DNA from: Burkholderiales bacterium
GTDB lineage: Bacteria; Pseudomonadota; Gammaproteobacteria; Burkholderiales; SG8-41
DNA length: 64,000 nucleotides
NCBI GenBank assembly: GCA_043743335.1
Contig: JAYTWR010000083.1
Location: 29,371-93,370, forward strand
Reading direction: 5' to 3'
Part shown: piece after piece, positions 1 to 64,000 of the stretch
How the letters are laid out: the number at the start of each line of letters is the position of its first letter
Position numbering within the stretch: position 1 is the first letter of the stretch
Translations under genes and position numbers: made by a program
The notes under the pieces: generated by a model
Seen by the model: the letters and a program-made list of their open reading frames with translations, nothing else
The model's database searches: none
What the model was told of the DNA's origin: nothing

Positions 1-1461
1 CGTGACAATAACCGCAACCGGCAACACAACGCGGCGGCTGATTTGTATTGGCTAACCGGCATTGGCGAATTCACCCTAAAGCTCGCAGCCGACCGCCAAG
101 GCATACGCTTGCCTGGCGCGCGCCAAGTACAGCCGAGCGCCAACGTCAACCAGCCGGCAACCGACCGGCGCGGCGCGCAAACCCCGCTGGATTACGCCAC
201 GCGCGATGGCGACCGGGCGGCGTTGGATTGGCGTATCACCACCGGCTTTGGCGAAATCAACTTAAGCGGCGGCTGGCGTGGCAAGGAGCAAACGTCGTAT
301 TTTGATTTCGGCGGCTTTCCGAATTACCGCATTGCCGATCTGAATGTGTTGTCGCTCACCCCGCGCGTCAAAATCACCACGCCGCTGGCGGGGCATGCCA
401 ACACTTTCATCGCGGGCATCGATTGGTATCGCTGGGATTACCGTTTGCTGCAATCCAATTTGCCGGGCAACGTTACACGCCCGATCAACACGGTTGAATC
501 GGATCAAACCAACCGTGCGTTCTACCTGCGGGATACCTTCCAGTTGACCGAACGCGCTGCACTCGAAGGCGGCTATCGGCAAGAGCGCGTGAGCATCACC
601 GCACGCGACCGTTACGACGCCACCGCGCCCGGCGGCGCATTCGGTTCCGGCGCGCCAGCGGCATCGCAAAGCAACACCGGCCGCGCCTATGAGGCCGGCC
701 TGCGCTATCAGTTGGCGTCGCAAACCACGCTCAACGTCAAAACCGGCAGCAGTTTCCGCTTTGCCAACGTGGATGAAATTTACGAATTCAATGCCGCATT
801 TAATCGTCAGTTTCAGTTCTTGCGCCCGCAACGCGCGCGCACGCACGAGCTGGGCATCGAAACGCGCGGCTCGGCAGGGCGCATGCGCGCTTCTGTGTTC
901 AGCATGGATGTCAAAGACGAAATCCATCTCGACCCCTTCACCAACGGCATCGGCAACACCAACCTGCCGCCGTCACGCCGCCGTGGTTTGGAGTTGGACG
1001 GCCAATGGCGCGCGACACAAACCGTCACGCTGGGCGCGGCCTACACCTTCATCGACGCCAGGTTTCTCGAAGGCGTGCTGCCGGGCGGTTTTCCGATGCT
1101 TAATGTATCGGTGGCCGGCAAAGCCGTGCCGCTGGTGCCGCGCCACAAGTTCACCACCAGCGCGTCGTGGGCGATTAACGCGAACACGCAATTGTCGGCG
1201 GTGGCCAATCACGTCGGTGCGCAATTCATGGACAACGACGAAGGCAATACGCTGGGCGTGAAAATCCCCGCTTACACCGTCGTCGATCTGAAACTGACCT
1301 ATCGCCATGGCCCATGGCGCGTGGGTGGCGCGATTAACAACCTGTTCGGCGAGAAATATTACAACTACGCCGTGCGCAGCCAGTTTGTGGTGGACCGCTA
1401 TAACGTATATCCGTTGCCGGAGCGGAATGCTTCGGTTTATGCGGCTTATGAGTTTAGGTAA
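1..1461 (+). CDS. TonB-dependent outer-membrane receptor, C-terminal portion (5' end outside window)
   Basis: Frame 1 is open from base 1, so the track start at 43 is only the first start-like codon. Beta-barrel-like sequence with alternating aromatic/Gly/Asn strands (GAQFMDNDEGNTLGVKIPAYTVVDLKLTY, GAINNLFGEKYYNY). Stop at 1459-1461. Confidence 0.75.
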   Translation, partial: RDNNRNRQHNAAADLYWLTGIGEFTLKLAADRQGIRLPGARQVQPSANVNQPATDRRGAQTPLDYATRDGDRAALDWRITTGFGEINLSGGWRGKEQTSYFDFGGFPNYRIADLNVLSLTPRVKITTPLAGHANTFIAGIDWYRWDYRLLQSNLPGNVTRPINTVESDQTNRAFYLRDTFQLTERAALEGGYRQERVSITARDRYDATAPGGAFGSGAPAASQSNTGRAYEAGLRYQLASQTTLNVKTGSSFRFANVDEIYEFNAAFNRQFQFLRPQRARTHELGIETRGSAGRMRASVFSMDVKDEIHLDPFTNGIGNTNLPPSRRRGLELDGQWRATQTVTLGAAYTFIDARFLEGVLPGGFPMLNVSVAGKAVPLVPRHKFTTSASWAINANTQLSAVANHVGAQFMDNDEGNTLGVKIPAYTVVDLKLTYRHGPWRVGGAINNLFGEKYYNYAVRSQFVVDRYNVYPLPERNASVYAAYEFR

Positions 1462-1494
1462 CTCATTGATTTATAACAACTAATATCCAACAAC

Positions 1495-1519
1495 TCAGGC
1501 GGTGTTCCACGCCGCCTGA
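1495..1519 (+). terminator. Hairpin downstream of the receptor gene (weak terminator candidate)
   Basis: 8-bp stem TCAGGCGG / CCGCCTGA with a 9-nt loop. No T-run follows on the plus strand, so intrinsic-terminator status is uncertain. Confidence 0.3.
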
Positions 1520-1593
1520 AAATTGGGGAATCTCGCACCCAACGGCCGCTTGCAGAAATCGTCCGTGACGCTTAACCTGTTCATGTTAGCTAA

Positions 1594-1923
1594 CATGTCG
1601 AGCGCAGTCATGAATTATTTTCATCCCCCGAGGCGTTGCGCGAATTGCAAATCGTTTTGTCGCGACCAAAATTTGAAGCTTGGCAGCCGTTAGGCCAGCG
1701 TCTTATGTGGATGAAGTTCTATGTGTCTGCTGTGGCCCTGATCGAACCCCAAGAAAAAGTCCCGGATTGCCGCGACAGCAAGGACAACAAATTTCTGGAA
1801 CTGGCGCTTGCGGCCAAGGCGGATATTCTGGTTTCGAGTGATGCGCATTTGCTAGAGCTTCACCCGTTTCGCGGGGTTGATATTGTTGGCTTGCGGGAAT
1901 TGAAGGGGCCGCTTTTGGTATGA
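1594..1923 (+). pseudogene. 5'-truncated PIN-family toxin remnant
   Basis: The translation (..ELFSSPEALRELQIVLSRPKF..CRDSKDNKFLELALAAKADILVSSDAHLLEL) matches the central and C-terminal parts of PIN-type TA toxins. An in-frame stop at 1591-1593 removes the N-terminal ~40 aa that normally carry the first catalytic Asp (DTNV-type motif). There is no ATG and no adjacent antitoxin ORF. Confidence 0.55.
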
Positions 1924-1963
1924 ACATCGCCTCTTGCTATATCTTGCCTCGTAGCAATCGCGC

Positions 1964-2450
<487 letters not shown>

Positions 2451-2517
2451 GAAACTATGCTACTGCACGGTGGATAGTTCGTCTATGCAAGGTGTACGGC
2501 GGGCGGGTATGCCTTGC

Positions 2518-2549
2518 GGCGGAAGACGCTGCGCTTTTCCGCCCTAGGG
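2518..2549. repeat. REP-like hairpin element
   Basis: GGCGGAA (2518-2524) pairs with TTCCGCC (2537-2543). The loop contains GCTGCGCT (AGCGCAGC on the other strand) and is followed by CTAGGG. The architecture (TAGG + stem + AGCGCAGCG loop + stem) is the same as the elements at 57600-57674. Confidence 0.35.
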
Positions 2550-2637
2550 TACATTGGGCTGCGGTTGCGCGATCCGACGCACAGAATTCATCGCTAAGTT
2601 CTTGAATTAAAATCAAAAATTTGCTACCGTTCGACAG

Positions 2638-4410
2638 GTGACCGCCCCCGCCCGAACGCCCTCCCGCATCTCCAGCACCGATTTATACCTGCGCCTGTTG
2701 CGCTATGTCGCGCCGTATCGCCGCGTGTTTGCGGTGGCGATTGTGGGTGCCGTTTTGGTGGCGCTGACTGAAGCGGCGCTGCCGGCTGTCATGAAGCCGC
2801 TGTTCGATGGGGTGTTTGTCGAGCGGGATGCAGCGGCGATTCGCTGGATGCCGCTGGTGATTATTGGCCTGTTTCTGGTGCGCGGGCTGGCGGAATATGC
2901 GGCAACCTATTGCATGGCTTGGGTGGGCAACCGGCTGGTCATGGATTTGCGCGCGCAGATGTTTGCGCGGCTGCTCGAATTGCCGACGCCGTATTACGAC
3001 GAGCAGGCTTCCGGTAATTTGATTTCGAAACTCACCTTTGACGTGACACAAGTCACCGCCGCCGCGACCAGTGTGCTGGTGGCGGTTTTCAAGGATGGCG
3101 TGGCGATTATCGGTTTGCTCGGCTGGATGTTCTGGCTCAACTGGAAACTCACGTTGTTGTCGCTGCTAATGACGCCGCTGATTATTTTGATTGTGCGGCT
3201 GGTGAGCATCCGCCTGCGTAACACCAGCCGCGATGTGCAAACGGCGATGGGCGAAGTCACACAGGTGATTCAAGAGGCGATTGAGGGCCACAAAATCGTC
3301 AAGCTCTACGGCGGGCAGGCGTATGAAGCGGGCCGCTTTGAAAAGGAAACCAATCGCGTGCGGCGCTTTTTGATGAAGCAGGCGGCCGCGGCGGCAACCA
3401 GCGTGCCGTTTGTGCAACTGGTGGCGGCCAGCGCGCTGGCGGCGATGATTTTTTTTGCCACGCGCGATGCGTCGATTACCGTCGGCAGCTTTGTTTCTTT
3501 TTTGACCGCGATGCTGATGTTGACTGCGCCGTTAAAGCGCGTCACCAGTGTGAACGAACCGCTGCAGCGCGGGCTGGCCGCGGCAGAAAGCGTGTTTTCG
3601 TTGCTGGATCAGCCGGGTGAACGCGACACGGGCACGGTGCACATTGAACGGGCGCGTGGTGAATTATTGTTTGAAAACATATACTTACGTTACGAAGGCG
3701 CCGAGCAACCCGCGCTGGGTGGCGTCCACCTCAACATCGCGCCGGGCGAAACCGTAGCGCTGGTGGGCGCGTCGGGCGCGGGCAAATCGACGGTGGCTAA
3801 CTTGGTGCCGTGTTTTTACCGGCCCACATCAGGGCGCGTGTTGCTGGACGGGCACGATCTGGCAAACTTGAAGCTCGCCAGCCTGCGCGCCAACATCGCG
3901 CTGGTAAGTCAGGACGTGGTGCTGTTCAACGATTCGGTGGCGGCGAACATTGCGTACGGCGCAATGAATACCGCAACCGAAGCCGCCATCAAAGCCGCCG
4001 CCGATGCTGCGCACGCCACCGAGTTCATCACGCAAATGCCGCAGGGCTTCGCCACCATCGTCGGCGAAAACGGCGTCAAACTGTCCGGCGGGCAACGGCA
4101 GCGGTTGGCAATTGCGCGCGCGCTGCTGAAAAACGCGCCGGTGCTGGTGCTGGACGAAGCCACCTCGGCGCTGGATTCAGAATCGGAGCGTCACGTGCAA
4201 GCCGCGCTCGACGCCTTGATGAAAGGCCGCACCACGCTCGTCATCGCCCATCGTTTGTCGACGGTGGAAAACGCGAATCGCATTGTGGTGCTCGACAAGG
4301 GGCGCATTGTGGAGATCGGCACACATCGCGAGCTGCTTGCGCTGGACGGGTTTTACGCCAAGCTGTATCAAATTCAGTTTTCCAGTCAGGCTGGCCATGC
4401 TGCTGCGTGA
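2638..4410 (+). CDS. msbA: Lipid A export ABC transporter permease/ATPase MsbA
   Basis: 590 aa with an N-terminal 6-TM ABC exporter domain. Walker A GASGAGKST, signature LSGGQRQRLAIARALL, Walker B VLVLDEATSALD. GTG start. Confidence 0.85.
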   Translation: MTAPARTPSRISSTDLYLRLLRYVAPYRRVFAVAIVGAVLVALTEAALPAVMKPLFDGVFVERDAAAIRWMPLVIIGLFLVRGLAEYAATYCMAWVGNRLVMDLRAQMFARLLELPTPYYDEQASGNLISKLTFDVTQVTAAATSVLVAVFKDGVAIIGLLGWMFWLNWKLTLLSLLMTPLIILIVRLVSIRLRNTSRDVQTAMGEVTQVIQEAIEGHKIVKLYGGQAYEAGRFEKETNRVRRFLMKQAAAAATSVPFVQLVAASALAAMIFFATRDASITVGSFVSFLTAMLMLTAPLKRVTSVNEPLQRGLAAAESVFSLLDQPGERDTGTVHIERARGELLFENIYLRYEGAEQPALGGVHLNIAPGETVALVGASGAGKSTVANLVPCFYRPTSGRVLLDGHDLANLKLASLRANIALVSQDVVLFNDSVAANIAYGAMNTATEAAIKAAADAAHATEFITQMPQGFATIVGENGVKLSGGQRQRLAIARALLKNAPVLVLDEATSALDSESERHVQAALDALMKGRTTLVIAHRLSTVENANRIVVLDKGRIVEIGTHRELLALDGFYAKLYQIQFSSQAGHAAA

Positions 4411-5071
4411 AGCCGGCAAGGCGTGGCGCTTGCTGCTGGGCTTGCCGAAAACGCTGATCTTTAATTTTCGTTATTTCCCGTTCGCCAAAGCGTGCCGCCT
4501 GCCGGTGTTGGTGTCGCATCGCGTGAAGCTGGTGAAGCTGGGCGGCTCGGTGACACTGGCGTCGTATCGCTTCGGCAGTGTGCGGCTGGGCCCGGCGGAT
4601 GTGGATGTGTTCCCTGACGGCGGCCGCCCCGGCGTGTGGCGCGTGGAGGGCCGCGTGCGGCTGGGCGATGGCGTGCGCATCGGGCCCGGCACGAGCGTGG
4701 TGTGTACGGGCCTGCTCGACATCGCCGACAACGTGCTGACGAATGCGCGCGTGTCGCTGTATTGCGCCAAGCACATTGCGATTGGGCGCGACACGCTGAT
4801 TTCCTGGGACGCGACCCTCATCGACCACGATTTTCATAAGCTCTACGACGCCGACAACATCTGGATTAACCCGCCAGCGGCCATCACCATCGGCGAGCGT
4901 TGCTGGATCGGTTTTGGCGCGGCCATCGTGAAAGACACGCGGCTGGCCGCCGGCACGGTGATCGGCGCTGGCGCGGTGGTGCGCGGCGATTTTAACGACC
5001 CTAATTGCGTGCTGAGCGGCAACCCGGCGCGGCTGGTGCGGCGTGGTGTGCTGCGTGATGCTGCGCTATAA
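4397..5071 (+). CDS. Left-handed beta-helix (hexapeptide-repeat) acetyltransferase
   Basis: Hexapeptide-like repeats (IGERCWIGFGAAIVKDTRLAAGTVIGAGAVVRGD). I place the start at ATG 4397, 14 nt inside the msbA 3' end. The track start at 4283 would overlap msbA by 128 nt. Confidence 0.7.
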   Translation: MLLREAGKAWRLLLGLPKTLIFNFRYFPFAKACRLPVLVSHRVKLVKLGGSVTLASYRFGSVRLGPADVDVFPDGGRPGVWRVEGRVRLGDGVRIGPGTSVVCTGLLDIADNVLTNARVSLYCAKHIAIGRDTLISWDATLIDHDFHKLYDADNIWINPPAAITIGERCWIGFGAAIVKDTRLAAGTVIGAGAVVRGDFNDPNCVLSGNPARLVRRGVLRDAAL

Positions 5072-5089
5072 GCCGCTCGGAAAATTCCG

Positions 5090-5124
5090 TATAATCAAAT
5101 ACCTACGTAGGTTTTGCCACGTAG
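5090..5124 (+). promoter_or_regulatory. TATAAT box followed by 12-bp palindrome ACCTACGTAGGT and a second ACGTAG half-site
   Basis: TATAAT at 5090-5095 with no convincing -35. Perfect palindrome at 5101-5112. CCACGTAG at 5117-5124. Located 22-56 nt upstream of the GT2 start codon. Confidence 0.25.
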
Positions 5125-5145
5125 TTTTTCCGATAACACACACCC

Positions 5146-6096
5146 ATGCCGATCAGCCATACCCTGATTATTCCGGTTTACCGCAACGAGGCCTTCCTGC
5201 CGGAGGTGTTGCTGGCGGTGCAGGAAATCAGTGCGCAAACCAAGGGAAGTGTAGAAGTGGTGTTCGTGGTGGACGGCAGCCCGGATAACTCTGAACCCTG
5301 GCTGGCGCAGCATTTGCCTGCGTTTGCCGTGCCGTCGCAGTTGATTGCGCTGTCGCGTAATTTTGGGTCGTTTACCGCGGTGCGTACCGGCTTGGCGGCG
5401 GCGCGCGGCGAATACATTGCGGTGATGGCGGCGGATTTGCAGGAGCCGCCCGAATTGATGGTGGCGTTTTTCAACAGCCTCGCTCAAGGACACGATGTGG
5501 TGATCGGTACGCGCAGTGCACGCGACGATCCGGCGGCGAGCCAATTCTCCGCACGCGTATTCTGGCGCTTGTATCGCTGGCTGGTGCAGCCGGAAATTCC
5601 GGCGTCGGGCGTGGATGTTTTCGCGGTATCGCGCCGCGCGCGTGATGCGCTACTGCAACTCGACGAAGCGCACAGCTCGCTGATTGCGCAATTATTCTGG
5701 ATCGGCTTTCCGCGCGCAGAGGTTCCCTACGCGCGGCGCGTACGCAAATACGGCAGCAGCGGCTGGACATGGCGCGGCAAGGCCAAGTATTTGCTCGACA
5801 GTATTTTTTCGTTCACCGCGATTCCGATTACGCTGCTGATGCTGATCGGCTTTGCCGGCACGATAGGATTCCTGCTACTGGGCTTGGCGTTGATGGGCGC
5901 GCGCCTGCTCAACGTCATTGCGGTGCCGGGCTACACGGCGATTATGGTCACCCTACTATTTTCAGCGTCGTTGATTCTGCTGGGGCTGGGCATCGTCGGC
6001 AGTTATGTGTGGCGCGCCTACGAAAATACCAAACGCCGACCGCTGGGCCTAGTGCGCGACCGAGCGCAGTTTAATGATCCGACGCGGCATGGATAG
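5146..6096 (+). CDS. Family-2 glycosyltransferase, polyprenyl-phosphate sugar transferase type (ArnC/GtrB/DPM1-like)
   Basis: IIPVYRNE, VVDGSPDNS, LSRNFG, AADLQEPPE motifs, plus two C-terminal TM helices and YENTKRRP. This matches the ArnC/GtrB layout. Confidence 0.85.
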   Translation: MPISHTLIIPVYRNEAFLPEVLLAVQEISAQTKGSVEVVFVVDGSPDNSEPWLAQHLPAFAVPSQLIALSRNFGSFTAVRTGLAAARGEYIAVMAADLQEPPELMVAFFNSLAQGHDVVIGTRSARDDPAASQFSARVFWRLYRWLVQPEIPASGVDVFAVSRRARDALLQLDEAHSSLIAQLFWIGFPRAEVPYARRVRKYGSSGWTWRGKAKYLLDSIFSFTAIPITLLMLIGFAGTIGFLLLGLALMGARLLNVIAVPGYTAIMVTLLFSASLILLGLGIVGSYVWRAYENTKRRPLGLVRDRAQFNDPTRHG

Positions 6097-6487
6097 CGCG
6101 CTGAATCCTACAAGCCCGCGTGCGCAGGTGCTGCGGTTTATCGCCGCCGGCATTGGTAACACATTGATTTCATTGGGATTTTATCAGGCGGCTTTGTTTA
6201 TGGTGGGGTATTGGGTCGCTTACGTTTCGGCTTATGTGGTCGGCGTGGCCCTTGCTTACTATCTTTACGCGCGACATGTGTTCATGGCGCAAACCAGCGG
6301 GCGCGGGTTTGCCGCCTTTGTCCTTTTTTACGCAGCGGCGGGGCTGCTGGGCGGCACCATCAACGCTGCGTTGATCGACGGATTGGGTTGGCCCGCGCGA
6401 TGGGCTATTTTTGTCACGGTTTCGCTGATGTTGCCGGTTAACTATGTCGGGTCGCGCTGGTGTTTGCTCGGCAAGGAACGCGGCTGA
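6074..6487 (+). CDS. GtrA-family small membrane protein (putative polyprenyl-P-sugar flippase component)
   Basis: 137 aa with four hydrophobic segments. RFIAAGIGNTLISLGFYQ is typical of GtrA-like proteins. It overlaps the GT2 3' end. Confidence 0.75.
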   Translation: MIRRGMDSALNPTSPRAQVLRFIAAGIGNTLISLGFYQAALFMVGYWVAYVSAYVVGVALAYYLYARHVFMAQTSGRGFAAFVLFYAAAGLLGGTINAALIDGLGWPARWAIFVTVSLMLPVNYVGSRWCLLGKERG

Positions 6488-6900
6488 TGCTAGCGCGCTA
6501 CATGGATTTGCCGGTACGCGGCGACGACGACGGCTGGCTGGTTGCGCTGGAAGAAAATAAAACCGTTCCGTTTACCCTCAAGCGCGTCTATTACATTTTT
6601 GGCACGCGCGCTGGCGTGCGCCGCGGCAAGCACGCACATCATGCCCTGAGACAATTGATGGTCTGCATCGCTGGCCATTGCACGGTGTTACTCGACGACG
6701 GCGCGCAGCGTGAAGACGTGCGGCTTGATGCTAACAACTCGCACAATCGGGGCTTGTTCATCGATCCGTTGGTGTGGCACGAGATGTACGAATTCTCCAA
6801 CGATTGCGTGCTGCTGGTGCTGGCAGACGGCCGCTACGATGCGACGGATTACATCCGCGACTATGACGCGTTCAAAACCTTTTGCAAGGGGGCAGAATGA
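6487..6900 (+). CDS. dTDP-4-oxo-6-deoxyhexose 3,4-ketoisomerase (FdtA/QdtA/WxcM-like cupin)
   Basis: LKRVYYIFGT..GVRRGKHAH, VLLVLADGRYDATDYIRDYDAF. ATG 6487 overlaps the GtrA stop (TGATG). Confidence 0.8.
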   Translation: MLARYMDLPVRGDDDGWLVALEENKTVPFTLKRVYYIFGTRAGVRRGKHAHHALRQLMVCIAGHCTVLLDDGAQREDVRLDANNSHNRGLFIDPLVWHEMYEFSNDCVLLVLADGRYDATDYIRDYDAFKTFCKGAE

Positions 6901-7481
6901 GCCTAGTAGCTGCCAACCCGGTTATCCGCAAAGCACGACGCTTGGTCGGACATCGACTGGTGTTGCGCAACGCCGAGGTGCGAGACGCGGCGTTTTTGGT
7001 GGCGCTGCGCACCGATGCACGCAAGCGTCGCTACATCTCGGCCACCAGCGCGGAACTCGCACCGCAAATCGCGTGGCTCACCCAATATGCCAGCCGCGCC
7101 AACGATGCCTATTTTGTCGTTGAAACGCCAGCGGGCGAAGCGCTCGGGACCATTCGTTTATATGATCCAGACGGCGATGCCTTTTGTTTCGGCAGTTGGG
7201 TGATGAAAGACGGTGCGCCTGCCAGCGCGGCTGTTGAGGCGCTGGTGATGGTGTATCACTATGCGCTGTATACGTTGGGCTTTAACCGATCCTACTTCGC
7301 GGTGCGCAAGGAAAATCGCACGGTTTGGCGCTTTATGGAAAGCTTCGGCGGTGTGCGCACGCGTGAAACGGATATCGATTTTTGGTATGAGACCCAACGC
7401 GCGCCGGTGCTGGCCTCTTTTACGCGTTATCGCCGCCTTTTGCCCCACGGCATTCAGGTAATTCATGATTCCTTTTCTTGA
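6897..7481 (+). CDS. GNAT-family N-acetyltransferase
   Basis: 194 aa with a GNAT-like fold pattern ([18 protein letters not shown]...[24 protein letters not shown]). ATG 6897 overlaps the preceding stop (ATGA). Confidence 0.65.
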
Positions 7482-8577
7482 TCTGCACGCCATTAACACC
7501 CGCGATCGTGACGCGCTGATCGCTGCCTTCACGCGCGTGCTCGACAGCGGCTGGTATGTGCTGGGCAAAGAAGTCGAGGCTTTCGAGCGCGAGTACGCCG
7601 CCTATTGCGGCACGCGGCATTGCGTGGGCGTCGGTAACGGGCTGGAGGCGCTGGTGCTGGTGCTGCGCGCCTGGATGCAGCTTGGCGTGATGCAAACGGG
7701 CGATGAAGTGATTGTGCCGGCCAACACTTACATCGCCACGATACTCGCGATCACCGAAAACGGTTTGACACCGGTATTGGTAGAGCCGGATGAAGCCACG
7801 TTCAATCTGAATCCGGCGTTGATCGAAGCACACCTCAGCGCGCGCACCAAGGCGATCCTGCCGGTGCATTTGTATGGCCAAACGGCGAACATGACGGCTA
7901 TCAACGCCATCGCGCGCAAACACGGACTCAAGGTGCTGGAAGACAGCGCGCAGGCGCAAGGTGCGCGGCATGCCGGCGTGCGCGCTGGGGCCTTGGGTCA
8001 TGCGGGAGACGCCAGCGGACACAGCTTTTTCCCCAGCAAGAATTTCGGCGCGCTGGGTGACGGCGGCGCTGTGACCACCGACGACGATGCCTTGGCTGAT
8101 ACGCTGCGCGCCTTGCGTAATTACGGCTCGCATCGCAAGTACGCGAATCTGTACAAAGGCGTCAACAGCCGTCTCGATGAACTGCAAGCCGCGCTATTGC
8201 GCGTAAAGCTGCCGCACCTAGACGCCGACAATCAGCGCCGTCGCGCGATTGCGCAGCGCTATTTGAATGAAATTCGCCACCCGCACATCCGTTTGCCGGT
8301 GGTGGGCAACAAGAATGACCCGGTGTGGCATGTGTTTGTGGTTCGCTCGCCGAATCGGGATGCTTTGCAAAAACATTTGTCGGACGCCGGCATCGGCACG
8401 CTGATTCACTACCCAGTGCCGCCACATCAGCAGCCCGCCTATCGCGAGTGGAACAACCGCTCGTATCCGGTCACCGAGGCGATACATCGCGAGGTGTTGA
8501 GCCTGCCCATCAGCCCGGTGATGGATGAGGCGCAGATCGCCGCGGTGATCGCCGCATGCCATTCATGGCCGGTGTAA
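7465..8577 (+). CDS. DegT/DnrJ/EryC1/StrS-family PLP aminotransferase (FdtB/QdtB/ArnB-like sugar aminotransferase)
   Basis: 370 aa. IPFLDL..., [43 protein letters not shown] (PLP-Lys region). Overlaps the GNAT gene by 17 nt. Confidence 0.85.
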
Positions 8578-8628
8578 CAGCGTAGCGACTTAGCACCTTG
8601 GCAACTTAGCGAAACAGGCATCGCGGCT

Positions 8629-10167
8629 ATGCTGTTTAATTCATTCTCGTTCATTTTTGCCTTTTTACCGCTGGCGCTGGGCGGATTTTTTTTCTTGGGG
8701 CGGCGCAGTCCGCTGCTGGCGGCGGCGTGGCTTACGCTGGTCTCGCTGTTTTTTTATGGCTGGTGGAACCCCAAGTACGTAGCGCTGCTCGCACTGTCGA
8801 TGGCGTTCAACTACCGCGTGGGCCTGGCGCTGGCGCTGTCACGTTCGCGCCGTGTGCTGACTTTTGCCTTGGTAGCGAACCTGTCGCTGCTGGCGTACTA
8901 CAAATACGCGAACTTCTTTGTGGAGAACCTCAACACCACGCTGCAAACGCAGTGGAGTGTGGGCGACATCATTTTACCTTTGGGTATTTCGTTTTTTACC
9001 TTCACGCAAATCGCTTTTCTGGTGGACGCGTATCAGGGCAAGGTGCGCGAGGTCAGCTTTGTGCACTACGCGCTGTTCGTAACGTATTTTCCGCATTTGA
9101 TCGCGGGGCCCATATTGCATCACGCAGAAATGATGCCGCAGTTTGCGCGGCGCGAAATTTACACCCCGCACGCCGCGAATCTGGCAGCAGGGGTGACGCT
9201 GTTTGTGTTGGGGCTGGCGAAGAAGGTGTTGATCGCAGATGAGGTCGGCAACTATGTCGCGCCGTTTTTCGATGCCGCGCGCAGCGGTGCGCCACTGACG
9301 TTTTTAGAGGCTTGGTGCGGCGCGCTGGCGTATACCTTTCAGTTGTACTTTGATTTTTCAGGGTATTCCGACATGGCGGTGGGCCTGTCGCTGCTATTCG
9401 GCGTGCGGCTGCCGGTGAATTTTCACTCACCGTACAAGGCGCTGAACATCATTGATTTCTGGCGGCGCTGGCACATGACGCTGTCGCGGTTTTTGCGTGA
9501 CTATCTGTATGTGTCGCTGGGCGGCAATCGCAAAGGGCCGTCGCGGCGCTACATCAACCTGCTGCTCACCATGGTGCTTGGCGGCTTGTGGCACGGCGCG
9601 GGCTGGACGTTTGTGCTGTGGGGCGCGCTGCACGGCGTTTATCTGTGCGTAAATCACGGCTGGCGCGCGCTGCGCATGAAGCTCGGCCATGATTTGACGC
9701 GTTCAAGCGCCGTCGGTCGCACGCTCGCCTGTGCGATCACCTTTGCTGCGGTGGTGGTGGCGTGGGTGGTGTTTCGCGCCGACAGCTTGGCCACCGCGAG
9801 CGTGATGCTGCAAGGCATGGCGGGGCTCAACGGTTTTGCGCTGCCCGATCACTGGCTGCCGAAGTGGGGCGCATTGGGCGCGTGGCTGGCAGCACACGGG
9901 GTGATGTTCAACGACGCGCGCGGCATGGTGACCGCCGGGCTGGTGTATTGGCTGGTGATTTTGCTGGCCGTGGTGTGGTTCGCGCCGAATACGCAGCAAA
10001 TCATGGCCAGCGCGCAACCCGCGCTGGGGGTGCCCGCAGATAGTGCCCCGGCGCGGCGTTTGCTGTGGCGGCCTTCGGCTTGGTTGGCGGTGCCGTTTGC
10101 GCTGCTGGCGATTGTGATTGTGGTGAACCTGCACAAGAAATCTGAGTTTCTTTATTTTCAGTTTTGA
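8629..10167 (+). CDS. MBOAT-family membrane O-acyltransferase (AlgI/DltB/PatA-like)
   Basis: 512 aa, polytopic. MLFNSFSFIFAFLP N-terminus, DFWRRWHMTLSRFLRDYLYVSLGGNR, GLWHGAGW (the conserved His region of MBOATs). Confidence 0.85.
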   Translation: MLFNSFSFIFAFLPLALGGFFFLGRRSPLLAAAWLTLVSLFFYGWWNPKYVALLALSMAFNYRVGLALALSRSRRVLTFALVANLSLLAYYKYANFFVENLNTTLQTQWSVGDIILPLGISFFTFTQIAFLVDAYQGKVREVSFVHYALFVTYFPHLIAGPILHHAEMMPQFARREIYTPHAANLAAGVTLFVLGLAKKVLIADEVGNYVAPFFDAARSGAPLTFLEAWCGALAYTFQLYFDFSGYSDMAVGLSLLFGVRLPVNFHSPYKALNIIDFWRRWHMTLSRFLRDYLYVSLGGNRKGPSRRYINLLLTMVLGGLWHGAGWTFVLWGALHGVYLCVNHGWRALRMKLGHDLTRSSAVGRTLACAITFAAVVVAWVVFRADSLATASVMLQGMAGLNGFALPDHWLPKWGALGAWLAAHGVMFNDARGMVTAGLVYWLVILLAVVWFAPNTQQIMASAQPALGVPADSAPARRLLWRPSAWLAVPFALLAIVIVVNLHKKSEFLYFQF

Positions 10168-10171
10168 CGCC

Positions 10172-11380
10172 GTGTTGCGAGAAAAGCGCTATCTAATTGT
10201 TTTTATTGGTTTATTCGCTATCGTGCTGGGGACGGTGCTGGCGTTGAACCTGTTGCTGGGCGAGCGCGGGCTAGGCAGCGCGCTGGCGGTGCGGCACGCC
10301 AGCGCGTGGCAGCAGGCGACGCAGGGCGTGACGTTTCCGCCGCCCCTGACGCGGGCGCGGGCGTTCAAGGCGCATCGCCTAGCGGACCGGCAGTCGGAGA
10401 TCAACACGCTGGTGCTGGGCGCGTCGTCGTTGATGGGGGTGACGCAGGCGATGTTTCCACCGCCGATGCGTATCTATAATTTTAGTCTGACCGCCAACGC
10501 GATCCCGGCGGTGGTGGCGGAGGCGGAATACCTCGAGCGGCACGCGCCGCATATTCGTCATTTCGTTATCGGTCTGGATTGGGCCGTCGGCATGATTTAT
10601 TTGCCGGATACCGTGCCCGCGATGGATTTGTCGCCCGCGTCAACGCTCGCGAACTTCGGTGCGGTTGCTGTGCCGTTGTCGCACAAAGTGGTTAATGCCT
10701 TGTCCGCGCCCACGGTCAAAACCCTGCTGGTCGCGTTGCGCGCCGCGCTGCTGTCGGCGCAGCCCCTGACCCGCTTGCATCAGACGTTTTTCGAGCTGGC
10801 CAGCGCGGATTACCGCTGTGCCGACGGCGCGCCCGCACGCGACTATGATGTGATGAGCCGCGGCCAGTGTTTGGGTTTTCGCCACGACGGCAGTTGGACA
10901 TTTGCCGGCGAAGCGCACTTGACCGAAGCACGGGCGCAAGTGTTGGCGCGCGCAGCAGCCACGCCGAGCTCCCAGTTTGCAAAATACCTGTGCATGACTG
11001 GCGGTGAGCCGGATGCTGCGGTGCTGCGCCGCTTGGGTGCGTTCGCGCAGCGCTTTACCGGTGGCGGCGGCCGTGTGGTGTTTATCCTGACGCCGTTAAT
11101 CCCCGGCATGGAACAGGAGATGCTGAAAGTGGACGCCTCGCGGCGCTGCCTGGTTCGCACCAAAGCTGCGCTAGACACGTGGGCGCGCGCGCATGGGGTG
11201 ACGGTGATTGATGCGGGCGCTTCGGAGCATTTTGGCTGCAAGGCGGCAGATTTTCTGGATGAAAATCATGCGTGGCCAGCGTGCCATGCGCGAATTTTAG
11301 GGCGCTATGCGCGAGATCAGGCGCGTCTGCCGATACCGGCAGGCTTGTATCAGCCGACCCGCGCGGAGCCACTATCATGA
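10172..11380 (+). CDS. N-terminally anchored periplasmic protein, DltD/SGNH-like putative O-acyltransferase partner (paralogue 1)
   Basis: 402 aa with a single N-terminal TM helix. It carries a candidate nucleophile block NTLVLGASSLMG and a C-terminal D-x-x-H block (FLDENHAW). Size and topology resemble DltD. The function is inferred; the coding call itself is strong because of the paralogue next door. Confidence 0.6.
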   Translation: MLREKRYLIVFIGLFAIVLGTVLALNLLLGERGLGSALAVRHASAWQQATQGVTFPPPLTRARAFKAHRLADRQSEINTLVLGASSLMGVTQAMFPPPMRIYNFSLTANAIPAVVAEAEYLERHAPHIRHFVIGLDWAVGMIYLPDTVPAMDLSPASTLANFGAVAVPLSHKVVNALSAPTVKTLLVALRAALLSAQPLTRLHQTFFELASADYRCADGAPARDYDVMSRGQCLGFRHDGSWTFAGEAHLTEARAQVLARAAATPSSQFAKYLCMTGGEPDAAVLRRLGAFAQRFTGGGGRVVFILTPLIPGMEQEMLKVDASRRCLVRTKAALDTWARAHGVTVIDAGASEHFGCKAADFLDENHAWPACHARILGRYARDQARLPIPAGLYQPTRAEPLS

Positions 11381-12594
11381 TGGCGGGCGCTGGCAACGGT
11401 AAGCGGTATCTTATTGTTTTTACGGGGGTTTTTATTGCCGTCGTCGTAGCGATTCTGCTGCTGAATGGGCAGCTCGGCGAGCGCAGTTTGGGCAGCGCCG
11501 CGGTGTTGCGCGACGCCAGCGCGTGGCAGCAGGCGACGCAAGGGGTGACCTACGCGCCGCCGATTACCGACACCCGTCCGTTCAAAGTGTTGCGCTTGGC
11601 GGATCGTTTGCCGGAGGTGAATACGCTGGTGTTGGGCTCGTCTACGGTGATGGGGATTACCGCGAATCTGCTGCCGGTGGAACGGCGTCTGTATAACTTC
11701 AGTTTGACCGGCAACAGCACGGCGGCTGTCGTCGCGGAAGCGGATGCCGTGGAACGCACGCCGGGGTTGAGCAGCCACATTCAATGGCTGCTGATTGGCC
11801 TTGATTGGTCGGTAGGGCAAATTTATCAAAGGGATGCCGTGACTGCGGTGGATTTTTCGGTGGCCAGCGCACAACAGGCTTTTACCTCGCGCAAAATGCC
11901 GTGGTTCAAGCGCGCCGAGGACGCGTTGACCTGGCCGCGCGTGGTGAATTTGATGAAGGTGGTGCGCGCGGCGTTGGCGTCTGTGGCACCGGTGACCGCG
12001 CTGCAACACACGCTGTTTGACGTGGCCGGCGAGCCGTATCGCTGCGACGATGGCACGGTGGCGCGCGACTACGACACGCAAAATCCCGGCTGGTGCCGCG
12101 GCTACCGATACGACGGCAGTTGGACCTTTGCGCGCGATACGCGCTTGAGCGCCGCACAGGCCGCGACTTTGGCGCTGGCTGCGGCGGCACCGAGTTCGAA
12201 GTATGCGAAATCCGTGTGCGCGGCGGCGGGTGTGCCCAACGCGGCCTATTTGCGCCGCTTGGGTGAGGCCGCACAGCGGCTGGCGACGCGCGACGGTCGC
12301 ATGATTTTTTTGTTGCCGCCGTTGGCGCCGGGCGTGGAGCAGGCGCTGCTGAACGCGCCGCAGCTAAAGCCATGCCTTGCGCGCACCAAAACCGCGTTGC
12401 ACGAATGGGGCGTGCTTTATCAGGTGAGCATTATCGATGCGGGTGCGTCGGAACGTTTTGGTTGCGCGCCGGGTGAGTTTTCGGATGAGCATCATGCGTA
12501 TCCAGAGTGCTATGCGCGCGTGTTGGGGCGATACTTTGCTGCTGTCGCGCAAGGTCGCGTGGCGCATGGGCTATATACAGCGGGGGCGAAGTGA
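11377..12594 (+). CDS. DltD/SGNH-like putative O-acyltransferase partner (paralogue 2)
   Basis: 405 aa from ATG 11377 (ATGA overlap with paralogue 1). It is collinear with paralogue 1 along the whole length, sharing KRYLIVF, ASAWQQATQGVT, NTLVLG-S, LYNFSLT, IGLDW-VG, YRC-DG, ARDYD, DGSWTF, IDAGASE-FGC and DE-HA-P. Confidence 0.6.
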   Translation: MMAGAGNGKRYLIVFTGVFIAVVVAILLLNGQLGERSLGSAAVLRDASAWQQATQGVTYAPPITDTRPFKVLRLADRLPEVNTLVLGSSTVMGITANLLPVERRLYNFSLTGNSTAAVVAEADAVERTPGLSSHIQWLLIGLDWSVGQIYQRDAVTAVDFSVASAQQAFTSRKMPWFKRAEDALTWPRVVNLMKVVRAALASVAPVTALQHTLFDVAGEPYRCDDGTVARDYDTQNPGWCRGYRYDGSWTFARDTRLSAAQAATLALAAAAPSSKYAKSVCAAAGVPNAAYLRRLGEAAQRLATRDGRMIFLLPPLAPGVEQALLNAPQLKPCLARTKTALHEWGVLYQVSIIDAGASERFGCAPGEFSDEHHAYPECYARVLGRYFAAVAQGRVAHGLYTAGAK

Positions 12595-14027
12595 ACGGCG
12601 GCAACCTCTGGAACCTCTCGAACCCCTCGATAACCGCCAAGCAGGCGTGGGCGCTCTACGCCTGTGCGGTGGCGAGTTCGATTCCGACACTGTGGTTTTA
12701 TTTGGTGGGCGAAGAGGGCATTCTCGTCATTTCGTCGCTGGAAATGGCGCAGCGCGGCGACTGGCTGCGCTTGTGGATGTACGGCACGAACGCAGTGCAT
12801 GGCGTGTTCGCCAATGGGTTGGTGATTTTGCTGGCCAGCTGGGTGGGTTGGGAATATGCGCCGGGCGTGGTGCGGGCAATCATGATCGCGTCCACTGCGA
12901 TCAGCGGTCTAATGGCGGCGTTGCTGGTGCAACGGCTGTATCGGGACGCTGCTTTGGCAGCGCTGGCGGCGGCAATTACGGTCACGTTCGGTGATATTTT
13001 GTTTTATCGTGGATGGCTAGGGTACCGCGACCCGTTGCTGGGCATGTTGGTGTTCGGCGCGATATCGGCTTTGTGGCTGGCGGTGGCGGAACGCCGCGTG
13101 GCTTGGTTACTGGGTACTTTGTTGTTTGCAACGGCCGGGTTTCTGACCAAGGGCTTGATTGCCTATCCGTTTGTCGGCGCTGCCGTGCTGGTATTCTTGG
13201 CGACGCGTGAGGGGCGCGCGGTTTTGCTGCGCCCGTTGCCTGTGTTGCTGGCAGCAGCGACGTTGATGGTGCCGTTTGCGTGGGCTTGGTGGGTCGGCGG
13301 TGACCAATCGCATAACACGCGTTTGACGGCGGAAATCGCTGACAAACTGTCGCCGCTGGGGGGGGCGACTTATCTCAAAACATTGGTGACTTACCCGCTG
13401 GAAACGGTGCTGCGATTATCACCGCTGTCGCTGCTGTTGCTGTGGTACCTGACACAGCAGCGGGCGTGGCGCGAAGTCATCGCGGATCACCGGCTGCGCT
13501 CGGCCCTGCTGATCGCCGCCATCGCTTATGTGCCGTTTTGGCTGGCACCGCAGAGTCATTTTCGCTATGTGCTGCCGGTGTTGCCGCTTTTGGCGCTGGC
13601 CAGCGCGGTGGTTTTGTGGCGACTCGGAGAAAACAAGACGCGTGTTGCGATGCGTTGGTTGTGGGGCGCGGTGGCGCTAAAACTGCTGGCCGCTACGGTG
13701 ATTTTCCCGGTCTACCAACAGCGGGTGCGCGGCGAAAATTATGCGTTGACCGCTCGCGCCGTATTAACGCACACGGCGGGATATCCCCTCTATAGCGACG
13801 ACACAACGGCGGCCGGATTATCGGTAACAGCTTACATGAACTTACTGCGTTTGCCGCAGGCGGTACTCACGTTTTCGCCAGCATCGTGGGAGAACGGTTT
13901 TACGATTTCAAATGTTGCGGCTGCCCCGGTTGGATCAACCAGCCGACTGGCGGCACGATATCCGCTCGGCGGCGACACGCTTTATTTGTATTGTCGGGGC
14001 GCGGCTTGCGCTGCGGCCCGGCCCTGA
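12591..14027 (+). CDS. GT-C fold glycosyltransferase, ArnT/PMT (family 39/83)-like
   Basis: About 12 predicted TM segments. The first loop, GEEGILVISSLEMAQRGDWL, resembles the ArnT DE..Y.EI..EM...GDW region. I prefer GTG 12591 (GTGA overlap with the preceding stop) over the track start at 12507. Confidence 0.7.
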   Translation: MNGGNLWNLSNPSITAKQAWALYACAVASSIPTLWFYLVGEEGILVISSLEMAQRGDWLRLWMYGTNAVHGVFANGLVILLASWVGWEYAPGVVRAIMIASTAISGLMAALLVQRLYRDAALAALAAAITVTFGDILFYRGWLGYRDPLLGMLVFGAISALWLAVAERRVAWLLGTLLFATAGFLTKGLIAYPFVGAAVLVFLATREGRAVLLRPLPVLLAAATLMVPFAWAWWVGGDQSHNTRLTAEIADKLSPLGGATYLKTLVTYPLETVLRLSPLSLLLLWYLTQQRAWREVIADHRLRSALLIAAIAYVPFWLAPQSHFRYVLPVLPLLALASAVVLWRLGENKTRVAMRWLWGAVALKLLAATVIFPVYQQRVRGENYALTARAVLTHTAGYPLYSDDTTAAGLSVTAYMNLLRLPQAVLTFSPASWENGFTISNVAAAPVGSTSRLAARYPLGGDTLYLYCRGAACAAARP

Positions 14028-14064
14028 CGCGTAACCCTCAGCCTTCAATCTTCAGTGCCGCCGA

Positions 14065-17669
<3,605 letters not shown>

Positions 17670-17712
17670 GATTTAAATCTCTATAGAACTAGTAATAAGC
17701 AAGGTTACTGTC

Positions 17713-17721
17713 TGTGGATAA
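17713..17721 (-). promoter_or_regulatory. DnaA box (perfect TTATCCACA on minus strand)
   Basis: Plus strand reads TGTGGATAA. Confidence 0.7.
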
Positions 17722-17845
17722 CTATAAAAACACTTTAAAATCAATTAGTTAATGAGTATATTGGGTGCGGGATAAGTCAGCGAAATGCGTTGCATACATT
17801 GTTCATGGATTTAAGAAAAAACACATCGGGTTAGTTACTCACAAT

Positions 17846-17854
17846 TTATCCACA
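17846..17854 (+). promoter_or_regulatory. DnaA box (perfect TTATCCACA)
   Basis: TTATCCACA lies 6 nt downstream of the dnaA stop codon. Confidence 0.7.
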
Positions 17855-17859
17855 GCATA

Positions 17860-19248
17860 TCAACAACGCAACACTTTGAGTAAAGAAGAGATATCCCGGC
17901 TGATATCGCCATTGGTGGTTTTCAAATCGGTAATCTTGCGACAGGCGTGTAAGACAGTGGTGTGATCGCGGCCGCCAAAAGCATCACCGATGTCGGGCAA
18001 ACTGAGTTGGGTAAGTTCTTTGGCCAGCGCCATAGCCACTTGACGCGGCCGGGCAATGGCACGCGTGCGTTTCTTGGAATACATTTCAGACACTTTGATC
18101 TTGTAGTAATCCGCCACCGTCTTTTGAATGTTTTCTATGGATATCTGACGGTTTTGTACGGCCAGTAAATCGCGTAATGCTTCACGGCAAAGATCGACAG
18201 ATATGGCGTGGCCGGTGAAGCGGGCATACGCCAATATGCGTTTGAGGCCGCCTTCCAGTTCGCGCACATTGGATTGAATGTGCTTGGCGAGAAAGAATGC
18301 AGCGTCTTCAGGCAGCTTGACCGCTTCGAGCTCGGCTTTTTTGAGCAGAATGGCCACACGCATTTCTAATTCAGGGGGCTCGACCGCGACAGTAAGGCCC
18401 CAGCCAAAACGTGAAATCAGGCGGTTTTCCATACCGGTGATTTCTTTGGGGTAGGTGTCGCAGGTAATCACGACCTGTTTGTGGGATTCAATCAGCGCAT
18501 TAAAAGCGTAAAAGAATTCTTCCTGCGTGCGGTTTTTACCACTAAAAAACTGGATATCGTCCACCAACAGCATATCCAGCGAATGGTAATAACGCTTGAA
18601 ATCGTCGAAAGCCTTATGCTGATAGGCGCGCACTACGTCGGACACATATTGTTCCGCGTGGATGTAGCGCACCTTGCCTTGCGGATGATGTTCGCGAAAA
18701 TAATTGCCGATGGCGTGCGCCAAGTGTGTTTTACCCAGCCCTACGCCGCCATAAATAAAGAGCGGGTTATACGCAGTGCCCGCTTTTTCAGCGACTTGTG
18801 CGGCCGCGGCGCGAGCGAGTTCGTTGGCCTTGCCAGTAACAAAACGCTCAAAGGTGAATGCCGGGTTGAGGCGCGCAAGATCTCGCGGCAATACCGTGGG
18901 CTTGGCTGCTGCGACGGCGGGCGCTCGGACAGTTTGAGCAGCGATGGTGGGTGCAGTACCTGACGCCCTTTCTGAAGCGACAGAATAACGATCCGGCGCG
19001 ACGAGCGCTTTATCCGCTAACAATAGGTTTATGGCTACAGCTTTGCCGGCCTGCGCTTGAGCGAGTTCGTGGATACGCGAGAGAAACTTGTCGCGGATCC
19101 ACTGCAGGACAAAACGGTTCGGGGCAACGATCGTAATGTCGCCGACTTCGTTGACCTCAACCGCCAACGGTTTAATCCATGTGATGAATTGTTGTGCGGG
19201 GAGTTCTTTTTCAAACTGCGACAGACAATCACGCCAAAAAGTGTTCAT
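17860..19248 (-). CDS. dnaA: Chromosomal replication initiator DnaA
   Basis: 462 aa. AAA+ Walker [11 protein letters not shown], box VII/VIII, and the C-terminal DNA-binding helix ([15 protein letters not shown]). Confidence 0.95.
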
Positions 19249-19476
19249 GGTTTACGGGGAGTCAGCAAACACTTGGGTAGCGGATCGTCGAGAAGTTTAG
19301 CGTTCGAGTGGTCGGTTTCTGCAGCGGCGGACGAAGCAGAGGAAGCCGGACAGAAAAACAGAGGCGAGAAGCACGTGAGAAGCACACGAAACTAATGCAA
19401 CCCAAAACGGCAAAACACAAAGGCTGTCACCGAACACACCCGTGACTGAACGCAATTTTACGTGGTTTGAAGCGAG

Positions 19477-19485
19477 TTATCCACA
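19477..19485 (+). promoter_or_regulatory. DnaA box (perfect TTATCCACA) in the dnaA-rpmH intergenic region
   Basis: Exact 9-mer, 229 nt upstream of the dnaA start codon. Confidence 0.65.
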
Positions 19486-19600
19486 AGGGTTTTGCCCTGT
19501 GAATTTGCGGGGTGAAACAGGTAGCGGTTCTGGTACGCCATCGGAGAACCTTCCAGCAGTTAACCCGCGTAGTCGTAGACGCTGGCCAGCGTTGTTTTTA

Positions 19601-19630
19601 TTGACAAATAACACCAAAATAAGGTGTAAT
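19601..19630 (+). promoter_or_regulatory. Candidate sigma70 promoter upstream of rpmH
   Basis: TTGACA (19601-19606), 18-nt spacer, TGTAAT (19625-19630). It sits ~170 nt upstream of the rpmH ATG, so the assignment is tentative. Confidence 0.3.
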
Positions 19631-19798
19631 CACCGGTTTTCTCTGAGCCAAAAGCACAGGGCGCAATACTCGGCTCGGCTCGGCGCTGGGCGCGCGTCAC
19701 CAGCGGACGGCTATGGTGCTTTGCACACCCAGTGTGCGAGGGGTGTAGAGAAAAGCCCGAAGAAAGCACTTCATTTTGATAGACAGGATAATTTCGCC

Positions 19799-19933
19799 AT
19801 GAAAAGAACCTTCCAACCATCCAAGATTAAACGCGCCCGCACGCACGGTTTCCGTGCCCGCATGAAAACGGCCGGTGGCCGCGCTGTCATCCGCGCCCGC
19901 CGGGCCAAAGGTCGCGCCGTATTGTCAGCCTGA
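19799..19933 (+). CDS. rpmH: 50S ribosomal protein L34
   Basis: 44 aa, [48 protein letters not shown] lies 11 nt upstream. The 163-aa track ORF is an upstream read-through artefact. Confidence 0.95.
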
Positions 19934-19973
19934 CATGGGTTACGGTGGTGGTCGCTGGATGTAACATAAGCTA

Positions 19974-20390
19974 TTGTTTTTATTGATAATAGTGGAACAA
20001 AAGATACGGCTGTCGTGGGCTAAACCGCATCCTCGCAAGCTGACAAAGGCCGGCGAATTCAAAGCCGTGCTGGCAGCGGAAGGTCGGCTGTCAGGAAAAA
20101 ATTTTCTTCTACGAGCGGGCGTAAATGCGCTACCAGCGGCACGGCTGGGCTTGATCGCGAGCCGCAAAGCGTCAAAACGGGCCGTGGACCGTAACCGCGG
20201 TAAACGCTTGGCGCGCGAAGCTTTCAGAGCCGCGCGCAGTACGCTGCCGGCGGTGGATATGGTGGTGCAGCTAAAGAATGATTTGCGCAATTCCGGCAAC
20301 GGGGCATTGCGCCAAGAGTTGGAGCGTTTGCTGCGTGATTTGGGCGCGCGTTTTGGCGACCGGCCGCGCGGTGGCACCAGCGCAAGCTAA
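19974..20390 (+). CDS. rnpA: RNase P protein component
   Basis: Basic protein with the RnpA-like core (LIASRKASKRAVDRNRGKRLAREAFR), in the canonical position after rpmH. The start codon is uncertain (TTG 19974 or GTG 19992). Confidence 0.8.
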   Translation: MFLLIIVEQKIRLSWAKPHPRKLTKAGEFKAVLAAEGRLSGKNFLLRAGVNALPAARLGLIASRKASKRAVDRNRGKRLAREAFRAARSTLPAVDMVVQLKNDLRNSGNGALRQELERLLRDLGARFGDRPRGGTSAS

Positions 20391-20432
20391 CGATAAACGA
20401 TAAACAATAAAAGATCGCGAATAAGCAAGACC

Positions 20433-22133
20433 ATGGATACGCAGCGGCTCATATTGTTTTTTGTGTTGGTGTTTTCCACCTTTATGCTAGTGGAAGGCTG
20501 GCAGCGTGATCAAAAGCTGTCACAGCCGAGCATCTCGCAACCTGCTGGGAAGGGTGTCGCAGACGGGAAATCCACCGGTGGTATCCCGGTGCCAGCAGCC
20601 CCGGCATCCGCAACCCCTACACCGGCCGTCCCGACGGCTCCAGGGGCAACGGCAGGCGCCGTCCCGGCCGCCGCGTTGGTTGCGGGCGGGGAGATCATCA
20701 AAATCGAAACAGACGTGTTGCGGGTGGAGCTCAGCACCAAGGGCGGCGATATTCGTCGGCTGGAATTGACTCAACATAAAGGCACGCTGGATAAAAACAA
20801 GAATTTCGTTTTATTTCAAAGCCTTGCAGATCATACCTATATCGCGCAATCGGGCTTGATCGGGCAGGAAGGCTTGCCGGATCACCGCACGACCTATACC
20901 GCGTCGGCGCGCGAATATAAACTGGCAGACGGTGCTCCGGCGCTCGAAGTCCGACTCGAAGCGCCGGAAAGCAATGGCATCAAAACCGCACAAATCTATA
21001 AATTTACGCGCGGTAGCTACGTAATCGATGTGGCCTATGAAATCACCAACGGCGGCGACAAAGCGATACAGCCGCACGGTTATTTCCAGTTGGTGCGCGA
21101 CCGTAAGCCGCCGGATGGTGATTCGGCTATGCTGCCCACGTATACCGGGGCGGCGGTGTACACCAACGGCGAAAAATTCCAAAAAGTGGCGTTCGACGAT
21201 ATCGACAAAGGCAAAACGCCGTATGCTAAGTCCAGCCAGACCGAAGGTTGGGTGGCCATTGTGCAGCATTATTTCCTGGGCGCATTTTTGCCCAAGGATA
21301 AAGCGCCGCGCGAATTTTCTACGCTTAAACTTGAGAACGGTTTGTATCTGGCGCGGGTGCTTGTGGCCGGGGCTGCCGTCGAGCCGGGCAAGCAGGGGAG
21401 TGTCAGCAGCGCGTTGTATGCCGGTCCGCAGGATACAGAGACGCTGAAAAAGCTGGCACCGGGCCTCGACTTGGTGGTGGATTTTGGCATTCTGACGGTG
21501 ATAGCCGTGCCGCTCTTTATGGTACTGAGCTGGATTCATGAGTGGGTCGGCAACTGGGGCATCGCGATTATTCTGTTGACGGTGTTGATCAAAGCCATTT
21601 TTTACCCGCTGCAAGCAGCCAGCTATAAGGCCATGGCCAAGATGAAAGTCATCGCGCCCAAGATGCAGCAGTTGAAAGAGCGCTACGGTGACGACAAGCA
21701 GCGCATGCAAAAAGCCATGATGGAGTTGTACCAGAAGGAAAAAGTTAATCCCATGGCGGGTTGTCTGCCAATCGTGGTGCAAATGCCTGTTTTTATTGCA
21801 CTTTATTGGGTAATTCTGGCATCGGTGGAGCTGCGCCACGCGCCGTTTTACGGCTGGATCCACGACTTGTCGGCCATTGATCCGTGGTACGTGCTGCCGG
21901 TGCTGATGGGCGCGTCCATGATTATCCAGACCCGGCTCAACCCGGAGCCGCCGGATCCGGTGCAGGCCAAGGTGATGAAAATCATGCCTATCGCCTTTAG
22001 TGTGTTTTTCTTCTTTTTCCCGGCCGGGTTGGTGTTGTATTGGCTGGTGAACAATATTCTGTCCATCGCCCAGCAGTGGCAGATCAACCGTGTCATCGAA
22101 GGCGGCAGCCAGAAGCCTGTCGCTAAGGCGTGA
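20433..22133 (+). CDS. yidC: Membrane protein insertase YidC
   Basis: 566 aa with an N-terminal TM, a large periplasmic domain and the conserved C-terminal 5-TM core (NPMAGCLPIVVQMPVFIALYWV). Confidence 0.95.
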   Translation: MDTQRLILFFVLVFSTFMLVEGWQRDQKLSQPSISQPAGKGVADGKSTGGIPVPAAPASATPTPAVPTAPGATAGAVPAAALVAGGEIIKIETDVLRVELSTKGGDIRRLELTQHKGTLDKNKNFVLFQSLADHTYIAQSGLIGQEGLPDHRTTYTASAREYKLADGAPALEVRLEAPESNGIKTAQIYKFTRGSYVIDVAYEITNGGDKAIQPHGYFQLVRDRKPPDGDSAMLPTYTGAAVYTNGEKFQKVAFDDIDKGKTPYAKSSQTEGWVAIVQHYFLGAFLPKDKAPREFSTLKLENGLYLARVLVAGAAVEPGKQGSVSSALYAGPQDTETLKKLAPGLDLVVDFGILTVIAVPLFMVLSWIHEWVGNWGIAIILLTVLIKAIFYPLQAASYKAMAKMKVIAPKMQQLKERYGDDKQRMQKAMMELYQKEKVNPMAGCLPIVVQMPVFIALYWVILASVELRHAPFYGWIHDLSAIDPWYVLPVLMGASMIIQTRLNPEPPDPVQAKVMKIMPIAFSVFFFFFPAGLVLYWLVNNILSIAQQWQINRVIEGGSQKPVAKA

Positions 22134-22156
22134 TGTCGCTGACCCTGGGGCGGGCA

Positions 22157-22172
22157 TGTTTCACGTGAAACC
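22157..22172. promoter_or_regulatory. parS: parS centromere-like site (TGTTTCACGTGAAACC)
   Basis: 15/16 match to the palindromic parS consensus TGTTNCACGTGAAACA. The flanking GCAT/ATGC extends the dyad. It ends 1 nt before the mnmE ATG. Confidence 0.8.
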
Positions 22173-23546
22173 ATGCCGACGCCCCTTCAGCCCAGCCATG
22201 ACAGTATAGCGGCCATAGCCACTGCGCCGGGCCGCGCGGGCATCGGCGTCGTCAGAGTGTCTGGCAAATCGCTGGCGGCGCTGGCGCTGGCGCTTTGCGG
22301 AAAGTCTTTGCCGCCGCGCCAAGCGATTCTCAGTGACTTCAAAGACGGGCAGGGCACCGCTATCGATCAAGGCCTAGCGCTTTTTTTCCCTGCGCCACGG
22401 TCCTACACCGGTGAAGACGTGCTTGAACTGCAAGGCCATGGCGGCCCGGTGGTGCTGCAGCGGGTGCTCAAGCGCTGTCTGGAATTAGGTGCGCGGGTGG
22501 CCGAGCCTGGCGAATTCAGCAAGCGCGCCTTTCTCAACGGCAAAATGGATCTGGCGCAAGCAGAGGGCGTGGCCGACCTTATTGATGCGGCGACCGAGCA
22601 GGCCGCCCGCTGCGCCAACCGCTCCATCCAGGGCGAGTTTTCGGCGGCGGTGCATGCTGTCGCAGACGGGCTGACCGAACTGCGTGCGCTGACCGAGGCC
22701 ACGCTCGATTTCCCCGAAGAAGACATCGACACCGGCACCCGCAGCGACCAAGGGGTAAGGTTGATCGGGATTCGCGAAAAACTGGCGCGCCTGATCGCGG
22801 CCGCAAGCCAGGGTAGCCTGTTGCGGGAGGGTGCGGTGGTGGTGCTGGCGGGGCAGCCGAACGCGGGTAAATCCAGCTTGCTGAATCGGCTAGCGGGCGA
22901 GGAAATCGCCATCGTCACCGATATCCCCGGTACCACGCGCGACGCCATACGCCAGAGCATTAACTTAGGTGGCGTGCCAGTGCATATCGTTGATACCGCA
23001 GGCTTGCGCGAATCCGCCGATCCAGTAGAACAAATCGGCATTGCCCGCACCTGGGCGGCAATAGCCCAGGCCGACCTAGCGGTGTTGGTGATTGACGCCA
23101 CGCAAGGCGAAACCGAAGCCGATCGCGCCATACTGGCGCAACTCCCGCCAAGCCTGCCGTGCCTGCGCGTCTATAACAAAGCGGATTTGGTGGATTTGGT
23201 GGATCGGGCGAGTGCAGCAGCGCGCCCCAGTGCAGGGGTGGTCACCCTGTCTGCGAAAACCGGCGTGGGCTTGGATGGTTTTCGAGCAGCCTTGAGCGTG
23301 GCTATCGGCTGGCGCGGCGACCTAGAAGACGGAGGCGGAGGCGTGTTTATGGCGCGCACCCGACATCTGGCTGTGCTGCGGCTGGCCGAAGCGGGCCTGG
23401 CGCGCGCGGCCGACCAAAGCGGCCAGCAAGAACTCTTCGCCGAAGAACTGCGCGCGGCCCATCAAGCCTTGATGTCCATTACCGGCGAAGTCACTGCCGA
23501 CGATCTGCTCGGCGAAATATTCTCGCGTTTTTGCATCGGCAAGTAG
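22173..23546 (+). CDS. mnmE: tRNA modification GTPase MnmE
   Basis: 457 aa. [23 protein letters not shown]-terminus, G-domain [12 protein letters not shown] / DTAGLR / NKADL, C-terminal CIGK. Confidence 0.95.
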
Positions 23547-23563
23547 AAAGCGTTGTACGCCGA

Positions 23564-23579
23564 TGTTCCACGTGGAACA
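23564..23579. promoter_or_regulatory. parS: parS centromere-like site (TGTTCCACGTGGAACA, perfect palindrome)
   Basis: Perfect 16-mer, within a 20-bp perfect palindrome GATGTTCCACGTGGAACATC (23562-23581), in the mnmE-mnmG spacer. Confidence 0.85.
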
Positions 23580-23652
23580 TCACCGAATTTTCAGCTATCC
23601 GCGCGCGCGCGAATTCGCTATAATGCGTACCCTATCGCAGCCCGATAAAATA

Positions 23653-25545
23653 ATGCAACTAATTGATTTATATGATGTTATAGTCGTTGGTGGAGGGCAC
23701 GCCGGGGCCGAGGCCGCACTCGCGGCCGCGCGCATGGGCTGCAACACGCTGCTGCTCACCCACAGTATCGAAACGCTGGGGCAGATGTCGTGCAACCCCT
23801 CCATCGGCGGCATCGGCAAAGGGCACTTGGTGAAGGAAGTCGATGCGCTGGGCGGGGCCATGGCAGCGGCCACCGACGAAGCCGGCATCCAGTTTCGCAT
23901 CCTCAATTCGCGCAAGGGCCCGGCGGTGCGCGCCACGCGAGCGCAGGCCGACCGCGTGCTGTATCGCAAAGCCCTGCGCGAACGGTTGGAGAATCACCCG
24001 AAGCTTAAAATTTTCCAGCAAGCCGTTGATGACCTGATTCTGGAGGGTGACAAAGTCACCGGTGTCATTACCCAAATCGGCGTCAAGTTTCACGCGCGAG
24101 CGGTGGTCCTGACGGCGGGCACCTTCCTCGCGGGCAGGGTGCATGTGGGGTTGCAAAATCACCCAGCGGGCCGCGCTGGCGATCCGCCCGCGCTCACGCT
24201 CGCACAGCGCCTGCGCGAACTGAATCTCGGGGTCGGGCGTTTGAAAACCGGCACGCCGCCGCGCATCGATGGTCGCAGCATTGATTTCAGTGTGATGCAA
24301 GAACAACCGGGCGACAATCCCGCGCCGGTGTTTTCCTTCATGGGCAACCGCGCGCAACACCCGCAACAACTGCCGTGCTGGATCACCCACACGCACGAAG
24401 GCACGCATGACATTATCCGCGCCGGGCTGGATCGTTCGCCATTATTTACCGGCGTAATCGAAGGCATAGGCCCGCGCTACTGCCCGTCGATAGAAGACAA
24501 AATCACGCGCTTCGCCGACAAAACCGGGCACCAGATTTTTCTGGAACCCGAGGGCCTGACCGTACACGAGTTCTACCCTAACGGCATTTCCACCAGCTTG
24601 CCCTACGATGTGCAGTACGCGCTGGTGCGCTCAATCAGGGGCCTCGAAAATGCGCACCTCACGCGCCCTGGCTATGCCATTGAATACGATTATTTTGATC
24701 CGCGCGGCTTGAAAAGCTCGCTGGAAACCAAGGCGCTATCAGGCCTATTTTTCGCCGGGCAAATCAACGGTACCACGGGCTACGAAGAGGCCGCCGCGCA
24801 AGGCCTGCTCGCGGGCCTGAATGCCGCACGCCACGTGCAGGAGCGCGAAGCTTGGTGCCCGAAACGCAATGAGGCCTATCTCGGCGTGCTGGTCGATGAC
24901 TTAATTACGCGCGGCGTGTCGGAGCCGTATCGCATGTTCACCAGCCGCGCCGAATATCGTTTGTCACTACGCGAAGACAACGCCGATTTGCGCCTCACCG
25001 AAATCGGTCGCCAACTGGGTTTGGTGAACGACGCGCGCTGGGCTGCCTTCGAACAAAAACGCGAAGCCATTGCGCGGGAACAGGAGCGGCTGAAAGCCAC
25101 GTGGGTGAATCCGCGCGTCGTCGATGAGGCCGCAGCACACCGCGTGCTGGGCCAAGCCATGGAGCGCGAATACCCGTTACTGGATTTGTTGCGCCGCCCG
25201 GATGTGACCTACAGCGCGCTGATGACCTTGCCCGGCGCCGGTACGGGCGTGGCAGATGCGCAGGTTGCCGAGCAAGTGGAAATTCAGGCCAAGTATCAGG
25301 GCTACATCGAACGCCAGCGCGAAGAAATCGAGCGCAGCGCGCAGCAGGAAGACACACGCTTGCCGCAAGACATTGATTACAAAAAGATTTCTGGGCTTTC
25401 GATAGAGGCGCAGCAAAAGCTCACCAAACACCAACCGGAAACCTTGGGTCAGGCCGCGCGCATTTCCGGCATTACGCCGGCGACGATTTCAGTGTTGATG
25501 GTGTACGCCAAGCGCGGATTTGCCGGGCAGCGTAAAACGGCATGA
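23653..25545 (+). CDS. mnmG: tRNA uridine 5-carboxymethylaminomethyl modification enzyme MnmG (GidA)
   Basis: 630 aa from ATG 23653 ([29 protein letters not shown]), which matches the usual spacing before the FAD-binding GGGHAG. Track start 23563 lies inside parS, and ATG 23623 overlaps a TATAAT box. Confidence 0.9.
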
Positions 25546-26168
25546 GCGCCGCTGTGACGTTGCAAGATGGGCTTCAGCGCCTCAACCTCACCTTGCCTGA
25601 CGCCGCGCAGCAAAAGCTGCGGGATTACCTCGCGCTGGTGCAAAAGTGGAACAAGGTCTACAACCTGACGGCAGTGCGCGACGCCGAAAAAATGCTCACG
25701 CACCATCTGCTCGATAGTTTGGCCGTCGTGCCGCACGTGGCGCACGCCAAAACCCTGCTGGATGTCGGCAGCGGCGCTGGCTTGCCGGGCATACCGCTGG
25801 CGCTGGCGCTGCCGGATTTGCAGGTGACGCTGCTCGACAGCAACCAAAAGAAGACCGCGTTTTTGCATCAGGCGGTCATTGAATTGCAACTCGCCAATGT
25901 GCAGGTGATGTGCGGGCGCGTAGAAAAAACTGAATTAAATCAATTAGTTGATGTGGTGATCTCGCGGGCGTTTGCGGATTTACCGGCGTTTGCCGCGCTG
26001 GCGGGTCGCTTCGTTGCGGCGGGCGGCACCTTACTCGCCATGAAGGGCGTCAACCCGCAGGACGAAATAGCGCAGTTGAATGCCGACTTTACGCTGGCCG
26101 GCGTCACCCCCATCACCGTACCCGGCCTTGATGCCGCGCGGCATCTGGTTTTTCTCAAAGCGGCGTAA
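25542..26168 (+). CDS. rsmG: 16S rRNA m7G527 methyltransferase RsmG (GidB)
   Basis: 208 aa. [19 protein letters not shown] motif [20 protein letters not shown] overlap with mnmG. Confidence 0.9.
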
Positions 26169-26173
26169 ACACC

Positions 26174-26965
26174 ATGGCACGCATACTCGCAATCACCAAT
26201 CAAAAAGGCGGTGTGGGCAAAACCACCACCAGCGTCAATCTCGCCGCCAGTCTTGCCGCAGCGAAGCAACGCGTGCTACTGGTGGATCTAGATCCGCAGG
26301 GCAACGCCACCATGGGCAGCGGCATCGACAAACGCGCGTTGACGGCGACGGTTTATCAAGTGCTGCTGGGCGAAAAAACGCTGGCAGAGGTGCGCGTGCT
26401 CTCGGGCAAACAGGAATACGACGTGGTGCCCGCCAATCGTGACCTCGCCGGTGCCGAAGTCGAAATGGTCGATATCGAGCACCGCGAAACGCGCCTCAAA
26501 ACCGCCATCGCAGCGCACGCGAGTGACTACGATTACGTGTTGATCGATTGCCCACCCGCGCTGAATTTACTTACGGTGAATGGTCTCACGGCAGCGCACG
26601 CGGTGATGATCCCCATGCAGTGCGAGTACTACGCGCTTGAAGGTTTGTCCGATCTGGTGCAGACCGTTAAAAAAGTGCGCGCGCATTTAAACCCCACACT
26701 CGAAATCGAAGGCCTGCTGCGCACCATGTTCGATCCGCGTAACACGCTCGCGCAGCAGGTGTCGCAGCAGTTGCTCGATCACTTTGGCGACAAGGTGTAT
26801 CGCACGGTGATCCCGCGCAACATCCGCTTGGCCGAAGCGCCCAGCCACGGCCTGCCGGTGATGCACTTTGACCGCGCGTCCAAGGGCGCCCAGGCGTACA
26901 TTGCGCTGGCGGGCGAAATGCTGAATCGCAACCGCGCTCCCACAACAGCAGCGGCGGCGGTTTAG
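26174..26965 (+). CDS. parA: Chromosome partitioning ATPase ParA (Soj)
   Basis: 263 aa with the deviant Walker A NQKGGVGKTTT. Confidence 0.9.
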   Translation: MARILAITNQKGGVGKTTTSVNLAASLAAAKQRVLLVDLDPQGNATMGSGIDKRALTATVYQVLLGEKTLAEVRVLSGKQEYDVVPANRDLAGAEVEMVDIEHRETRLKTAIAAHASDYDYVLIDCPPALNLLTVNGLTAAHAVMIPMQCEYYALEGLSDLVQTVKKVRAHLNPTLEIEGLLRTMFDPRNTLAQQVSQQLLDHFGDKVYRTVIPRNIRLAEAPSHGLPVMHFDRASKGAQAYIALAGEMLNRNRAPTTAAAAV

Positions 26966-26967
26966 TT

Positions 26968-27825
26968 ATGGCGAAACTCAAAGGCTTGGGGCGCGGTCTC
27001 GATGCGTTGCTCGGCGCAGATGAACCCGCCAAACCCGTGGTCGCCGCCGGCGACACGCAAAGTGAGTTAGCGGTTGATCTCTTGCAGCCCGGCAAATTCC
27101 AGCCGCGCAGCCGCATGGATCAAGAGGCGTTGAAATCGCTGGCCGAATCCATCAAAACCCAAGGCGTGATTCAGCCCATCCTGGTGCGCCCGGTGGCAGA
27201 GGGCCAATACGAAATCATCGCCGGCGAGCGCCGCTGGCGGGCCTCGCGTATGGCGGGTTTGCAAGCCGTGCCCGTGGTGATAAGAAATATTCCCGATAAT
27301 CAAGCACTTGCCGTAGCGCTGATTGAAAACATCCAGCGCGAAGATTTGAATCCGCTGGAGCAGGCGCTGGGCACACAGCGCCTCATCAACGAATTCGGCC
27401 TGACGCACCAAGCGGCCGCCGAAGCACTCGGCCGCTCGCGCACCGCCGTGACCAATCTATTAAGGCTGCTCGAACTCGCGCCGCCGGTGCGCGACTTGCT
27501 CGCCGACGGCAAGCTCGACATGGGCCATGCGCGCGCACTGCTGGCGTTACCCGCGCTGCGCCAGGTCGAACTCGCGAATGAAATCGATACCAAGGGCCTG
27601 ACCGTGCGCGACGTGGAAAAACGCGTCAGCGAGCTTATTTCCCGTCCCAAACCGCGTATCCCACGCGCCGTAGATCGCGACGTCGCCCGCTTGCAAGAAG
27701 ACCTCGCGCAAAAGCTCGGCACGGCGGTGAAAATCAAGCAAAAAAGCCAAGGGCGCGGCGCGTTGATTGTGGAATACGGGTCTCTCGATCAGTTGGACGG
27801 GTTAATCGAGAAGCTGCGGCGCTAG
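26968..27825 (+). CDS. parB: Chromosome partitioning protein ParB (Spo0J)
   Basis: 285 aa. ParB box IIAGERRWRAS and an HTH (LTHQAAAEALGRSRTAVTNLLRLL). Confidence 0.9.
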   Translation: MAKLKGLGRGLDALLGADEPAKPVVAAGDTQSELAVDLLQPGKFQPRSRMDQEALKSLAESIKTQGVIQPILVRPVAEGQYEIIAGERRWRASRMAGLQAVPVVIRNIPDNQALAVALIENIQREDLNPLEQALGTQRLINEFGLTHQAAAEALGRSRTAVTNLLRLLELAPPVRDLLADGKLDMGHARALLALPALRQVELANEIDTKGLTVRDVEKRVSELISRPKPRIPRAVDRDVARLQEDLAQKLGTAVKIKQKSQGRGALIVEYGSLDQLDGLIEKLRR

Positions 27826-27860
27826 CGGGCCTACATGCCCATATTGCGTTGCACCACATC

Positions 27861-27890
27861 TTGACCGGGCCGCATAAAACCACGTACAAT
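27861..27890 (+). promoter_or_regulatory. Candidate sigma70 promoter for the atp operon
   Basis: TTGACC (27861-27866), 18-nt spacer, TACAAT (27885-27890), 40 nt upstream of atpI. Confidence 0.4.
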
Positions 27891-27929
27891 CAATGAGTTT
27901 GCTTGATCTGCGAATTTCCAAAGTAGCGC

Positions 27930-28310
27930 ATGTTGATCCGCTTTGACAGTAAACCCATACGTACCGTTTTGCGATGGCAGCTGATCGCAACGGTCGTTAT
28001 CGCGGCAGGTGCGGGCCTTTGGGCCGGGGTGCATGGCGCGGTATCTGCGATTTTGGGGGGTGGGATCAACCAGCTTGCGGATTTGGCGTACGCCCTGTTG
28101 ATTTCGGGCGGCGGCGGTATCAGGCAAATAAGAACCGCAGGGAACACCCTGCGTACCATGTTCAGAGCGGAATCGGTTCGTATCCTTCTGATCATATTTT
28201 TGTTGGGATGGGTGTTGACGTCCTATAAAGACGTGGTTCATCCGGCGTTATTTTTGTCGTTCGTTGTTTCGGTGCTGGTTTTCCGGGCGGCGATCATGGT
28301 TAAAGAATAG
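27930..28310 (+). CDS. atpI: ATP synthase protein I
   Basis: 126-aa hydrophobic protein in the canonical position before atpB. Confidence 0.7.
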
Positions 28311-28327
28311 GTTACGAGACCCGCACG

Positions 28328-29137
28328 ATGGCTACCGCAGGCGCAGAACTCACCCCTACCAGTTATATTGGCCACCACCTGACCAATCGTACGATTTCGC
28401 TGGGTGACGGCCCGTTCTGGACGCTGCATCTGGATACATGGCTCACCTCGGTGATGCTCGGCGTCGTCGGTTTCGGCTTTTTGTGGTGGATCGTTAAAGG
28501 CGCCACCGCCGGCGTGCCCAACAAGCGCCAAGCCTTCGTCGAAATGTTGTTTGATTTTGTTGACGATCAAGTTAAAGGCATTTTCCACGGCAACCGCGCT
28601 TTTGTCGCGCCGCTGGCGTTGACGGTGTTTGTTTGGGTGCTGTTGATGAACGCGATGGATTTCATCCCTGTCGATCTCGCGGCACTGTTTACCGAAAATG
28701 CCTTGCACCAGCACGAGTGGAAGCCGGTGCCGACCTCCGACGTGAACACCACGTTTGCGCTAGCGCTGTCCGTGTTTGGTTTGATGATTTTCTACAATCT
28801 CAAAGTTAAAGGCATTGGCGGCTGGACACACGAGCTGTTCTGCACGCCCTTTGGCAGCCATATATTGTTGATGCCGCTGAATTTAATCTTCAATTTGGTC
28901 GAATACATTTCCAAGCCCCTGTCGCACTCCCTGCGGCTTTACGGCAACATTTACGCGGGCGAAATCATTTTCATGCTGCTGTGGATGTGGGCGGCTACCG
29001 GCTTGGTCGGCTCGATATTCGGCGGCGTGCTGGCGCTGGGTTGGGCGATTTTTCACATCCTGATTGTGGCGCTGCAAGCGTATATTTTCATGATGCTCAC
29101 CATTGTCTATATGGCGATGGCCCACGAAAGCCACTAG
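28328..29137 (+). CDS. atpB: F0F1 ATP synthase subunit a
   Basis: 269 aa. [15 protein letters not shown] contains the conserved Arg. Confidence 0.95.
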
Positions 29138-29163
29138 GTTACGTAACTATTTGTTTTTATTGA

Positions 29164-29460
<297 letters not shown>

Positions 29461-29500
29461 ACACCGATACCCCGAGTAATCTGTCCCGCAGGGGAAGCCT

Positions 29501-29971
29501 ATGAACCTAAACGTCACCATGATCGCGCAGGCGGTCACGTTCTTCGTCTTTATTTTCTTTTGTGCGAAGTTCGTGTGGCCGCCCATGGTTAAGGCCATCG
29601 AAGCCCGCCAAAAGCAAATCGCCGATGGCTTGACGGCGGCTGAAGAGGGCAAAAAGGCGCTTGAAAACGCCTCCAAGCAGGCCGACGAAGCCATTGCACA
29701 GGCGCGTACTCGCGCGACAGAAATCGTCGCGCAGGCTGAAAAGCGCACGACGCAGATGATCGAAGAAGCCAAAATCTCGGCCAAGGCCGAAGGCGACCGC
29801 GAAAAAGCGGCCGCCAAATCTGAGATCGCGCAGGAAGTCTCGCGTGCGAAAGAAACCTTGCGCACGCAGGTTGCCACGCTTGCGGTGGCCGGTGCCGAGA
29901 AGATCTTGAAGCGTGAAGTCGACGCCAAGGCGCACGCCGACATTTTGTCTGACGTTCAAAAGCAACTGTAA
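29501..29971 (+). CDS. atpF: F0F1 ATP synthase subunit b
   Basis: 156 aa with an N-terminal TM followed by a long charged helix. Confidence 0.9.
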
Positions 29972-29989
29972 TTCAAGCGGTTATCAGAC

Positions 29990-30526
29990 ATGGCTGAACC
30001 CATCACCATCGCCCGACCCTACGCCGAAGCGGTGTTCAAGCTCGCTGTCGAAGGGAATACCCTCGCAGCTTGGTCTGACGCCATCGCTAATATTGACGGC
30101 GTGGTGGCGGACAGCCGTGTGCAAGCCTGCATCAGCGACCCGAAAGTCAGCGCGCAACAGCTAGAAGGTTTGGTGCTCGGCGTGCTCGGCGACAAACTCG
30201 CTGGCGACGCACGCAACTTCGTGCAGGTGCTGGTGCAAAACAAACGGCTGGATGTGATGCCGCTGATACGCTCGCACTTCGAGGCGCTCAAGCGTGAAAA
30301 AGAAGGCGTACTCGAGGCGAGAATTATCTCTGCTTTGAAAATGGACGACGCACAAGTTAAACAACTCGTCGCCCAGCTCGAAACCAAATACCAGCGCAAA
30401 GTGATTGCGCAAGTCGAAACGGACGCGTCGCTGATCGGCGGCGTCAAAATCGTGGTCGGCGACAAAGTTATTGATGGCACGGTGCGCGGCAAGCTCGACG
30501 CCATGGCCGCCGCACTAGCGTCATAG
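29990..30526 (+). CDS. atpH: F0F1 ATP synthase subunit delta
   Basis: 178 aa. ARPYAEAVF N-terminus and IGGVKIVVGDKVIDGTVRGKL C-terminus. Confidence 0.9.
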   Translation: MAEPITIARPYAEAVFKLAVEGNTLAAWSDAIANIDGVVADSRVQACISDPKVSAQQLEGLVLGVLGDKLAGDARNFVQVLVQNKRLDVMPLIRSHFEALKREKEGVLEARIISALKMDDAQVKQLVAQLETKYQRKVIAQVETDASLIGGVKIVVGDKVIDGTVRGKLDAMAAALAS

Positions 30527-30558
30527 TTACTCATTAAGCAGTACACGGAGCAATCACC

Positions 30559-32100
30559 ATGCAACTCAACCCTTCCGAAATCAGCGAACTCATCAAGAGC
30601 CGCATCCAGAACCTCGCCGGTACCACCGAAGCGCGCACCCAAGGCACCGTGATCTCGGTGACTGACGGTATCTGTCGCATCCACGGTCTGGCGGACGCGA
30701 TGCAGGGCGAGATGTTGGAGTTTCCGAAAAACACCTTCGGACTCGCGCTGAATCTTGAGCGTGATTCAGTCGGCTCGGTTATTTTGGGTGAATACGAACA
30801 CATTTCCGAAGGCGATACGGTCAAAACCACGGGCCGCATTCTTGAAGTGCCGGTCGGCCCCGAACTGATTGGTCGCGTGGTGAATTCACTGGGCCAGCCA
30901 ATAGACGGCAAAGGCCCGGTCAACGCCAAAATGACTGACGTGATTGAAAAAGTGGCGCCGGGCGTGATTGAGCGTAAGTCAGTGTCGCAGCCGGTGCAAA
31001 CCGGATTGAAATCGATTGACGCCATGGTGCCTGTCGGCCGCGGTCAGCGCGAGCTGATCATCGGCGACCGTCAAACCGGCAAGACCGCGGTGGCGATCGA
31101 CACCATCATCAATCAAAAAGGCAAAGACCTGATTTGCGTTTACGTCGCCATCGGCCAAAAGGCCTCGTCGATCAAAACCGTGATTCGCAAGCTCGAAGAA
31201 TATGGTGCGATGGAATACACCATCGTGGTCGCCGCCACTGCCTCCGAGTCCGCCGCAATGCAGTTTATTGCGCCCTACTCCGGCTGCACCATGGGCGAAT
31301 ATTTCCGCGACCGCGGTCAGGATGCACTGATTATTTATGACGACCTGACCAAGCAGGCTTGGGCGTATCGTCAAGTGTCGCTGCTGCTGCGCCGCCCGCC
31401 GGGCCGTGAAGCGTATCCCGGCGACGTGTTCTATCTCCACTCGCGTTTGCTGGAGCGTGCTGCGCGCGTCAACGAAGAGTACGTTGAAAAATTCACCAAA
31501 GGCGCGGTCAAAGGCAAAACCGGTTCACTCACCGCGTTGCCTATTATTGAAACGCAGGCCGGCGACGTAACCGCCTTCGTGCCGACCAACGTGATTTCGA
31601 TTACCGATGGCCAGATCTTTTTGGAAACCGACTTGTTCAACGCCGGTATCCGCCCGGCGATTAACGCCGGTATCTCGGTGTCGCGTGTGGGCGGCGCGGC
31701 ACAAACCAAAATCGTTAAAAAGCTAGGCGGCGGCGTGCGTCTGGCGCTTGCGCAATATCGCGAATTGGCAGCGTTCGCGCAGTTCGCGTCTGACTTGGAT
31801 GAAGCCACCCGCAAGCAGTTGGAGCGCGGTCGCCTGGTGACGGAGTTAATGAAGCAGGCGCAATACGAGCCGCAGCAAGTGTGGGAAATGTCGCTGACGC
31901 TGTTCGGCGTCAACGGCGGTTACTTCGACGACGTAGATGTGAAAAAAGCGCTGGCAGCCGAGAAATCCTTGCGCGATCACGTCAAGAGCAAGCACGGCGA
32001 TTTGGTCAAGCGCATCGAAGACACTAAAGATTTATCCAAAGACGACGAAGCCAAGCTGAACGAGGCGATCAAAGACTGGAAGCAAAACGGTTCGTACTGA
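30559..32100 (+). CDS. atpA: F0F1 ATP synthase subunit alpha
   Basis: 513 aa with Walker [12 protein letters not shown]. Confidence 0.97.
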
Positions 32101-32159
32101 GCGACTTGATCTAAGCGCTTACTCACACAAATAACTATTTAAAATCAACTAGTTAGAAC

Positions 32160-33023
32160 ATGCCCGGTTCAAAGGAAATCCGCACCAAGATCAAGAGCGT
32201 GCAAAACACGCGCAAGATCACCAAGGCGATGGAAATGGTCGCGGCCTCCAAAATGCGTAAAGCGCAGGAGCGCATGCGCACCGCGCGTCCGTATGCGGAA
32301 AAAATCCGCAACGTAGCCGCGCACCTCAGCCAGGCGAACCCGGAATACCGGCATCCGTTTCTGGTGGCGCGTGATTCGGTCAAGCGTATCGGCATCATCG
32401 TCATCAGCACTGACAAAGGCTTGTGTGGCGGCTTGAACACCAACATCTTGCGTCTGGCGATGAACAAGATGAAGGAATGGGAAACCGAAGGCGAAGAAAT
32501 CGAAGTCTGCGCCATCGGCAACAAGGCGCTCGGTTTTATGCAGCGTTTGGGCGCGAACATTGTTTCGAACGTCACCGGCCTTGGCGACAAGCCGCAGATG
32601 GAAAAGCTCATCGGCGCGGTAAAAATCATGCTTGACGGCTACACGCAAGATCGCTTCGATCGCCTGATGATTTTCAGCACGCGCTTCATTAACACCATGA
32701 AGCAAGAGCCGACGATGGAGCAATTGCTGCCGCTGTCAGGCGATGCGCTGGGCGCGCCCGAAGGCACGTGGGATTACATCTACGAACCCGATGCCAAAGC
32801 CGTGCTGGAGCAAGTGCTAACCCGCTACATCGAATCGCTGATTTATCAGGCTGTGGCCGAGAACATCGCGTCCGAGCAATCGGCGCGCATGGTGGCGATG
32901 AAAGCCGCTTCGGATAACGCAGCAACCGTTATTGATGAGTTGACGTTGATCTACAACAAATCGCGTCAAGCGAGCATTACCAAAGAATTGTCGGAAATCG
33001 TCGCTGGTGCAGCGGCGGTATAA
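32160..33023 (+). CDS. atpG: F0F1 ATP synthase subunit gamma
   Basis: 287 aa. [32 protein letters not shown] ... [15 protein letters not shown]. Confidence 0.95.
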
Positions 33024-34460
<1,437 letters not shown>

Positions 34461-34485
34461 GCACCCACCTGAGCTAATACCGATC

Positions 34486-34917
34486 ATGGCCGAAGCCGCA
34501 CACACTCTGCACGTAGACGTCGTCAGCGCCGAAGAGCAAATTTACTCCGGCGAGGCCGAATTCGTAGTGCTGCCTGGCGAGGCGGGCGAACTCGGTATAT
34601 ACCCGCGCCACACGCCGTTGATCACACGCATCAAGCCGGGCGTAGTGCGCATCAAAGTGCCGGGCAAGGCCGACGAAGAGTTTGTATTCGTCGCCGGTGG
34701 CGTGCTGGAAGTTCAGCCCAAGATGGTTACCGTGCTGGCAGATACCGCCATCCGTGGCAAAGACCTCGACGAAGCCAAAGCCACCGAGGCCTTGAAGCAA
34801 GCCGAAGAATCGCGCAAAACCGCCCAAAGCAAGCAGGAAGTTGCCACCGTCGAAGCCGAAATGGCCATGCTGGCAGCGCAACTCGCGGCGATTCGCAAGC
34901 TGCGCGGAAGACATTGA
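34486..34917 (+). CDS. atpC: F0F1 ATP synthase subunit epsilon
   Basis: 143 aa. [38 protein letters not shown]. Confidence 0.9.
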
Positions 34918-34942
34918 TTTTAAAGAGAATTTTCTCACGAAG

Positions 34943-34981
34943 CGAGGCAGCACAGGGTAAACCGGCTGCCTCGTTTGCTTT
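34943..34981 (+). terminator. Rho-independent terminator of the atp operon
   Basis: 9-bp stem CGAGGCAGC (34943-34951) / GCTGCCTCG (34965-34973), followed by TTTGCTTT. Confidence 0.75.
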
Positions 34982-34998
34982 GGTACGGGCGCATCGCC

Positions 34999-35026
34999 AA
35001 CCCGCAACCCGCAACCCGCAATCCGC
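34999..35026. repeat. Tandem heptad AACCCGC x4 (last copy AATCCGC)
   Basis: AACCCGC AACCCGC AACCCGC AATCCGC read directly. It ends 18 nt upstream of the glpD ATG. Confidence 0.8.
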
Positions 35027-35044
35027 GACACGCCCGCTAACACC

Positions 35045-36556
35045 ATGAACATCCCGAACCACGTTGACTTGCTCATCGTCGGCGGCGGCATCAACGGCGT
35101 GGGCATCGCGCGCGACGCCGCCGGTCGCGGACTAAACGTGTTGCTGTGCGAACAGCACGACTTAGCGCAGCACACGTCCTCCGCCAGCAGCAAGCTTGCG
35201 CATGGTGGCTTGCGTTATCTGGAGCAATACGAATTCCGGCTCGTACGCGAATCACTCGCCGAGCGCGAGGTGTTGCTACGCGCCGCGCCGCACATTGTTC
35301 ATCCCATGCGCTTTGTCATGCCGCACGTGCCCGGGCTGCGCCCGGCCTGGATGATACGCGCGGGGCTTTTTCTGTATGACTGGCTAGCGCGCCGTGACAC
35401 CCTGCCCGCCTCGCATGGCATTGACCTGCGCGCGGCTCCGTATCACAGCGGCCTCAAGCCGGGCCTCACGCAAGGCTTTATTTATTCCGACTGCTGGGTA
35501 GACGACGCACGCTTGGTCATCGCCAATGCACGCGCCGCGGCTGATCTGGGTGCCACGATATTGACGCGAACCGCCTGTACCACGGCAGAGCGCGAGGGTG
35601 CCAACTGGGTAGCCACAGTGCAAGCGCCGGGCTTGCCAGCGCAGCGCATCACGTGCCGCGCGCTGGTCAACGTCACCGGTCCTTGGGCCAAGACATTCAT
35701 CAATCAAAACATGAGCTTATCTACCACCTTTGGATTGAAGCTGGTCAAAGGGAGTCACATCGTTGTGCCGAACCTCTATCACGGTGAGCACGCCTTCATC
35801 TTGCAAAACGACGATCGACGTGTCGTCTTTGTCTACCCGTACGAAGGTCACACGCTGATCGGCACCACCGACGTCGAGCACACCGGTGACCCGGAAAACT
35901 GCGAAGCCAGCGCAGAAGAAGTCGCGTACCTTTGCCGCGCAGCCAACCGATATTTTTCCCGTGAGCTAACCCCCGCCGATGTGTTGTGGCGTTACAGCGG
36001 CATACGCCCCCTCTTCGACGACGGCGCAAAAAACGCCTCGCAAGTCACCCGTGACTACACCTTGCGCGTCGATGGCGACGCCAATAGGGCCCCGCTCCTA
36101 TCCGTGTTCGGCGGTAAAATCACCACCCATCGTAAACTGGCTGAACAGGCGCTGGAAAAACTCGCGCCGTGGTTCCCGCAACTGACGCCGCCGTGGACCG
36201 AAACCACCCTGCTACCGGGCGGTGCCCTCAACGGCGCATCGCTCAACGCCTACATCCAGCGGCTTTGCGCCGAACGCCCCGCCATCCCCCAGCAGCACTT
36301 CGAAGCGCTGGTTCACCGACATGGCGACGCCACACCCACTGTCTTGGGCGATGCCACCACGCTCACCGATTGCGGAGAATACTTCGGCCACCACCTCTAC
36401 GCCAACGAAGTCGACTACCTCAAAGAGCGTGAGTGGGCGCTAACAGCAGACGATATTTTGTGGCGTAGAACCAAGTGCGGCCTGCATGTAAATCCGCAAC
36501 AGAAACAAGCGCTTGTGACCTACATCACAGACCGCGCCGCAGCCGCTGTGCGATAA
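35045..36556 (+). CDS. glpD: Aerobic glycerol-3-phosphate dehydrogenase (FAD)
   Basis: 503 aa. [26 protein letters not shown] fold and [23 protein letters not shown]. Confidence 0.9.
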
Positions 36557-36564
36557 TTCTTGCC

Positions 36565-37926
36565 ATGATTCTCAACGTCGTCATTTTGGCTGCGGGTATG
36601 GGCAAGCGCATGCACTCCAACTTGCCCAAAGTGCTGCACTTATTGGCAGGTCGCCCGCTTTTAGCGCACGTGCTCGACGCCGCACGGGCGCTGTCGCCGG
36701 CAAAAATCATCGTCGTCACGGGCCACGAAGCCGCCTTGGTGCGCGACGCGGTTGCCGCGCCGGATGTCGTTTTTGTGAATCAATCGCCGCAACTGGGCAC
36801 CGGCCACGCGGTACAACAGGCGCAGCCCGAACTCCTCCCCGGCGGCAAGACGCTGGTGTTATTGGGCGACGTGCCGCTGATTCAGCCGGCGACCTTGAAA
36901 CCGCTGACCGACGGCCCTGCCAACCGTGTTTCCATGATGACGGCGCAACTCGACAATCCGCAAGGCTATGGCCGTGTGGTGCGCGACGCGCGCAAAAAAG
37001 TGAAATGCGTGGTCGAGCACAAAGACGCCACACGCGCGCAACTAAAAATCAGCGAAATCAACACCGGTATTTTTTGTTACCCCACCGCTAGACTCGGCGC
37101 GTGGCTGGGCAAGCTCAAGAACAGCAACGCGCAAAAAGAATATTACATTACCGACGTATTGCCGATGGCGATCAAAGATCGCGTCGCGGTAGAAGGCGTG
37201 CTGTGCAGCGACGCTTCGCAAGTCGAAGGCGTCAACAATCGCGCGCAACTCGCGCAACTGGAGCGTGTGTATCAGCAGCGCAATGCCACGCGTCTGCTGG
37301 AAGGCGGCGTCGCAATCGCCGACCCTGCGCGCATCGATGTGCGCGGCGAGCTCACCTGCGGCAAAGATGTTTTCATCGACGTCGGCTGCATCTTCGAGGG
37401 CAAGGTGCAATTGGGGGATGGCGTGCGCATCGGCGCACACTGCGTGTTGCGCGATGTGCAGGTGGCGAACGCCACGCAAATCGAACCGTTTTCGCACTTG
37501 GTGCAGGCGCAAATTGGCGTGAACTGCCGCATCGGCCCGTATTCACGCATACGCCCCGGTACCGTGCTCGCCGCAGACGTGCACATCGGTAATTTTGTCG
37601 AAGTCAAAGCCAGCGACATCGGCGTGGGCACCAAGGCAAGTCATTTGACGTACATCGGCGATTCCACCGTTGGCCGCAACGTCAACGTCGGTGCCGGTAC
37701 TATCACCTGCAATTACGACGGGGCCAACAAGCACCGCACTATTATCGAAGACGATGTGTTCATAGGCTCCGACACGCAATTGGTCGCACCGGTAACCGTG
37801 CGGCGTGGCGCAACCATCGGCGCTGGCGCAACCATTACCAAAGAAGCGCCTGCAGGCCAACTGACGCTGTCGCGCGCGAAGCAGGTGTCGATACCCGGTT
37901 GGCAACGACCGGTCAAAAAACGATAG
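36565..37926 (+). CDS. glmU: Bifunctional UDP-GlcNAc pyrophosphorylase / GlcN-1-P acetyltransferase
   Basis: 453 aa from ATG 36565 ([25 protein letters not shown]) with a C-terminal hexapeptide domain. The track start at 36475 overlaps glpD. Confidence 0.93.
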
Positions 37927-37967
37927 ATTATTCAGCGGCACCACCCAACCTCTGATCGAGACCCACT

Positions 37968-39809
37968 ATGTGCGGCATCGTCGGCGTGGCTTCCACGCGC
38001 AACAGCGTTGATATCCTCATCAGCGGCATCCAGAAACTGGAGTACCGCGGTTACGACTCCACCGGCATTGCGTATGTCGCTGGCGCGCATCTGGATCGGC
38101 TGCGATCCACCGGTCGCGTCGCGCATCTCGACGCGCTGGCGAAAAAGAAAAAAATCACCGCACTGACCGGCGTAGCGCACACGCGCTGGGCCACCCACGG
38201 CGTGCCGTCGGAGGTCAACGCGCATCCGCATTTTTCTCAGCGTAACGGGCTGGAAATCGGCATCGTGCACAACGGCATCGTCGAGAATCACGAAGCGCTG
38301 CGCACGAGCATGAAGGCCAAGGGTTACCGCTTTACCTCGCAGACGGATACCGAAGTCATGGTGCACCATGTGCATTCGCTGGTAGCCGGTGGTTTGACAC
38401 TGTTTGCCGCTGTAAAAAAAGCCAGCGCGTTTTGGGAAGGCGCTTATGCGGTCGGTTTTATTTCTAACTGCGAGCCCCAGACAGTCATCGGCGCGCGCAA
38501 AGGTTCGCCGCTGCTGGTGGGCTTAGGCAAGGACGAGAATTTTCTCGCGTCCGACGCCAGTGCCATCCTCGCGCGCACGCGCGACATGGTGTACTTGAAC
38601 GAAGGCGACGTGGTTGAGTTGCGCCCGGATCGCGTCATCATTTGCGACGCGACCGGCAAAACCGTCAAGCGGCCTGTCACCAAAAGCCAGCTATCCGCCG
38701 ATGCCAGTGATTTGGGCAAGTTCCAGCACTACATGCAAAAAGAGATTTTCGAGCAGCCGGGCGCGCTCGCCAATACGCTAGAAATGGTGATGACGGCACG
38801 CTCGTTACACGCCAATTTGTTTGGCGCAGCCGCCGAAAAAATATTCAATAAAATCAATAACATACTGATATTAGCCTGCGGCACGAGCTACCATTCCGGG
38901 CTGGTGGCGCGCTACTGGCTAGAGGCCATTGCTGGCATTCCCACCAGCGTGGAAATTGCCAGTGAGTACCGTTACCGCGATTCGGTGGCGACGCGCGGTA
39001 CGCTGGTGATCACTATTTCGCAGTCGGGCGAAACGGCCGATACCTTGGCGGCGTTAAACCACGCCCAATCGATGGGATTGACCGACACGCTCACCATTTG
39101 CAACGTGCCGGAATCGGCCCTGATCCGGCAATCGAAGCTGCGATTCCTCACGCGCGCCGGGCCGGAAATCGGCGTGGCCTCGACCAAAGCCTACACCACG
39201 CAACTGGCCGCGTTGTTTGTGCTGACCTTGGTGCTGGCCAAGCAACGCAAGCGCTTGAGCGCGAAACGCGAAGCCGAGTTGCTGACGGCGCTGCGTCATT
39301 TGCCGCGTGCGATGGAAACAGTGTTGTCGATGGAACCGAAAATTCGGGCGTGGGCCAAGCGCTTCAAAAAACGCTATCACGCGCTGTTTCTGGGGCGTGG
39401 CTTGCACTACCCCATCGCGATGGAAGGCGCGTTAAAGCTCAAAGAGATTTCGTACATCCATGCCGAAGCCTACGCCGCCGGCGAACTCAAGCACGGTCCG
39501 CTGGCGTTGGTGGATAAATATATGCCGGTAGTGGTGGTTGCGCCCAATGATGTGTTGCTGGAAAAACTGAAATCCAATTTACAGGAAGTGCGCGCGCGCG
39601 GCGGTGAGTTGTATGTTTTTGCCGACCGTGGCGCCCATATCAAAGCAGTGCCGGGATTACACGCGCTCGAATTGACCGACCACGCAGGGCCGCTGTCGCC
39701 GATCTTGCATGTGATTCCGCTGCAACTGCTGGCTTACCACGTGGCCTTGTACAAAGGCACCGACGTGGATAAACCGCGCAATCTCGCGAAGTCGGTCACG
39801 GTTGAATAG
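37968..39809 (+). CDS. glmS: Glutamine-fructose-6-phosphate aminotransferase
   Basis: 613 aa. MCGIVG N-terminal nucleophile, two SIS domains, C-terminal LAKSVTVE. Confidence 0.97.
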
Positions 39810-39843
39810 CCCGCAAGCGCGGCGCGATCCTGCACGGAAAAAA

Positions 39844-39869
39844 AGCCACCGCGAAGGTGGCTTTTTTTG
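39844..39869. terminator. Bidirectional rho-independent terminator between convergent glmS and dsbA-like genes
   Basis: AAAAAAA-AGCCACC-GCGAA-GGTGGCT-TTTTTT. The stem is flanked by an A-run and a T-run. Confidence 0.85.
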
Positions 39870-39904
39870 CGGCAGCGACAATGGCGGCGTGGCGACGCTG
39901 AAAA

Positions 39905-40561
39905 TCAGGCCTTCTTGCGCCGCTCGCGTACGAGGGTGATCAGACCATTCACCGTCGGCATCACGTTTTTAAGTGAACCCGCCTGCCCGCCGCCGGTTTG
40001 AAAGCGGCCATCAATCACCAAAACCGGCGTGCCGCGCACATCGTAATCGCGCCCGAGCTCCACCGCCCGCACCACATTGTTGCGAATGCCTTGCGAGTTA
40101 TAAGCCTCGTCCCACTTCGCCCGCTCGATGCCGTTGGCCTCGGCCCATTTAGACCAGGCGTCAGGGTCGGTGCCTTGCAAACGGTCTTGATGAAAGGCTT
40201 CGAATATCTTGGCGTGCAGCCGGTCCGCTGCGCCGACGGCCTCCAGCGTGTAATACAAATGCGCTTCCGGCACCCATTCCTGGCGCAGAATAGCCGGGAT
40301 GCGGCGCATCACCACATCTGCGGGTTTGGTTTTCTCCCACTCAACAATCAGCGGCATAAGCTGAAAGCAATACGGGCAACCGTACCAGAAAAAATCGATC
40401 ACCTCGATCTTGTCCGTGGGCGCCGTCTGCGGCGTAATGGCGCGATAGCTTTGCTCGAACGAGCGCTCCGGCGTTTGTGCCGACGCGAACCGGCTAAGCC
40501 CGGCACCGAGCGCACCCATGCCCGCAGCTATCGATAACACCGTACGTCTAGAAATGGTCAT
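39905..40561 (-). CDS. DsbA-family thiol:disulfide oxidoreductase with CPYC active site and twin-arginine-like signal peptide
   Basis: 218 aa. FFWYGCPYCFQL. The N-terminus MTISRRTVLSIAAGMGALGAGLSRFASAQ has an SRRxxL motif, an h-region and ASA. Confidence 0.8.
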   Translation of the reverse strand: MTISRRTVLSIAAGMGALGAGLSRFASAQTPERSFEQSYRAITPQTAPTDKIEVIDFFWYGCPYCFQLMPLIVEWEKTKPADVVMRRIPAILRQEWVPEAHLYYTLEAVGAADRLHAKIFEAFHQDRLQGTDPDAWSKWAEANGIERAKWDEAYNSQGIRNNVVRAVELGRDYDVRGTPVLVIDGRFQTGGGQAGSLKNVMPTVNGLITLVRERRKKA

Positions 40562-40583
40562 GATTTGCTCCCCTTACTTGCGT

Positions 40584-41270
40584 TCACTTTCCTTTGCGGC
40601 TGGCGCGCGCCATCGCGATCAATTGGTCAACATTCTTGAAAAAAGTTTCATAATCCACAGCATTGGATTTTGTCGACGCCATATGCGGCGCGATCAAGTA
40701 GCGACCCTCTACGGCAATCGACGGGGTGCCTGATACGCCGTAAGCGGAAGTGGTGTCGATCAAACGGTTCGCTTTGCTGACCACGGAAAATGAATTGTAA
40801 GCGTCGGTGAATTTCTTCTCGTCCTGCTTTTGTGCGCCCACCCAAGCAAACAGTAATTTCGGGTCTTTTAGCATCGCCTTGGGGTCCAGCTTTTTGGTCC
40901 GGTGTATCGCGGTGAACACTTCGGGATGCAAGGTATCCAAAGCGCCGATGGTTTCGATGGCAAAATACGTACGCCCCAACTGTGTCCACGATTCATCAAA
41001 CGCGGCCGGCTGACTGCGAAACGCCACGTCAGCAGGTTTGTTCTTGAGCCAAGCTTTCAGCGACGGCTGCAGTTGCGAGCAATGCGAGCAGCCGTACCAG
41101 AAGAACTCGATCACCTCAATCGACTTGCCCGGCGGGGTGGGTTGCGGCGGGGTGATCGCCTGATAATCTTTGCCTGCCGTCAATTGCGCTTGCGCCGACA
41201 CGCCGCTAAACGCGACCACCGCGATCACTGCGGCGGCGGCCAGTTTCCAAACGTGCTTCATGCTGCGCAT
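40584..41270 (-). CDS. dsbA: DsbA-family thiol:disulfide oxidoreductase with CSHC active site (Sec-type signal)
   Basis: 228 aa. FFWYGCSHCSQL and signal peptide ...AFSGVSAQA. Confidence 0.8.
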   Translation of the reverse strand: MRSMKHVWKLAAAAVIAVVAFSGVSAQAQLTAGKDYQAITPPQPTPPGKSIEVIEFFWYGCSHCSQLQPSLKAWLKNKPADVAFRSQPAAFDESWTQLGRTYFAIETIGALDTLHPEVFTAIHRTKKLDPKAMLKDPKLLFAWVGAQKQDEKKFTDAYNSFSVVSKANRLIDTTSAYGVSGTPSIAVEGRYLIAPHMASTKSNAVDYETFFKNVDQLIAMARASRKGK

Positions 41271-41364
41271 GCTGACTCCTGTGAAATGGGTGACTGCTTG
41301 GGCGACGCGTGGCCTGTCGGCGCTGCGTCGACCGTAACTTTACGGCTGTACGGGTTACTTATCG

Positions 41365-42006
41365 TTACTTATCCGCCTCGCGCACTTTGACCAGCGCGAC
41401 TTCAATACCGTTCTGGGTAAGAACGCCCCGCACCCGATTCAGTTCCTCGATATCGGAATACGGCCCCACGCGCACCCGGTGCCACACGCCCTTTTCCGGC
41501 AGCGTGCGGGTTTGTATCGATGCCTCAATGCCCAGCAAGGCCAAGCGGGCTTTCAGATTATCGGCCTCCGGCGCATTCTGGAATGAACCCGTTTGCAGGA
41601 AAAACGTTTCTTTGGCCGCGGGCGTTGACTTGCCCTCTGCCGCTTTGTCGGCTTTGTCGGCTTTCTCTGCGGTGGGGCCGTCGCTCTTGGCGGGCTCGGT
41701 TGTCGCGGATTTGGCTTTATCCGCCGCTGTATCAGTACTCGCCTTTGCCGTGGGGTCTTTCAGCGGCTCAATCTTGGCGGCGTCTTTCGCCGGCGTATCC
41801 GCTTTGGCCGCCGGTGGTGGCAAGGGCGCTTGCGCCTTTTCGCGGAACGGGTTCGGCAGTTTGTTGATATACCAAGCCACGCCTAAGGCAATGGTCAGCC
41901 CCAGCACCAGCCCGATCAAAATGCCGAGAAACGTTGAACCGCGATGCGCGGTGGCAACGTCCCGGTTGGCATGCTGGGCATTACGTTTGAGTGTGGATTT
42001 ACGCAT
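41365..42006 (-). CDS. SPOR-domain cell-division/peptidoglycan-binding protein
   Basis: 213 aa. N-terminal TM, an Ala/Lys/Pro-rich linker, and a C-terminal SPOR domain (FFLQTGSFQNAPEADNLKARLALLG...WHRVRVGPYSD). Confidence 0.8.
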   Translation of the reverse strand: MRKSTLKRNAQHANRDVATAHRGSTFLGILIGLVLGLTIALGVAWYINKLPNPFREKAQAPLPPPAAKADTPAKDAAKIEPLKDPTAKASTDTAADKAKSATTEPAKSDGPTAEKADKADKAAEGKSTPAAKETFFLQTGSFQNAPEADNLKARLALLGIEASIQTRTLPEKGVWHRVRVGPYSDIEELNRVRGVLTQNGIEVALVKVREADK

Positions 42007-42015
42007 GAGCGTATC

Positions 42016-43815
42016 TTACATTTTTTCCGGTGCGCTAACACCCAACAGCGCAAGCCCGTTAGCCAGCACCTGCCGCACCGCACCCGCCAGCGCCAGCCGT
42101 GCATCACGCTCGGCCGTGTTGTCGGACAAAAACCGTACATTGTTGTAGTAACTGTGAAACAGCGCCGCTAAATCCTTGAGATAAAACGCAATCAAATGCG
42201 GCGACAATTCGCGTGCGGCCAAACTCACCAGCTCGGGAAACTCCGCCAGCTTTTGCAGCAGTTCGAGTTCGGCCTCAGCGGCGAGTGGCGACGGATCCGC
42301 GCCCGCCAATGTGGCTGCGTCGCCGCCCGCTTGCGCAAACTGCGCGTACACACTGCACACCCGTGCATGCGCATATTGGATGTAGTAAACCGGATTTTCG
42401 TTGGTGCGCGACTTCGCGAGATCAAGATCAAAATCAAGATGCTGATCGCTTTTGCGCAGCACATAAAAAAAGCGCGCCGCATCGTTGCCGACGTCACCGC
42501 GCAGCTCACGCAGCGTGACAAATTGCCCAGAACGGGTGGACATCGACGCCTTTTCGCCGTTTCGATACAGCACCGCAAACTGTACCAGCGCCACCGTGAG
42601 CTTCTCTGCATCCAACCCCAGAGCGGTGAGCGCGCCTTTAACGCGCGGGATATAGCCGTGGTGATCCGCGCCCCACACATCGATCACGCGGTCAAAGCCA
42701 CGCTCGAACTTGTCGAGGTGATACGCAATGTCCGAGGCAAAATAGGTGAACTGGCCGTTCTCACGCTGCACCACGCGATCTTTTTCGTCGCCAAATTGCG
42801 TTGAGCGAAACCACTTTGCGCCATCTTTCAAGTGGATGAATCCGCGCTGCTCCAGCGTGCTCATCGCGCGCGCAACGCGCGCACTGTTAAACAACGAGCG
42901 CTCGGAAAACCACGCATCAAACGTCACGCCAAACTCGGTGAGATCGTCGCGGCAATCATCGAGCTGCGTTTTGAGCGCATGCGCGTGTACGGTGGCGTAA
43001 TCGGCGCCGAGCAACACTTTGGCTTTGGCAATTAAGGCATCGAGATGGATTTCGCGCGCGGCTTTTGCGGCATCATCCTGCAGCGCAGCATCCGGCAACG
43101 GCGGCACGTCCCGCAGCACGTCGTCCGCGCTGTGCTTGTATTGTTCGCGCGATAGCTGCTGTGCCATATCGCGCACGTAGTCGCCCTGATACGCGTTTGG
43201 CGGAAATGGCACGAGCTGATGGTGTTGCTCCAAATACCGGAGCCACGTCGATAGCGCCAGAATATCCATCTGCCGTCCGGCATCATTGACGTAATACTCG
43301 CGCGATACGGTATAGCCTGCCGCCGCCAGCACATTGGCGAGGCTTGCACCGTACGCCGCGCCGCGCCCGTGCCCGACATGCAGGGGCCCGGTGGGGTTGG
43401 CGGACACAAACTCCACCTGCACCTTTTGCTGCGCGCCAGCCGCGCTGTCGCCAAAGCGCGAACCTGACGTAAGTATTTGATTTATAACGGCTTGTTTAAA
43501 CGACGTTTGCAGAAACAGATTGATAAATCCGGCCCCGGCCATCTCCGCTTTCGCCAACAACGATGATGCCGGTAAGCCCGCTAGCAGTTTTTCGGCGATA
43601 TCGCGTGGCTTGGCGCGCAGCGCCTTGGCCAGTTGCATCGCAACGTTGCAGGAGAAATCGCCGTGCGCGGCCTGCTTCGGGCGCTCCAGCGTAATGGTCA
43701 CGCCGCTAGCGTCGGGCGCGACCGCTTTGAGCGCTGCGGTCAGTAGCTCAATCAGCGCGGTTTTCGCGTCGGGAAAAGGGGGGGCGCTCATGATCGCAAG
43801 CATCGCATCCGTCAC
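42016..43815 (-). CDS. argS: Arginine-tRNA ligase
   Basis: Class I aaRS. HIGH-type motif PTGPLHVGHGRG and a C-terminal anticodon-binding domain. The start is uncertain (GTG 43815, ATG 43803 or 43791). Confidence 0.93.
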   Translation of the reverse strand: MTDAMLAIMSAPPFPDAKTALIELLTAALKAVAPDASGVTITLERPKQAAHGDFSCNVAMQLAKALRAKPRDIAEKLLAGLPASSLLAKAEMAGAGFINLFLQTSFKQAVINQILTSGSRFGDSAAGAQQKVQVEFVSANPTGPLHVGHGRGAAYGASLANVLAAAGYTVSREYYVNDAGRQMDILALSTWLRYLEQHHQLVPFPPNAYQGDYVRDMAQQLSREQYKHSADDVLRDVPPLPDAALQDDAAKAAREIHLDALIAKAKVLLGADYATVHAHALKTQLDDCRDDLTEFGVTFDAWFSERSLFNSARVARAMSTLEQRGFIHLKDGAKWFRSTQFGDEKDRVVQRENGQFTYFASDIAYHLDKFERGFDRVIDVWGADHHGYIPRVKGALTALGLDAEKLTVALVQFAVLYRNGEKASMSTRSGQFVTLRELRGDVGNDAARFFYVLRKSDQHLDFDLDLAKSRTNENPVYYIQYAHARVCSVYAQFAQAGGDAATLAGADPSPLAAEAELELLQKLAEFPELVSLAARELSPHLIAFYLKDLAALFHSYYNNVRFLSDNTAERDARLALAGAVRQVLANGLALLGVSAPEKM

Positions 43816-43925
43816 GCAGCGATGCGAAAAAATCCTTTAAAAACAAAAGATTCTATCATGCCAACGATCCACGACGTGGCGCCAAATTGCCGCGCGGCAG
43901 TATCCCGCCAGAGAACCGCACACCG

Positions 43926-43970
43926 GGCAAAACAGGCAGCGCTACGCAACCACGCTGCCGATGTTTTGCC
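43926..43970 (-). terminator. Long composite hairpin downstream of the P460-like gene
   Basis: GGCAAAACA-GGCAGCG / CGCTGCC-(GA)-TGTTTTGCC gives 16 bp in two helices. No clear U-run follows, so the terminator call is tentative. Confidence 0.4.
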
Positions 43971-43987
43971 GAATTTAGTTCAACGAC

Positions 43988-44563
43988 TTAGTAGCCCTTC
44001 ACCGCTGGCGCACCACCGGTCTTGCGCAGTTGGAAATACTCGTCATAGCGGTGCACAAAGTCTTTGGCAGCACCCAACGGCAAGTGGCAAGAGCGGCAGG
44101 CCACAATTGGGTCCGGCGCTACGGTTTTGCTGTCGGCCATGAACGCGGCGTAAATCCAGTCGCCGTTGGCGAGGCCCGCGGGTGCGGATTCGCCCCAGCC
44201 CGCGTTTTTGCCCATCACAAACACTTTCAGCAATTGGTCTTTCACCATGCGCCCATCAGCGCCTTTGGTGGGATTGCCGCTGGCGTCCAGCTTGGCGGAA
44301 TGAAGCTCCATCACCGAAACCGTGCCGTTGGCGAACGAGCCGCCAGCGGTTGCGCCAGCGCCAGTGGGGTTGATATAAATGTCGCGAATTTGTTTGACCT
44401 CGGGCCGCTGCACGCCGGCCAAGAACACCGGCCACGATTTATAGCCAGCGGGCACCGCGAGCTCGCCGTCTTTGAGTTTTGCCACAGGCTGCGTGGGCGT
44501 TTGCGCGCAACTGGCCATAAACGCAGTGGCGACTAACAGTAAACCAAGTTTCGGCAGCTTCAT
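43988..44563 (-). CDS. Cytochrome P460-family haem lipoprotein
   Basis: 191 aa from ATG 44563, with AGGAGA 6 nt upstream. Lipobox LVATAFMASC. Single C-terminal CxxCH (CRSCH), as in cytochrome P460/c'-beta proteins. The track extension to 44725 has no support. Confidence 0.7.
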   Translation of the reverse strand: MKLPKLGLLLVATAFMASCAQTPTQPVAKLKDGELAVPAGYKSWPVFLAGVQRPEVKQIRDIYINPTGAGATAGGSFANGTVSVMELHSAKLDASGNPTKGADGRMVKDQLLKVFVMGKNAGWGESAPAGLANGDWIYAAFMADSKTVAPDPIVACRSCHLPLGAAKDFVHRYDEYFQLRKTGGAPAVKGY

Positions 44564-44642
44564 GAACATTCTCCTGAATGGTGAAAAGTCTTTTAACGAC
44601 AAGCATGCTATCACGGCATGCGCGTGGTGTTCGACAGCGTCT

Positions 44643-46838
44643 CTACAGATCCAAAGGATCAACATCGATAGACCAGCGGGCGGCACCCGTGCGCTTTTCC
44701 GCCAGCGCGGCGCGCCATACCGCAAGAAAGCGTTGCAGCCGGTTGCGGCTGGCGCATTGCACCAGCAACTGCGCGCGTTCGTGTCCGGCCAGACGCATCA
44801 TGCCAGCGGGCACCGGATCATAGATTGTGACGTCGCGATCAATCGCATGCCCCAACGCAGCGGCGTGCTTCAGCCACGCGATGGCCGCGTCTAATTTGCT
44901 CGCTTCCGCGCGCAGCAGCGCCTGATACTGAAACGGCGGGAAGCCCGCGCCACGTCGTTCGTGCAACTGGGCGTCGGCAAAATGTGCAAAATCCTGCGCG
45001 CGTAGCGCGGCATACAGCGGGTGATCCGGAAAATCCGTTTGGATCAGCACATCGCCCGCCACACTGCCGCGCCCGGCGCGTCCCGCCACCTGCGTGAGCA
45101 ATGCGTAGAGGCGTTCCGGCGCGCGAAAATCCGTGCTGTAAAGCAGGCTGTCGGCGTTGAGCACGCCCACCAGTGACAGACTGGGAAAATCGTGCCCCTT
45201 GGCGAGAATTTGTGTGCCGACGAGAATATCGACTTCTCGCGCTTCGATGCGCGTGCGCATGCCGCTCCATGCGCCCTTGTTGCGCGTGCTGTCGCGGTCG
45301 ATGCGCAACACGCGCGCCTGCGGAAAATGCGCTGCCAGCGCGGCTTCAACCCGCTGCGTGCCCTGCCCCACCGGCGACAAATCGGCGTTGCCGCAATCCG
45401 GGCACGCTTGTGGTGCGGCCGTTTGATAGCCGCAGTGGTGGCATTGTAGCCGCCGGTCACGCAAGTGCAGCACCAGCCGCGCGCTGCAGCGGTGACAATT
45501 CGACAGCCAGCCGCACTCATGGCACAGCAGCACCGGCGCGTAACCGCGGCGGTTGATGAAAATCAGCACCTGTTCGCGCGCCGCCAGCCGCTTTTGAATC
45601 GCCGCGATCAGCGCCGGCGCTAGGCCATCCTGCAAGCGCACATCGCGCGTTGGCACGCAATGGATGCGTGGCGGCGTGAGGTTGATGCGCTTGGGCAACT
45701 GCGTGAGCGCATAGCGCTGGGTCGCCGCGTTGTGCCAAGTTTCTAGCGCGGGCGTGGCTGAACCCAGCACAATCGGCACGCCACGTTGGCGCGCACGCAC
45801 CACCGCCAAATCGCGCGCCGAGTAGCGAAAACCCTCGCTTTGCTTAAACGAAGCATCATGTTCTTCATCCACAATAATCAGCCCGAGTTGCGGCAGCGGC
45901 GCAAACACCGCCAGCCGCGTGCCGAGCACAATGCGCGCCTCACCCGACTGCGCCGCCAGCCAGTGAAGCAGGCGCTCGCTTTCGTTTAGCCCGCTGTGCA
46001 GACTGACCACGCGCGTGTGCGGAAAACGCCCGCGCACCGTGGCCTCAAGTTGTGGCGTGAGCGAAATTTCCGGCACCAGCAGCAGCACTTGTGAGCCGCG
46101 TTTGAGCGCCGCCGCCATGGTGTGCAAATACACTTCGGTCTTGCCGCTGCCGGTGACGCCCAACAAAAGATGCGCTGCGAAGCGCGAGAAATCCGCGCAA
46201 AAAGCTGCTACCGCCGCAGCTTGGTCCGGCGTCAACGGCGGGCCGACGACATCCGGTTGCGGGGTTTGTGCTGCGCTGGGCGAAGTCGTGAGTGACCCCT
46301 CACATAACGCGACATAGCCATAATTAACTAGTTGTTTTAAAACAGTTTTTTCTGTAGGCGTGCAAGCGCTAACAGCAGCAGCATCCAGCGCCAACGCCGC
46401 CTGAAACCGCGCCAGCATGTGCCGCAACGTGCGCGCGCGCGGCGGCAGACTGTTGCTATCCGCGGCCGCACCTTGCGCCGTCAGCGCGTAATGCGTCAGC
46501 GACTTTTGCGGTGCGCGCCGCACCTGACGTAGCCCGCCCGGCAACGCACTCATCGCCACCGCGCCCAGCGGGTGGTGATAGTACTCGGCGGCAAACCGCA
46601 TGAGCTTGATGTCGTCCGGCGAGAACCCCGGTGCTTCGCGCAAAATGCGATTGACCGGCTTCACGCGCGCGCTGGCCAGTGTGCTGGCGTCGGTGACCTC
46701 AAGAATGACCCCCACCGCGTTGCGCTTGCCGAACGGCACCAGCACGCGTGCGCCGATGTCAGCGGTGGTGGCGTGATCGCAGCGGTAATCGAACAGCGTG
46801 TCGAGCGGAACGTCCAGGCCGACGCGGACGAAGGTCAT
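44643..46838 (-). CDS. priA: Primosomal replication-restart helicase PriA
   Basis: 731 aa. Walker A GVTGSGKTEVY, DEEHD, and Cys-rich zinc motifs (CHECGW..CHRCS..CHHCG..CPDCG). Confidence 0.95.
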   Translation of the reverse strand: MTFVRVGLDVPLDTLFDYRCDHATTADIGARVLVPFGKRNAVGVILEVTDASTLASARVKPVNRILREAPGFSPDDIKLMRFAAEYYHHPLGAVAMSALPGGLRQVRRAPQKSLTHYALTAQGAAADSNSLPPRARTLRHMLARFQAALALDAAAVSACTPTEKTVLKQLVNYGYVALCEGSLTTSPSAAQTPQPDVVGPPLTPDQAAAVAAFCADFSRFAAHLLLGVTGSGKTEVYLHTMAAALKRGSQVLLLVPEISLTPQLEATVRGRFPHTRVVSLHSGLNESERLLHWLAAQSGEARIVLGTRLAVFAPLPQLGLIIVDEEHDASFKQSEGFRYSARDLAVVRARQRGVPIVLGSATPALETWHNAATQRYALTQLPKRINLTPPRIHCVPTRDVRLQDGLAPALIAAIQKRLAAREQVLIFINRRGYAPVLLCHECGWLSNCHRCSARLVLHLRDRRLQCHHCGYQTAAPQACPDCGNADLSPVGQGTQRVEAALAAHFPQARVLRIDRDSTRNKGAWSGMRTRIEAREVDILVGTQILAKGHDFPSLSLVGVLNADSLLYSTDFRAPERLYALLTQVAGRAGRGSVAGDVLIQTDFPDHPLYAALRAQDFAHFADAQLHERRGAGFPPFQYQALLRAEASKLDAAIAWLKHAAALGHAIDRDVTIYDPVPAGMMRLAGHERAQLLVQCASRNRLQRFLAVWRAALAEKRTGAARWSIDVDPLDL

Positions 46839-46850
46839 GACCGGCTACGT

Positions 46851-47912
46851 TTACGGCGCTGCGTGATACGAAGGAGAAAGCTCGTGCACCGCCGCTACTA
46901 GCGCGCCGACGTGATCAGGATTGGTGAACTGCGACACCCCATGGCCGAGGTTAAACACGTGCCCGCTGCCGTGGCCGTACGATGCCAGCACTTGGCCGAC
47001 TTGCGCGCGAATTTGCGCCGGTTGCGCAAATAGCGTCACGGGATCCAGATTGCCTTGCAGCGCCACTTGGCTGCCGACGCGCGCGCGCGCCGCGCCGATG
47101 TCGCACGTCCAATCTAGCCCCAGCGCATCGCAGCCGATGGCGGCGATATCTTCTAGCCACAGCCCGCCGCCTTTGGTGAACACAATGCACGGCACGCGCT
47201 CGCCGTCGCGCTCGCGCGTGAGGCCGGCGACGATACGTTGCAGGTAGGCGAGCGAAAACGCTTTATAGGCGGCAGCCGACAGCGCGCCGCCCCAGGTATC
47301 AAAAATCATGACGGCTTGCGCGCCAGCTTCAATTTGCGCGTTAAGGTAAGCGGTTACTGCGCGCGCGTTGACGTCGAGAATGTGGTGCAGCAAATCAGGC
47401 CGGTCGTAGAGCATGGTTTTGATGGTGCGAAAATCCGCGCTGCCGCCGCCTTCGATCATGTAACAGGCCAGCGTATACGGGCTGCCGGAAAAGCCGATCA
47501 GCGGCACCTTGCCATTCAGCGCCTTACGAATTTGTGCAACAGAATCAAATACATAGCGCAATTCGTCCAAGTCAGCCAGCGCTAACTTTTTGATGGCGGT
47601 TTCGTCGCGCAAAGGGCGTTCAAACTTGGGGCCTTCGCCTTCGGCGAAATACAGGCCGAGGCCCATCGCGTCCGGCACTGTCAAGATGTCCGAAAACAAT
47701 ATCGCCGCATCGAGCGCAAAGCGCGCCAACGGTTGCAGCGTGACTTCGGTGGCGTAATCCGGGTTTTTGGCGAGGCCCAAAAAACTGCCCGCGCGTTTGC
47801 GCGTGGCGTTGTATTCGGGCAAGTAGCGTCCCGCCTGCCGCATAATCCACACGGGGGTGTAGGGCGTGGGTTGGCGCAGCAGTGCGCGGAGGAAGGTGTC
47901 GTTTTTTAACAT
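46851..47912 (-). CDS. hemE: Uroporphyrinogen decarboxylase
   Basis: 353 aa. [15 protein letters not shown] signature. Confidence 0.95.
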
Positions 47913-47945
47913 CAGGATGGAGTGCTTGGAAACCCGGACCTAGGA

Positions 47946-48110
47946 CAGAAAACAGAGAACAGAGAACAGAGGACAGAGGACTGAGGACTGAGGACTGAGG
48001 ACTGAGGACTGAGGACTGAGGACTGAGGACTGAGGATTGAGGACTGAGGACTGAGGATTGAGGATTGAGCGATGCGATGGTCCGGGCGAGGTGGCTCAAT
48101 CCTAAACACC
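47946..48110. repeat. Intergenic element: 18 tandem 7-bp units (GGAYTGA phase) plus 10-bp-stem hairpin
   Basis: Units read as CAGAAAA, CAGAGAA x2, CAGAGGA x2, CTGAGGA x8, TTGAGGA, CTGAGGA x2, TTGAGGA, TTGAGCG (47946-48071). AGGATTGAGC (48061-48070) pairs with GCTCAATCCT (48094-48103). The element lies between the gltD stop and the hemE start. Confidence 0.9.
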
Positions 48111-49529
48111 CTAGCGCGGCAAGTCTGACCCACCCATCAAAAATGTATCCACCGCCCGCGCGCATTGCCGCCCTTCACGTATTGCCCACACCACCAGGGA
48201 TTGTCCGCGGCGCATATCGCCTGCGGCAAACACTTTGGCGACCGACGTTTGATATTGCTCGGTATCGGCTTTGACGTTGCTGCGCGGGTCTTTTTCAACC
48301 CCCAGTTCTTCGAGCAAGCCCTTTTGCGTGGGGCCGAGAAAGCCCATGGCCAGCAGCACTAAATCGGCGGGCATTTCGAATTCGGAGCCGGGCACCTCGG
48401 CCATTTTGCCGCCTTCCCATTTCAGGCGTACGGCTTTGAGCGCTTTGACTTTGCCGCCTTCGCCGACGAAGCATTTGGTGGCGATGCTCCAATCGCGTGC
48501 AGTACCTTCTTCGTGCGAGCTAGACGTGCGCAGCCGCGTCGGCCAGTACGGCCACACCGGATTGCGCAGGGGGTCGTCCGGCTTGCCGAGTAACTCAAAT
48601 TGCGCGACGGATTTCGCGCCGTGACGGTTGGACGTGCCCACGCAATCCGAGCCGGTGTCACCGCCGCCAATCACCACCACATGCTTGGCAGTGGCCATGA
48701 TTTGATTCGCCACGGTGTCGCCGGCGACGACCTTGTTCTGCTGCGGCAAAAACTCCATGGCGAAATGCACGCCGTTGAGTTCGCGGCCCGGCACCGGCAA
48801 ATCACGCGGGGTTTCCGCGCCGCCGGACAACACCACCGCGTCAAACTCCGCCAGCAGCTTTTTCGCCGGCACATTCACGCCGACATGCTGATTGAGCCGA
48901 ACTTCTACGCCCTCAGCCTGCATTTGCTCAACCCGGCGGTCGATGAACTGCTTTTCCATTTTGAAATCTGGAATGCCGTAGCGCAGCAGGCCGCCCACGC
49001 GATCATGTTTCTCGAACAACACAACGTCGTGCCCGACGCGCGCCAGTTGCTGCGCGCACGCCATGCCGGCGGGGCCGGAGCCGATCACCGCCACGCGCTT
49101 GCCGGTTTTGACCTGGGGTGGCTGCGGAACCACCCAGCCGTTTTCCCAGCCCTTGTCGATAATCGCATGCTCAATCGACTTGATGCCCACCGCGTCGGCG
49201 TTGATGCGCAGCGTGCAGGCTTCTTCGCACGGCGCGGGGCACACGCGTCCCGTGAATTCGGGGAAGTTATTGGTCGAGTGCAGCGTGTCGAGCGCGGCGC
49301 GCCAATCCTGCTTGTAAACGAGATCGTTCCAGTCGGGAATGATGTTGTTGATCGGGCAGCCGCTCATGCAAAACGGCGTGCCGCAATCCATGCAGCGCGC
49401 GCCTTGCTGGCCGGCTTGCTCGTCGCTCAGATGGCCGACAAATTCGCGGTAATGCTTGGTGCGCGTGCCTTTGTCTTCGGCAGCTTCAGAGAGCCGCCCG
49501 TATTCCAAAAACCCAGTAACTTTGCCCAT
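48111..49529 (-). CDS. gltD: Glutamate synthase (NADPH) small subunit
   Basis: 472 aa. N-terminal Fe-S Cys clusters and the dinucleotide fold [14 protein letters not shown]. Confidence 0.95.
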
Positions 49530-49565
49530 GGCGGATGTCTACAGTGAGGCTATAAGTAATTGATT

Positions 49566-54239
<4,674 letters not shown>

Positions 54240-54500
54240 AGGCAGCCTCAACAAATAATCCAATAAAATCAAATACTTAAGTGAACAATATTGCGCCGCC
54301 ACAAAAAAGCCGTGGCGGAAACAAAGTTTTAGGAGTGAAACCGTTTAAGTCTACCGGTACCAAGGCCTTGCTTCAATAGGGAATTTTGGGCCTTGGGATG
54401 CTGCTGCGTAGCGGGCACGGGTAGTACGTTTAAGGTGGGGGATTGCGGATGCTGCGGCCGCAGCATGTCGGCATGTCGGCGACGGCACTGAGCGCCTAGG

Positions 54501-54812
54501 CTAGACATGGGGCATGATTTTAAATCGGTGTTTCACGCAACCCTCACGCCCCGCTTGGGTTTTTAGCCGATGCGCCATGCTCTGCGCCGGGGTCGCGTTC
54601 TCGGGCAGGGTGCAGGTTCGCTACGCCGTTCACGCCAGCCCGGGTGGTGTGCGTCGCGCACCTGTGCGATCAGTGGTTCGATTTTCGCATCTTTGCACGC
54701 CAGAATGTTCGCCGCACTGGTGTAACCCGCGTCCGCGGTCAGTATCGTCACCTTGCCGCTGGTCTGCGGCTGGGCACACCATGCCGACTTTCAGCAGTTT
54801 TGCAATTGACAC
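54501..54812 (-). pseudogene. DDE transposase fragment (IS4/IS5 superfamily, IS1182-like), frameshifted and truncated
   Basis: Three frames each carry a piece: SIAKLLKVGMV.., TILTADAGYTSAANILACKDAKIEPLIAQVRDAHHPGW.., MAHRLKTQAGRE... Only ~100 codons remain, with no intact N- or C-terminus. Confidence 0.6.
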
Positions 54813-54834
54813 TGACCGCCCTGCTGTCTATTGT
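54806..54834 (+). promoter_or_regulatory. Sigma70-type promoter of the retron transcript
   Basis: TTGACA (54806-54811), 17-nt spacer, TATTGT (54829-54834). The predicted start near 54841 coincides with the left inverted repeat. Confidence 0.6.
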
Positions 54835-54838
54835 CACC

Positions 54839-55010
54839 ACAGCAGCACGCCTCAAGCCGATGCACGGTTGACTATTCTTGTGATACTGGCCGCGTGTCTC
54901 TGCGGGGTTACCCCGCAGATATGCACTACCGCACTACTCAGCGCATGAGCCGCGTTATGCGCGCATAAACACGCTCATGCAAGACCAGCGAAGTTGGGGC
55001 GTGCTGCTGT
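54839..55010 (+). ncRNA. msr-msd: Retron msr-msd non-coding RNA region (a2 repeat, branch G, msr hairpin, msd hairpin, a1 repeat)
   Basis: 17-nt inverted repeat ACAGCAGCACGCCTCAA (54839-54855) / TTGGGGCGTGCTGCTGT (54994-55010), 16 WC pairs plus 1 G-U. G54856 sits in an A-G-C context directly 3' of the left arm. Hairpin TCTGCGGGG-TTA-CCCCGCAGA (54899-54919). Composite hairpin 54943-54980 around the palindrome TTATGCGCGCATAA. The region is immediately upstream of, and co-oriented with, a retron-type RT. Confidence 0.7.
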
Positions 55011-55023
55011 TTTACCTGGGCCA

Positions 55024-56370
55024 ATGACGACACAACGCAATCGACACTTAGTCACGCTCGGCATGGCCGACGCCCTGCTCGCCGGGGCACGCCATCCTGT
55101 TTCTGCGCGTACGCGGTTGGAGCATGCGCTCGGTAGCCGTGCGCGTTGGGTTGGCAATCTCGCACGCACGCTGGTCAAGCGCTTTGCAGGCGACTGGCGA
55201 GATACGCAACGCGATAACTTGGCACGCGAGATTGAGGGGCTTCCTGCGTTCCAACGTGCGTGCCTAAGTGCGCGTCCCCCGCGCGTACGTCACATACCCG
55301 TAACGCCCTCACGCATGGCGTCGTTGCCTGTTGCGCTGATGGACTGCGTGGTTCCCGATTTGCCTACGCCGCGCGACGTTGCGCGCTGGCTCGACTTGAG
55401 TCTGGATGAATTGCTGTGGCTCACCGGCCCGTTGGAATATCCACTGCGCAATGACGCACCGGTCACCCACTATCAAACGCGCTGGGTACACAAGCGCAGC
55501 GGCGGCATGCGCTTGATCGAGATACCCAAGGTGCAATTGCGCGCGCACCAGCGCCGCTTGCTGCATCGTCTGCTGGATTATGTGCCTGTGCACGAGGCCG
55601 CGCATGGCTTTCGCCCACGGCATTCATGCGTCACCAACGCCCGCCCACACATGGGGCAAGCCGTGGTAGTGCGCATGGACCTCGAAGATTTTTTCGGCAG
55701 CATCGGTGGCGGCAAGGTCTACAAGACGTTCACTGCACTCGGCTACCCGGCTGCTGCAGCCACGGCGCTAACACGGCTCACCACCTGCGCCACACCGGCT
55801 GACGCGTTGGCCCCCACGCTGACCACGCTGGACTGGCACGCACGCAAGCGGCTGCAAGCGCCACACTTGCCGCAAGGCGCACCCACCTCACCCGCCCTGG
55901 CCAATTTATGCGCATTCAACTTTGATGTTCGTGTGCAAGCCTTGGCCGAGAAATTCAGTGCGCGTTACACACGCTATGCCGATGATTTAACGTTCTCCGG
56001 CAATGCGGAATTTCGCCATCGCGCACACGCACTGCAAGCGCGCGTCGCGGCCATTGCCACAGAAGAAGGCTTCCGCATTAACCATCGTAAAACCAAGGTT
56101 ATGCCATCCGCCACGCGTCAGCGTGTCACTGGCATCGTGGTCAATCGCACTACCAATATTGCGCGTGTCGATTTTGACCGGCTGAAGGCGACACTACACA
56201 ACTGCGCCAAACACGGGCCTGCCACTCAGTGCATGACTGATGTTTACACATTCAGGAATCACCTGGCCGGGCACATTGCCCATCTATCTGCGATACACCC
56301 CGTGCGCGGTGCACGGCTCAGGCAGATGTTCAGTCGCATATCATGGAGTCGTGGAATGGTGGATCACTGA
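55024..56370 (+). CDS. ret: Retron-type reverse transcriptase with N-terminal extension
   Basis: RT motifs in order: GGMRLIEIPK, AHGF, VTNARPH (NAxxH), VRMDLEDFFGSI, LPQGAPTSPALANL, YTRYADDLTFSG, INHRKTKVM, QRVTGIVVN. The track start (TTG 54994) lies inside the a1 repeat, so I use the first ATG (55024). ATG 55315 or 55339 are alternatives that would give a canonical ~340-350 aa RT. Confidence 0.85.
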   Translation: MTTQRNRHLVTLGMADALLAGARHPVSARTRLEHALGSRARWVGNLARTLVKRFAGDWRDTQRDNLAREIEGLPAFQRACLSARPPRVRHIPVTPSRMASLPVALMDCVVPDLPTPRDVARWLDLSLDELLWLTGPLEYPLRNDAPVTHYQTRWVHKRSGGMRLIEIPKVQLRAHQRRLLHRLLDYVPVHEAAHGFRPRHSCVTNARPHMGQAVVVRMDLEDFFGSIGGGKVYKTFTALGYPAAAATALTRLTTCATPADALAPTLTTLDWHARKRLQAPHLPQGAPTSPALANLCAFNFDVRVQALAEKFSARYTRYADDLTFSGNAEFRHRAHALQARVAAIATEEGFRINHRKTKVMPSATRQRVTGIVVNRTTNIARVDFDRLKATLHNCAKHGPATQCMTDVYTFRNHLAGHIAHLSAIHPVRGARLRQMFSRISWSRGMVDH

Positions 56371-56398
56371 AGGCTCCTCGCCGCAACCTCATTGACCG

Positions 56399-56668
56399 CT
56401 ATTGCGCCACAAACCGCTGCACCCGCTTGCCCGAGCGCACTTTGCCGGTGAACAAATAGCCGGGCGAATACGCCGCAGCGCAGTTCGAACGCGCAAAACG
56501 ACTGCTATCACCCAGACAGGCAATCAACCACGGAATGGTGTTTTCGCCCAGCCGCGGCACACGGTCCAGCAATTCACGGCGACCGCGCAAATTGTCATTG
56601 GATTCAACGCGTTGCTTAATTTTCTTACGCAGTTCGCTGATCTGCTGGGCGAGAAAAATTTCACGCAA
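56399..56668 (-). pseudogene. IS110-family transposase fragment (central/C-terminal piece only)
   Basis: The 89-aa ORF (QISELRKKIKQ..LLDRVPRLGENTIPWLIACLGDSSRFARSNCAAAYSPGY) is a degenerate match to the IS110 pattern L..IPG(I/V)G......L.A.(L/I)GD..RF.S....AAY.GL.P. The DEDD catalytic N-terminal domain is absent. It abuts the hemF stop. Confidence 0.5.
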
Positions 56669-57569
56669 CCCACTCCTTCGCTACCAAAAAGTTCTCATAC
56701 AACGCCGCCTCGCGCGACCCCGCTTCCGGCTTCCAGTCGTAACGCCAATTCACCACCGGGGGCAGCGACATGAGTATCGATTCGGCGCGTCCGCCGGATT
56801 GCAGCCCGAATAGCGTGCCGCGGTCGTAGACCAGGTTGAATTCAACATAGCGTCCGCGGCGGTAGGCTTGAAAATCACGTTCGCGCTCGCCGTAGGGCAG
56901 GTCGCGGCGGCGCTCGACGATGGGCGTGTAGGCCTTGAGAAAATGATCGCCCACACTTTGCATTAAGGCAAAGCAGGTGGCGAAATCGGGCGTGTGCAGA
57001 TCGTCGTAAAAAATGCCGCCGATGCCGCGTGGTTCGTTGCGATGCTTGAGATAAAAATACGCGTCGCACCACTTTTTGTATTTGGGGTGCAAATCAGCGC
57101 CGAACGGCGCCAACGCATCGCGGCAGGTTTGATGAAAGTGCTGCGCGTCTTCGACAAAGCCGTAATAAGGCGTTAAATCCATGCCGCCACCGAACCACCA
57201 CACCGCGTCAGCGCCGGGCTTCACCGCGCAAAAGAGCCGCACGTTCATATGCACTGTGGGCACCATGGGGTTGCGTGGGTGTAGCACCAACGACACGCCC
57301 ATCGCGTCGTACGAGCGGCCGGCGAGTTCAGGCCGTGTGGCGGAGGCCGACGGCGGCAGGCCGGGGCCATAAACATGCGAGAAGCCCACGCCCGCACGCT
57401 CGAACAGGGCACCGTCTTCCAGGATGCAGGTGACGCCGCCACCACCACCGTTGGCGGGCGGGCGTGTCCAAGCGTCGCGCGAGAAAGCTTTGCCGTCGCG
57501 CGCGCTTAAGTCATCAACGATGCGGGCCTGCAGGGATTCGAGATAGGTTTTTACGGGTGCGGTATCCAT
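56661..57569 (-). CDS. hemF: Oxygen-dependent coproporphyrinogen III oxidase
   Basis: 302 aa. [11 protein letters not shown] and [11 protein letters not shown] signatures. Confidence 0.95.
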
Positions 57570-57599
57570 AACGCGAAGAATACCGCATCGAATTGACTC

Positions 57600-57674
57600 G
57601 TAGGATGCCGGTGAGCGCAGCGAACCGCATCGGTCGCGTTATGCGCAAGATGGATGCCGCCACCGGCATCCTAC
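57600..57674. repeat. Pair of inverted REP-like elements (BIME-like)
   Basis: GTAGGATGCCGGTG (57600-57613) and its exact complement CACCGGCATCCTAC (57661-57674). The left copy folds as GATGCCGGT-GAGCGCAGCGA-ACCGCATC, sharing the TAGG + stem + AGCGCAGCG layout with 2518-2549. Confidence 0.6.
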
Positions 57675-57680
57675 CGGTTG

Positions 57681-58997
57681 TTACCGTTTGCCGCCTACGC
57701 TACCGATGGCACGAAACCCAATATCGCGCCGCAGTTGCATGCCTTCAAAGCGGATTTGCGCAGCGATTTCGTAGGCGCGTTTTTGCGCGGTGCGCACGTT
57801 GTGGCCGAGCGCGGTGACGCACAGCACGCGACCACCGCTGGTAATGACCTCGTCGCCCTGCGTCGCCGTGCCCGCGTGGAACACGTGGTAGTCCTCGGCC
57901 TGAGTTTGAGCCTGCGCGTGTGCGCCCGGCAGGCCGCGAATGACATCGCCTTTGCGCGGGTTTTCGGGGTAGCCGCCCGCCGCCAGCACCACGCCGAGCG
58001 CTACGCGCGGGTCCCAATCGGCTTCGACTTTATCCAGCGCGCCGTCGACGGCGTGTTCAATCAGTTCCACCAGATCGCTTTTCAGCCGCATCATAATGGG
58101 CTGGGTTTCGGGGTCGCCCATGCGGCAGTTGAATTCGAGCGTGTTGATTTTGCCGTCCGGCGTAATCATCAGGCCGGCATAGAGAAAACCGGTGTACGGA
58201 ATGCCGTCTTTTTCCATGCCCACCAGCGTGGGCATGATGACTTCGCGCATCACCTTGGCGTGTATGCCGGGCGTGACCACCGGCGCGGGTGAATACGCGC
58301 CCATGCCGCCGGTGTTGGGGCCGATGTCACCGGCCTGCAAGCGCTTGTGATCCTGGCTGCTGGCGAGCGCCAGCGCGTTCTTGCCGTCGGCGAGCACAAT
58401 AAAGCTGGCTTCTTCGCCTGCAAGAAACGCCTCGATCACGACGCGGGGGCCGGCCTCACTGTAGCTCACTGCCATTTTGTTATCGACCAGCATCATGTCA
58501 ACTGCTGCGTGCGCCTCATGGAGGCTCAGGGCGACAACCACCCCTTTGCCGGCGGCCAAACCATCGGCTTTGATGACAATGGGCGCGCCCTGCCGGTCGA
58601 TATACGCGTGCGCGTCGGCGACGTTACTGAACGTGGCATAAGCGGCAGTCGGAATGCCGTGGCGCTGCATGAACGACTTGGAAAAATCTTTTGAGCTTTC
58701 GAGCTGTGCCGCGGCTTGCGTGGGGCCGAAAATACGCAGGCCTGCCGCGCGAAACGCATCCACCACCCCATCGGCAAGCGGCGCTTCCGGCCCGACGACC
58801 GTTAGTAAGATATTGTTTTTATTGACAAATTCTATAAGGTCCGTGGTGCGCGTGAGATTGACATTTTCGATGCCCGTTTCACGCGCTGTGCCGGCATTGC
58901 CCGGCGCCACATACACCTTGGAAGCGCGCGGCGATTGCAGCAAGCGCCACGCCAGTGCATGTTCGCGTCCCCCTGAACCAATCACTAAAATTTTCAT
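57681..58997 (-). CDS. purD: Phosphoribosylamine-glycine ligase
   Basis: 438 aa. MKILVIGSGGREHALAWRL and an ATP-grasp core. Confidence 0.95.
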   Translation of the reverse strand: MKILVIGSGGREHALAWRLLQSPRASKVYVAPGNAGTARETGIENVNLTRTTDLIEFVNKNNILLTVVGPEAPLADGVVDAFRAAGLRIFGPTQAAAQLESSKDFSKSFMQRHGIPTAAYATFSNVADAHAYIDRQGAPIVIKADGLAAGKGVVVALSLHEAHAAVDMMLVDNKMAVSYSEAGPRVVIEAFLAGEEASFIVLADGKNALALASSQDHKRLQAGDIGPNTGGMGAYSPAPVVTPGIHAKVMREVIMPTLVGMEKDGIPYTGFLYAGLMITPDGKINTLEFNCRMGDPETQPIMMRLKSDLVELIEHAVDGALDKVEADWDPRVALGVVLAAGGYPENPRKGDVIRGLPGAHAQAQTQAEDYHVFHAGTATQGDEVITSGGRVLCVTALGHNVRTAQKRAYEIAAQIRFEGMQLRRDIGFRAIGSVGGKR

Positions 58998-59022
58998 GCG
59001 TTGAGTTCTGCGGGTTGCGTGC

Positions 59023-60603
<1,581 letters not shown>

Positions 60604-60618
60604 ATTTTATGTGTGGCG

Positions 60619-60720
60619 GGATTGAGAATCGGGGATCGAGGATCGATGTTTGAGGAATGAGGATTGAGCCATACGAAGCCTGCGCATCGCAGGCTCAAGC
60701 CTCAAGCCTGATAACACATC
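60619..60720. repeat. Second copy of the hairpin + GGAYTGA heptad element (degenerate, 7 units)
   Basis: GGATTGA GAATCGG GGATCGA GGATCGA TGTTTGA GGAATGA GGATTGA (60619-60667). This is followed by TTGAGCC (60664-60670) / GGCTCAA (60692-60698) around an inner GCCTGCG-CAT-CGCAGGC hairpin. It is then followed by AACAC..CTA(stop of fis), collinear with 48058-48113. Confidence 0.7.
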
Positions 60721-60963
60721 CTAGAACTTGATCCCATGCGCCTTCATTTTCTTGCGCAGGGTGTTGCGGTTCAGGCCCAGCATTTCTGCCGCGTGGGTTT
60801 GATTGCCGCGCACGCGCGTGAGCACCGATTCCAGCAGCGGCTTTTCCACGCAGTTGATCACCATCTCGTACACGCCACTGGCCTTCTCGCCGTCCAAATC
60901 CTTGAAATAGCCGTCGATGGCCCGGCGCACGGTGCGGGCCATATCGTTGTCGTTCATCATCAT
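60721..60963 (-). CDS. fis: Fis-family nucleoid-associated DNA-binding protein
   Basis: 80 aa with the C-terminal HTH GNQTHAAEMLGLNRNTLRKKMKAHGI. ATGA-coupled to dusB as in the dusB-fis operon. Confidence 0.9.
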   Translation of the reverse strand: MMMNDNDMARTVRRAIDGYFKDLDGEKASGVYEMVINCVEKPLLESVLTRVRGNQTHAAEMLGLNRNTLRKKMKAHGIKF

Positions 60964-61967
60964 GCTGCAAGATCCTCACTGTAAATCAGGTGTTGGCTGC
61001 GATCCGCGAGTTCATTGAAGAAAGCGTCCACAGCGTCTAATTGTTCCCGGCAGGTTTCGAGCTGGTTCATCGCGTGGCGAAACGCCGCCGAGCCTGCCAG
61101 CCCTTTGCTGTACCAAGAGATGTGCTTGCGCGCCACGCGCACGCCGCGTTGCTCGCCGTAAAAACCATACAGATCGTGCAAATGCGCCACCAGCACGCGA
61201 TGAATTTCGCGCACTTCCGGCGGCGGCAAGTGCGTGCCGGTGTCGAGAAAATGCGTGATTTCGCGAAACATCCACGGCCGGCCCTGCGCCGCGCGACCGA
61301 TCATCACCGCATCCGCTCGCGTGTATTCGAGTACGTGCTTTACCTGCTCGGGCGTGCTGATGTCGCCATTGGCCATCACCGGTATGCCGATTTCGGCTTT
61401 CACCGCAGCGATGGTGTCGTATTCGGCCGTACCGGAGAAACCGCAGGCGCGCGTGCGTCCGTGTATCGCCAACGCCTGCACGCCGCAGCGTTCGGCAATT
61501 TTGGCCACGGTGATGGCGTTACGGTTGTCGCGATCCCAGCCGGTGCGGATTTTCAACGTCACCGGCACGTCCACCGCGCTGACCACCGCTTGCAATATGC
61601 GGCTCACCAGCGGCTCGTCTTTCAATAACGCCGAGCCCGCCATGACGTTGCACACTTTCTTCGCCGGGCAACCCATGTTGATGTCGATAATCTGCGCGCC
61701 GTTGTCGACGTTAAAGCGCGCGGCGTCGGCGAGCATTTGCGGATCAGCGCCGGCGATTTGCACGGAAATCGGATCCACTTCGCCTTCATGATCGGCGCGG
61801 CGACGCGTTTTTTCGGAGCCCCACAGCAGCGAATTGCTCGCCACCATTTCCGACACCGCCATGCCCGCGCCCATTTGTTTGCACAGTTGGCGGAACGGCC
61901 GGTCCGTCACGCCCGCCATGGGCGCCACTACCAGCTTGTTCTTCAATAGGTGCTTGCCGATTTGCAT
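60960..61967 (-). CDS. dusB: tRNA-dihydrouridine synthase B
   Basis: 335 aa. VAPMAGVTDRPFR and IDINMGCPAKKV signatures. Confidence 0.93.
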   Translation of the reverse strand: MQIGKHLLKNKLVVAPMAGVTDRPFRQLCKQMGAGMAVSEMVASNSLLWGSEKTRRRADHEGEVDPISVQIAGADPQMLADAARFNVDNGAQIIDINMGCPAKKVCNVMAGSALLKDEPLVSRILQAVVSAVDVPVTLKIRTGWDRDNRNAITVAKIAERCGVQALAIHGRTRACGFSGTAEYDTIAAVKAEIGIPVMANGDISTPEQVKHVLEYTRADAVMIGRAAQGRPWMFREITHFLDTGTHLPPPEVREIHRVLVAHLHDLYGFYGEQRGVRVARKHISWYSKGLAGSAAFRHAMNQLETCREQLDAVDAFFNELADRSQHLIYSEDLAA

Positions 61968-62248
61968 AGGTGTGCTGGTGTTGGAAAATTATGGCGCAAC
62001 GGAAAGGACGCGATTCTAATCCGGCATGCGCGCGGCGCAAAGTGAAAATTGATTATTTTTTACGCAGCAAAAAATTTGTTGGCGCGCGCGCGACAGGTGT
62101 CATTTGCGCGCAGCAAAATCCGTCGCTGCGCCATGTGCTTATCGGAAAATCTTCGCACAAAACGTGTGCAAACTGCGCTAGTGGGTTGCGCGCGCAGGAA
62201 ATTGTTCGTTGTGCTGACTTGTGCCGCGCGTAAGCACGCCGTCAGGGT

Positions 62249-63454
62249 TCAGCCACGCACGCCGAAGATCATGCGGCGTGCAACAAAATCACGCAGCGGA
62301 GCGATGCTGCCCAGCGCGGTCATGCCGATGCCGCGCGCCGCCTGTAGCGGCAAAAAATCGTTTGAAAACAAACGCACCAGCGAGTGCGTGGCCGCCACCG
62401 TAGCGGTGCGGTCGATGCGCCGTTGCGCACGAAAGTTGCGCAAGGCGTCGTGGTGAGCGATGGCTTGCACTTCGGTGGCGCACAAAATTTGGGTGAGCGT
62501 TTGCGCCAGCGCCCACGCGTCGCGCAAACCCAAATTGAAACCCTGCCCCGCGACCGGATGCAAGGTCTGCGCCGCGTTGCCGATGGTCTCTACGCCCGGC
62601 ACGCTGGCCGCGTTGGCAGCATTGGCATAGCGCAAACTCAGCGGATAACACACGCGCTGCGACACGTGCGTGAAGTCGCCCAGCCGCGTGCCGAACGCCT
62701 CGCGCAAGGCGGCGAGAAAGGTTGCGGCATCAGCGCATTGCAGCACTTCTGCGCGCGCCGGCGGCAATGTCCACACCAACGCCATTTCATCGCCGAACGG
62801 CAGCAGCGCCAACGGGCCGTCTTGGGTGAACCGCTCGTAGGCAACCTGCTGGTGGGGTGACGTAGTGGTCACGCGCGCGGTGAGCGCGTGCTGGTTGTAG
62901 TCGATAAACTTGGGTGGCGCCAAGCCGTCGATGTCGCCGCCGTCAGCAACCACGGCCAAGTGCGTGGTGAGCGATGTGGTTTGATCGCCGTGGGCGTAAT
63001 CGACGCGCTGGACGTTGCCGTTTCGATGCAGCGCGGTGACGCGGGCACCCCAGTGATAGGGGATTACGCTTTCCGCCGGACGCTGCATCGGCTGCGAGAG
63101 AGATTCGAAAAGTTCATTGTAATCAATGACATAGCCCAAGGCTGGCACGCCGGATTCAGCGGCGCTGATGGCCACACGGCCAAAGCCACCGCGTTGCGAG
63201 ATGTGAATGTTGTTAATCGGTGTGGGGCGCAATGCCCGCCACACGCCCAGCCGCTCCAGTAGCAAACGGCTGCCGTGCGACAACGCTATCGGACGCGGAT
63301 CGCCAGTCGATGCGCGGCGCGCTTCGAGTACGGTTAAGCGCAGATTGGCATTGCGGGCGCGCAGCGCCAAGGCAAACGCAGCACCCACCGGCCCACCGCC
63401 GATGATGGCGATGTCGGTATCGGTATCGGTGGGTGCTGCGCTCATGGCCATCAT
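62249..63454 (-). CDS. ubiH: FAD-dependent ubiquinone-biosynthesis hydroxylase (UbiH/UbiF/VisC/COQ6 family)
   Basis: 401 aa. DIAIIGGGPVGAAFALAL, GNAAQTLHPVAGQGFNLGLRD. The position next to pepP mirrors pepP-ubiH synteny. The exact paralogue is uncertain. Confidence 0.75.
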   Translation of the reverse strand: MMAMSAAPTDTDTDIAIIGGGPVGAAFALALRARNANLRLTVLEARRASTGDPRPIALSHGSRLLLERLGVWRALRPTPINNIHISQRGGFGRVAISAAESGVPALGYVIDYNELFESLSQPMQRPAESVIPYHWGARVTALHRNGNVQRVDYAHGDQTTSLTTHLAVVADGGDIDGLAPPKFIDYNQHALTARVTTTSPHQQVAYERFTQDGPLALLPFGDEMALVWTLPPARAEVLQCADAATFLAALREAFGTRLGDFTHVSQRVCYPLSLRYANAANAASVPGVETIGNAAQTLHPVAGQGFNLGLRDAWALAQTLTQILCATEVQAIAHHDALRNFRAQRRIDRTATVAATHSLVRLFSNDFLPLQAARGIGMTALGSIAPLRDFVARRMIFGVRG

Positions 63455-63462
63455 TATGCTGC

Positions 63463-64000
63463 TCAGCGCGAGGCCATCAAGGCCTCAATATCCTTCACCG
63501 TTTTGGGTGCGGCGCTGGTGAGGATTTCACAGCCGCCGTCTGTCACCACCACATCGTCTTCAATGCGCACGCCGATGTTGACGAACTCGGCCGGCACGCC
63601 TGCCGCCGGACGGATATAACACCCCGGCTCGACGGTCAGCACCATGCCCGGCTGTAACACGCGCCATTGCCCGTCGCGCTTGTAGTCACCGGCGTCGTGT
63701 ACATCCAGCCCTAGCCAGTGACCGGTGCGGTGCATATAAAACTGGCGATAGGTTTCTTTTTCCAGCACTTCCTGCAAACTGCCGCTGAGTAATTTTAAGT
63801 CGATAAAACCCTGCGCCAGCACTTTCACCGCCGCATCGTGCGGCGCATTCCAAGTCGCGCCCGCTTTAACTGCCGCGATGGCGGCGGCCTGCGATGCCAA
63901 CACCAGTTCATACACTGCTTTTTGCGGTCCGCTGAACCGGCCATTCACCGGAAAGGTGCGCGTGATGTCCGAGGCGTAACCATCGAGCTCGCAACCGGCG
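63463..64000 (-). CDS. pepP: Xaa-Pro aminopeptidase, C-terminal portion (5' end outside window)
   Basis: HRTGHWLGLDVHD, VLTVEPG, VRIEDDVVVT metal-ligand motifs. The frame stays open to the window edge (..GCELDGYASDITRTFPVNGRF). Confidence 0.9.
   Translation of the reverse strand, partial: AGCELDGYASDITRTFPVNGRFSGPQKAVYELVLASQAAAIAAVKAGATWNAPHDAAVKVLAQGFIDLKLLSGSLQEVLEKETYRQFYMHRTGHWLGLDVHDAGDYKRDGQWRVLQPGMVLTVEPGCYIRPAAGVPAEFVNIGVRIEDDVVVTDGGCEILTSAAPKTVKDIEALMASR

Follow-up and report, generated by a model that had tools for sequence, protein, structure and literature searches.

We describe a locus that is most likely a functional stand-alone retron, i.e. an msr-msd non-coding RNA (ncRNA) gene with its own reverse transcriptase (RT) and no effector gene in cis. 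It lies in a 64,000-nt stretch of a Burkholderiales bacterium contig (hereafter the window), where the cassette is located between gltB and hemF. The cassette consists of a promoter, a structured template RNA and an RT, and comes from a widespread bacterial retron family whose related genome loci span at least nine phyla. Judged by its sequence and the conservation of its parts, the locus is a real retron and another member of a poorly studied, stand-alone kind. A preliminary description of this DNA had called the retron apparently complete, which stands in the classical sense because msr, msd and RT are all present, whereas neither this locus nor the family has the third component known from modern retron systems, be it an effector gene or an effector domain recognisably fused to the RT.

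Results

The ncRNA element comprises 172 nt (54839-55010) and is located upstream of the RT gene on the same strand. The cassette is composed of the following parts, given in window coordinates.

54806-54834, + strand: sigma70-type promoter with -35 box TTGACA (54806-54811), 17-nt spacer and -10 box TATTGT (54829-54834)
54839-54855, + strand: a2, 5' arm of the closing stem (ACAGCAGCACGCCTCAA); pairs with a1, compensatory changes in 17 of 17 pairs
54856, + strand: putative priming guanosine at which the branch would form (CAA-G-C context); all 76 aligned sequences have G here
54857-54898, + strand: variable msr part; length and sequence vary in the family alignment
54899-54919, + strand: near-invariant msr hairpin TCTGCGGGG-TTA-CCCCGCAGA; GGGG/CCCC core invariant or nearly so
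54920-54942, + strand: msr/msd linker with a non-conserved GCACTAC repeat; variable in the family alignment
54943-54980, + strand: msd template hairpin; outer stem 54943-54950 with 54973-54980, apical palindrome 54955-54968
54981-54993, + strand: 3' single-stranded msd part ending in G54993; G in 79 of 79 aligned sequences
54994-55010, + strand: a1, 3' arm of the closing stem (TTGGGGCGTGCTGCTGT); pairs with a2, with covariation
55024-56370, + strand: retron-type RT of 448 aa, supported by RVT_1, PADLOC, PDB profile and AF2 model; residues 1-80 five-helix bundle, 81-112 proline-rich linker, ca. 150-440 RT domain

All six sequence features named in the preliminary description were recovered where it had placed them, except that 13 nt and not 14 nt separate the 3' arm from the first ATG (55024). 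The promoter boxes and their spacing are as described, of the 17 pairs in the inverted repeat 16 are indeed Watson-Crick and one is G-U, and G54856 sits in an A-G-C context and is invariant in the family. The composite msd hairpin likewise has its palindrome inside the outer stem. The tight msr hairpin and the GCACTAC-C-GCACTAC direct repeat (54923-54937) are both present, but the repeat falls within the linker, which varies across the family, and is probably incidental.

The promoter is the sole sigma70-like match in 54200-56800, where shuffled sequences give a mean of 0.9, and its predicted transcript start (ca. 54839-54842) falls on the opening bases of a2. In 26 of 75 related loci, a strict -35/-10 pair ends 3-11 nt ahead of this arm, compared with at most one of 75 at nine control offsets. 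The promoter is at a conserved position in the family.

RNA folding of 54839-55010 yielded -79.4 kcal/mol (z = -4.8) with none of 200 shuffles as good; folded as DNA, the predicted msDNA was not clearly better than shuffles (z = -1.3). The variable msr part forms a hairpin in most relatives and is weakly structured in the fold of the window sequence. Taken alone, the 17-nt repeat is marginally beyond chance, as 3 of 60 dinucleotide shuffles of 54300-56700 match its score, and we consider it real because of its position and its conservation in relatives. Rfam searches returned no retron or other family for 54000-57000 at E-values up to 10, with one spurious archaeal snoRNA match (54721-54781), and no match in the whole window at gathering scores. 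The ncRNA is thus not a curated family.

The conservation of repeat and hairpins upstream of homologous RT genes, which the preliminary description had named as a point to examine, holds in 78 of 80 related genome loci. In each of these our covariance model has one full-length match, which has the orientation of the RT gene and closely precedes it, with no other credible match in 1.2 Mb. The model seed contains 31 sequences, which were picked for complementary a2/a1 arms; this inflates the seed statistics, and the 47 matching loci outside the seed behave alike. Two further family loci were matched as well, and no match was found in 80 viral loci carrying other retron-like RTs. With all helices intact, the window ncRNA reaches 111 bits on the family model.

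Covariation was likewise strong. Across 80 sequences, 33 of 36 base pairs show compensatory (double) changes, counted in an alignment that was fitted to the covariance model. Paired cells amount to 94.7% versus ca. 42% when partners are slid, and none of 500 shuffles reaches the observed score. Compensatory changes affect every one of the 17 pairs in the a2/a1 helix, for which covariation had been asked (94.5% of cells paired in the 80 sequences), and 11 of 11 pairs in the two conserved msd helices (88% and 96% of cells paired), while the msr hairpin helix is 99.4% paired with double changes in 5 of 8 pairs. In the resulting family consensus, a GGGG-YUA-CCCC hairpin is conserved, another hairpin is variable and the msd hairpin has two tiers. 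The seed alignment shows no variation at A16, A17 and G18, and the two opposing guanosines corresponding to G54856 and G54993 are invariant in the aligned sequences. Opposing G residues are a described feature of retron ncRNAs (PMC7736814), and the xAGC context of the branch G matches validated retrons (PMC6868368). cDNA synthesis is predicted to begin at G54993, which fits the earlier proposal of templating from ca. 54993.

Profile models, PDB profile searches and structure all group the RT with retron RTs and not with group II intron, DGR, Abi/UG or CRISPR-associated RTs, in line with its preliminary assignment. Pfam RVT_1 matched at 5.9e-26. In PADLOC, the two untyped retron RT models RT_other (1e-136, 455 bits) and RT_outgroup (8e-130, 432 bits) ranked above RT_XIII as the best typed model (3e-95, 318 bits), and this ranking was identical in all 40 family members tested, myxobacterial ones included. 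NCBIfam retron models gave 1e-54 to 1e-58, under their strict cut-offs, and the non-retron models gave 6e-17 (group II), 8e-12 (Drt2) and 4e-8 (Drt3a). Searching PDB profiles, we obtained the Ec86, Ec67 and Ec78 retron RTs at 1e-45 to 1e-35, with Ec86 best at 1e-45, followed by group II intron RT (1e-10) and DRT2 (1e-7). The AF2 model (pLDDT 89.7) matched the Ec86 RT with an E-value of 5e-20 and a TM-score of 0.78, and its best structural matches are retron RTs with TM-scores of 0.74-0.83 normalised to target. In both the PDB profile and the Foldseek searches retron RTs rank top by more than 10 orders of magnitude.

The motifs claimed for the ORF (NAxxH, YADD and VTG) are borne out as NARPH (residues 205-209), YADD (318-321) and VTG (368-370), alongside QGAPTSP (284-290). 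Among 31 family members, the region X histidine, the region Y glycine and YADD are invariant, the region X asparagine occurs in 16, and VTG occurs in 17 with VNG, LTG or LAG otherwise. The ORF is intact and of normal length for the family, no invariant residue has been lost, and its start codon at 55024 is backed by the family alignment.

The N-terminal 80 residues form an all-helical, family-specific five-helix bundle (pLDDT 87) with an ADALLAG motif and invariant residues A17, L19, G21, R31 and W42 in the family alignment. Between the linker and the RT domain, two conserved short helices (residues ca. 113-135) read to us like a helix-turn-helix. We found no Pfam match and no PDB structural relative for the bundle (best E 6.4), and its identification as a known effector was rejected on these grounds. 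A profile search of 1.84 billion representatives recovered it only fused to this RT family among the best 150 of 903 matches listed, most of which are short. Nine short or shifted matches were inspected as candidates outside an RT context and turned out to be fragments of the RT, copies with frameshifts or gene calls extended too far. This private helical domain could, speculatively, be a candidate interaction surface.

No partner gene emerged from the neighbourhoods. Of the ORFs of at least 80 aa within 4 kb of the RT, none recurs in more than 10 of 78 loci, and no small ORF within 600 nt of the RT is shared across family loci. Sigma54 activators and histidine kinases make up the largest cluster of neighbours, seen at 10 loci; it was rejected as generic, as were GST genes and the syntenic genes of three related Roseateles/Mitsuaria genomes. 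A DUF188/YaiI gene adjoins the RT in 3 of 78 loci, which we considered too rare. Four Pfam-annotated neighbourhoods contain unrelated housekeeping genes, five inspected neighbourhoods are free of defence genes, and a search of 2.9 million viral contigs found no family members. Given these housekeeping neighbours and the lack of members in viral contigs, the earlier label of a defence element is an assumption and not a result.

Mx65 is reportedly 47% identical to Mx162 and should thus favour the type XIII model. Among typed retrons, type XIII (Mestre clade 10: Retron-Mxa1/Mx162, Mxa2/Mx65, Sau1/Sa163 and Nex2/Ne144) is the most similar by RT model, with RT_XIII aligning from residue 107 of the window RT. 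Both groups have RTs of ca. 430-490 aa with an N-terminal extension (PMC6868368), a branch G in xAGC context, and a location among host genes rather than prophages with synteny between related species (loci L027, L028 and L034). What defines type XIII, however, is a linked protein combining a winged helix with a SWIM zinc finger (cluster 114), usually accompanied by a HEAT/ARM-repeat protein (PMC7736814), whereas this family has no such conserved neighbour; a CxCx10-14CxH motif is absent from all window ORFs of at least 150 aa, though an unlinked copy may lie elsewhere in the genome. In addition, the first ca. 100 residues of the window RT do not align to the RT_XIII model. Identity of the family with type XIII or Mx65 was rejected: its myxobacterial members score 520-550 bits against RT_other versus ca. 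320 against RT_XIII (551 versus 323 for the Myxococcus member).

The closest relative by both solved structure and sequence is Retron-Eco1 (Ec86), type II-A3, with ca. 26% identity to the window RT. The two ncRNAs are built alike, with a1/a2 arms, a branch G, msr hairpins and an msd hairpin, whereas the Ec86 RT has 320 aa and no N-terminal bundle. Ec86 is prophage-borne and paired with a nucleoside deoxyribosyltransferase-like effector. Stand-alone (msr-msd)-RT cassettes were noted by Mestre et al. 2020 for the Retron-Eco5/Ec107 branch of clade 2 and for clade 11 (PMC7736814), and Millman et al. 2020 found two retron clades outside defence islands (10.1101/2020.06.21.156273). As in this family, these cassettes consist of ncRNA and RT, and no further gene is specifically linked to them. 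On the window RT, the Ec107-like model reaches a far weaker 1.5e-61, so the family is not the Ec107 branch; clade 11 is described as essentially actinobacterial, in contrast to the at least nine phyla found here.

Discussion

Based on the predicted promoter and the family-wide ncRNA model, we propose the following mechanism. The sigma70 promoter would give rise to one transcript from ca. 54840 carrying the ncRNA followed by the RT ORF. Pairing of the two 17-nt arms, for which covariation speaks directly, would bring G54856 opposite G54993. By analogy with established retron biochemistry, the RT would bind the GGGG-UUA-CCCC hairpin (54899-54919), which is likely its recognition element, and prime from the 2'-OH of G54856. 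The msd would then be copied leftwards from ca. 54992 through the 54943-80 hairpin, with a stop expected somewhere in the linker (54920-54942) and template removal by RNase H. The predicted product is a branched, hairpin-folded and RT-bound msDNA of roughly 50-70 nt. No toxin gene accompanies the family, so the RT-msDNA particle is probably not the antitoxin of a neighbouring toxin; it may work with an unlinked partner, or the role may be carried by the particle itself.

A different reading would make the unit a single-gene retron defence system in which the N-terminal five-helix domain is the effector and is restrained by msDNA until phage infection. Fused-effector retrons are an established category (PMC7736814): in I-C/Eco2 (Toprim), XI (protease) and XII (TIR) retrons, one protein and one ncRNA make up the whole unit as they do here, and the conservation, confident fold and exclusive RT fusion of the domain, the latter among the best 150 of 903 matches listed, would suit such a role. 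However, the extra domain of those systems is C-terminal and recognisably enzymatic, whereas the one described here is N-terminal, small and all-helical, matches no known fold and shows no sign of nuclease, protease, TIR or membrane activity. The contexts examined are also not defence islands and the viral contigs hold no member, and we regard this reading as unlikely. We see a much smaller chance that the locus is a decayed three-part retron which lost its effector through IS insertions or deletions on both sides and is now inert. Fragments of IS1182-family and IS110-family transposases do flank the cassette on either side, and a 2128-bp block (54544-56671) is enclosed by copies of a 13-nt direct repeat, for which no empty site turned up when metagenome contigs were scanned twice for the exact pattern. 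Yet effector absence is family-wide and not specific to the window, the RT ORF is intact, and the ncRNA retains its score and helices. In view of the IS debris, this particular copy could still be a silent passenger.

Two further explanations would deny the element its retron nature. Like DRT2 and DRT9, the unit combines an RT with an upstream ncRNA and no other gene, which would be compatible with a non-retron system of the DRT/UG kind producing concatemeric cDNA or a protein-primed homopolymer without a 2'-5' branch. This is highly improbable, as DRT2, DRT3 and DRT9 models or structures fit many orders of magnitude worse than retron RTs and the ncRNA bears the retron signature: inverted repeats at its ends, a pair of invariant Gs facing each other, and msr hairpins together with a single long hairpin in the msd. 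The position of the element between promoter and start codon, with the 3' arm ending so close to the ATG, might also indicate a regulatory 5' leader of the RT mRNA that affects stability or translation and is not reverse-transcribed. Across the family, however, the distance from 3' arm to start codon ranges from ca. 0 to more than 100 nt while the RNA is constant, and a leader would need neither invariant opposing Gs nor a long hairpin with retron geometry; its probability is very low.

Current retron biology sees the RT-msDNA complex as antitoxin to, or sensor for, a toxin encoded next to it. This model does not fit a family found in more than 600 species from at least nine phyla, whose ncRNA is under strong constraint and whose RT is intact, but which has no linked effector and lies among housekeeping genes. 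For the stand-alone retron reading, we tentatively suggest a phylum-spanning lineage that never uses a neighbouring toxin and whose unit is an RT-msDNA particle organised by the N-terminal five-helix domain, with a non-abortive, housekeeping-like role or a signal to an unlinked host factor. This proposal is possible rather than probable. If true, it would describe a retron other than a toxin-antitoxin defence module and provide a tractable model for the "orphan retron" question of 2020: Mestre et al. and Millman et al. flagged orphan clades, asked whether they have a partner in trans or a different function, and left them unexplained (PMC7736814; 10.1101/2020.06.21.156273). Our analysis makes this question testable by providing a concrete locus, a protein domain with defined borders that is specific to the family, and an ncRNA model for the whole family that predicts exact positions for priming and template. 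The compact RT and ncRNA unit might also interest retron genome-editing engineers, provided that DNA production is efficient. As a minor observation, the GC content of the cassette is the same as that of its flanks, and horizontal transfer as judged by composition was rejected on this basis.

Retron cassette

The cassette lies on the plus strand and consists of a promoter, an msr-msd ncRNA (54839-55010) and an RT ORF, with one transposase fragment on each side.

Elements of the cassette and the flanking transposase fragments
54566-54751, minus strand: IS1182-family transposase fragment, 59-68% identical to plasmid copies, E 1e-9
54806-54834, plus strand: promoter TTGACA-17-TATTGT (direct string check)
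54839-54855 and 54994-55010, plus strand: 17-nt inverted repeat (5' arm a2, 3' arm a1), 16 Watson-Crick pairs and one G-U
54856, plus strand: predicted branch G, AGC context
54899-54919, plus strand: hairpin (string check)
54923-54937, plus strand: GCACTAC-C-GCACTAC direct repeat (string check)
54943-54980, plus strand: composite hairpin (string check)
55024 (ATG) to 56370 (stop), plus strand: RT ORF of 448 aa with NARPH, QGAPTSP, YADD and VTG
56402-56668, minus strand: IS110-family C-terminal transposase fragment, 32% identical, E 2e-5

The preliminary description had placed the promoter, G54856 in its AGC context, both hairpins, the GCACTAC repeat and the RT motifs NARPH, YADD and VTG exactly where we find them, and a motif scan returned the promoter as the sole sigma70-like match in 54200-56800. 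Its inverted repeat also stands in length and pairing, while the gap between the 3' arm and the ATG is 13 nt instead of 14 nt. Taken alone, the 17-nt repeat is only marginally unusual: out of 60 dinucleotide-shuffled versions of the region, 3 reach its score. The 172-nt RNA folds far better than its shuffles (z = -4.8); the predicted msDNA folded as DNA showed no clear gain over shuffles (z = -1.3). A 15-nt inverted repeat, CGCGGTCAGTATCGT / GTGATACTGGCCGCG (54734-54748 and 54880-54894), straddles the promoter, with one arm in the IS fragment and the other in the variable part of the msr; its score lies inside the shuffle range.

RT identity and distribution

For the window RT, Pfam reported RVT_1 only. 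PADLOC ranked RT_other first (1e-136), followed by RT_outgroup, which is labelled retron (8e-130), and RT_XIII (3e-95), with the remaining retron types below. NCBIfam retron models matched at 1e-54 to 1e-58, under their strict family cut-offs, and the group II intron, Drt2 and Drt3a models at 6e-17 or worse. Using a profile of 31 family members (full-length relatives of the window RT), a PDB search returned the retron Ec86, Ec67 and Ec78 RTs at 1e-45 to 1e-35, group II intron RTs at 1e-10 and DRT2 at 1e-7. The AlphaFold model (pLDDT 89.7) superposed best on retron RTs, led by Ec86 (E 5e-20, TM 0.78-0.81) and followed by Eco7, Eco2, Ec78, Ec83 and Eco8, while DGR and group II RT structures matched ten orders of magnitude more weakly. 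From these rankings of sequence and modelled structure, the window RT is a retron RT outside all 13 typed groups, and the earlier assignment to retron-type RTs is borne out. The public gene call of this protein (P0001, 435 aa) begins at Met14 (55063). ATG 55024 is the more probable start, judged both by the family alignment and by the first predicted helix, which covers residues 4-19; it agrees with a 448-aa call from another assembly (P0121).

Protein searches revealed a dense family of ca. 445-aa proteins, 45-76% identical to the window RT over full length. Burkholderiales are their main source, through metagenome bins and through isolates such as Paraburkholderia. Scanning genomes placed the family in at least 600 species. 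The 80 loci kept for locus analyses came from Beta-, Gamma- and Alphaproteobacteria as well as Myxococcota, Acidobacteriota, Planctomycetota, Verrucomicrobiota, Actinomycetota, Bacteroidota and Dormibacterota. Among 2.9 million viral contigs no family member was found, the best matches being at most 38% identical and confined to the RT domain.

Of the typed groups, type XIII (Mx162, Mx65, Sa163, Ne144) comes closest, and its RTs, like those of the family, carry N-terminal extensions (PMC6868368). However, the SWIM/winged-helix and ARM-repeat genes that define type XIII are absent at the window locus, and the model ranking, with RT_XIII behind both RT_other and RT_outgroup, rules out membership. 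The same order was seen in 40 of 40 family members tested, and Myxococcus and Pyxidicoccus members follow it with scores of up to 551 bits. The Ec107 orphan branch is likewise ruled out, as the window RT scores 1.5e-61 on its PADLOC model. Mestre's clade 11, a stand-alone group described as mostly actinobacterial (PMC7736814), is a candidate equivalent of the family. We found no paper characterising this RT family; PADLOC HMMs already describe it at full length and the lineage is therefore not new to databases. We rate the window locus as a retron of a little-studied stand-alone sort. The top RT_other score (551 bits) belongs to a Myxococcus qinghaiensis member (locus L065:7989-9476) with branch context CAGC and FAEPH as region X, which seems to differ from the classical retrons Mx162 and Mx65.

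Conservation of the ncRNA

Simple searching picked up, at roughly half of the loci, an inverted repeat of 14-22 nt upstream of the RT, spanning 150-180 nt, with a 5' arm ending in CAA followed by G and a 3' arm that begins with TTG and ends 2-55 nt ahead of the RT start. The seed alignment of 31 such loci contains an invariant AAG at the a2 end, a variable hairpin, a near-invariant CUCYNYGGGG-YUA-CCCCRNRG hairpin (window 54899-54919), a variable linker, a two-tier hairpin (window 54943-54980) and an invariant G directly before a1. The window's GCACTAC-C-GCACTAC repeat sits in this linker and is kept in no relative. RNAalifold predicted 36 pairs, 29 of them with compensatory changes.

With the resulting covariance model, 78 of 80 loci, 47 of them absent from the seed, each had a single full-length match on the RT strand, immediately 5' of the RT gene. 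The two misses lack upstream DNA (L039) or a found RT start (L080). The sole other match in 1.2 Mb was a weak reverse-strand echo of a palindrome. Two further family loci fetched separately also matched, and 80 viral loci encoding other retron-like RTs did not. In the 80-sequence alignment 94.7% of cells were paired, compared with 40-45% when partners were slid by 1-3 columns, and the observed score was reached by none of 500 shuffles. Double changes occur in 33 of 36 pairs; the a2/a1 pairing and hairpins first drawn from a single sequence thus covary upstream of homologous RTs. The branch position carries G in all 76 sequences aligned there, and the opposing position (G54993) does so in all 79. 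Although complementary arms were the criterion for picking the seed, and the sequences were aligned to the model itself, held-out loci and unselected internal helices give the same picture. Further, 26 of 75 loci have a strict sigma70-like promoter whose end lies 3-11 nt ahead of a2, compared with at most 1 of 75 at nine control offsets; this conserved position supports the prediction that transcription begins with the first bases of a2. Rfam does not contain this ncRNA.

Effector and proposed mechanism

Retrons are currently classified as tripartite systems in which the ncRNA and RT are joined by an effector, encoded as its own gene or as a fused domain (PMC7736814). No cluster of ORFs of at least 80 aa recurred in more than 10 of 78 loci within 4 kb of the RT. 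The 10-locus cluster was rejected as a partner, its members being sigma54 activators and sensor kinases, as were the other clusters, which represent GST, DUF188 or local synteny. Small ORFs (at least 25 aa) within 600 nt of the RT included none shared between loci. Pfam-annotated neighbourhoods of four members contain cytochrome oxidase, RND efflux, GntR-aminotransferase, EamA, dehydrogenases and similar genes. The window cassette lies in a housekeeping region close to the origin, with gltB on one side and hemF on the other. A DUF188/YaiI gene adjoins the RT on the same strand at three loci (L013:9373-9843, L018:9127-9588, L029:7011-7463) in Oxalobacteraceae and Planctomycetaceae, members of two phyla. 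A presence at 3 of 78 loci is too low for a family partner, odd though the recurrence is.

The cassette combines a promoter motif at a conserved position, a2/a1 pairing, two invariant Gs, conserved msr and msd hairpins and an intact catalytic RT. By analogy with known retrons (PMC6868368), the RT would bind the msr and prime from the 2'-OH of G54856, the msd would be copied leftwards from ca. 54992 until synthesis stopped within the linker (54920-54942), and the template would be trimmed by RNase H, yielding a predicted branched msDNA of ca. 50-70 nt. Since a cis toxin is absent, we speculate that the RT-msDNA particle either works with an unlinked partner or has a function of its own. The same alternatives were raised for stand-alone cassettes by Mestre et al. 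(PMC7736814), and Millman et al. suggested non-defence functions for two retron RT clades seldom found near defence genes (10.1101/2020.06.21.156273).

N-terminal domain

Residues 1-80 of the RT are confidently predicted by AlphaFold as a five-helix bundle, in which, across the family alignment, W42 is invariant and the motif (L/I)AD(A)(L/M)LAG is conserved. Beyond a Pro-rich linker lies a conserved pair of short helices (residues 116-134) that could be read as a helix-turn-helix; the part of the protein containing them can be aligned to the type XIII RT model as well. The bundle had no Pfam match and no relative among PDB structures (best E 6.4), and it does not look enzymatic. Its profile gave 903 matches in 1.84 billion representative proteins. 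Among those with odd lengths or offsets, every match inspected proved to be a fragment of the RT, a frameshifted copy or an over-extended gene call, so that, on these matches, the bundle is private to this RT family.

Mobile DNA and genomic setting

An exact 13-nt direct repeat, TTTCACGCAACCC (54531-54543 and 56659-56671), brackets a 2128-bp block that holds the retron and both IS fragments and matches its flanks in GC content. The right copy overlaps the last codons and stop of hemF. The repeat may be an insertion scar, with an estimated chance expectation of ca. 0.04; exact-pattern searches of metagenome contigs for the empty site gave no match. This setting suggests that the cassette came in, or was rearranged, together with mobile DNA. 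Such a history leaves the missing effector unaccounted for, because that lack is family-wide. By their putative names, read from ORF N-termini, the genes of 14065-27825 mark a replication-origin neighbourhood, with gyrB, dnaN and dnaA (all minus strand), next yidC, mnmE, mnmG, rsmG and parAB, and lastly the atp operon, placing the retron ca. 35 kb from dnaA amid core genes.

Follow-up and report, generated by a model that had tools for sequence, protein, structure and literature searches.

The locus analysed here is very probably an intact two-part retron in which the reverse transcriptase (RT) carries a family-specific domain, and which belongs to a clade that normally lacks an adjacent effector. 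Retrons are now seen as three-part defence systems in which an RT and an RNA/msDNA are combined with a toxin. So how is a locus of this kind to be understood?

The reverse transcriptase and its N-terminal domain

The retron RT gene occupies positions 55024-56370 of the forward strand (448 aa and a stop codon) in the window, that is, the whole 64-kb stretch of DNA that was analysed; in the list of open reading frames (ORFs), the stop-free frame runs from TTG 54994 or ATG 55024 to 56370. The encoded protein displays the features expected of a retron RT, namely, the NAxxH motif of region X (NARPH, aa 205-209, 55636-55650; H209 does not vary among 99 homologues), the catalytic YADD (aa 318-321, 55975-55986; invariant in 99 sequences) and the VTG motif of region Y (aa 368-370, 56125-56133; G370 is invariant in 99 sequences). 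The top fold matches are retron RT structures, the closest solved one being 7v9x_A (Foldseek E=2e-19, TM 0.82 on target, 27% identity), and the structures of DRT2 and DRT9 are weak matches. Furthermore, the best 25 PADLOC matches listed are all retron RT models, which places the protein outside the UG/Abi RTs.

The retron RT core begins only at about residue 115 of the 448-aa protein: the LPTPRD segment spans aa 113-118 (55360-55377), the Pfam RVT_1 match begins at aa 155, the GGMRLIEIPK block covers aa 160-169, and residue 47 of the Ec86 RT pairs with residue 147 here (alignment, E=2.8e-48). The RVT_1 and Ec86 alignments thus bear out the statement of the initial annotation that some 100-110 residues precede the usual retron start. 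Retron-Eco1 (Ec86; type II-A3, PDB 7v9x/7v9u) shares the NAxxH, YADD and VTG motifs; however, its RT, at 320 aa, has nothing that corresponds to residues 1 to ~100 and lacks an insertion of ~35 residues that is found here at aa 252-287, and the system includes an adjacent nucleoside deoxyribosyltransferase-like effector.

What is this extension? In the AlphaFold2 model of the full protein (mean pLDDT 94.4, pTM 0.90), aa 1-80 (55024-55263) are predicted to form a five-helix bundle (helices at 4-19, 25-36, 41-53, 60-72 and 74-80) with pLDDT values of 89-98, and the bundle modelled as an isolated domain still reaches a pLDDT of 90.9. An extended, conserved Pro-rich linker (aa 81-115, 55264-55368; PPRxR...LPDLPT), with P86, L105, P111, L113, P114 and T115 as its conserved positions, connects the bundle with the RT core. 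The homologues number more than 100, with lengths of 435-455 aa; they align over 97-98% of the query with identities of 45-68%, those at 45-50% including Burkholderiales, and they keep the N-terminal motifs ALGLADALLAG, PPRxR and an invariant W42. Over the N-terminal ~85 codons, dN/dS is 0.09-0.53 compared to 0.07-0.38 for the RT core (11 pairs), which indicates purifying selection at the protein level. A profile of the domain detects it in 70 of the 84 related loci, with a median E of 2.5e-17, and 556 cluster representatives (50% identity clusters) carry it, essentially always N-terminal to the same RT. It matches no recognised domain, as the initial annotation had noticed: Pfam and PADLOC searches with residues 1-109 alone gave no match, and a Foldseek search with the isolated model recovered nothing significant in PDB or BFVD (best E values of 4.3 and 0.76, respectively), so that we are dealing with a confidently predicted helical bundle whose fold has no significant relative.

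Judged from sequence comparison and structure modelling, the ~110-residue extension is a real, translated and conserved helical domain followed by a linker. We take it to be translated because it is conserved, evolves under purifying selection, adopts a confidently predicted fold and starts just past the retron RNA, the first in-frame start lying a median of 11.5 nt beyond the closing stem of the RNA in 50 related loci. The preferred start codon is ATG 55024 because the closest homologue has its annotated GTG start at the equivalent position, because helix 1 stays whole, and because an identical 448-aa protein has been called in a second assembly (P0270). The NCBI call (P0001) is a protein of 435 aa from ATG 55063, which would cut the conserved helix 1, and thus the start codon of the RT should probably be corrected from 55063 to 55024. 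A good Shine-Dalgarno (SD) sequence is indeed absent before the start, as stated previously, yet this is common among the homologues, the spacers of many of which, judged by eye and unscored, also have no obvious SD.

The initial annotation offered, as one alternative, that the extension is untranslated, that the RT starts at 55315/55339, and that the effector was deleted by a rearrangement mediated by insertion sequences (IS). The lack of an obvious SD before 55024 and the weak transposase remnants on both sides of the element are compatible with such a scenario. However, it is contradicted by the conservation of the protein across phyla, by dN/dS values well below 1, by the confident fold, by the many homologue spacers in which, by eye, an obvious SD is missing as well, by the ~50 loci in which the end of the RNA adjoins the long ORF, and by the fact that, among the 84 loci, there is no homologue with an adjacent effector to lose. 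We consider this scenario refuted, with hardly any probability left to it.

Could the domain itself be an effector or a sensor, making this a single-protein retron akin to the RT-TIR, RT-Toprim and RT-protease fusions, as another alternative in the initial annotation had it? Retrons with fused effectors are known (Mestre et al. 2020, Table 1, PMC7736814), the domain is unique to, and always fused with, the same RT family, it has no significant fold match in PDB or BFVD, and the family offers no other effector candidate. Nevertheless, the folded part comprises only ~80 residues, and its conserved positions mainly belong to the hydrophobic core (A15, A17, L19, G21, L36, W42, I70 and A79), with D16, R31 and R63 being the only well-conserved polar residues; inspection of the conserved positions revealed no catalytic-type motif or constellation and no transmembrane segment. 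The domain also evolves under more relaxed constraints than the RT core and, unlike what would be expected of a conserved catalytic module, escapes detection in 14 of the 84 loci, where the N-termini are too diverged for the profile. Moreover, the known fused effectors of retrons are C-terminal and recognisable enzymes (PMC7736814), and the related myxococcal RTs with N-terminal extensions belong to type XIII, which has separate partner genes. What stands of this alternative, then, is a fused domain of unrecognised fold that occurs with this RT only; its role as an effector is unsupported by any catalytic motif, and we consider the reading as a whole quite improbable. We do not think that the bundle is a toxin; a sensing or binding role is possible. 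Because the domain lacks a catalytic-looking motif, we read it as an RNA- or DNA-binding or docking module, and its median pI is 10.2.

The msr-msd RNA and its promoter

A retron non-coding RNA (ncRNA) of 172 nt (msr-msd; 54839-55010, forward strand), closed by an a1/a2 stem, lies directly upstream of the RT gene and is kept in at least 43 loci (alignment A3). The a1 arm of the closing inverted repeat (ACAGCAGCACGCCTCAA, 54839-54855) consists of 17 nt that are 94% complementary to the a2 arm (TTGGGGCGTGCTGCTGT, 54994-55010), which ends 13 nt upstream of ATG 55024; in the homologues, the sequences of the arms differ, and the complementarity is retained. The candidate priming (branching) guanosine is G54856, in an AAGC context directly 3' of a1; the corresponding position, G18 of the RNA, is present in at least 90% of the A3 sequences, and, according to Simon et al. 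2019 (PMC6868368), the priming G of retrons is part of a conserved AGC at the inner terminus of the a1 stem. The minimum free energy fold predicts next a variable msr hairpin (54857-54891) that differs between homologues in both length and sequence; beyond it lies a near-invariant msr hairpin, UCUGCGGGG-UUA-CCCCGCAGA (54899-54919; family consensus CUCYGGGGnUACCCCRGRG), the helix of which (helix 2) is 96.4% paired across the alignment. The putative msd, a template for an msDNA of roughly 65 nt, would extend from 54930 to 54993; these boundaries are approximate and are drawn by analogy with census retrons T1894, T1913 and T1928, in which the mapped RT-DNA starts ~15-20 nt past the conserved hairpin and ends just upstream of a2. 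The msd contains a stem-loop (54943-54980) with an outer helix (54943-54950/54973-54980) and an inner helix (54955-54959/54964-54968); helices 3 and 4 of the alignment, both in the msd, are 92.7% and 94% paired, with compensatory changes in 11 of 12 pairs.

The covariation in this RNA is extensive: compensatory changes affect 20 of the 25 consensus pairs in A3, 93.5% of the cells are paired versus 32-48% in slid controls, and there are 141 compensatory cells versus 20-42 in these controls. The combination of a1/a2 repeats, covarying hairpins, an msd stem-loop and G54856 in its AAGC context is that of a retron ncRNA. A scan of positions 53500-57500 against Rfam, at E values up to 10, yielded only a chance snoRNA-like match and no family.

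Upstream of the RNA is a sigma-70-type promoter (54806-54834, forward strand) with a -35 element TTGACA (54806-54811), a 17-nt spacer and a -10 element TATTGT (54829-54834), which matches the consensus at 10 of 12 positions and is the sole such site in 54300-56700. Transcription is predicted to start ~5 nt past the -10 element, at the first base of a1, and in the locus of the closest homologue (L001), the similarity starts at the -35 hexamer. This single promoter would drive the 172-nt RNA together with the RT gene that begins 13 nt further on. The RT would be expected to bind its own RNA and, if general retron biochemistry applies, to use the 2'-OH of G54856, located where the a1/a2 stem ends on its inner side, as the primer for copying the msd region (~54930-54993) into an msDNA of 65-95 nt. 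That msDNA is made by such copying is suggested by analogy with four retrons from the same region of the RT tree: in E. coli expressing RNA and RT alone, T1840, T1894, T1913 and T1928 yielded RT-DNA that, on sequencing, measured 68-95 nt (Khan et al., PMC10849725).

Family membership and the absence of an effector gene

The best PADLOC match of the RT is RT_other (PDLC02949; 1e-136, 455 bits, aa 8-444), with RT_outgroup (PDLC03740) at 7.7e-130, and both models include the extension, whereas RT_XIII, at 2.7e-95 and 318 bits, matches from aa 107 only. RT_other likewise ranks above RT_XIII in 13 other family members with matches, and the actinobacterial and myxobacterial members score still higher with the untyped RT models. 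On the RNA side, the A3 profile (nhmmer) matches the census retrons T1875, T1873, T1841, T1884, T1823 and T1840 with E values from 1.5e-10 to 3.6e-5; it does not match T1765, T1795, T1894, T1913 or T1928, and the ncRNAs of the last three resemble the A3 family by eye only. Of the four retrons with sequenced RT-DNA named above, the profile thus matches T1840 alone. For T1840, T1856, T1912 and T1914, no RT-DNA was visible by PAGE in E. coli (PMC10849725), which calls for caution about the activity of the copy described here. The near-invariant hairpin also occurs in census retrons at terminals 1823-1928. Judged from the similarity of its ncRNA to census entries with terminal numbers 1823-1884, which lie at the far end of the RT tree, from the phylum labels and from the PADLOC 'other' label, this orphan family would seem to correspond to clade 11 in Mestre et al. 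The locus resembles that clade in its near-full-length HMM match, the GGGGnnACCCC hairpin and the absence of an associated protein. What sets it apart, and counts against the assignment, is that Mestre et al. 2020 (PMC7736814) portray clade 11 as an essentially actinobacterial group, whereas the retron described here lies between gltB and hemF on a chromosome from outside Actinobacteria, and the family is widespread, with members in Proteobacteria, Acidobacteriota, Planctomycetota and Verrucomicrobiota and at least six phyla in all. PMC7736814 and PMC10849725 comment neither on the N-terminal domain nor on how broadly the family is distributed, and literature searches on effector-less or standalone retrons with N-terminal extensions brought up nothing that concerns the orphan clade specifically. 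The clade of RT_other/RT_outgroup retrons is large and already catalogued, essentially all of its members have the extension, and the locus is an ordinary, intact member of it.

The nearest typed relatives are the type XIII retrons (Mx162, Sa163, Ne144 and Mx65; clade 10 of Mestre et al.), RT_XIII being the next-best RT model. As described by Simon et al. 2019 (PMC6868368), the RTs of this type also have additional N-terminal residues, the function of which is unknown, ~106 positions precede the shared core in the RT_XIII profile, and both groups show signs of vertical inheritance. However, these ~106 positions do not align with the extension of the present family, T1765 and T1795, which represent ncRNAs of the clade-10 region, are among those unmatched by the A3 profile, and no cluster of winged-helix/SWIM or HEAT/ARM proteins, the type XIII partners, was found within 5 kb in the 84 loci. 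With neither a clade-10 RT as its best match nor a linked winged-helix/SWIM gene, with or without HEAT/ARM, the locus falls outside type XIII. The Myxococcus xanthus member of the family is ABF86969/Q1D0F5 of strain DK1622, a 'putative reverse transcriptase', and the 90% cluster of Q1D0F5 contains no entry named Mx65. In the RT of one homologue (L070), however, the Asn of NAxxH is substituted, as reported for Mx65 (Simon et al. 2019, PMC6868368), so that a myxobacterial member may yet be the classic Mx65. The branch of clade 2 that includes Retron-Eco5 (Ec107) similarly consists of RT and ncRNA, most members having no associated protein (PMC7736814), but it belongs to a different RT clade found mostly in Gammaproteobacteria; RT_Ec107-like matches at only 1.5e-61, and this profile, with its 307 positions, has no room for a comparable N-terminal extension.

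In the interval between the end of gltB (54302) and the start of hemF (56661), the ORF list contains no credible ORF besides the RT, in line with the earlier observation that the stretch between the two IS scars holds no other intact ORF. The two 'IS scars' that had been placed beside the RT hold up in so far as Pfam finds transposase matches on both sides, both on the reverse strand, namely, DDE_Tnp_1 at 54563-54751 and Transposase_20 at 56399-56668; these matches are weak, however (E=0.021 and E=0.033, respectively). ORFs within 5 kb were clustered in a sample of 84 related loci that covers at least six phyla, and no conserved neighbour emerged: no protein cluster occurs in more than eight loci, and those found are at variable positions. 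When small ORFs in the flanks were clustered, the only two clusters at fixed positions turned out to be the conserved ncRNA itself in translated form; the cluster with the most loci (34) consists of low-complexity GC-rich sequences at variable positions and on variable strands and is most likely compositional. The neighbours of the homologues are housekeeping genes without PADLOC matches. Among individual candidates for a partner, the upstream gene of L060 and L069 encodes a peptidase M16 without a PADLOC match, that of L002 has only a sub-threshold PaaA_PaaC match and again no PADLOC match, and the neighbours in L025 and L001 contain no Pfam domain and have no PADLOC match; all of these were rejected.

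Neither an effector gene nor a recognisable fused domain, one of which is part of each of the Mestre types I-XIII, was therefore found. The initial annotation had started from the premise that functional retrons are paired with an adjacent effector. This premise fails for the orphan clade, and Mestre et al. (2020, PMC7736814) describe branches of retron RTs, within clades 2 and 11, that have no protein partner. The notion that an effector was lost here through IS rearrangement likewise does not survive the neighbourhood comparison: because the 84 homologue loci never carry a conserved adjacent gene, no effector loss needs to be postulated at this locus. From these comparisons of gene neighbourhoods, the absence of an effector is taken to be the normal state of the family rather than IS damage.

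Possible functions of a two-part retron

How, then, might such a retron act? The bundle, basic and non-catalytic as it appears to be, might provide an additional nucleic-acid-binding or docking surface to the particle formed by RT, RNA and msDNA, an idea that we find plausible, if somewhat short of probable. A candidate target of the bundle would be the near-invariant GGGGnnACCCC hairpin, which is likewise found throughout the clade.

The docking variant leads to the possibility of an effector in trans, the third alternative of the initial annotation and one already raised for orphan retrons by Mestre et al. (PMC7736814), whereby the particle would control a toxin or nuclease encoded elsewhere, or a conserved host protein, with the domain serving as the docking site. 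The typed retrons studied so far require an effector (Mestre 2020, PMC7736814), a partner in cis is absent from all 84 loci, and a well-folded basic domain without an enzymatic signature suits docking. On the other hand, homologues of the known retron-associated proteins are missing from most genomes that carry an orphan retron (Mestre, PMC7736814). A non-systematic look at the 64-kb window brought up no candidate either. Defence modules normally stay linked and hence are transferred jointly, which also counts against an effector in trans, and we regard this arrangement as conceivable but rather unlikely on balance.

Alternatively, there might be no toxin at all. The element could be a domesticated, mostly vertically inherited retron, the particle of which has a non-abortive function, such as that of a nucleic-acid decoy or sponge, or one in regulation or the response to stress, with the domain adapting the RT to this role. 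The loci lie among housekeeping genes rather than in defence islands, and loci of one and the same group share flanking genes at matching positions, namely, within Mitsuaria/Roseateles (L025, L026, L032), within Planctomycetes/Kuenenia (L060, L062, L069) and within Bryobacterales (L035, L066), all of which, along with the spread of the family over at least six phyla, is compatible with such a history. However, the transposase remnants that flank the element here hint at horizontal arrival, and we know of no retron for which a non-toxin function has been demonstrated, so that this, too, strikes us as an unlikely account.

A further reading combines several of these elements and appears doubtful to us: an effector-free lineage, widespread in at least six phyla and in part syntenic within genera, in which either the particle is the end product or the domain is a new, minimal effector or sensor, the domain having co-evolved with the near-invariant RNA hairpin. 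If true, this would break the rule that retrons are tripartite toxin-antitoxin systems.

Coming back to the intact two-part retron that we favour, the locus belongs to a large clade that lies outside the three-part picture of retrons and that has been sampled chiefly for use in genome editing. The present analysis adds that this clade extends far past Actinobacteria, that its members have one covarying ncRNA design in common, that no gene, large or small, is conserved beside them, and that a folded N-terminal domain without a significant structural relative appears to be the protein hallmark of the clade. Such loci should not be labelled 'degraded' retrons, and the N-terminal domain may offer a handle on how an effector-less retron gives its output.

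The RT gene and its N-terminal extension

Flanked by the minus-strand genes gltB (49566-54302) and hemF (56661-57569), the sole long plus-strand ORF of this interval extends from TTG 54994 or ATG 55024 to 56370 and encodes a reverse transcriptase (RT) with the full set of retron signatures, namely NARPH (aa 205-209), YADD (aa 318-321) and VTG (aa 368-370). The Pfam domain RVT_1 covers aa 155-371, and in the nearest solved structure, that of the Ec86 retron RT, residue 47 aligns with residue 147 of the window RT; therefore, as the initial annotation held, about 100-110 residues precede the usual retron RT start. A further difference from Ec86 is an insertion of ~35 residues between fingers/palm segments that characterizes the window RT family (aa 252-287, window ~55777-55884); it includes an invariant W271, is followed by the HLPQGAPTSP block, and has two confidently modelled helices.

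When searched alone, residues 1-109 match nothing in Pfam or PADLOC. The PADLOC profiles RT_other (1e-136) and RT_outgroup (7.7e-130) align with aa 8-444 and aa 29-441 of the window RT, respectively, so that existing profiles already contain the extension. Over 100 homologues, 435-455 aa long, are returned by a protein search at 97-98% query coverage and 45-68% identity, and conservation is evident, in alignments of 21 and of 99 sequences, for the N-terminal motifs ALGLADALLAG, ALG..ARW (with an invariant W42), R63, AW at 79-80, PPRxR and LPDLPT. Codon comparison of 11 locus pairs (Nei-Gojobori) points to purifying selection, somewhat relaxed, on the first ~85 codons, with dN/dS of 0.09-0.53 compared to 0.07-0.38 in the RT core. 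The AlphaFold2 model of the full RT, built from the 99-sequence alignment (mean pLDDT 94.4, pTM 0.90), predicts a five-helix bundle (aa 4-80) followed by a linker (aa 81-115) that is extended and placed with confidence, and the bundle (hereinafter N-domain) modelled in isolation retains a pLDDT of 90.9. Furthermore, of 84 related loci, 70 have an N-domain HMM match immediately before the RT core. We conclude that the extension is translated and forms a conserved domain; the suggestion that it is untranslated and that the RT starts at 55315 or 55339 is contradicted by the dN/dS values, the coverage of the homologues and the confident fold. At three related loci (L027, L033 and L077), the N-domain motif M...LA.AFL.G starts in a frame different from that of the tblastn-located RT core, right after the second closing arm (a2) of the retron RNA, which suggests that some copies from metagenome assemblies contain frameshifts, due either to errors of assembly or to decay into pseudogenes.

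The retron RNA and the translation start

Directly in front of the ORF lies what, judging by sequence, is an intact retron RNA. Its closing arms, a1 (54839-54855) and a2 (54994-55010), form a 17-nt inverted repeat with 94% complementarity. Between the arms lie, in this order, a variable hairpin, another hairpin at 54899-54919 and a stem-loop at 54943-54980. An equivalent design is found 5' of the RT in most related loci, with a1 starting ~165-185 nt upstream; there, the a1 arms end in CCAA followed by G and the paired a2 arms begin with UUGG. Alignment of 43 sequences shows a near-invariant middle hairpin (CUCYGGGGnUACCCCRGRG), and a1/a2 and msd stems that differ among loci through compensatory changes. 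The RNAalifold consensus comprises 25 pairs, 20 of which show double-sided changes; 93.5% of the cells are paired and 141 carry compensatory changes. Sliding the partners by 1-3 columns brings these figures down to 32-48% and 20-42, respectively, and 500 shuffles gave no value as high as those observed.

The RNA also bears on the choice of start codon. In related loci, the first in-frame start follows a2 at a median of 11.5 nt, and the N-termini encoded after a2 all open with a common '...LA.A.LAG' helix; this spacing and helix would fix the start at ATG 55024, so close after a2 that there is little room for a classical Shine-Dalgarno sequence. In the closest homologue locus, the annotated GTG start is aligned to this codon, and the two loci become similar precisely from the -35 hexamer of a promoter, TTGACA-17-TATTGT (54806-54834). 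The NCBI gene call P0001 (435 aa), which opens with the internal ATG 55063, would lose part of conserved helix 1; a second assembly calls the 448-aa form (P0270). Homologue alignment, the position of the RNA and the second assembly all favour 55024 over 55063. Several database entries of the family, P0169 and P0152 among them, have starts called too far upstream, running through the ncRNA; such over-long calls are probably the source of the extra ~68 N-terminal positions (1-68) of the RT_other profile.

No conserved effector gene in the clade

The initial annotation took an effector, adjacent or fused, to be expected, and gave its loss through IS-mediated rearrangements as one of three alternatives. 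Transposase fragments are indeed present on both sides, at 54563-54751 (minus strand; DDE_Tnp_1, E=0.021) and 56399-56668 (minus strand; Transposase_20, E=0.033), but they are short and their Pfam matches are weak. The conserved retron unit begins at the -35 box (54806), ~55 nt downstream of the left fragment.

We inspected 84 related loci, 80 from one-genome-per-species contigs, with sources including Burkholderiales, Myxococcota, Acidobacteriota, Planctomycetota, Verrucomicrobiota and Actinomycetota, and four further places (three distinct genomic loci) from exact-protein look-ups. When ORFs of 80 aa or more lying up to 5 kb from the RT are clustered, no cluster occurs in more than 8 of the 84 loci, and the most widely shared clusters lie at variable distance and strand relative to the RT. 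For ORFs of 30-130 aa within 1.5 kb, the only clusters are one that is compositional and others that merely translate the ncRNA. The genes called next to the RT have housekeeping functions (cytochrome oxidase, dehydrogenases, peptidase M16, efflux pumps), and those scanned have no PADLOC matches. Within genera, flanks are syntenic, at the same chromosomal position, in L025/L026/L032 (Mitsuaria/Roseateles), L060/L062/L069 (Planctomycetes/Kuenenia) and L035/L066 (Bryobacterales), which suggests that the retron is stably passed on by vertical descent and does not reside in mobile islands; the Burkholderia pair L005/L008 was compared by RT genes alone. Absence of an effector gene is the rule for this RT family. 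Thus, the expectation of an adjacent effector is wrong for this clade, and IS-mediated loss is unnecessary as an explanation.

Such retrons have been catalogued before. PADLOC matches 13 of 14 scanned full-length N-domain carriers, all 13 best with RT_other/RT_outgroup, the highest scores belonging to actinobacterial and myxobacterial members, and RT_XIII matches these 13 only from ~aa 100 onward. Branches without an associated protein cluster have been described in clades 2 and 11, the latter essentially actinobacterial (Mestre et al., 2020; PMC7736814). The ncRNAs listed for census entries ('terminals') 1823-1928, from Actinobacteria and one proteobacterial entry, 1875 (Khan et al.; PMC10849725), share the design of the window RNA and the same GGGGnnACCCC hairpin. 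An nhmmer profile of our own RNA alignment matches T1875 (1.5e-10), T1873, T1841, T1884, T1823 and T1840, and neither of the clade-10-like T1765 and T1795; it does not reach T1894, T1913 and T1928, whose likeness to the design is by eye only. With RNA and RT alone in E. coli, T1840, T1894, T1913 and T1928 gave RT-DNA sequenced at 95, 68, 72 and 80 nt, respectively (PMC10849725), and in the last three the template runs from ~15-20 nt past the conserved hairpin to just before a2. By analogy, the msd of the window locus would span ~54930-54993. Myxococcal retron RTs with 'an extended N-terminal region' of unassigned function have also been noted (Simon et al., 2019; PMC6868368), and Q1D0F5 of M. 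xanthus DK1622, annotated only as 'putative reverse transcriptase', belongs to the window RT family. In the RT of Myxococcus qinghaiensis (L070), the region X Asn of NAxxH is replaced (FAEPH), a peculiarity also on record for retron Mx65, which may itself belong to the family. The window adds a new, intact locus to a clade of orphan retrons that has been catalogued but lacks a functional explanation.

Possible role of the N-domain

An N-domain profile run against 1.84 billion representative proteins gives 556 matches at E <=1e-3, all at the N-terminus apart from rare mis-called starts or chimeric calls. The short matches that were inspected turned out to be the same RT cut off at contig ends, so that among these matches there is no sign of the N-domain standing alone or fused to other proteins. 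Foldseek finds no significant relative of this confidently predicted fold in PDB or BFVD. The domain is basic (median pI 10.2), and conservation falls mostly on hydrophobic residues of the core, together with D16, R31 and R63; a catalytic-type motif and a membrane segment are both absent. The proposal of a fused effector or sensor was correct to the extent that a real module of unrecognized kind is fused to the RT; an effector role is possible but poorly supported, given the lack of a catalytic-type motif. Our preferred reading is that the N-domain would serve the RT-RNA-msDNA particle as an accessory module for nucleic-acid binding or docking, with the near-invariant RNA hairpin, which likewise marks the clade, as its candidate ligand. 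An effector may also act in trans, or the retron may have a non-toxic role without an effector, as has been considered for retrons without an associated protein, which may use trans effectors or serve another function (Mestre et al., 2020). The window instance is ordinary for its clade; it is the clade that poses the question of how an effector-less retron works and what its signature N-domain serves.
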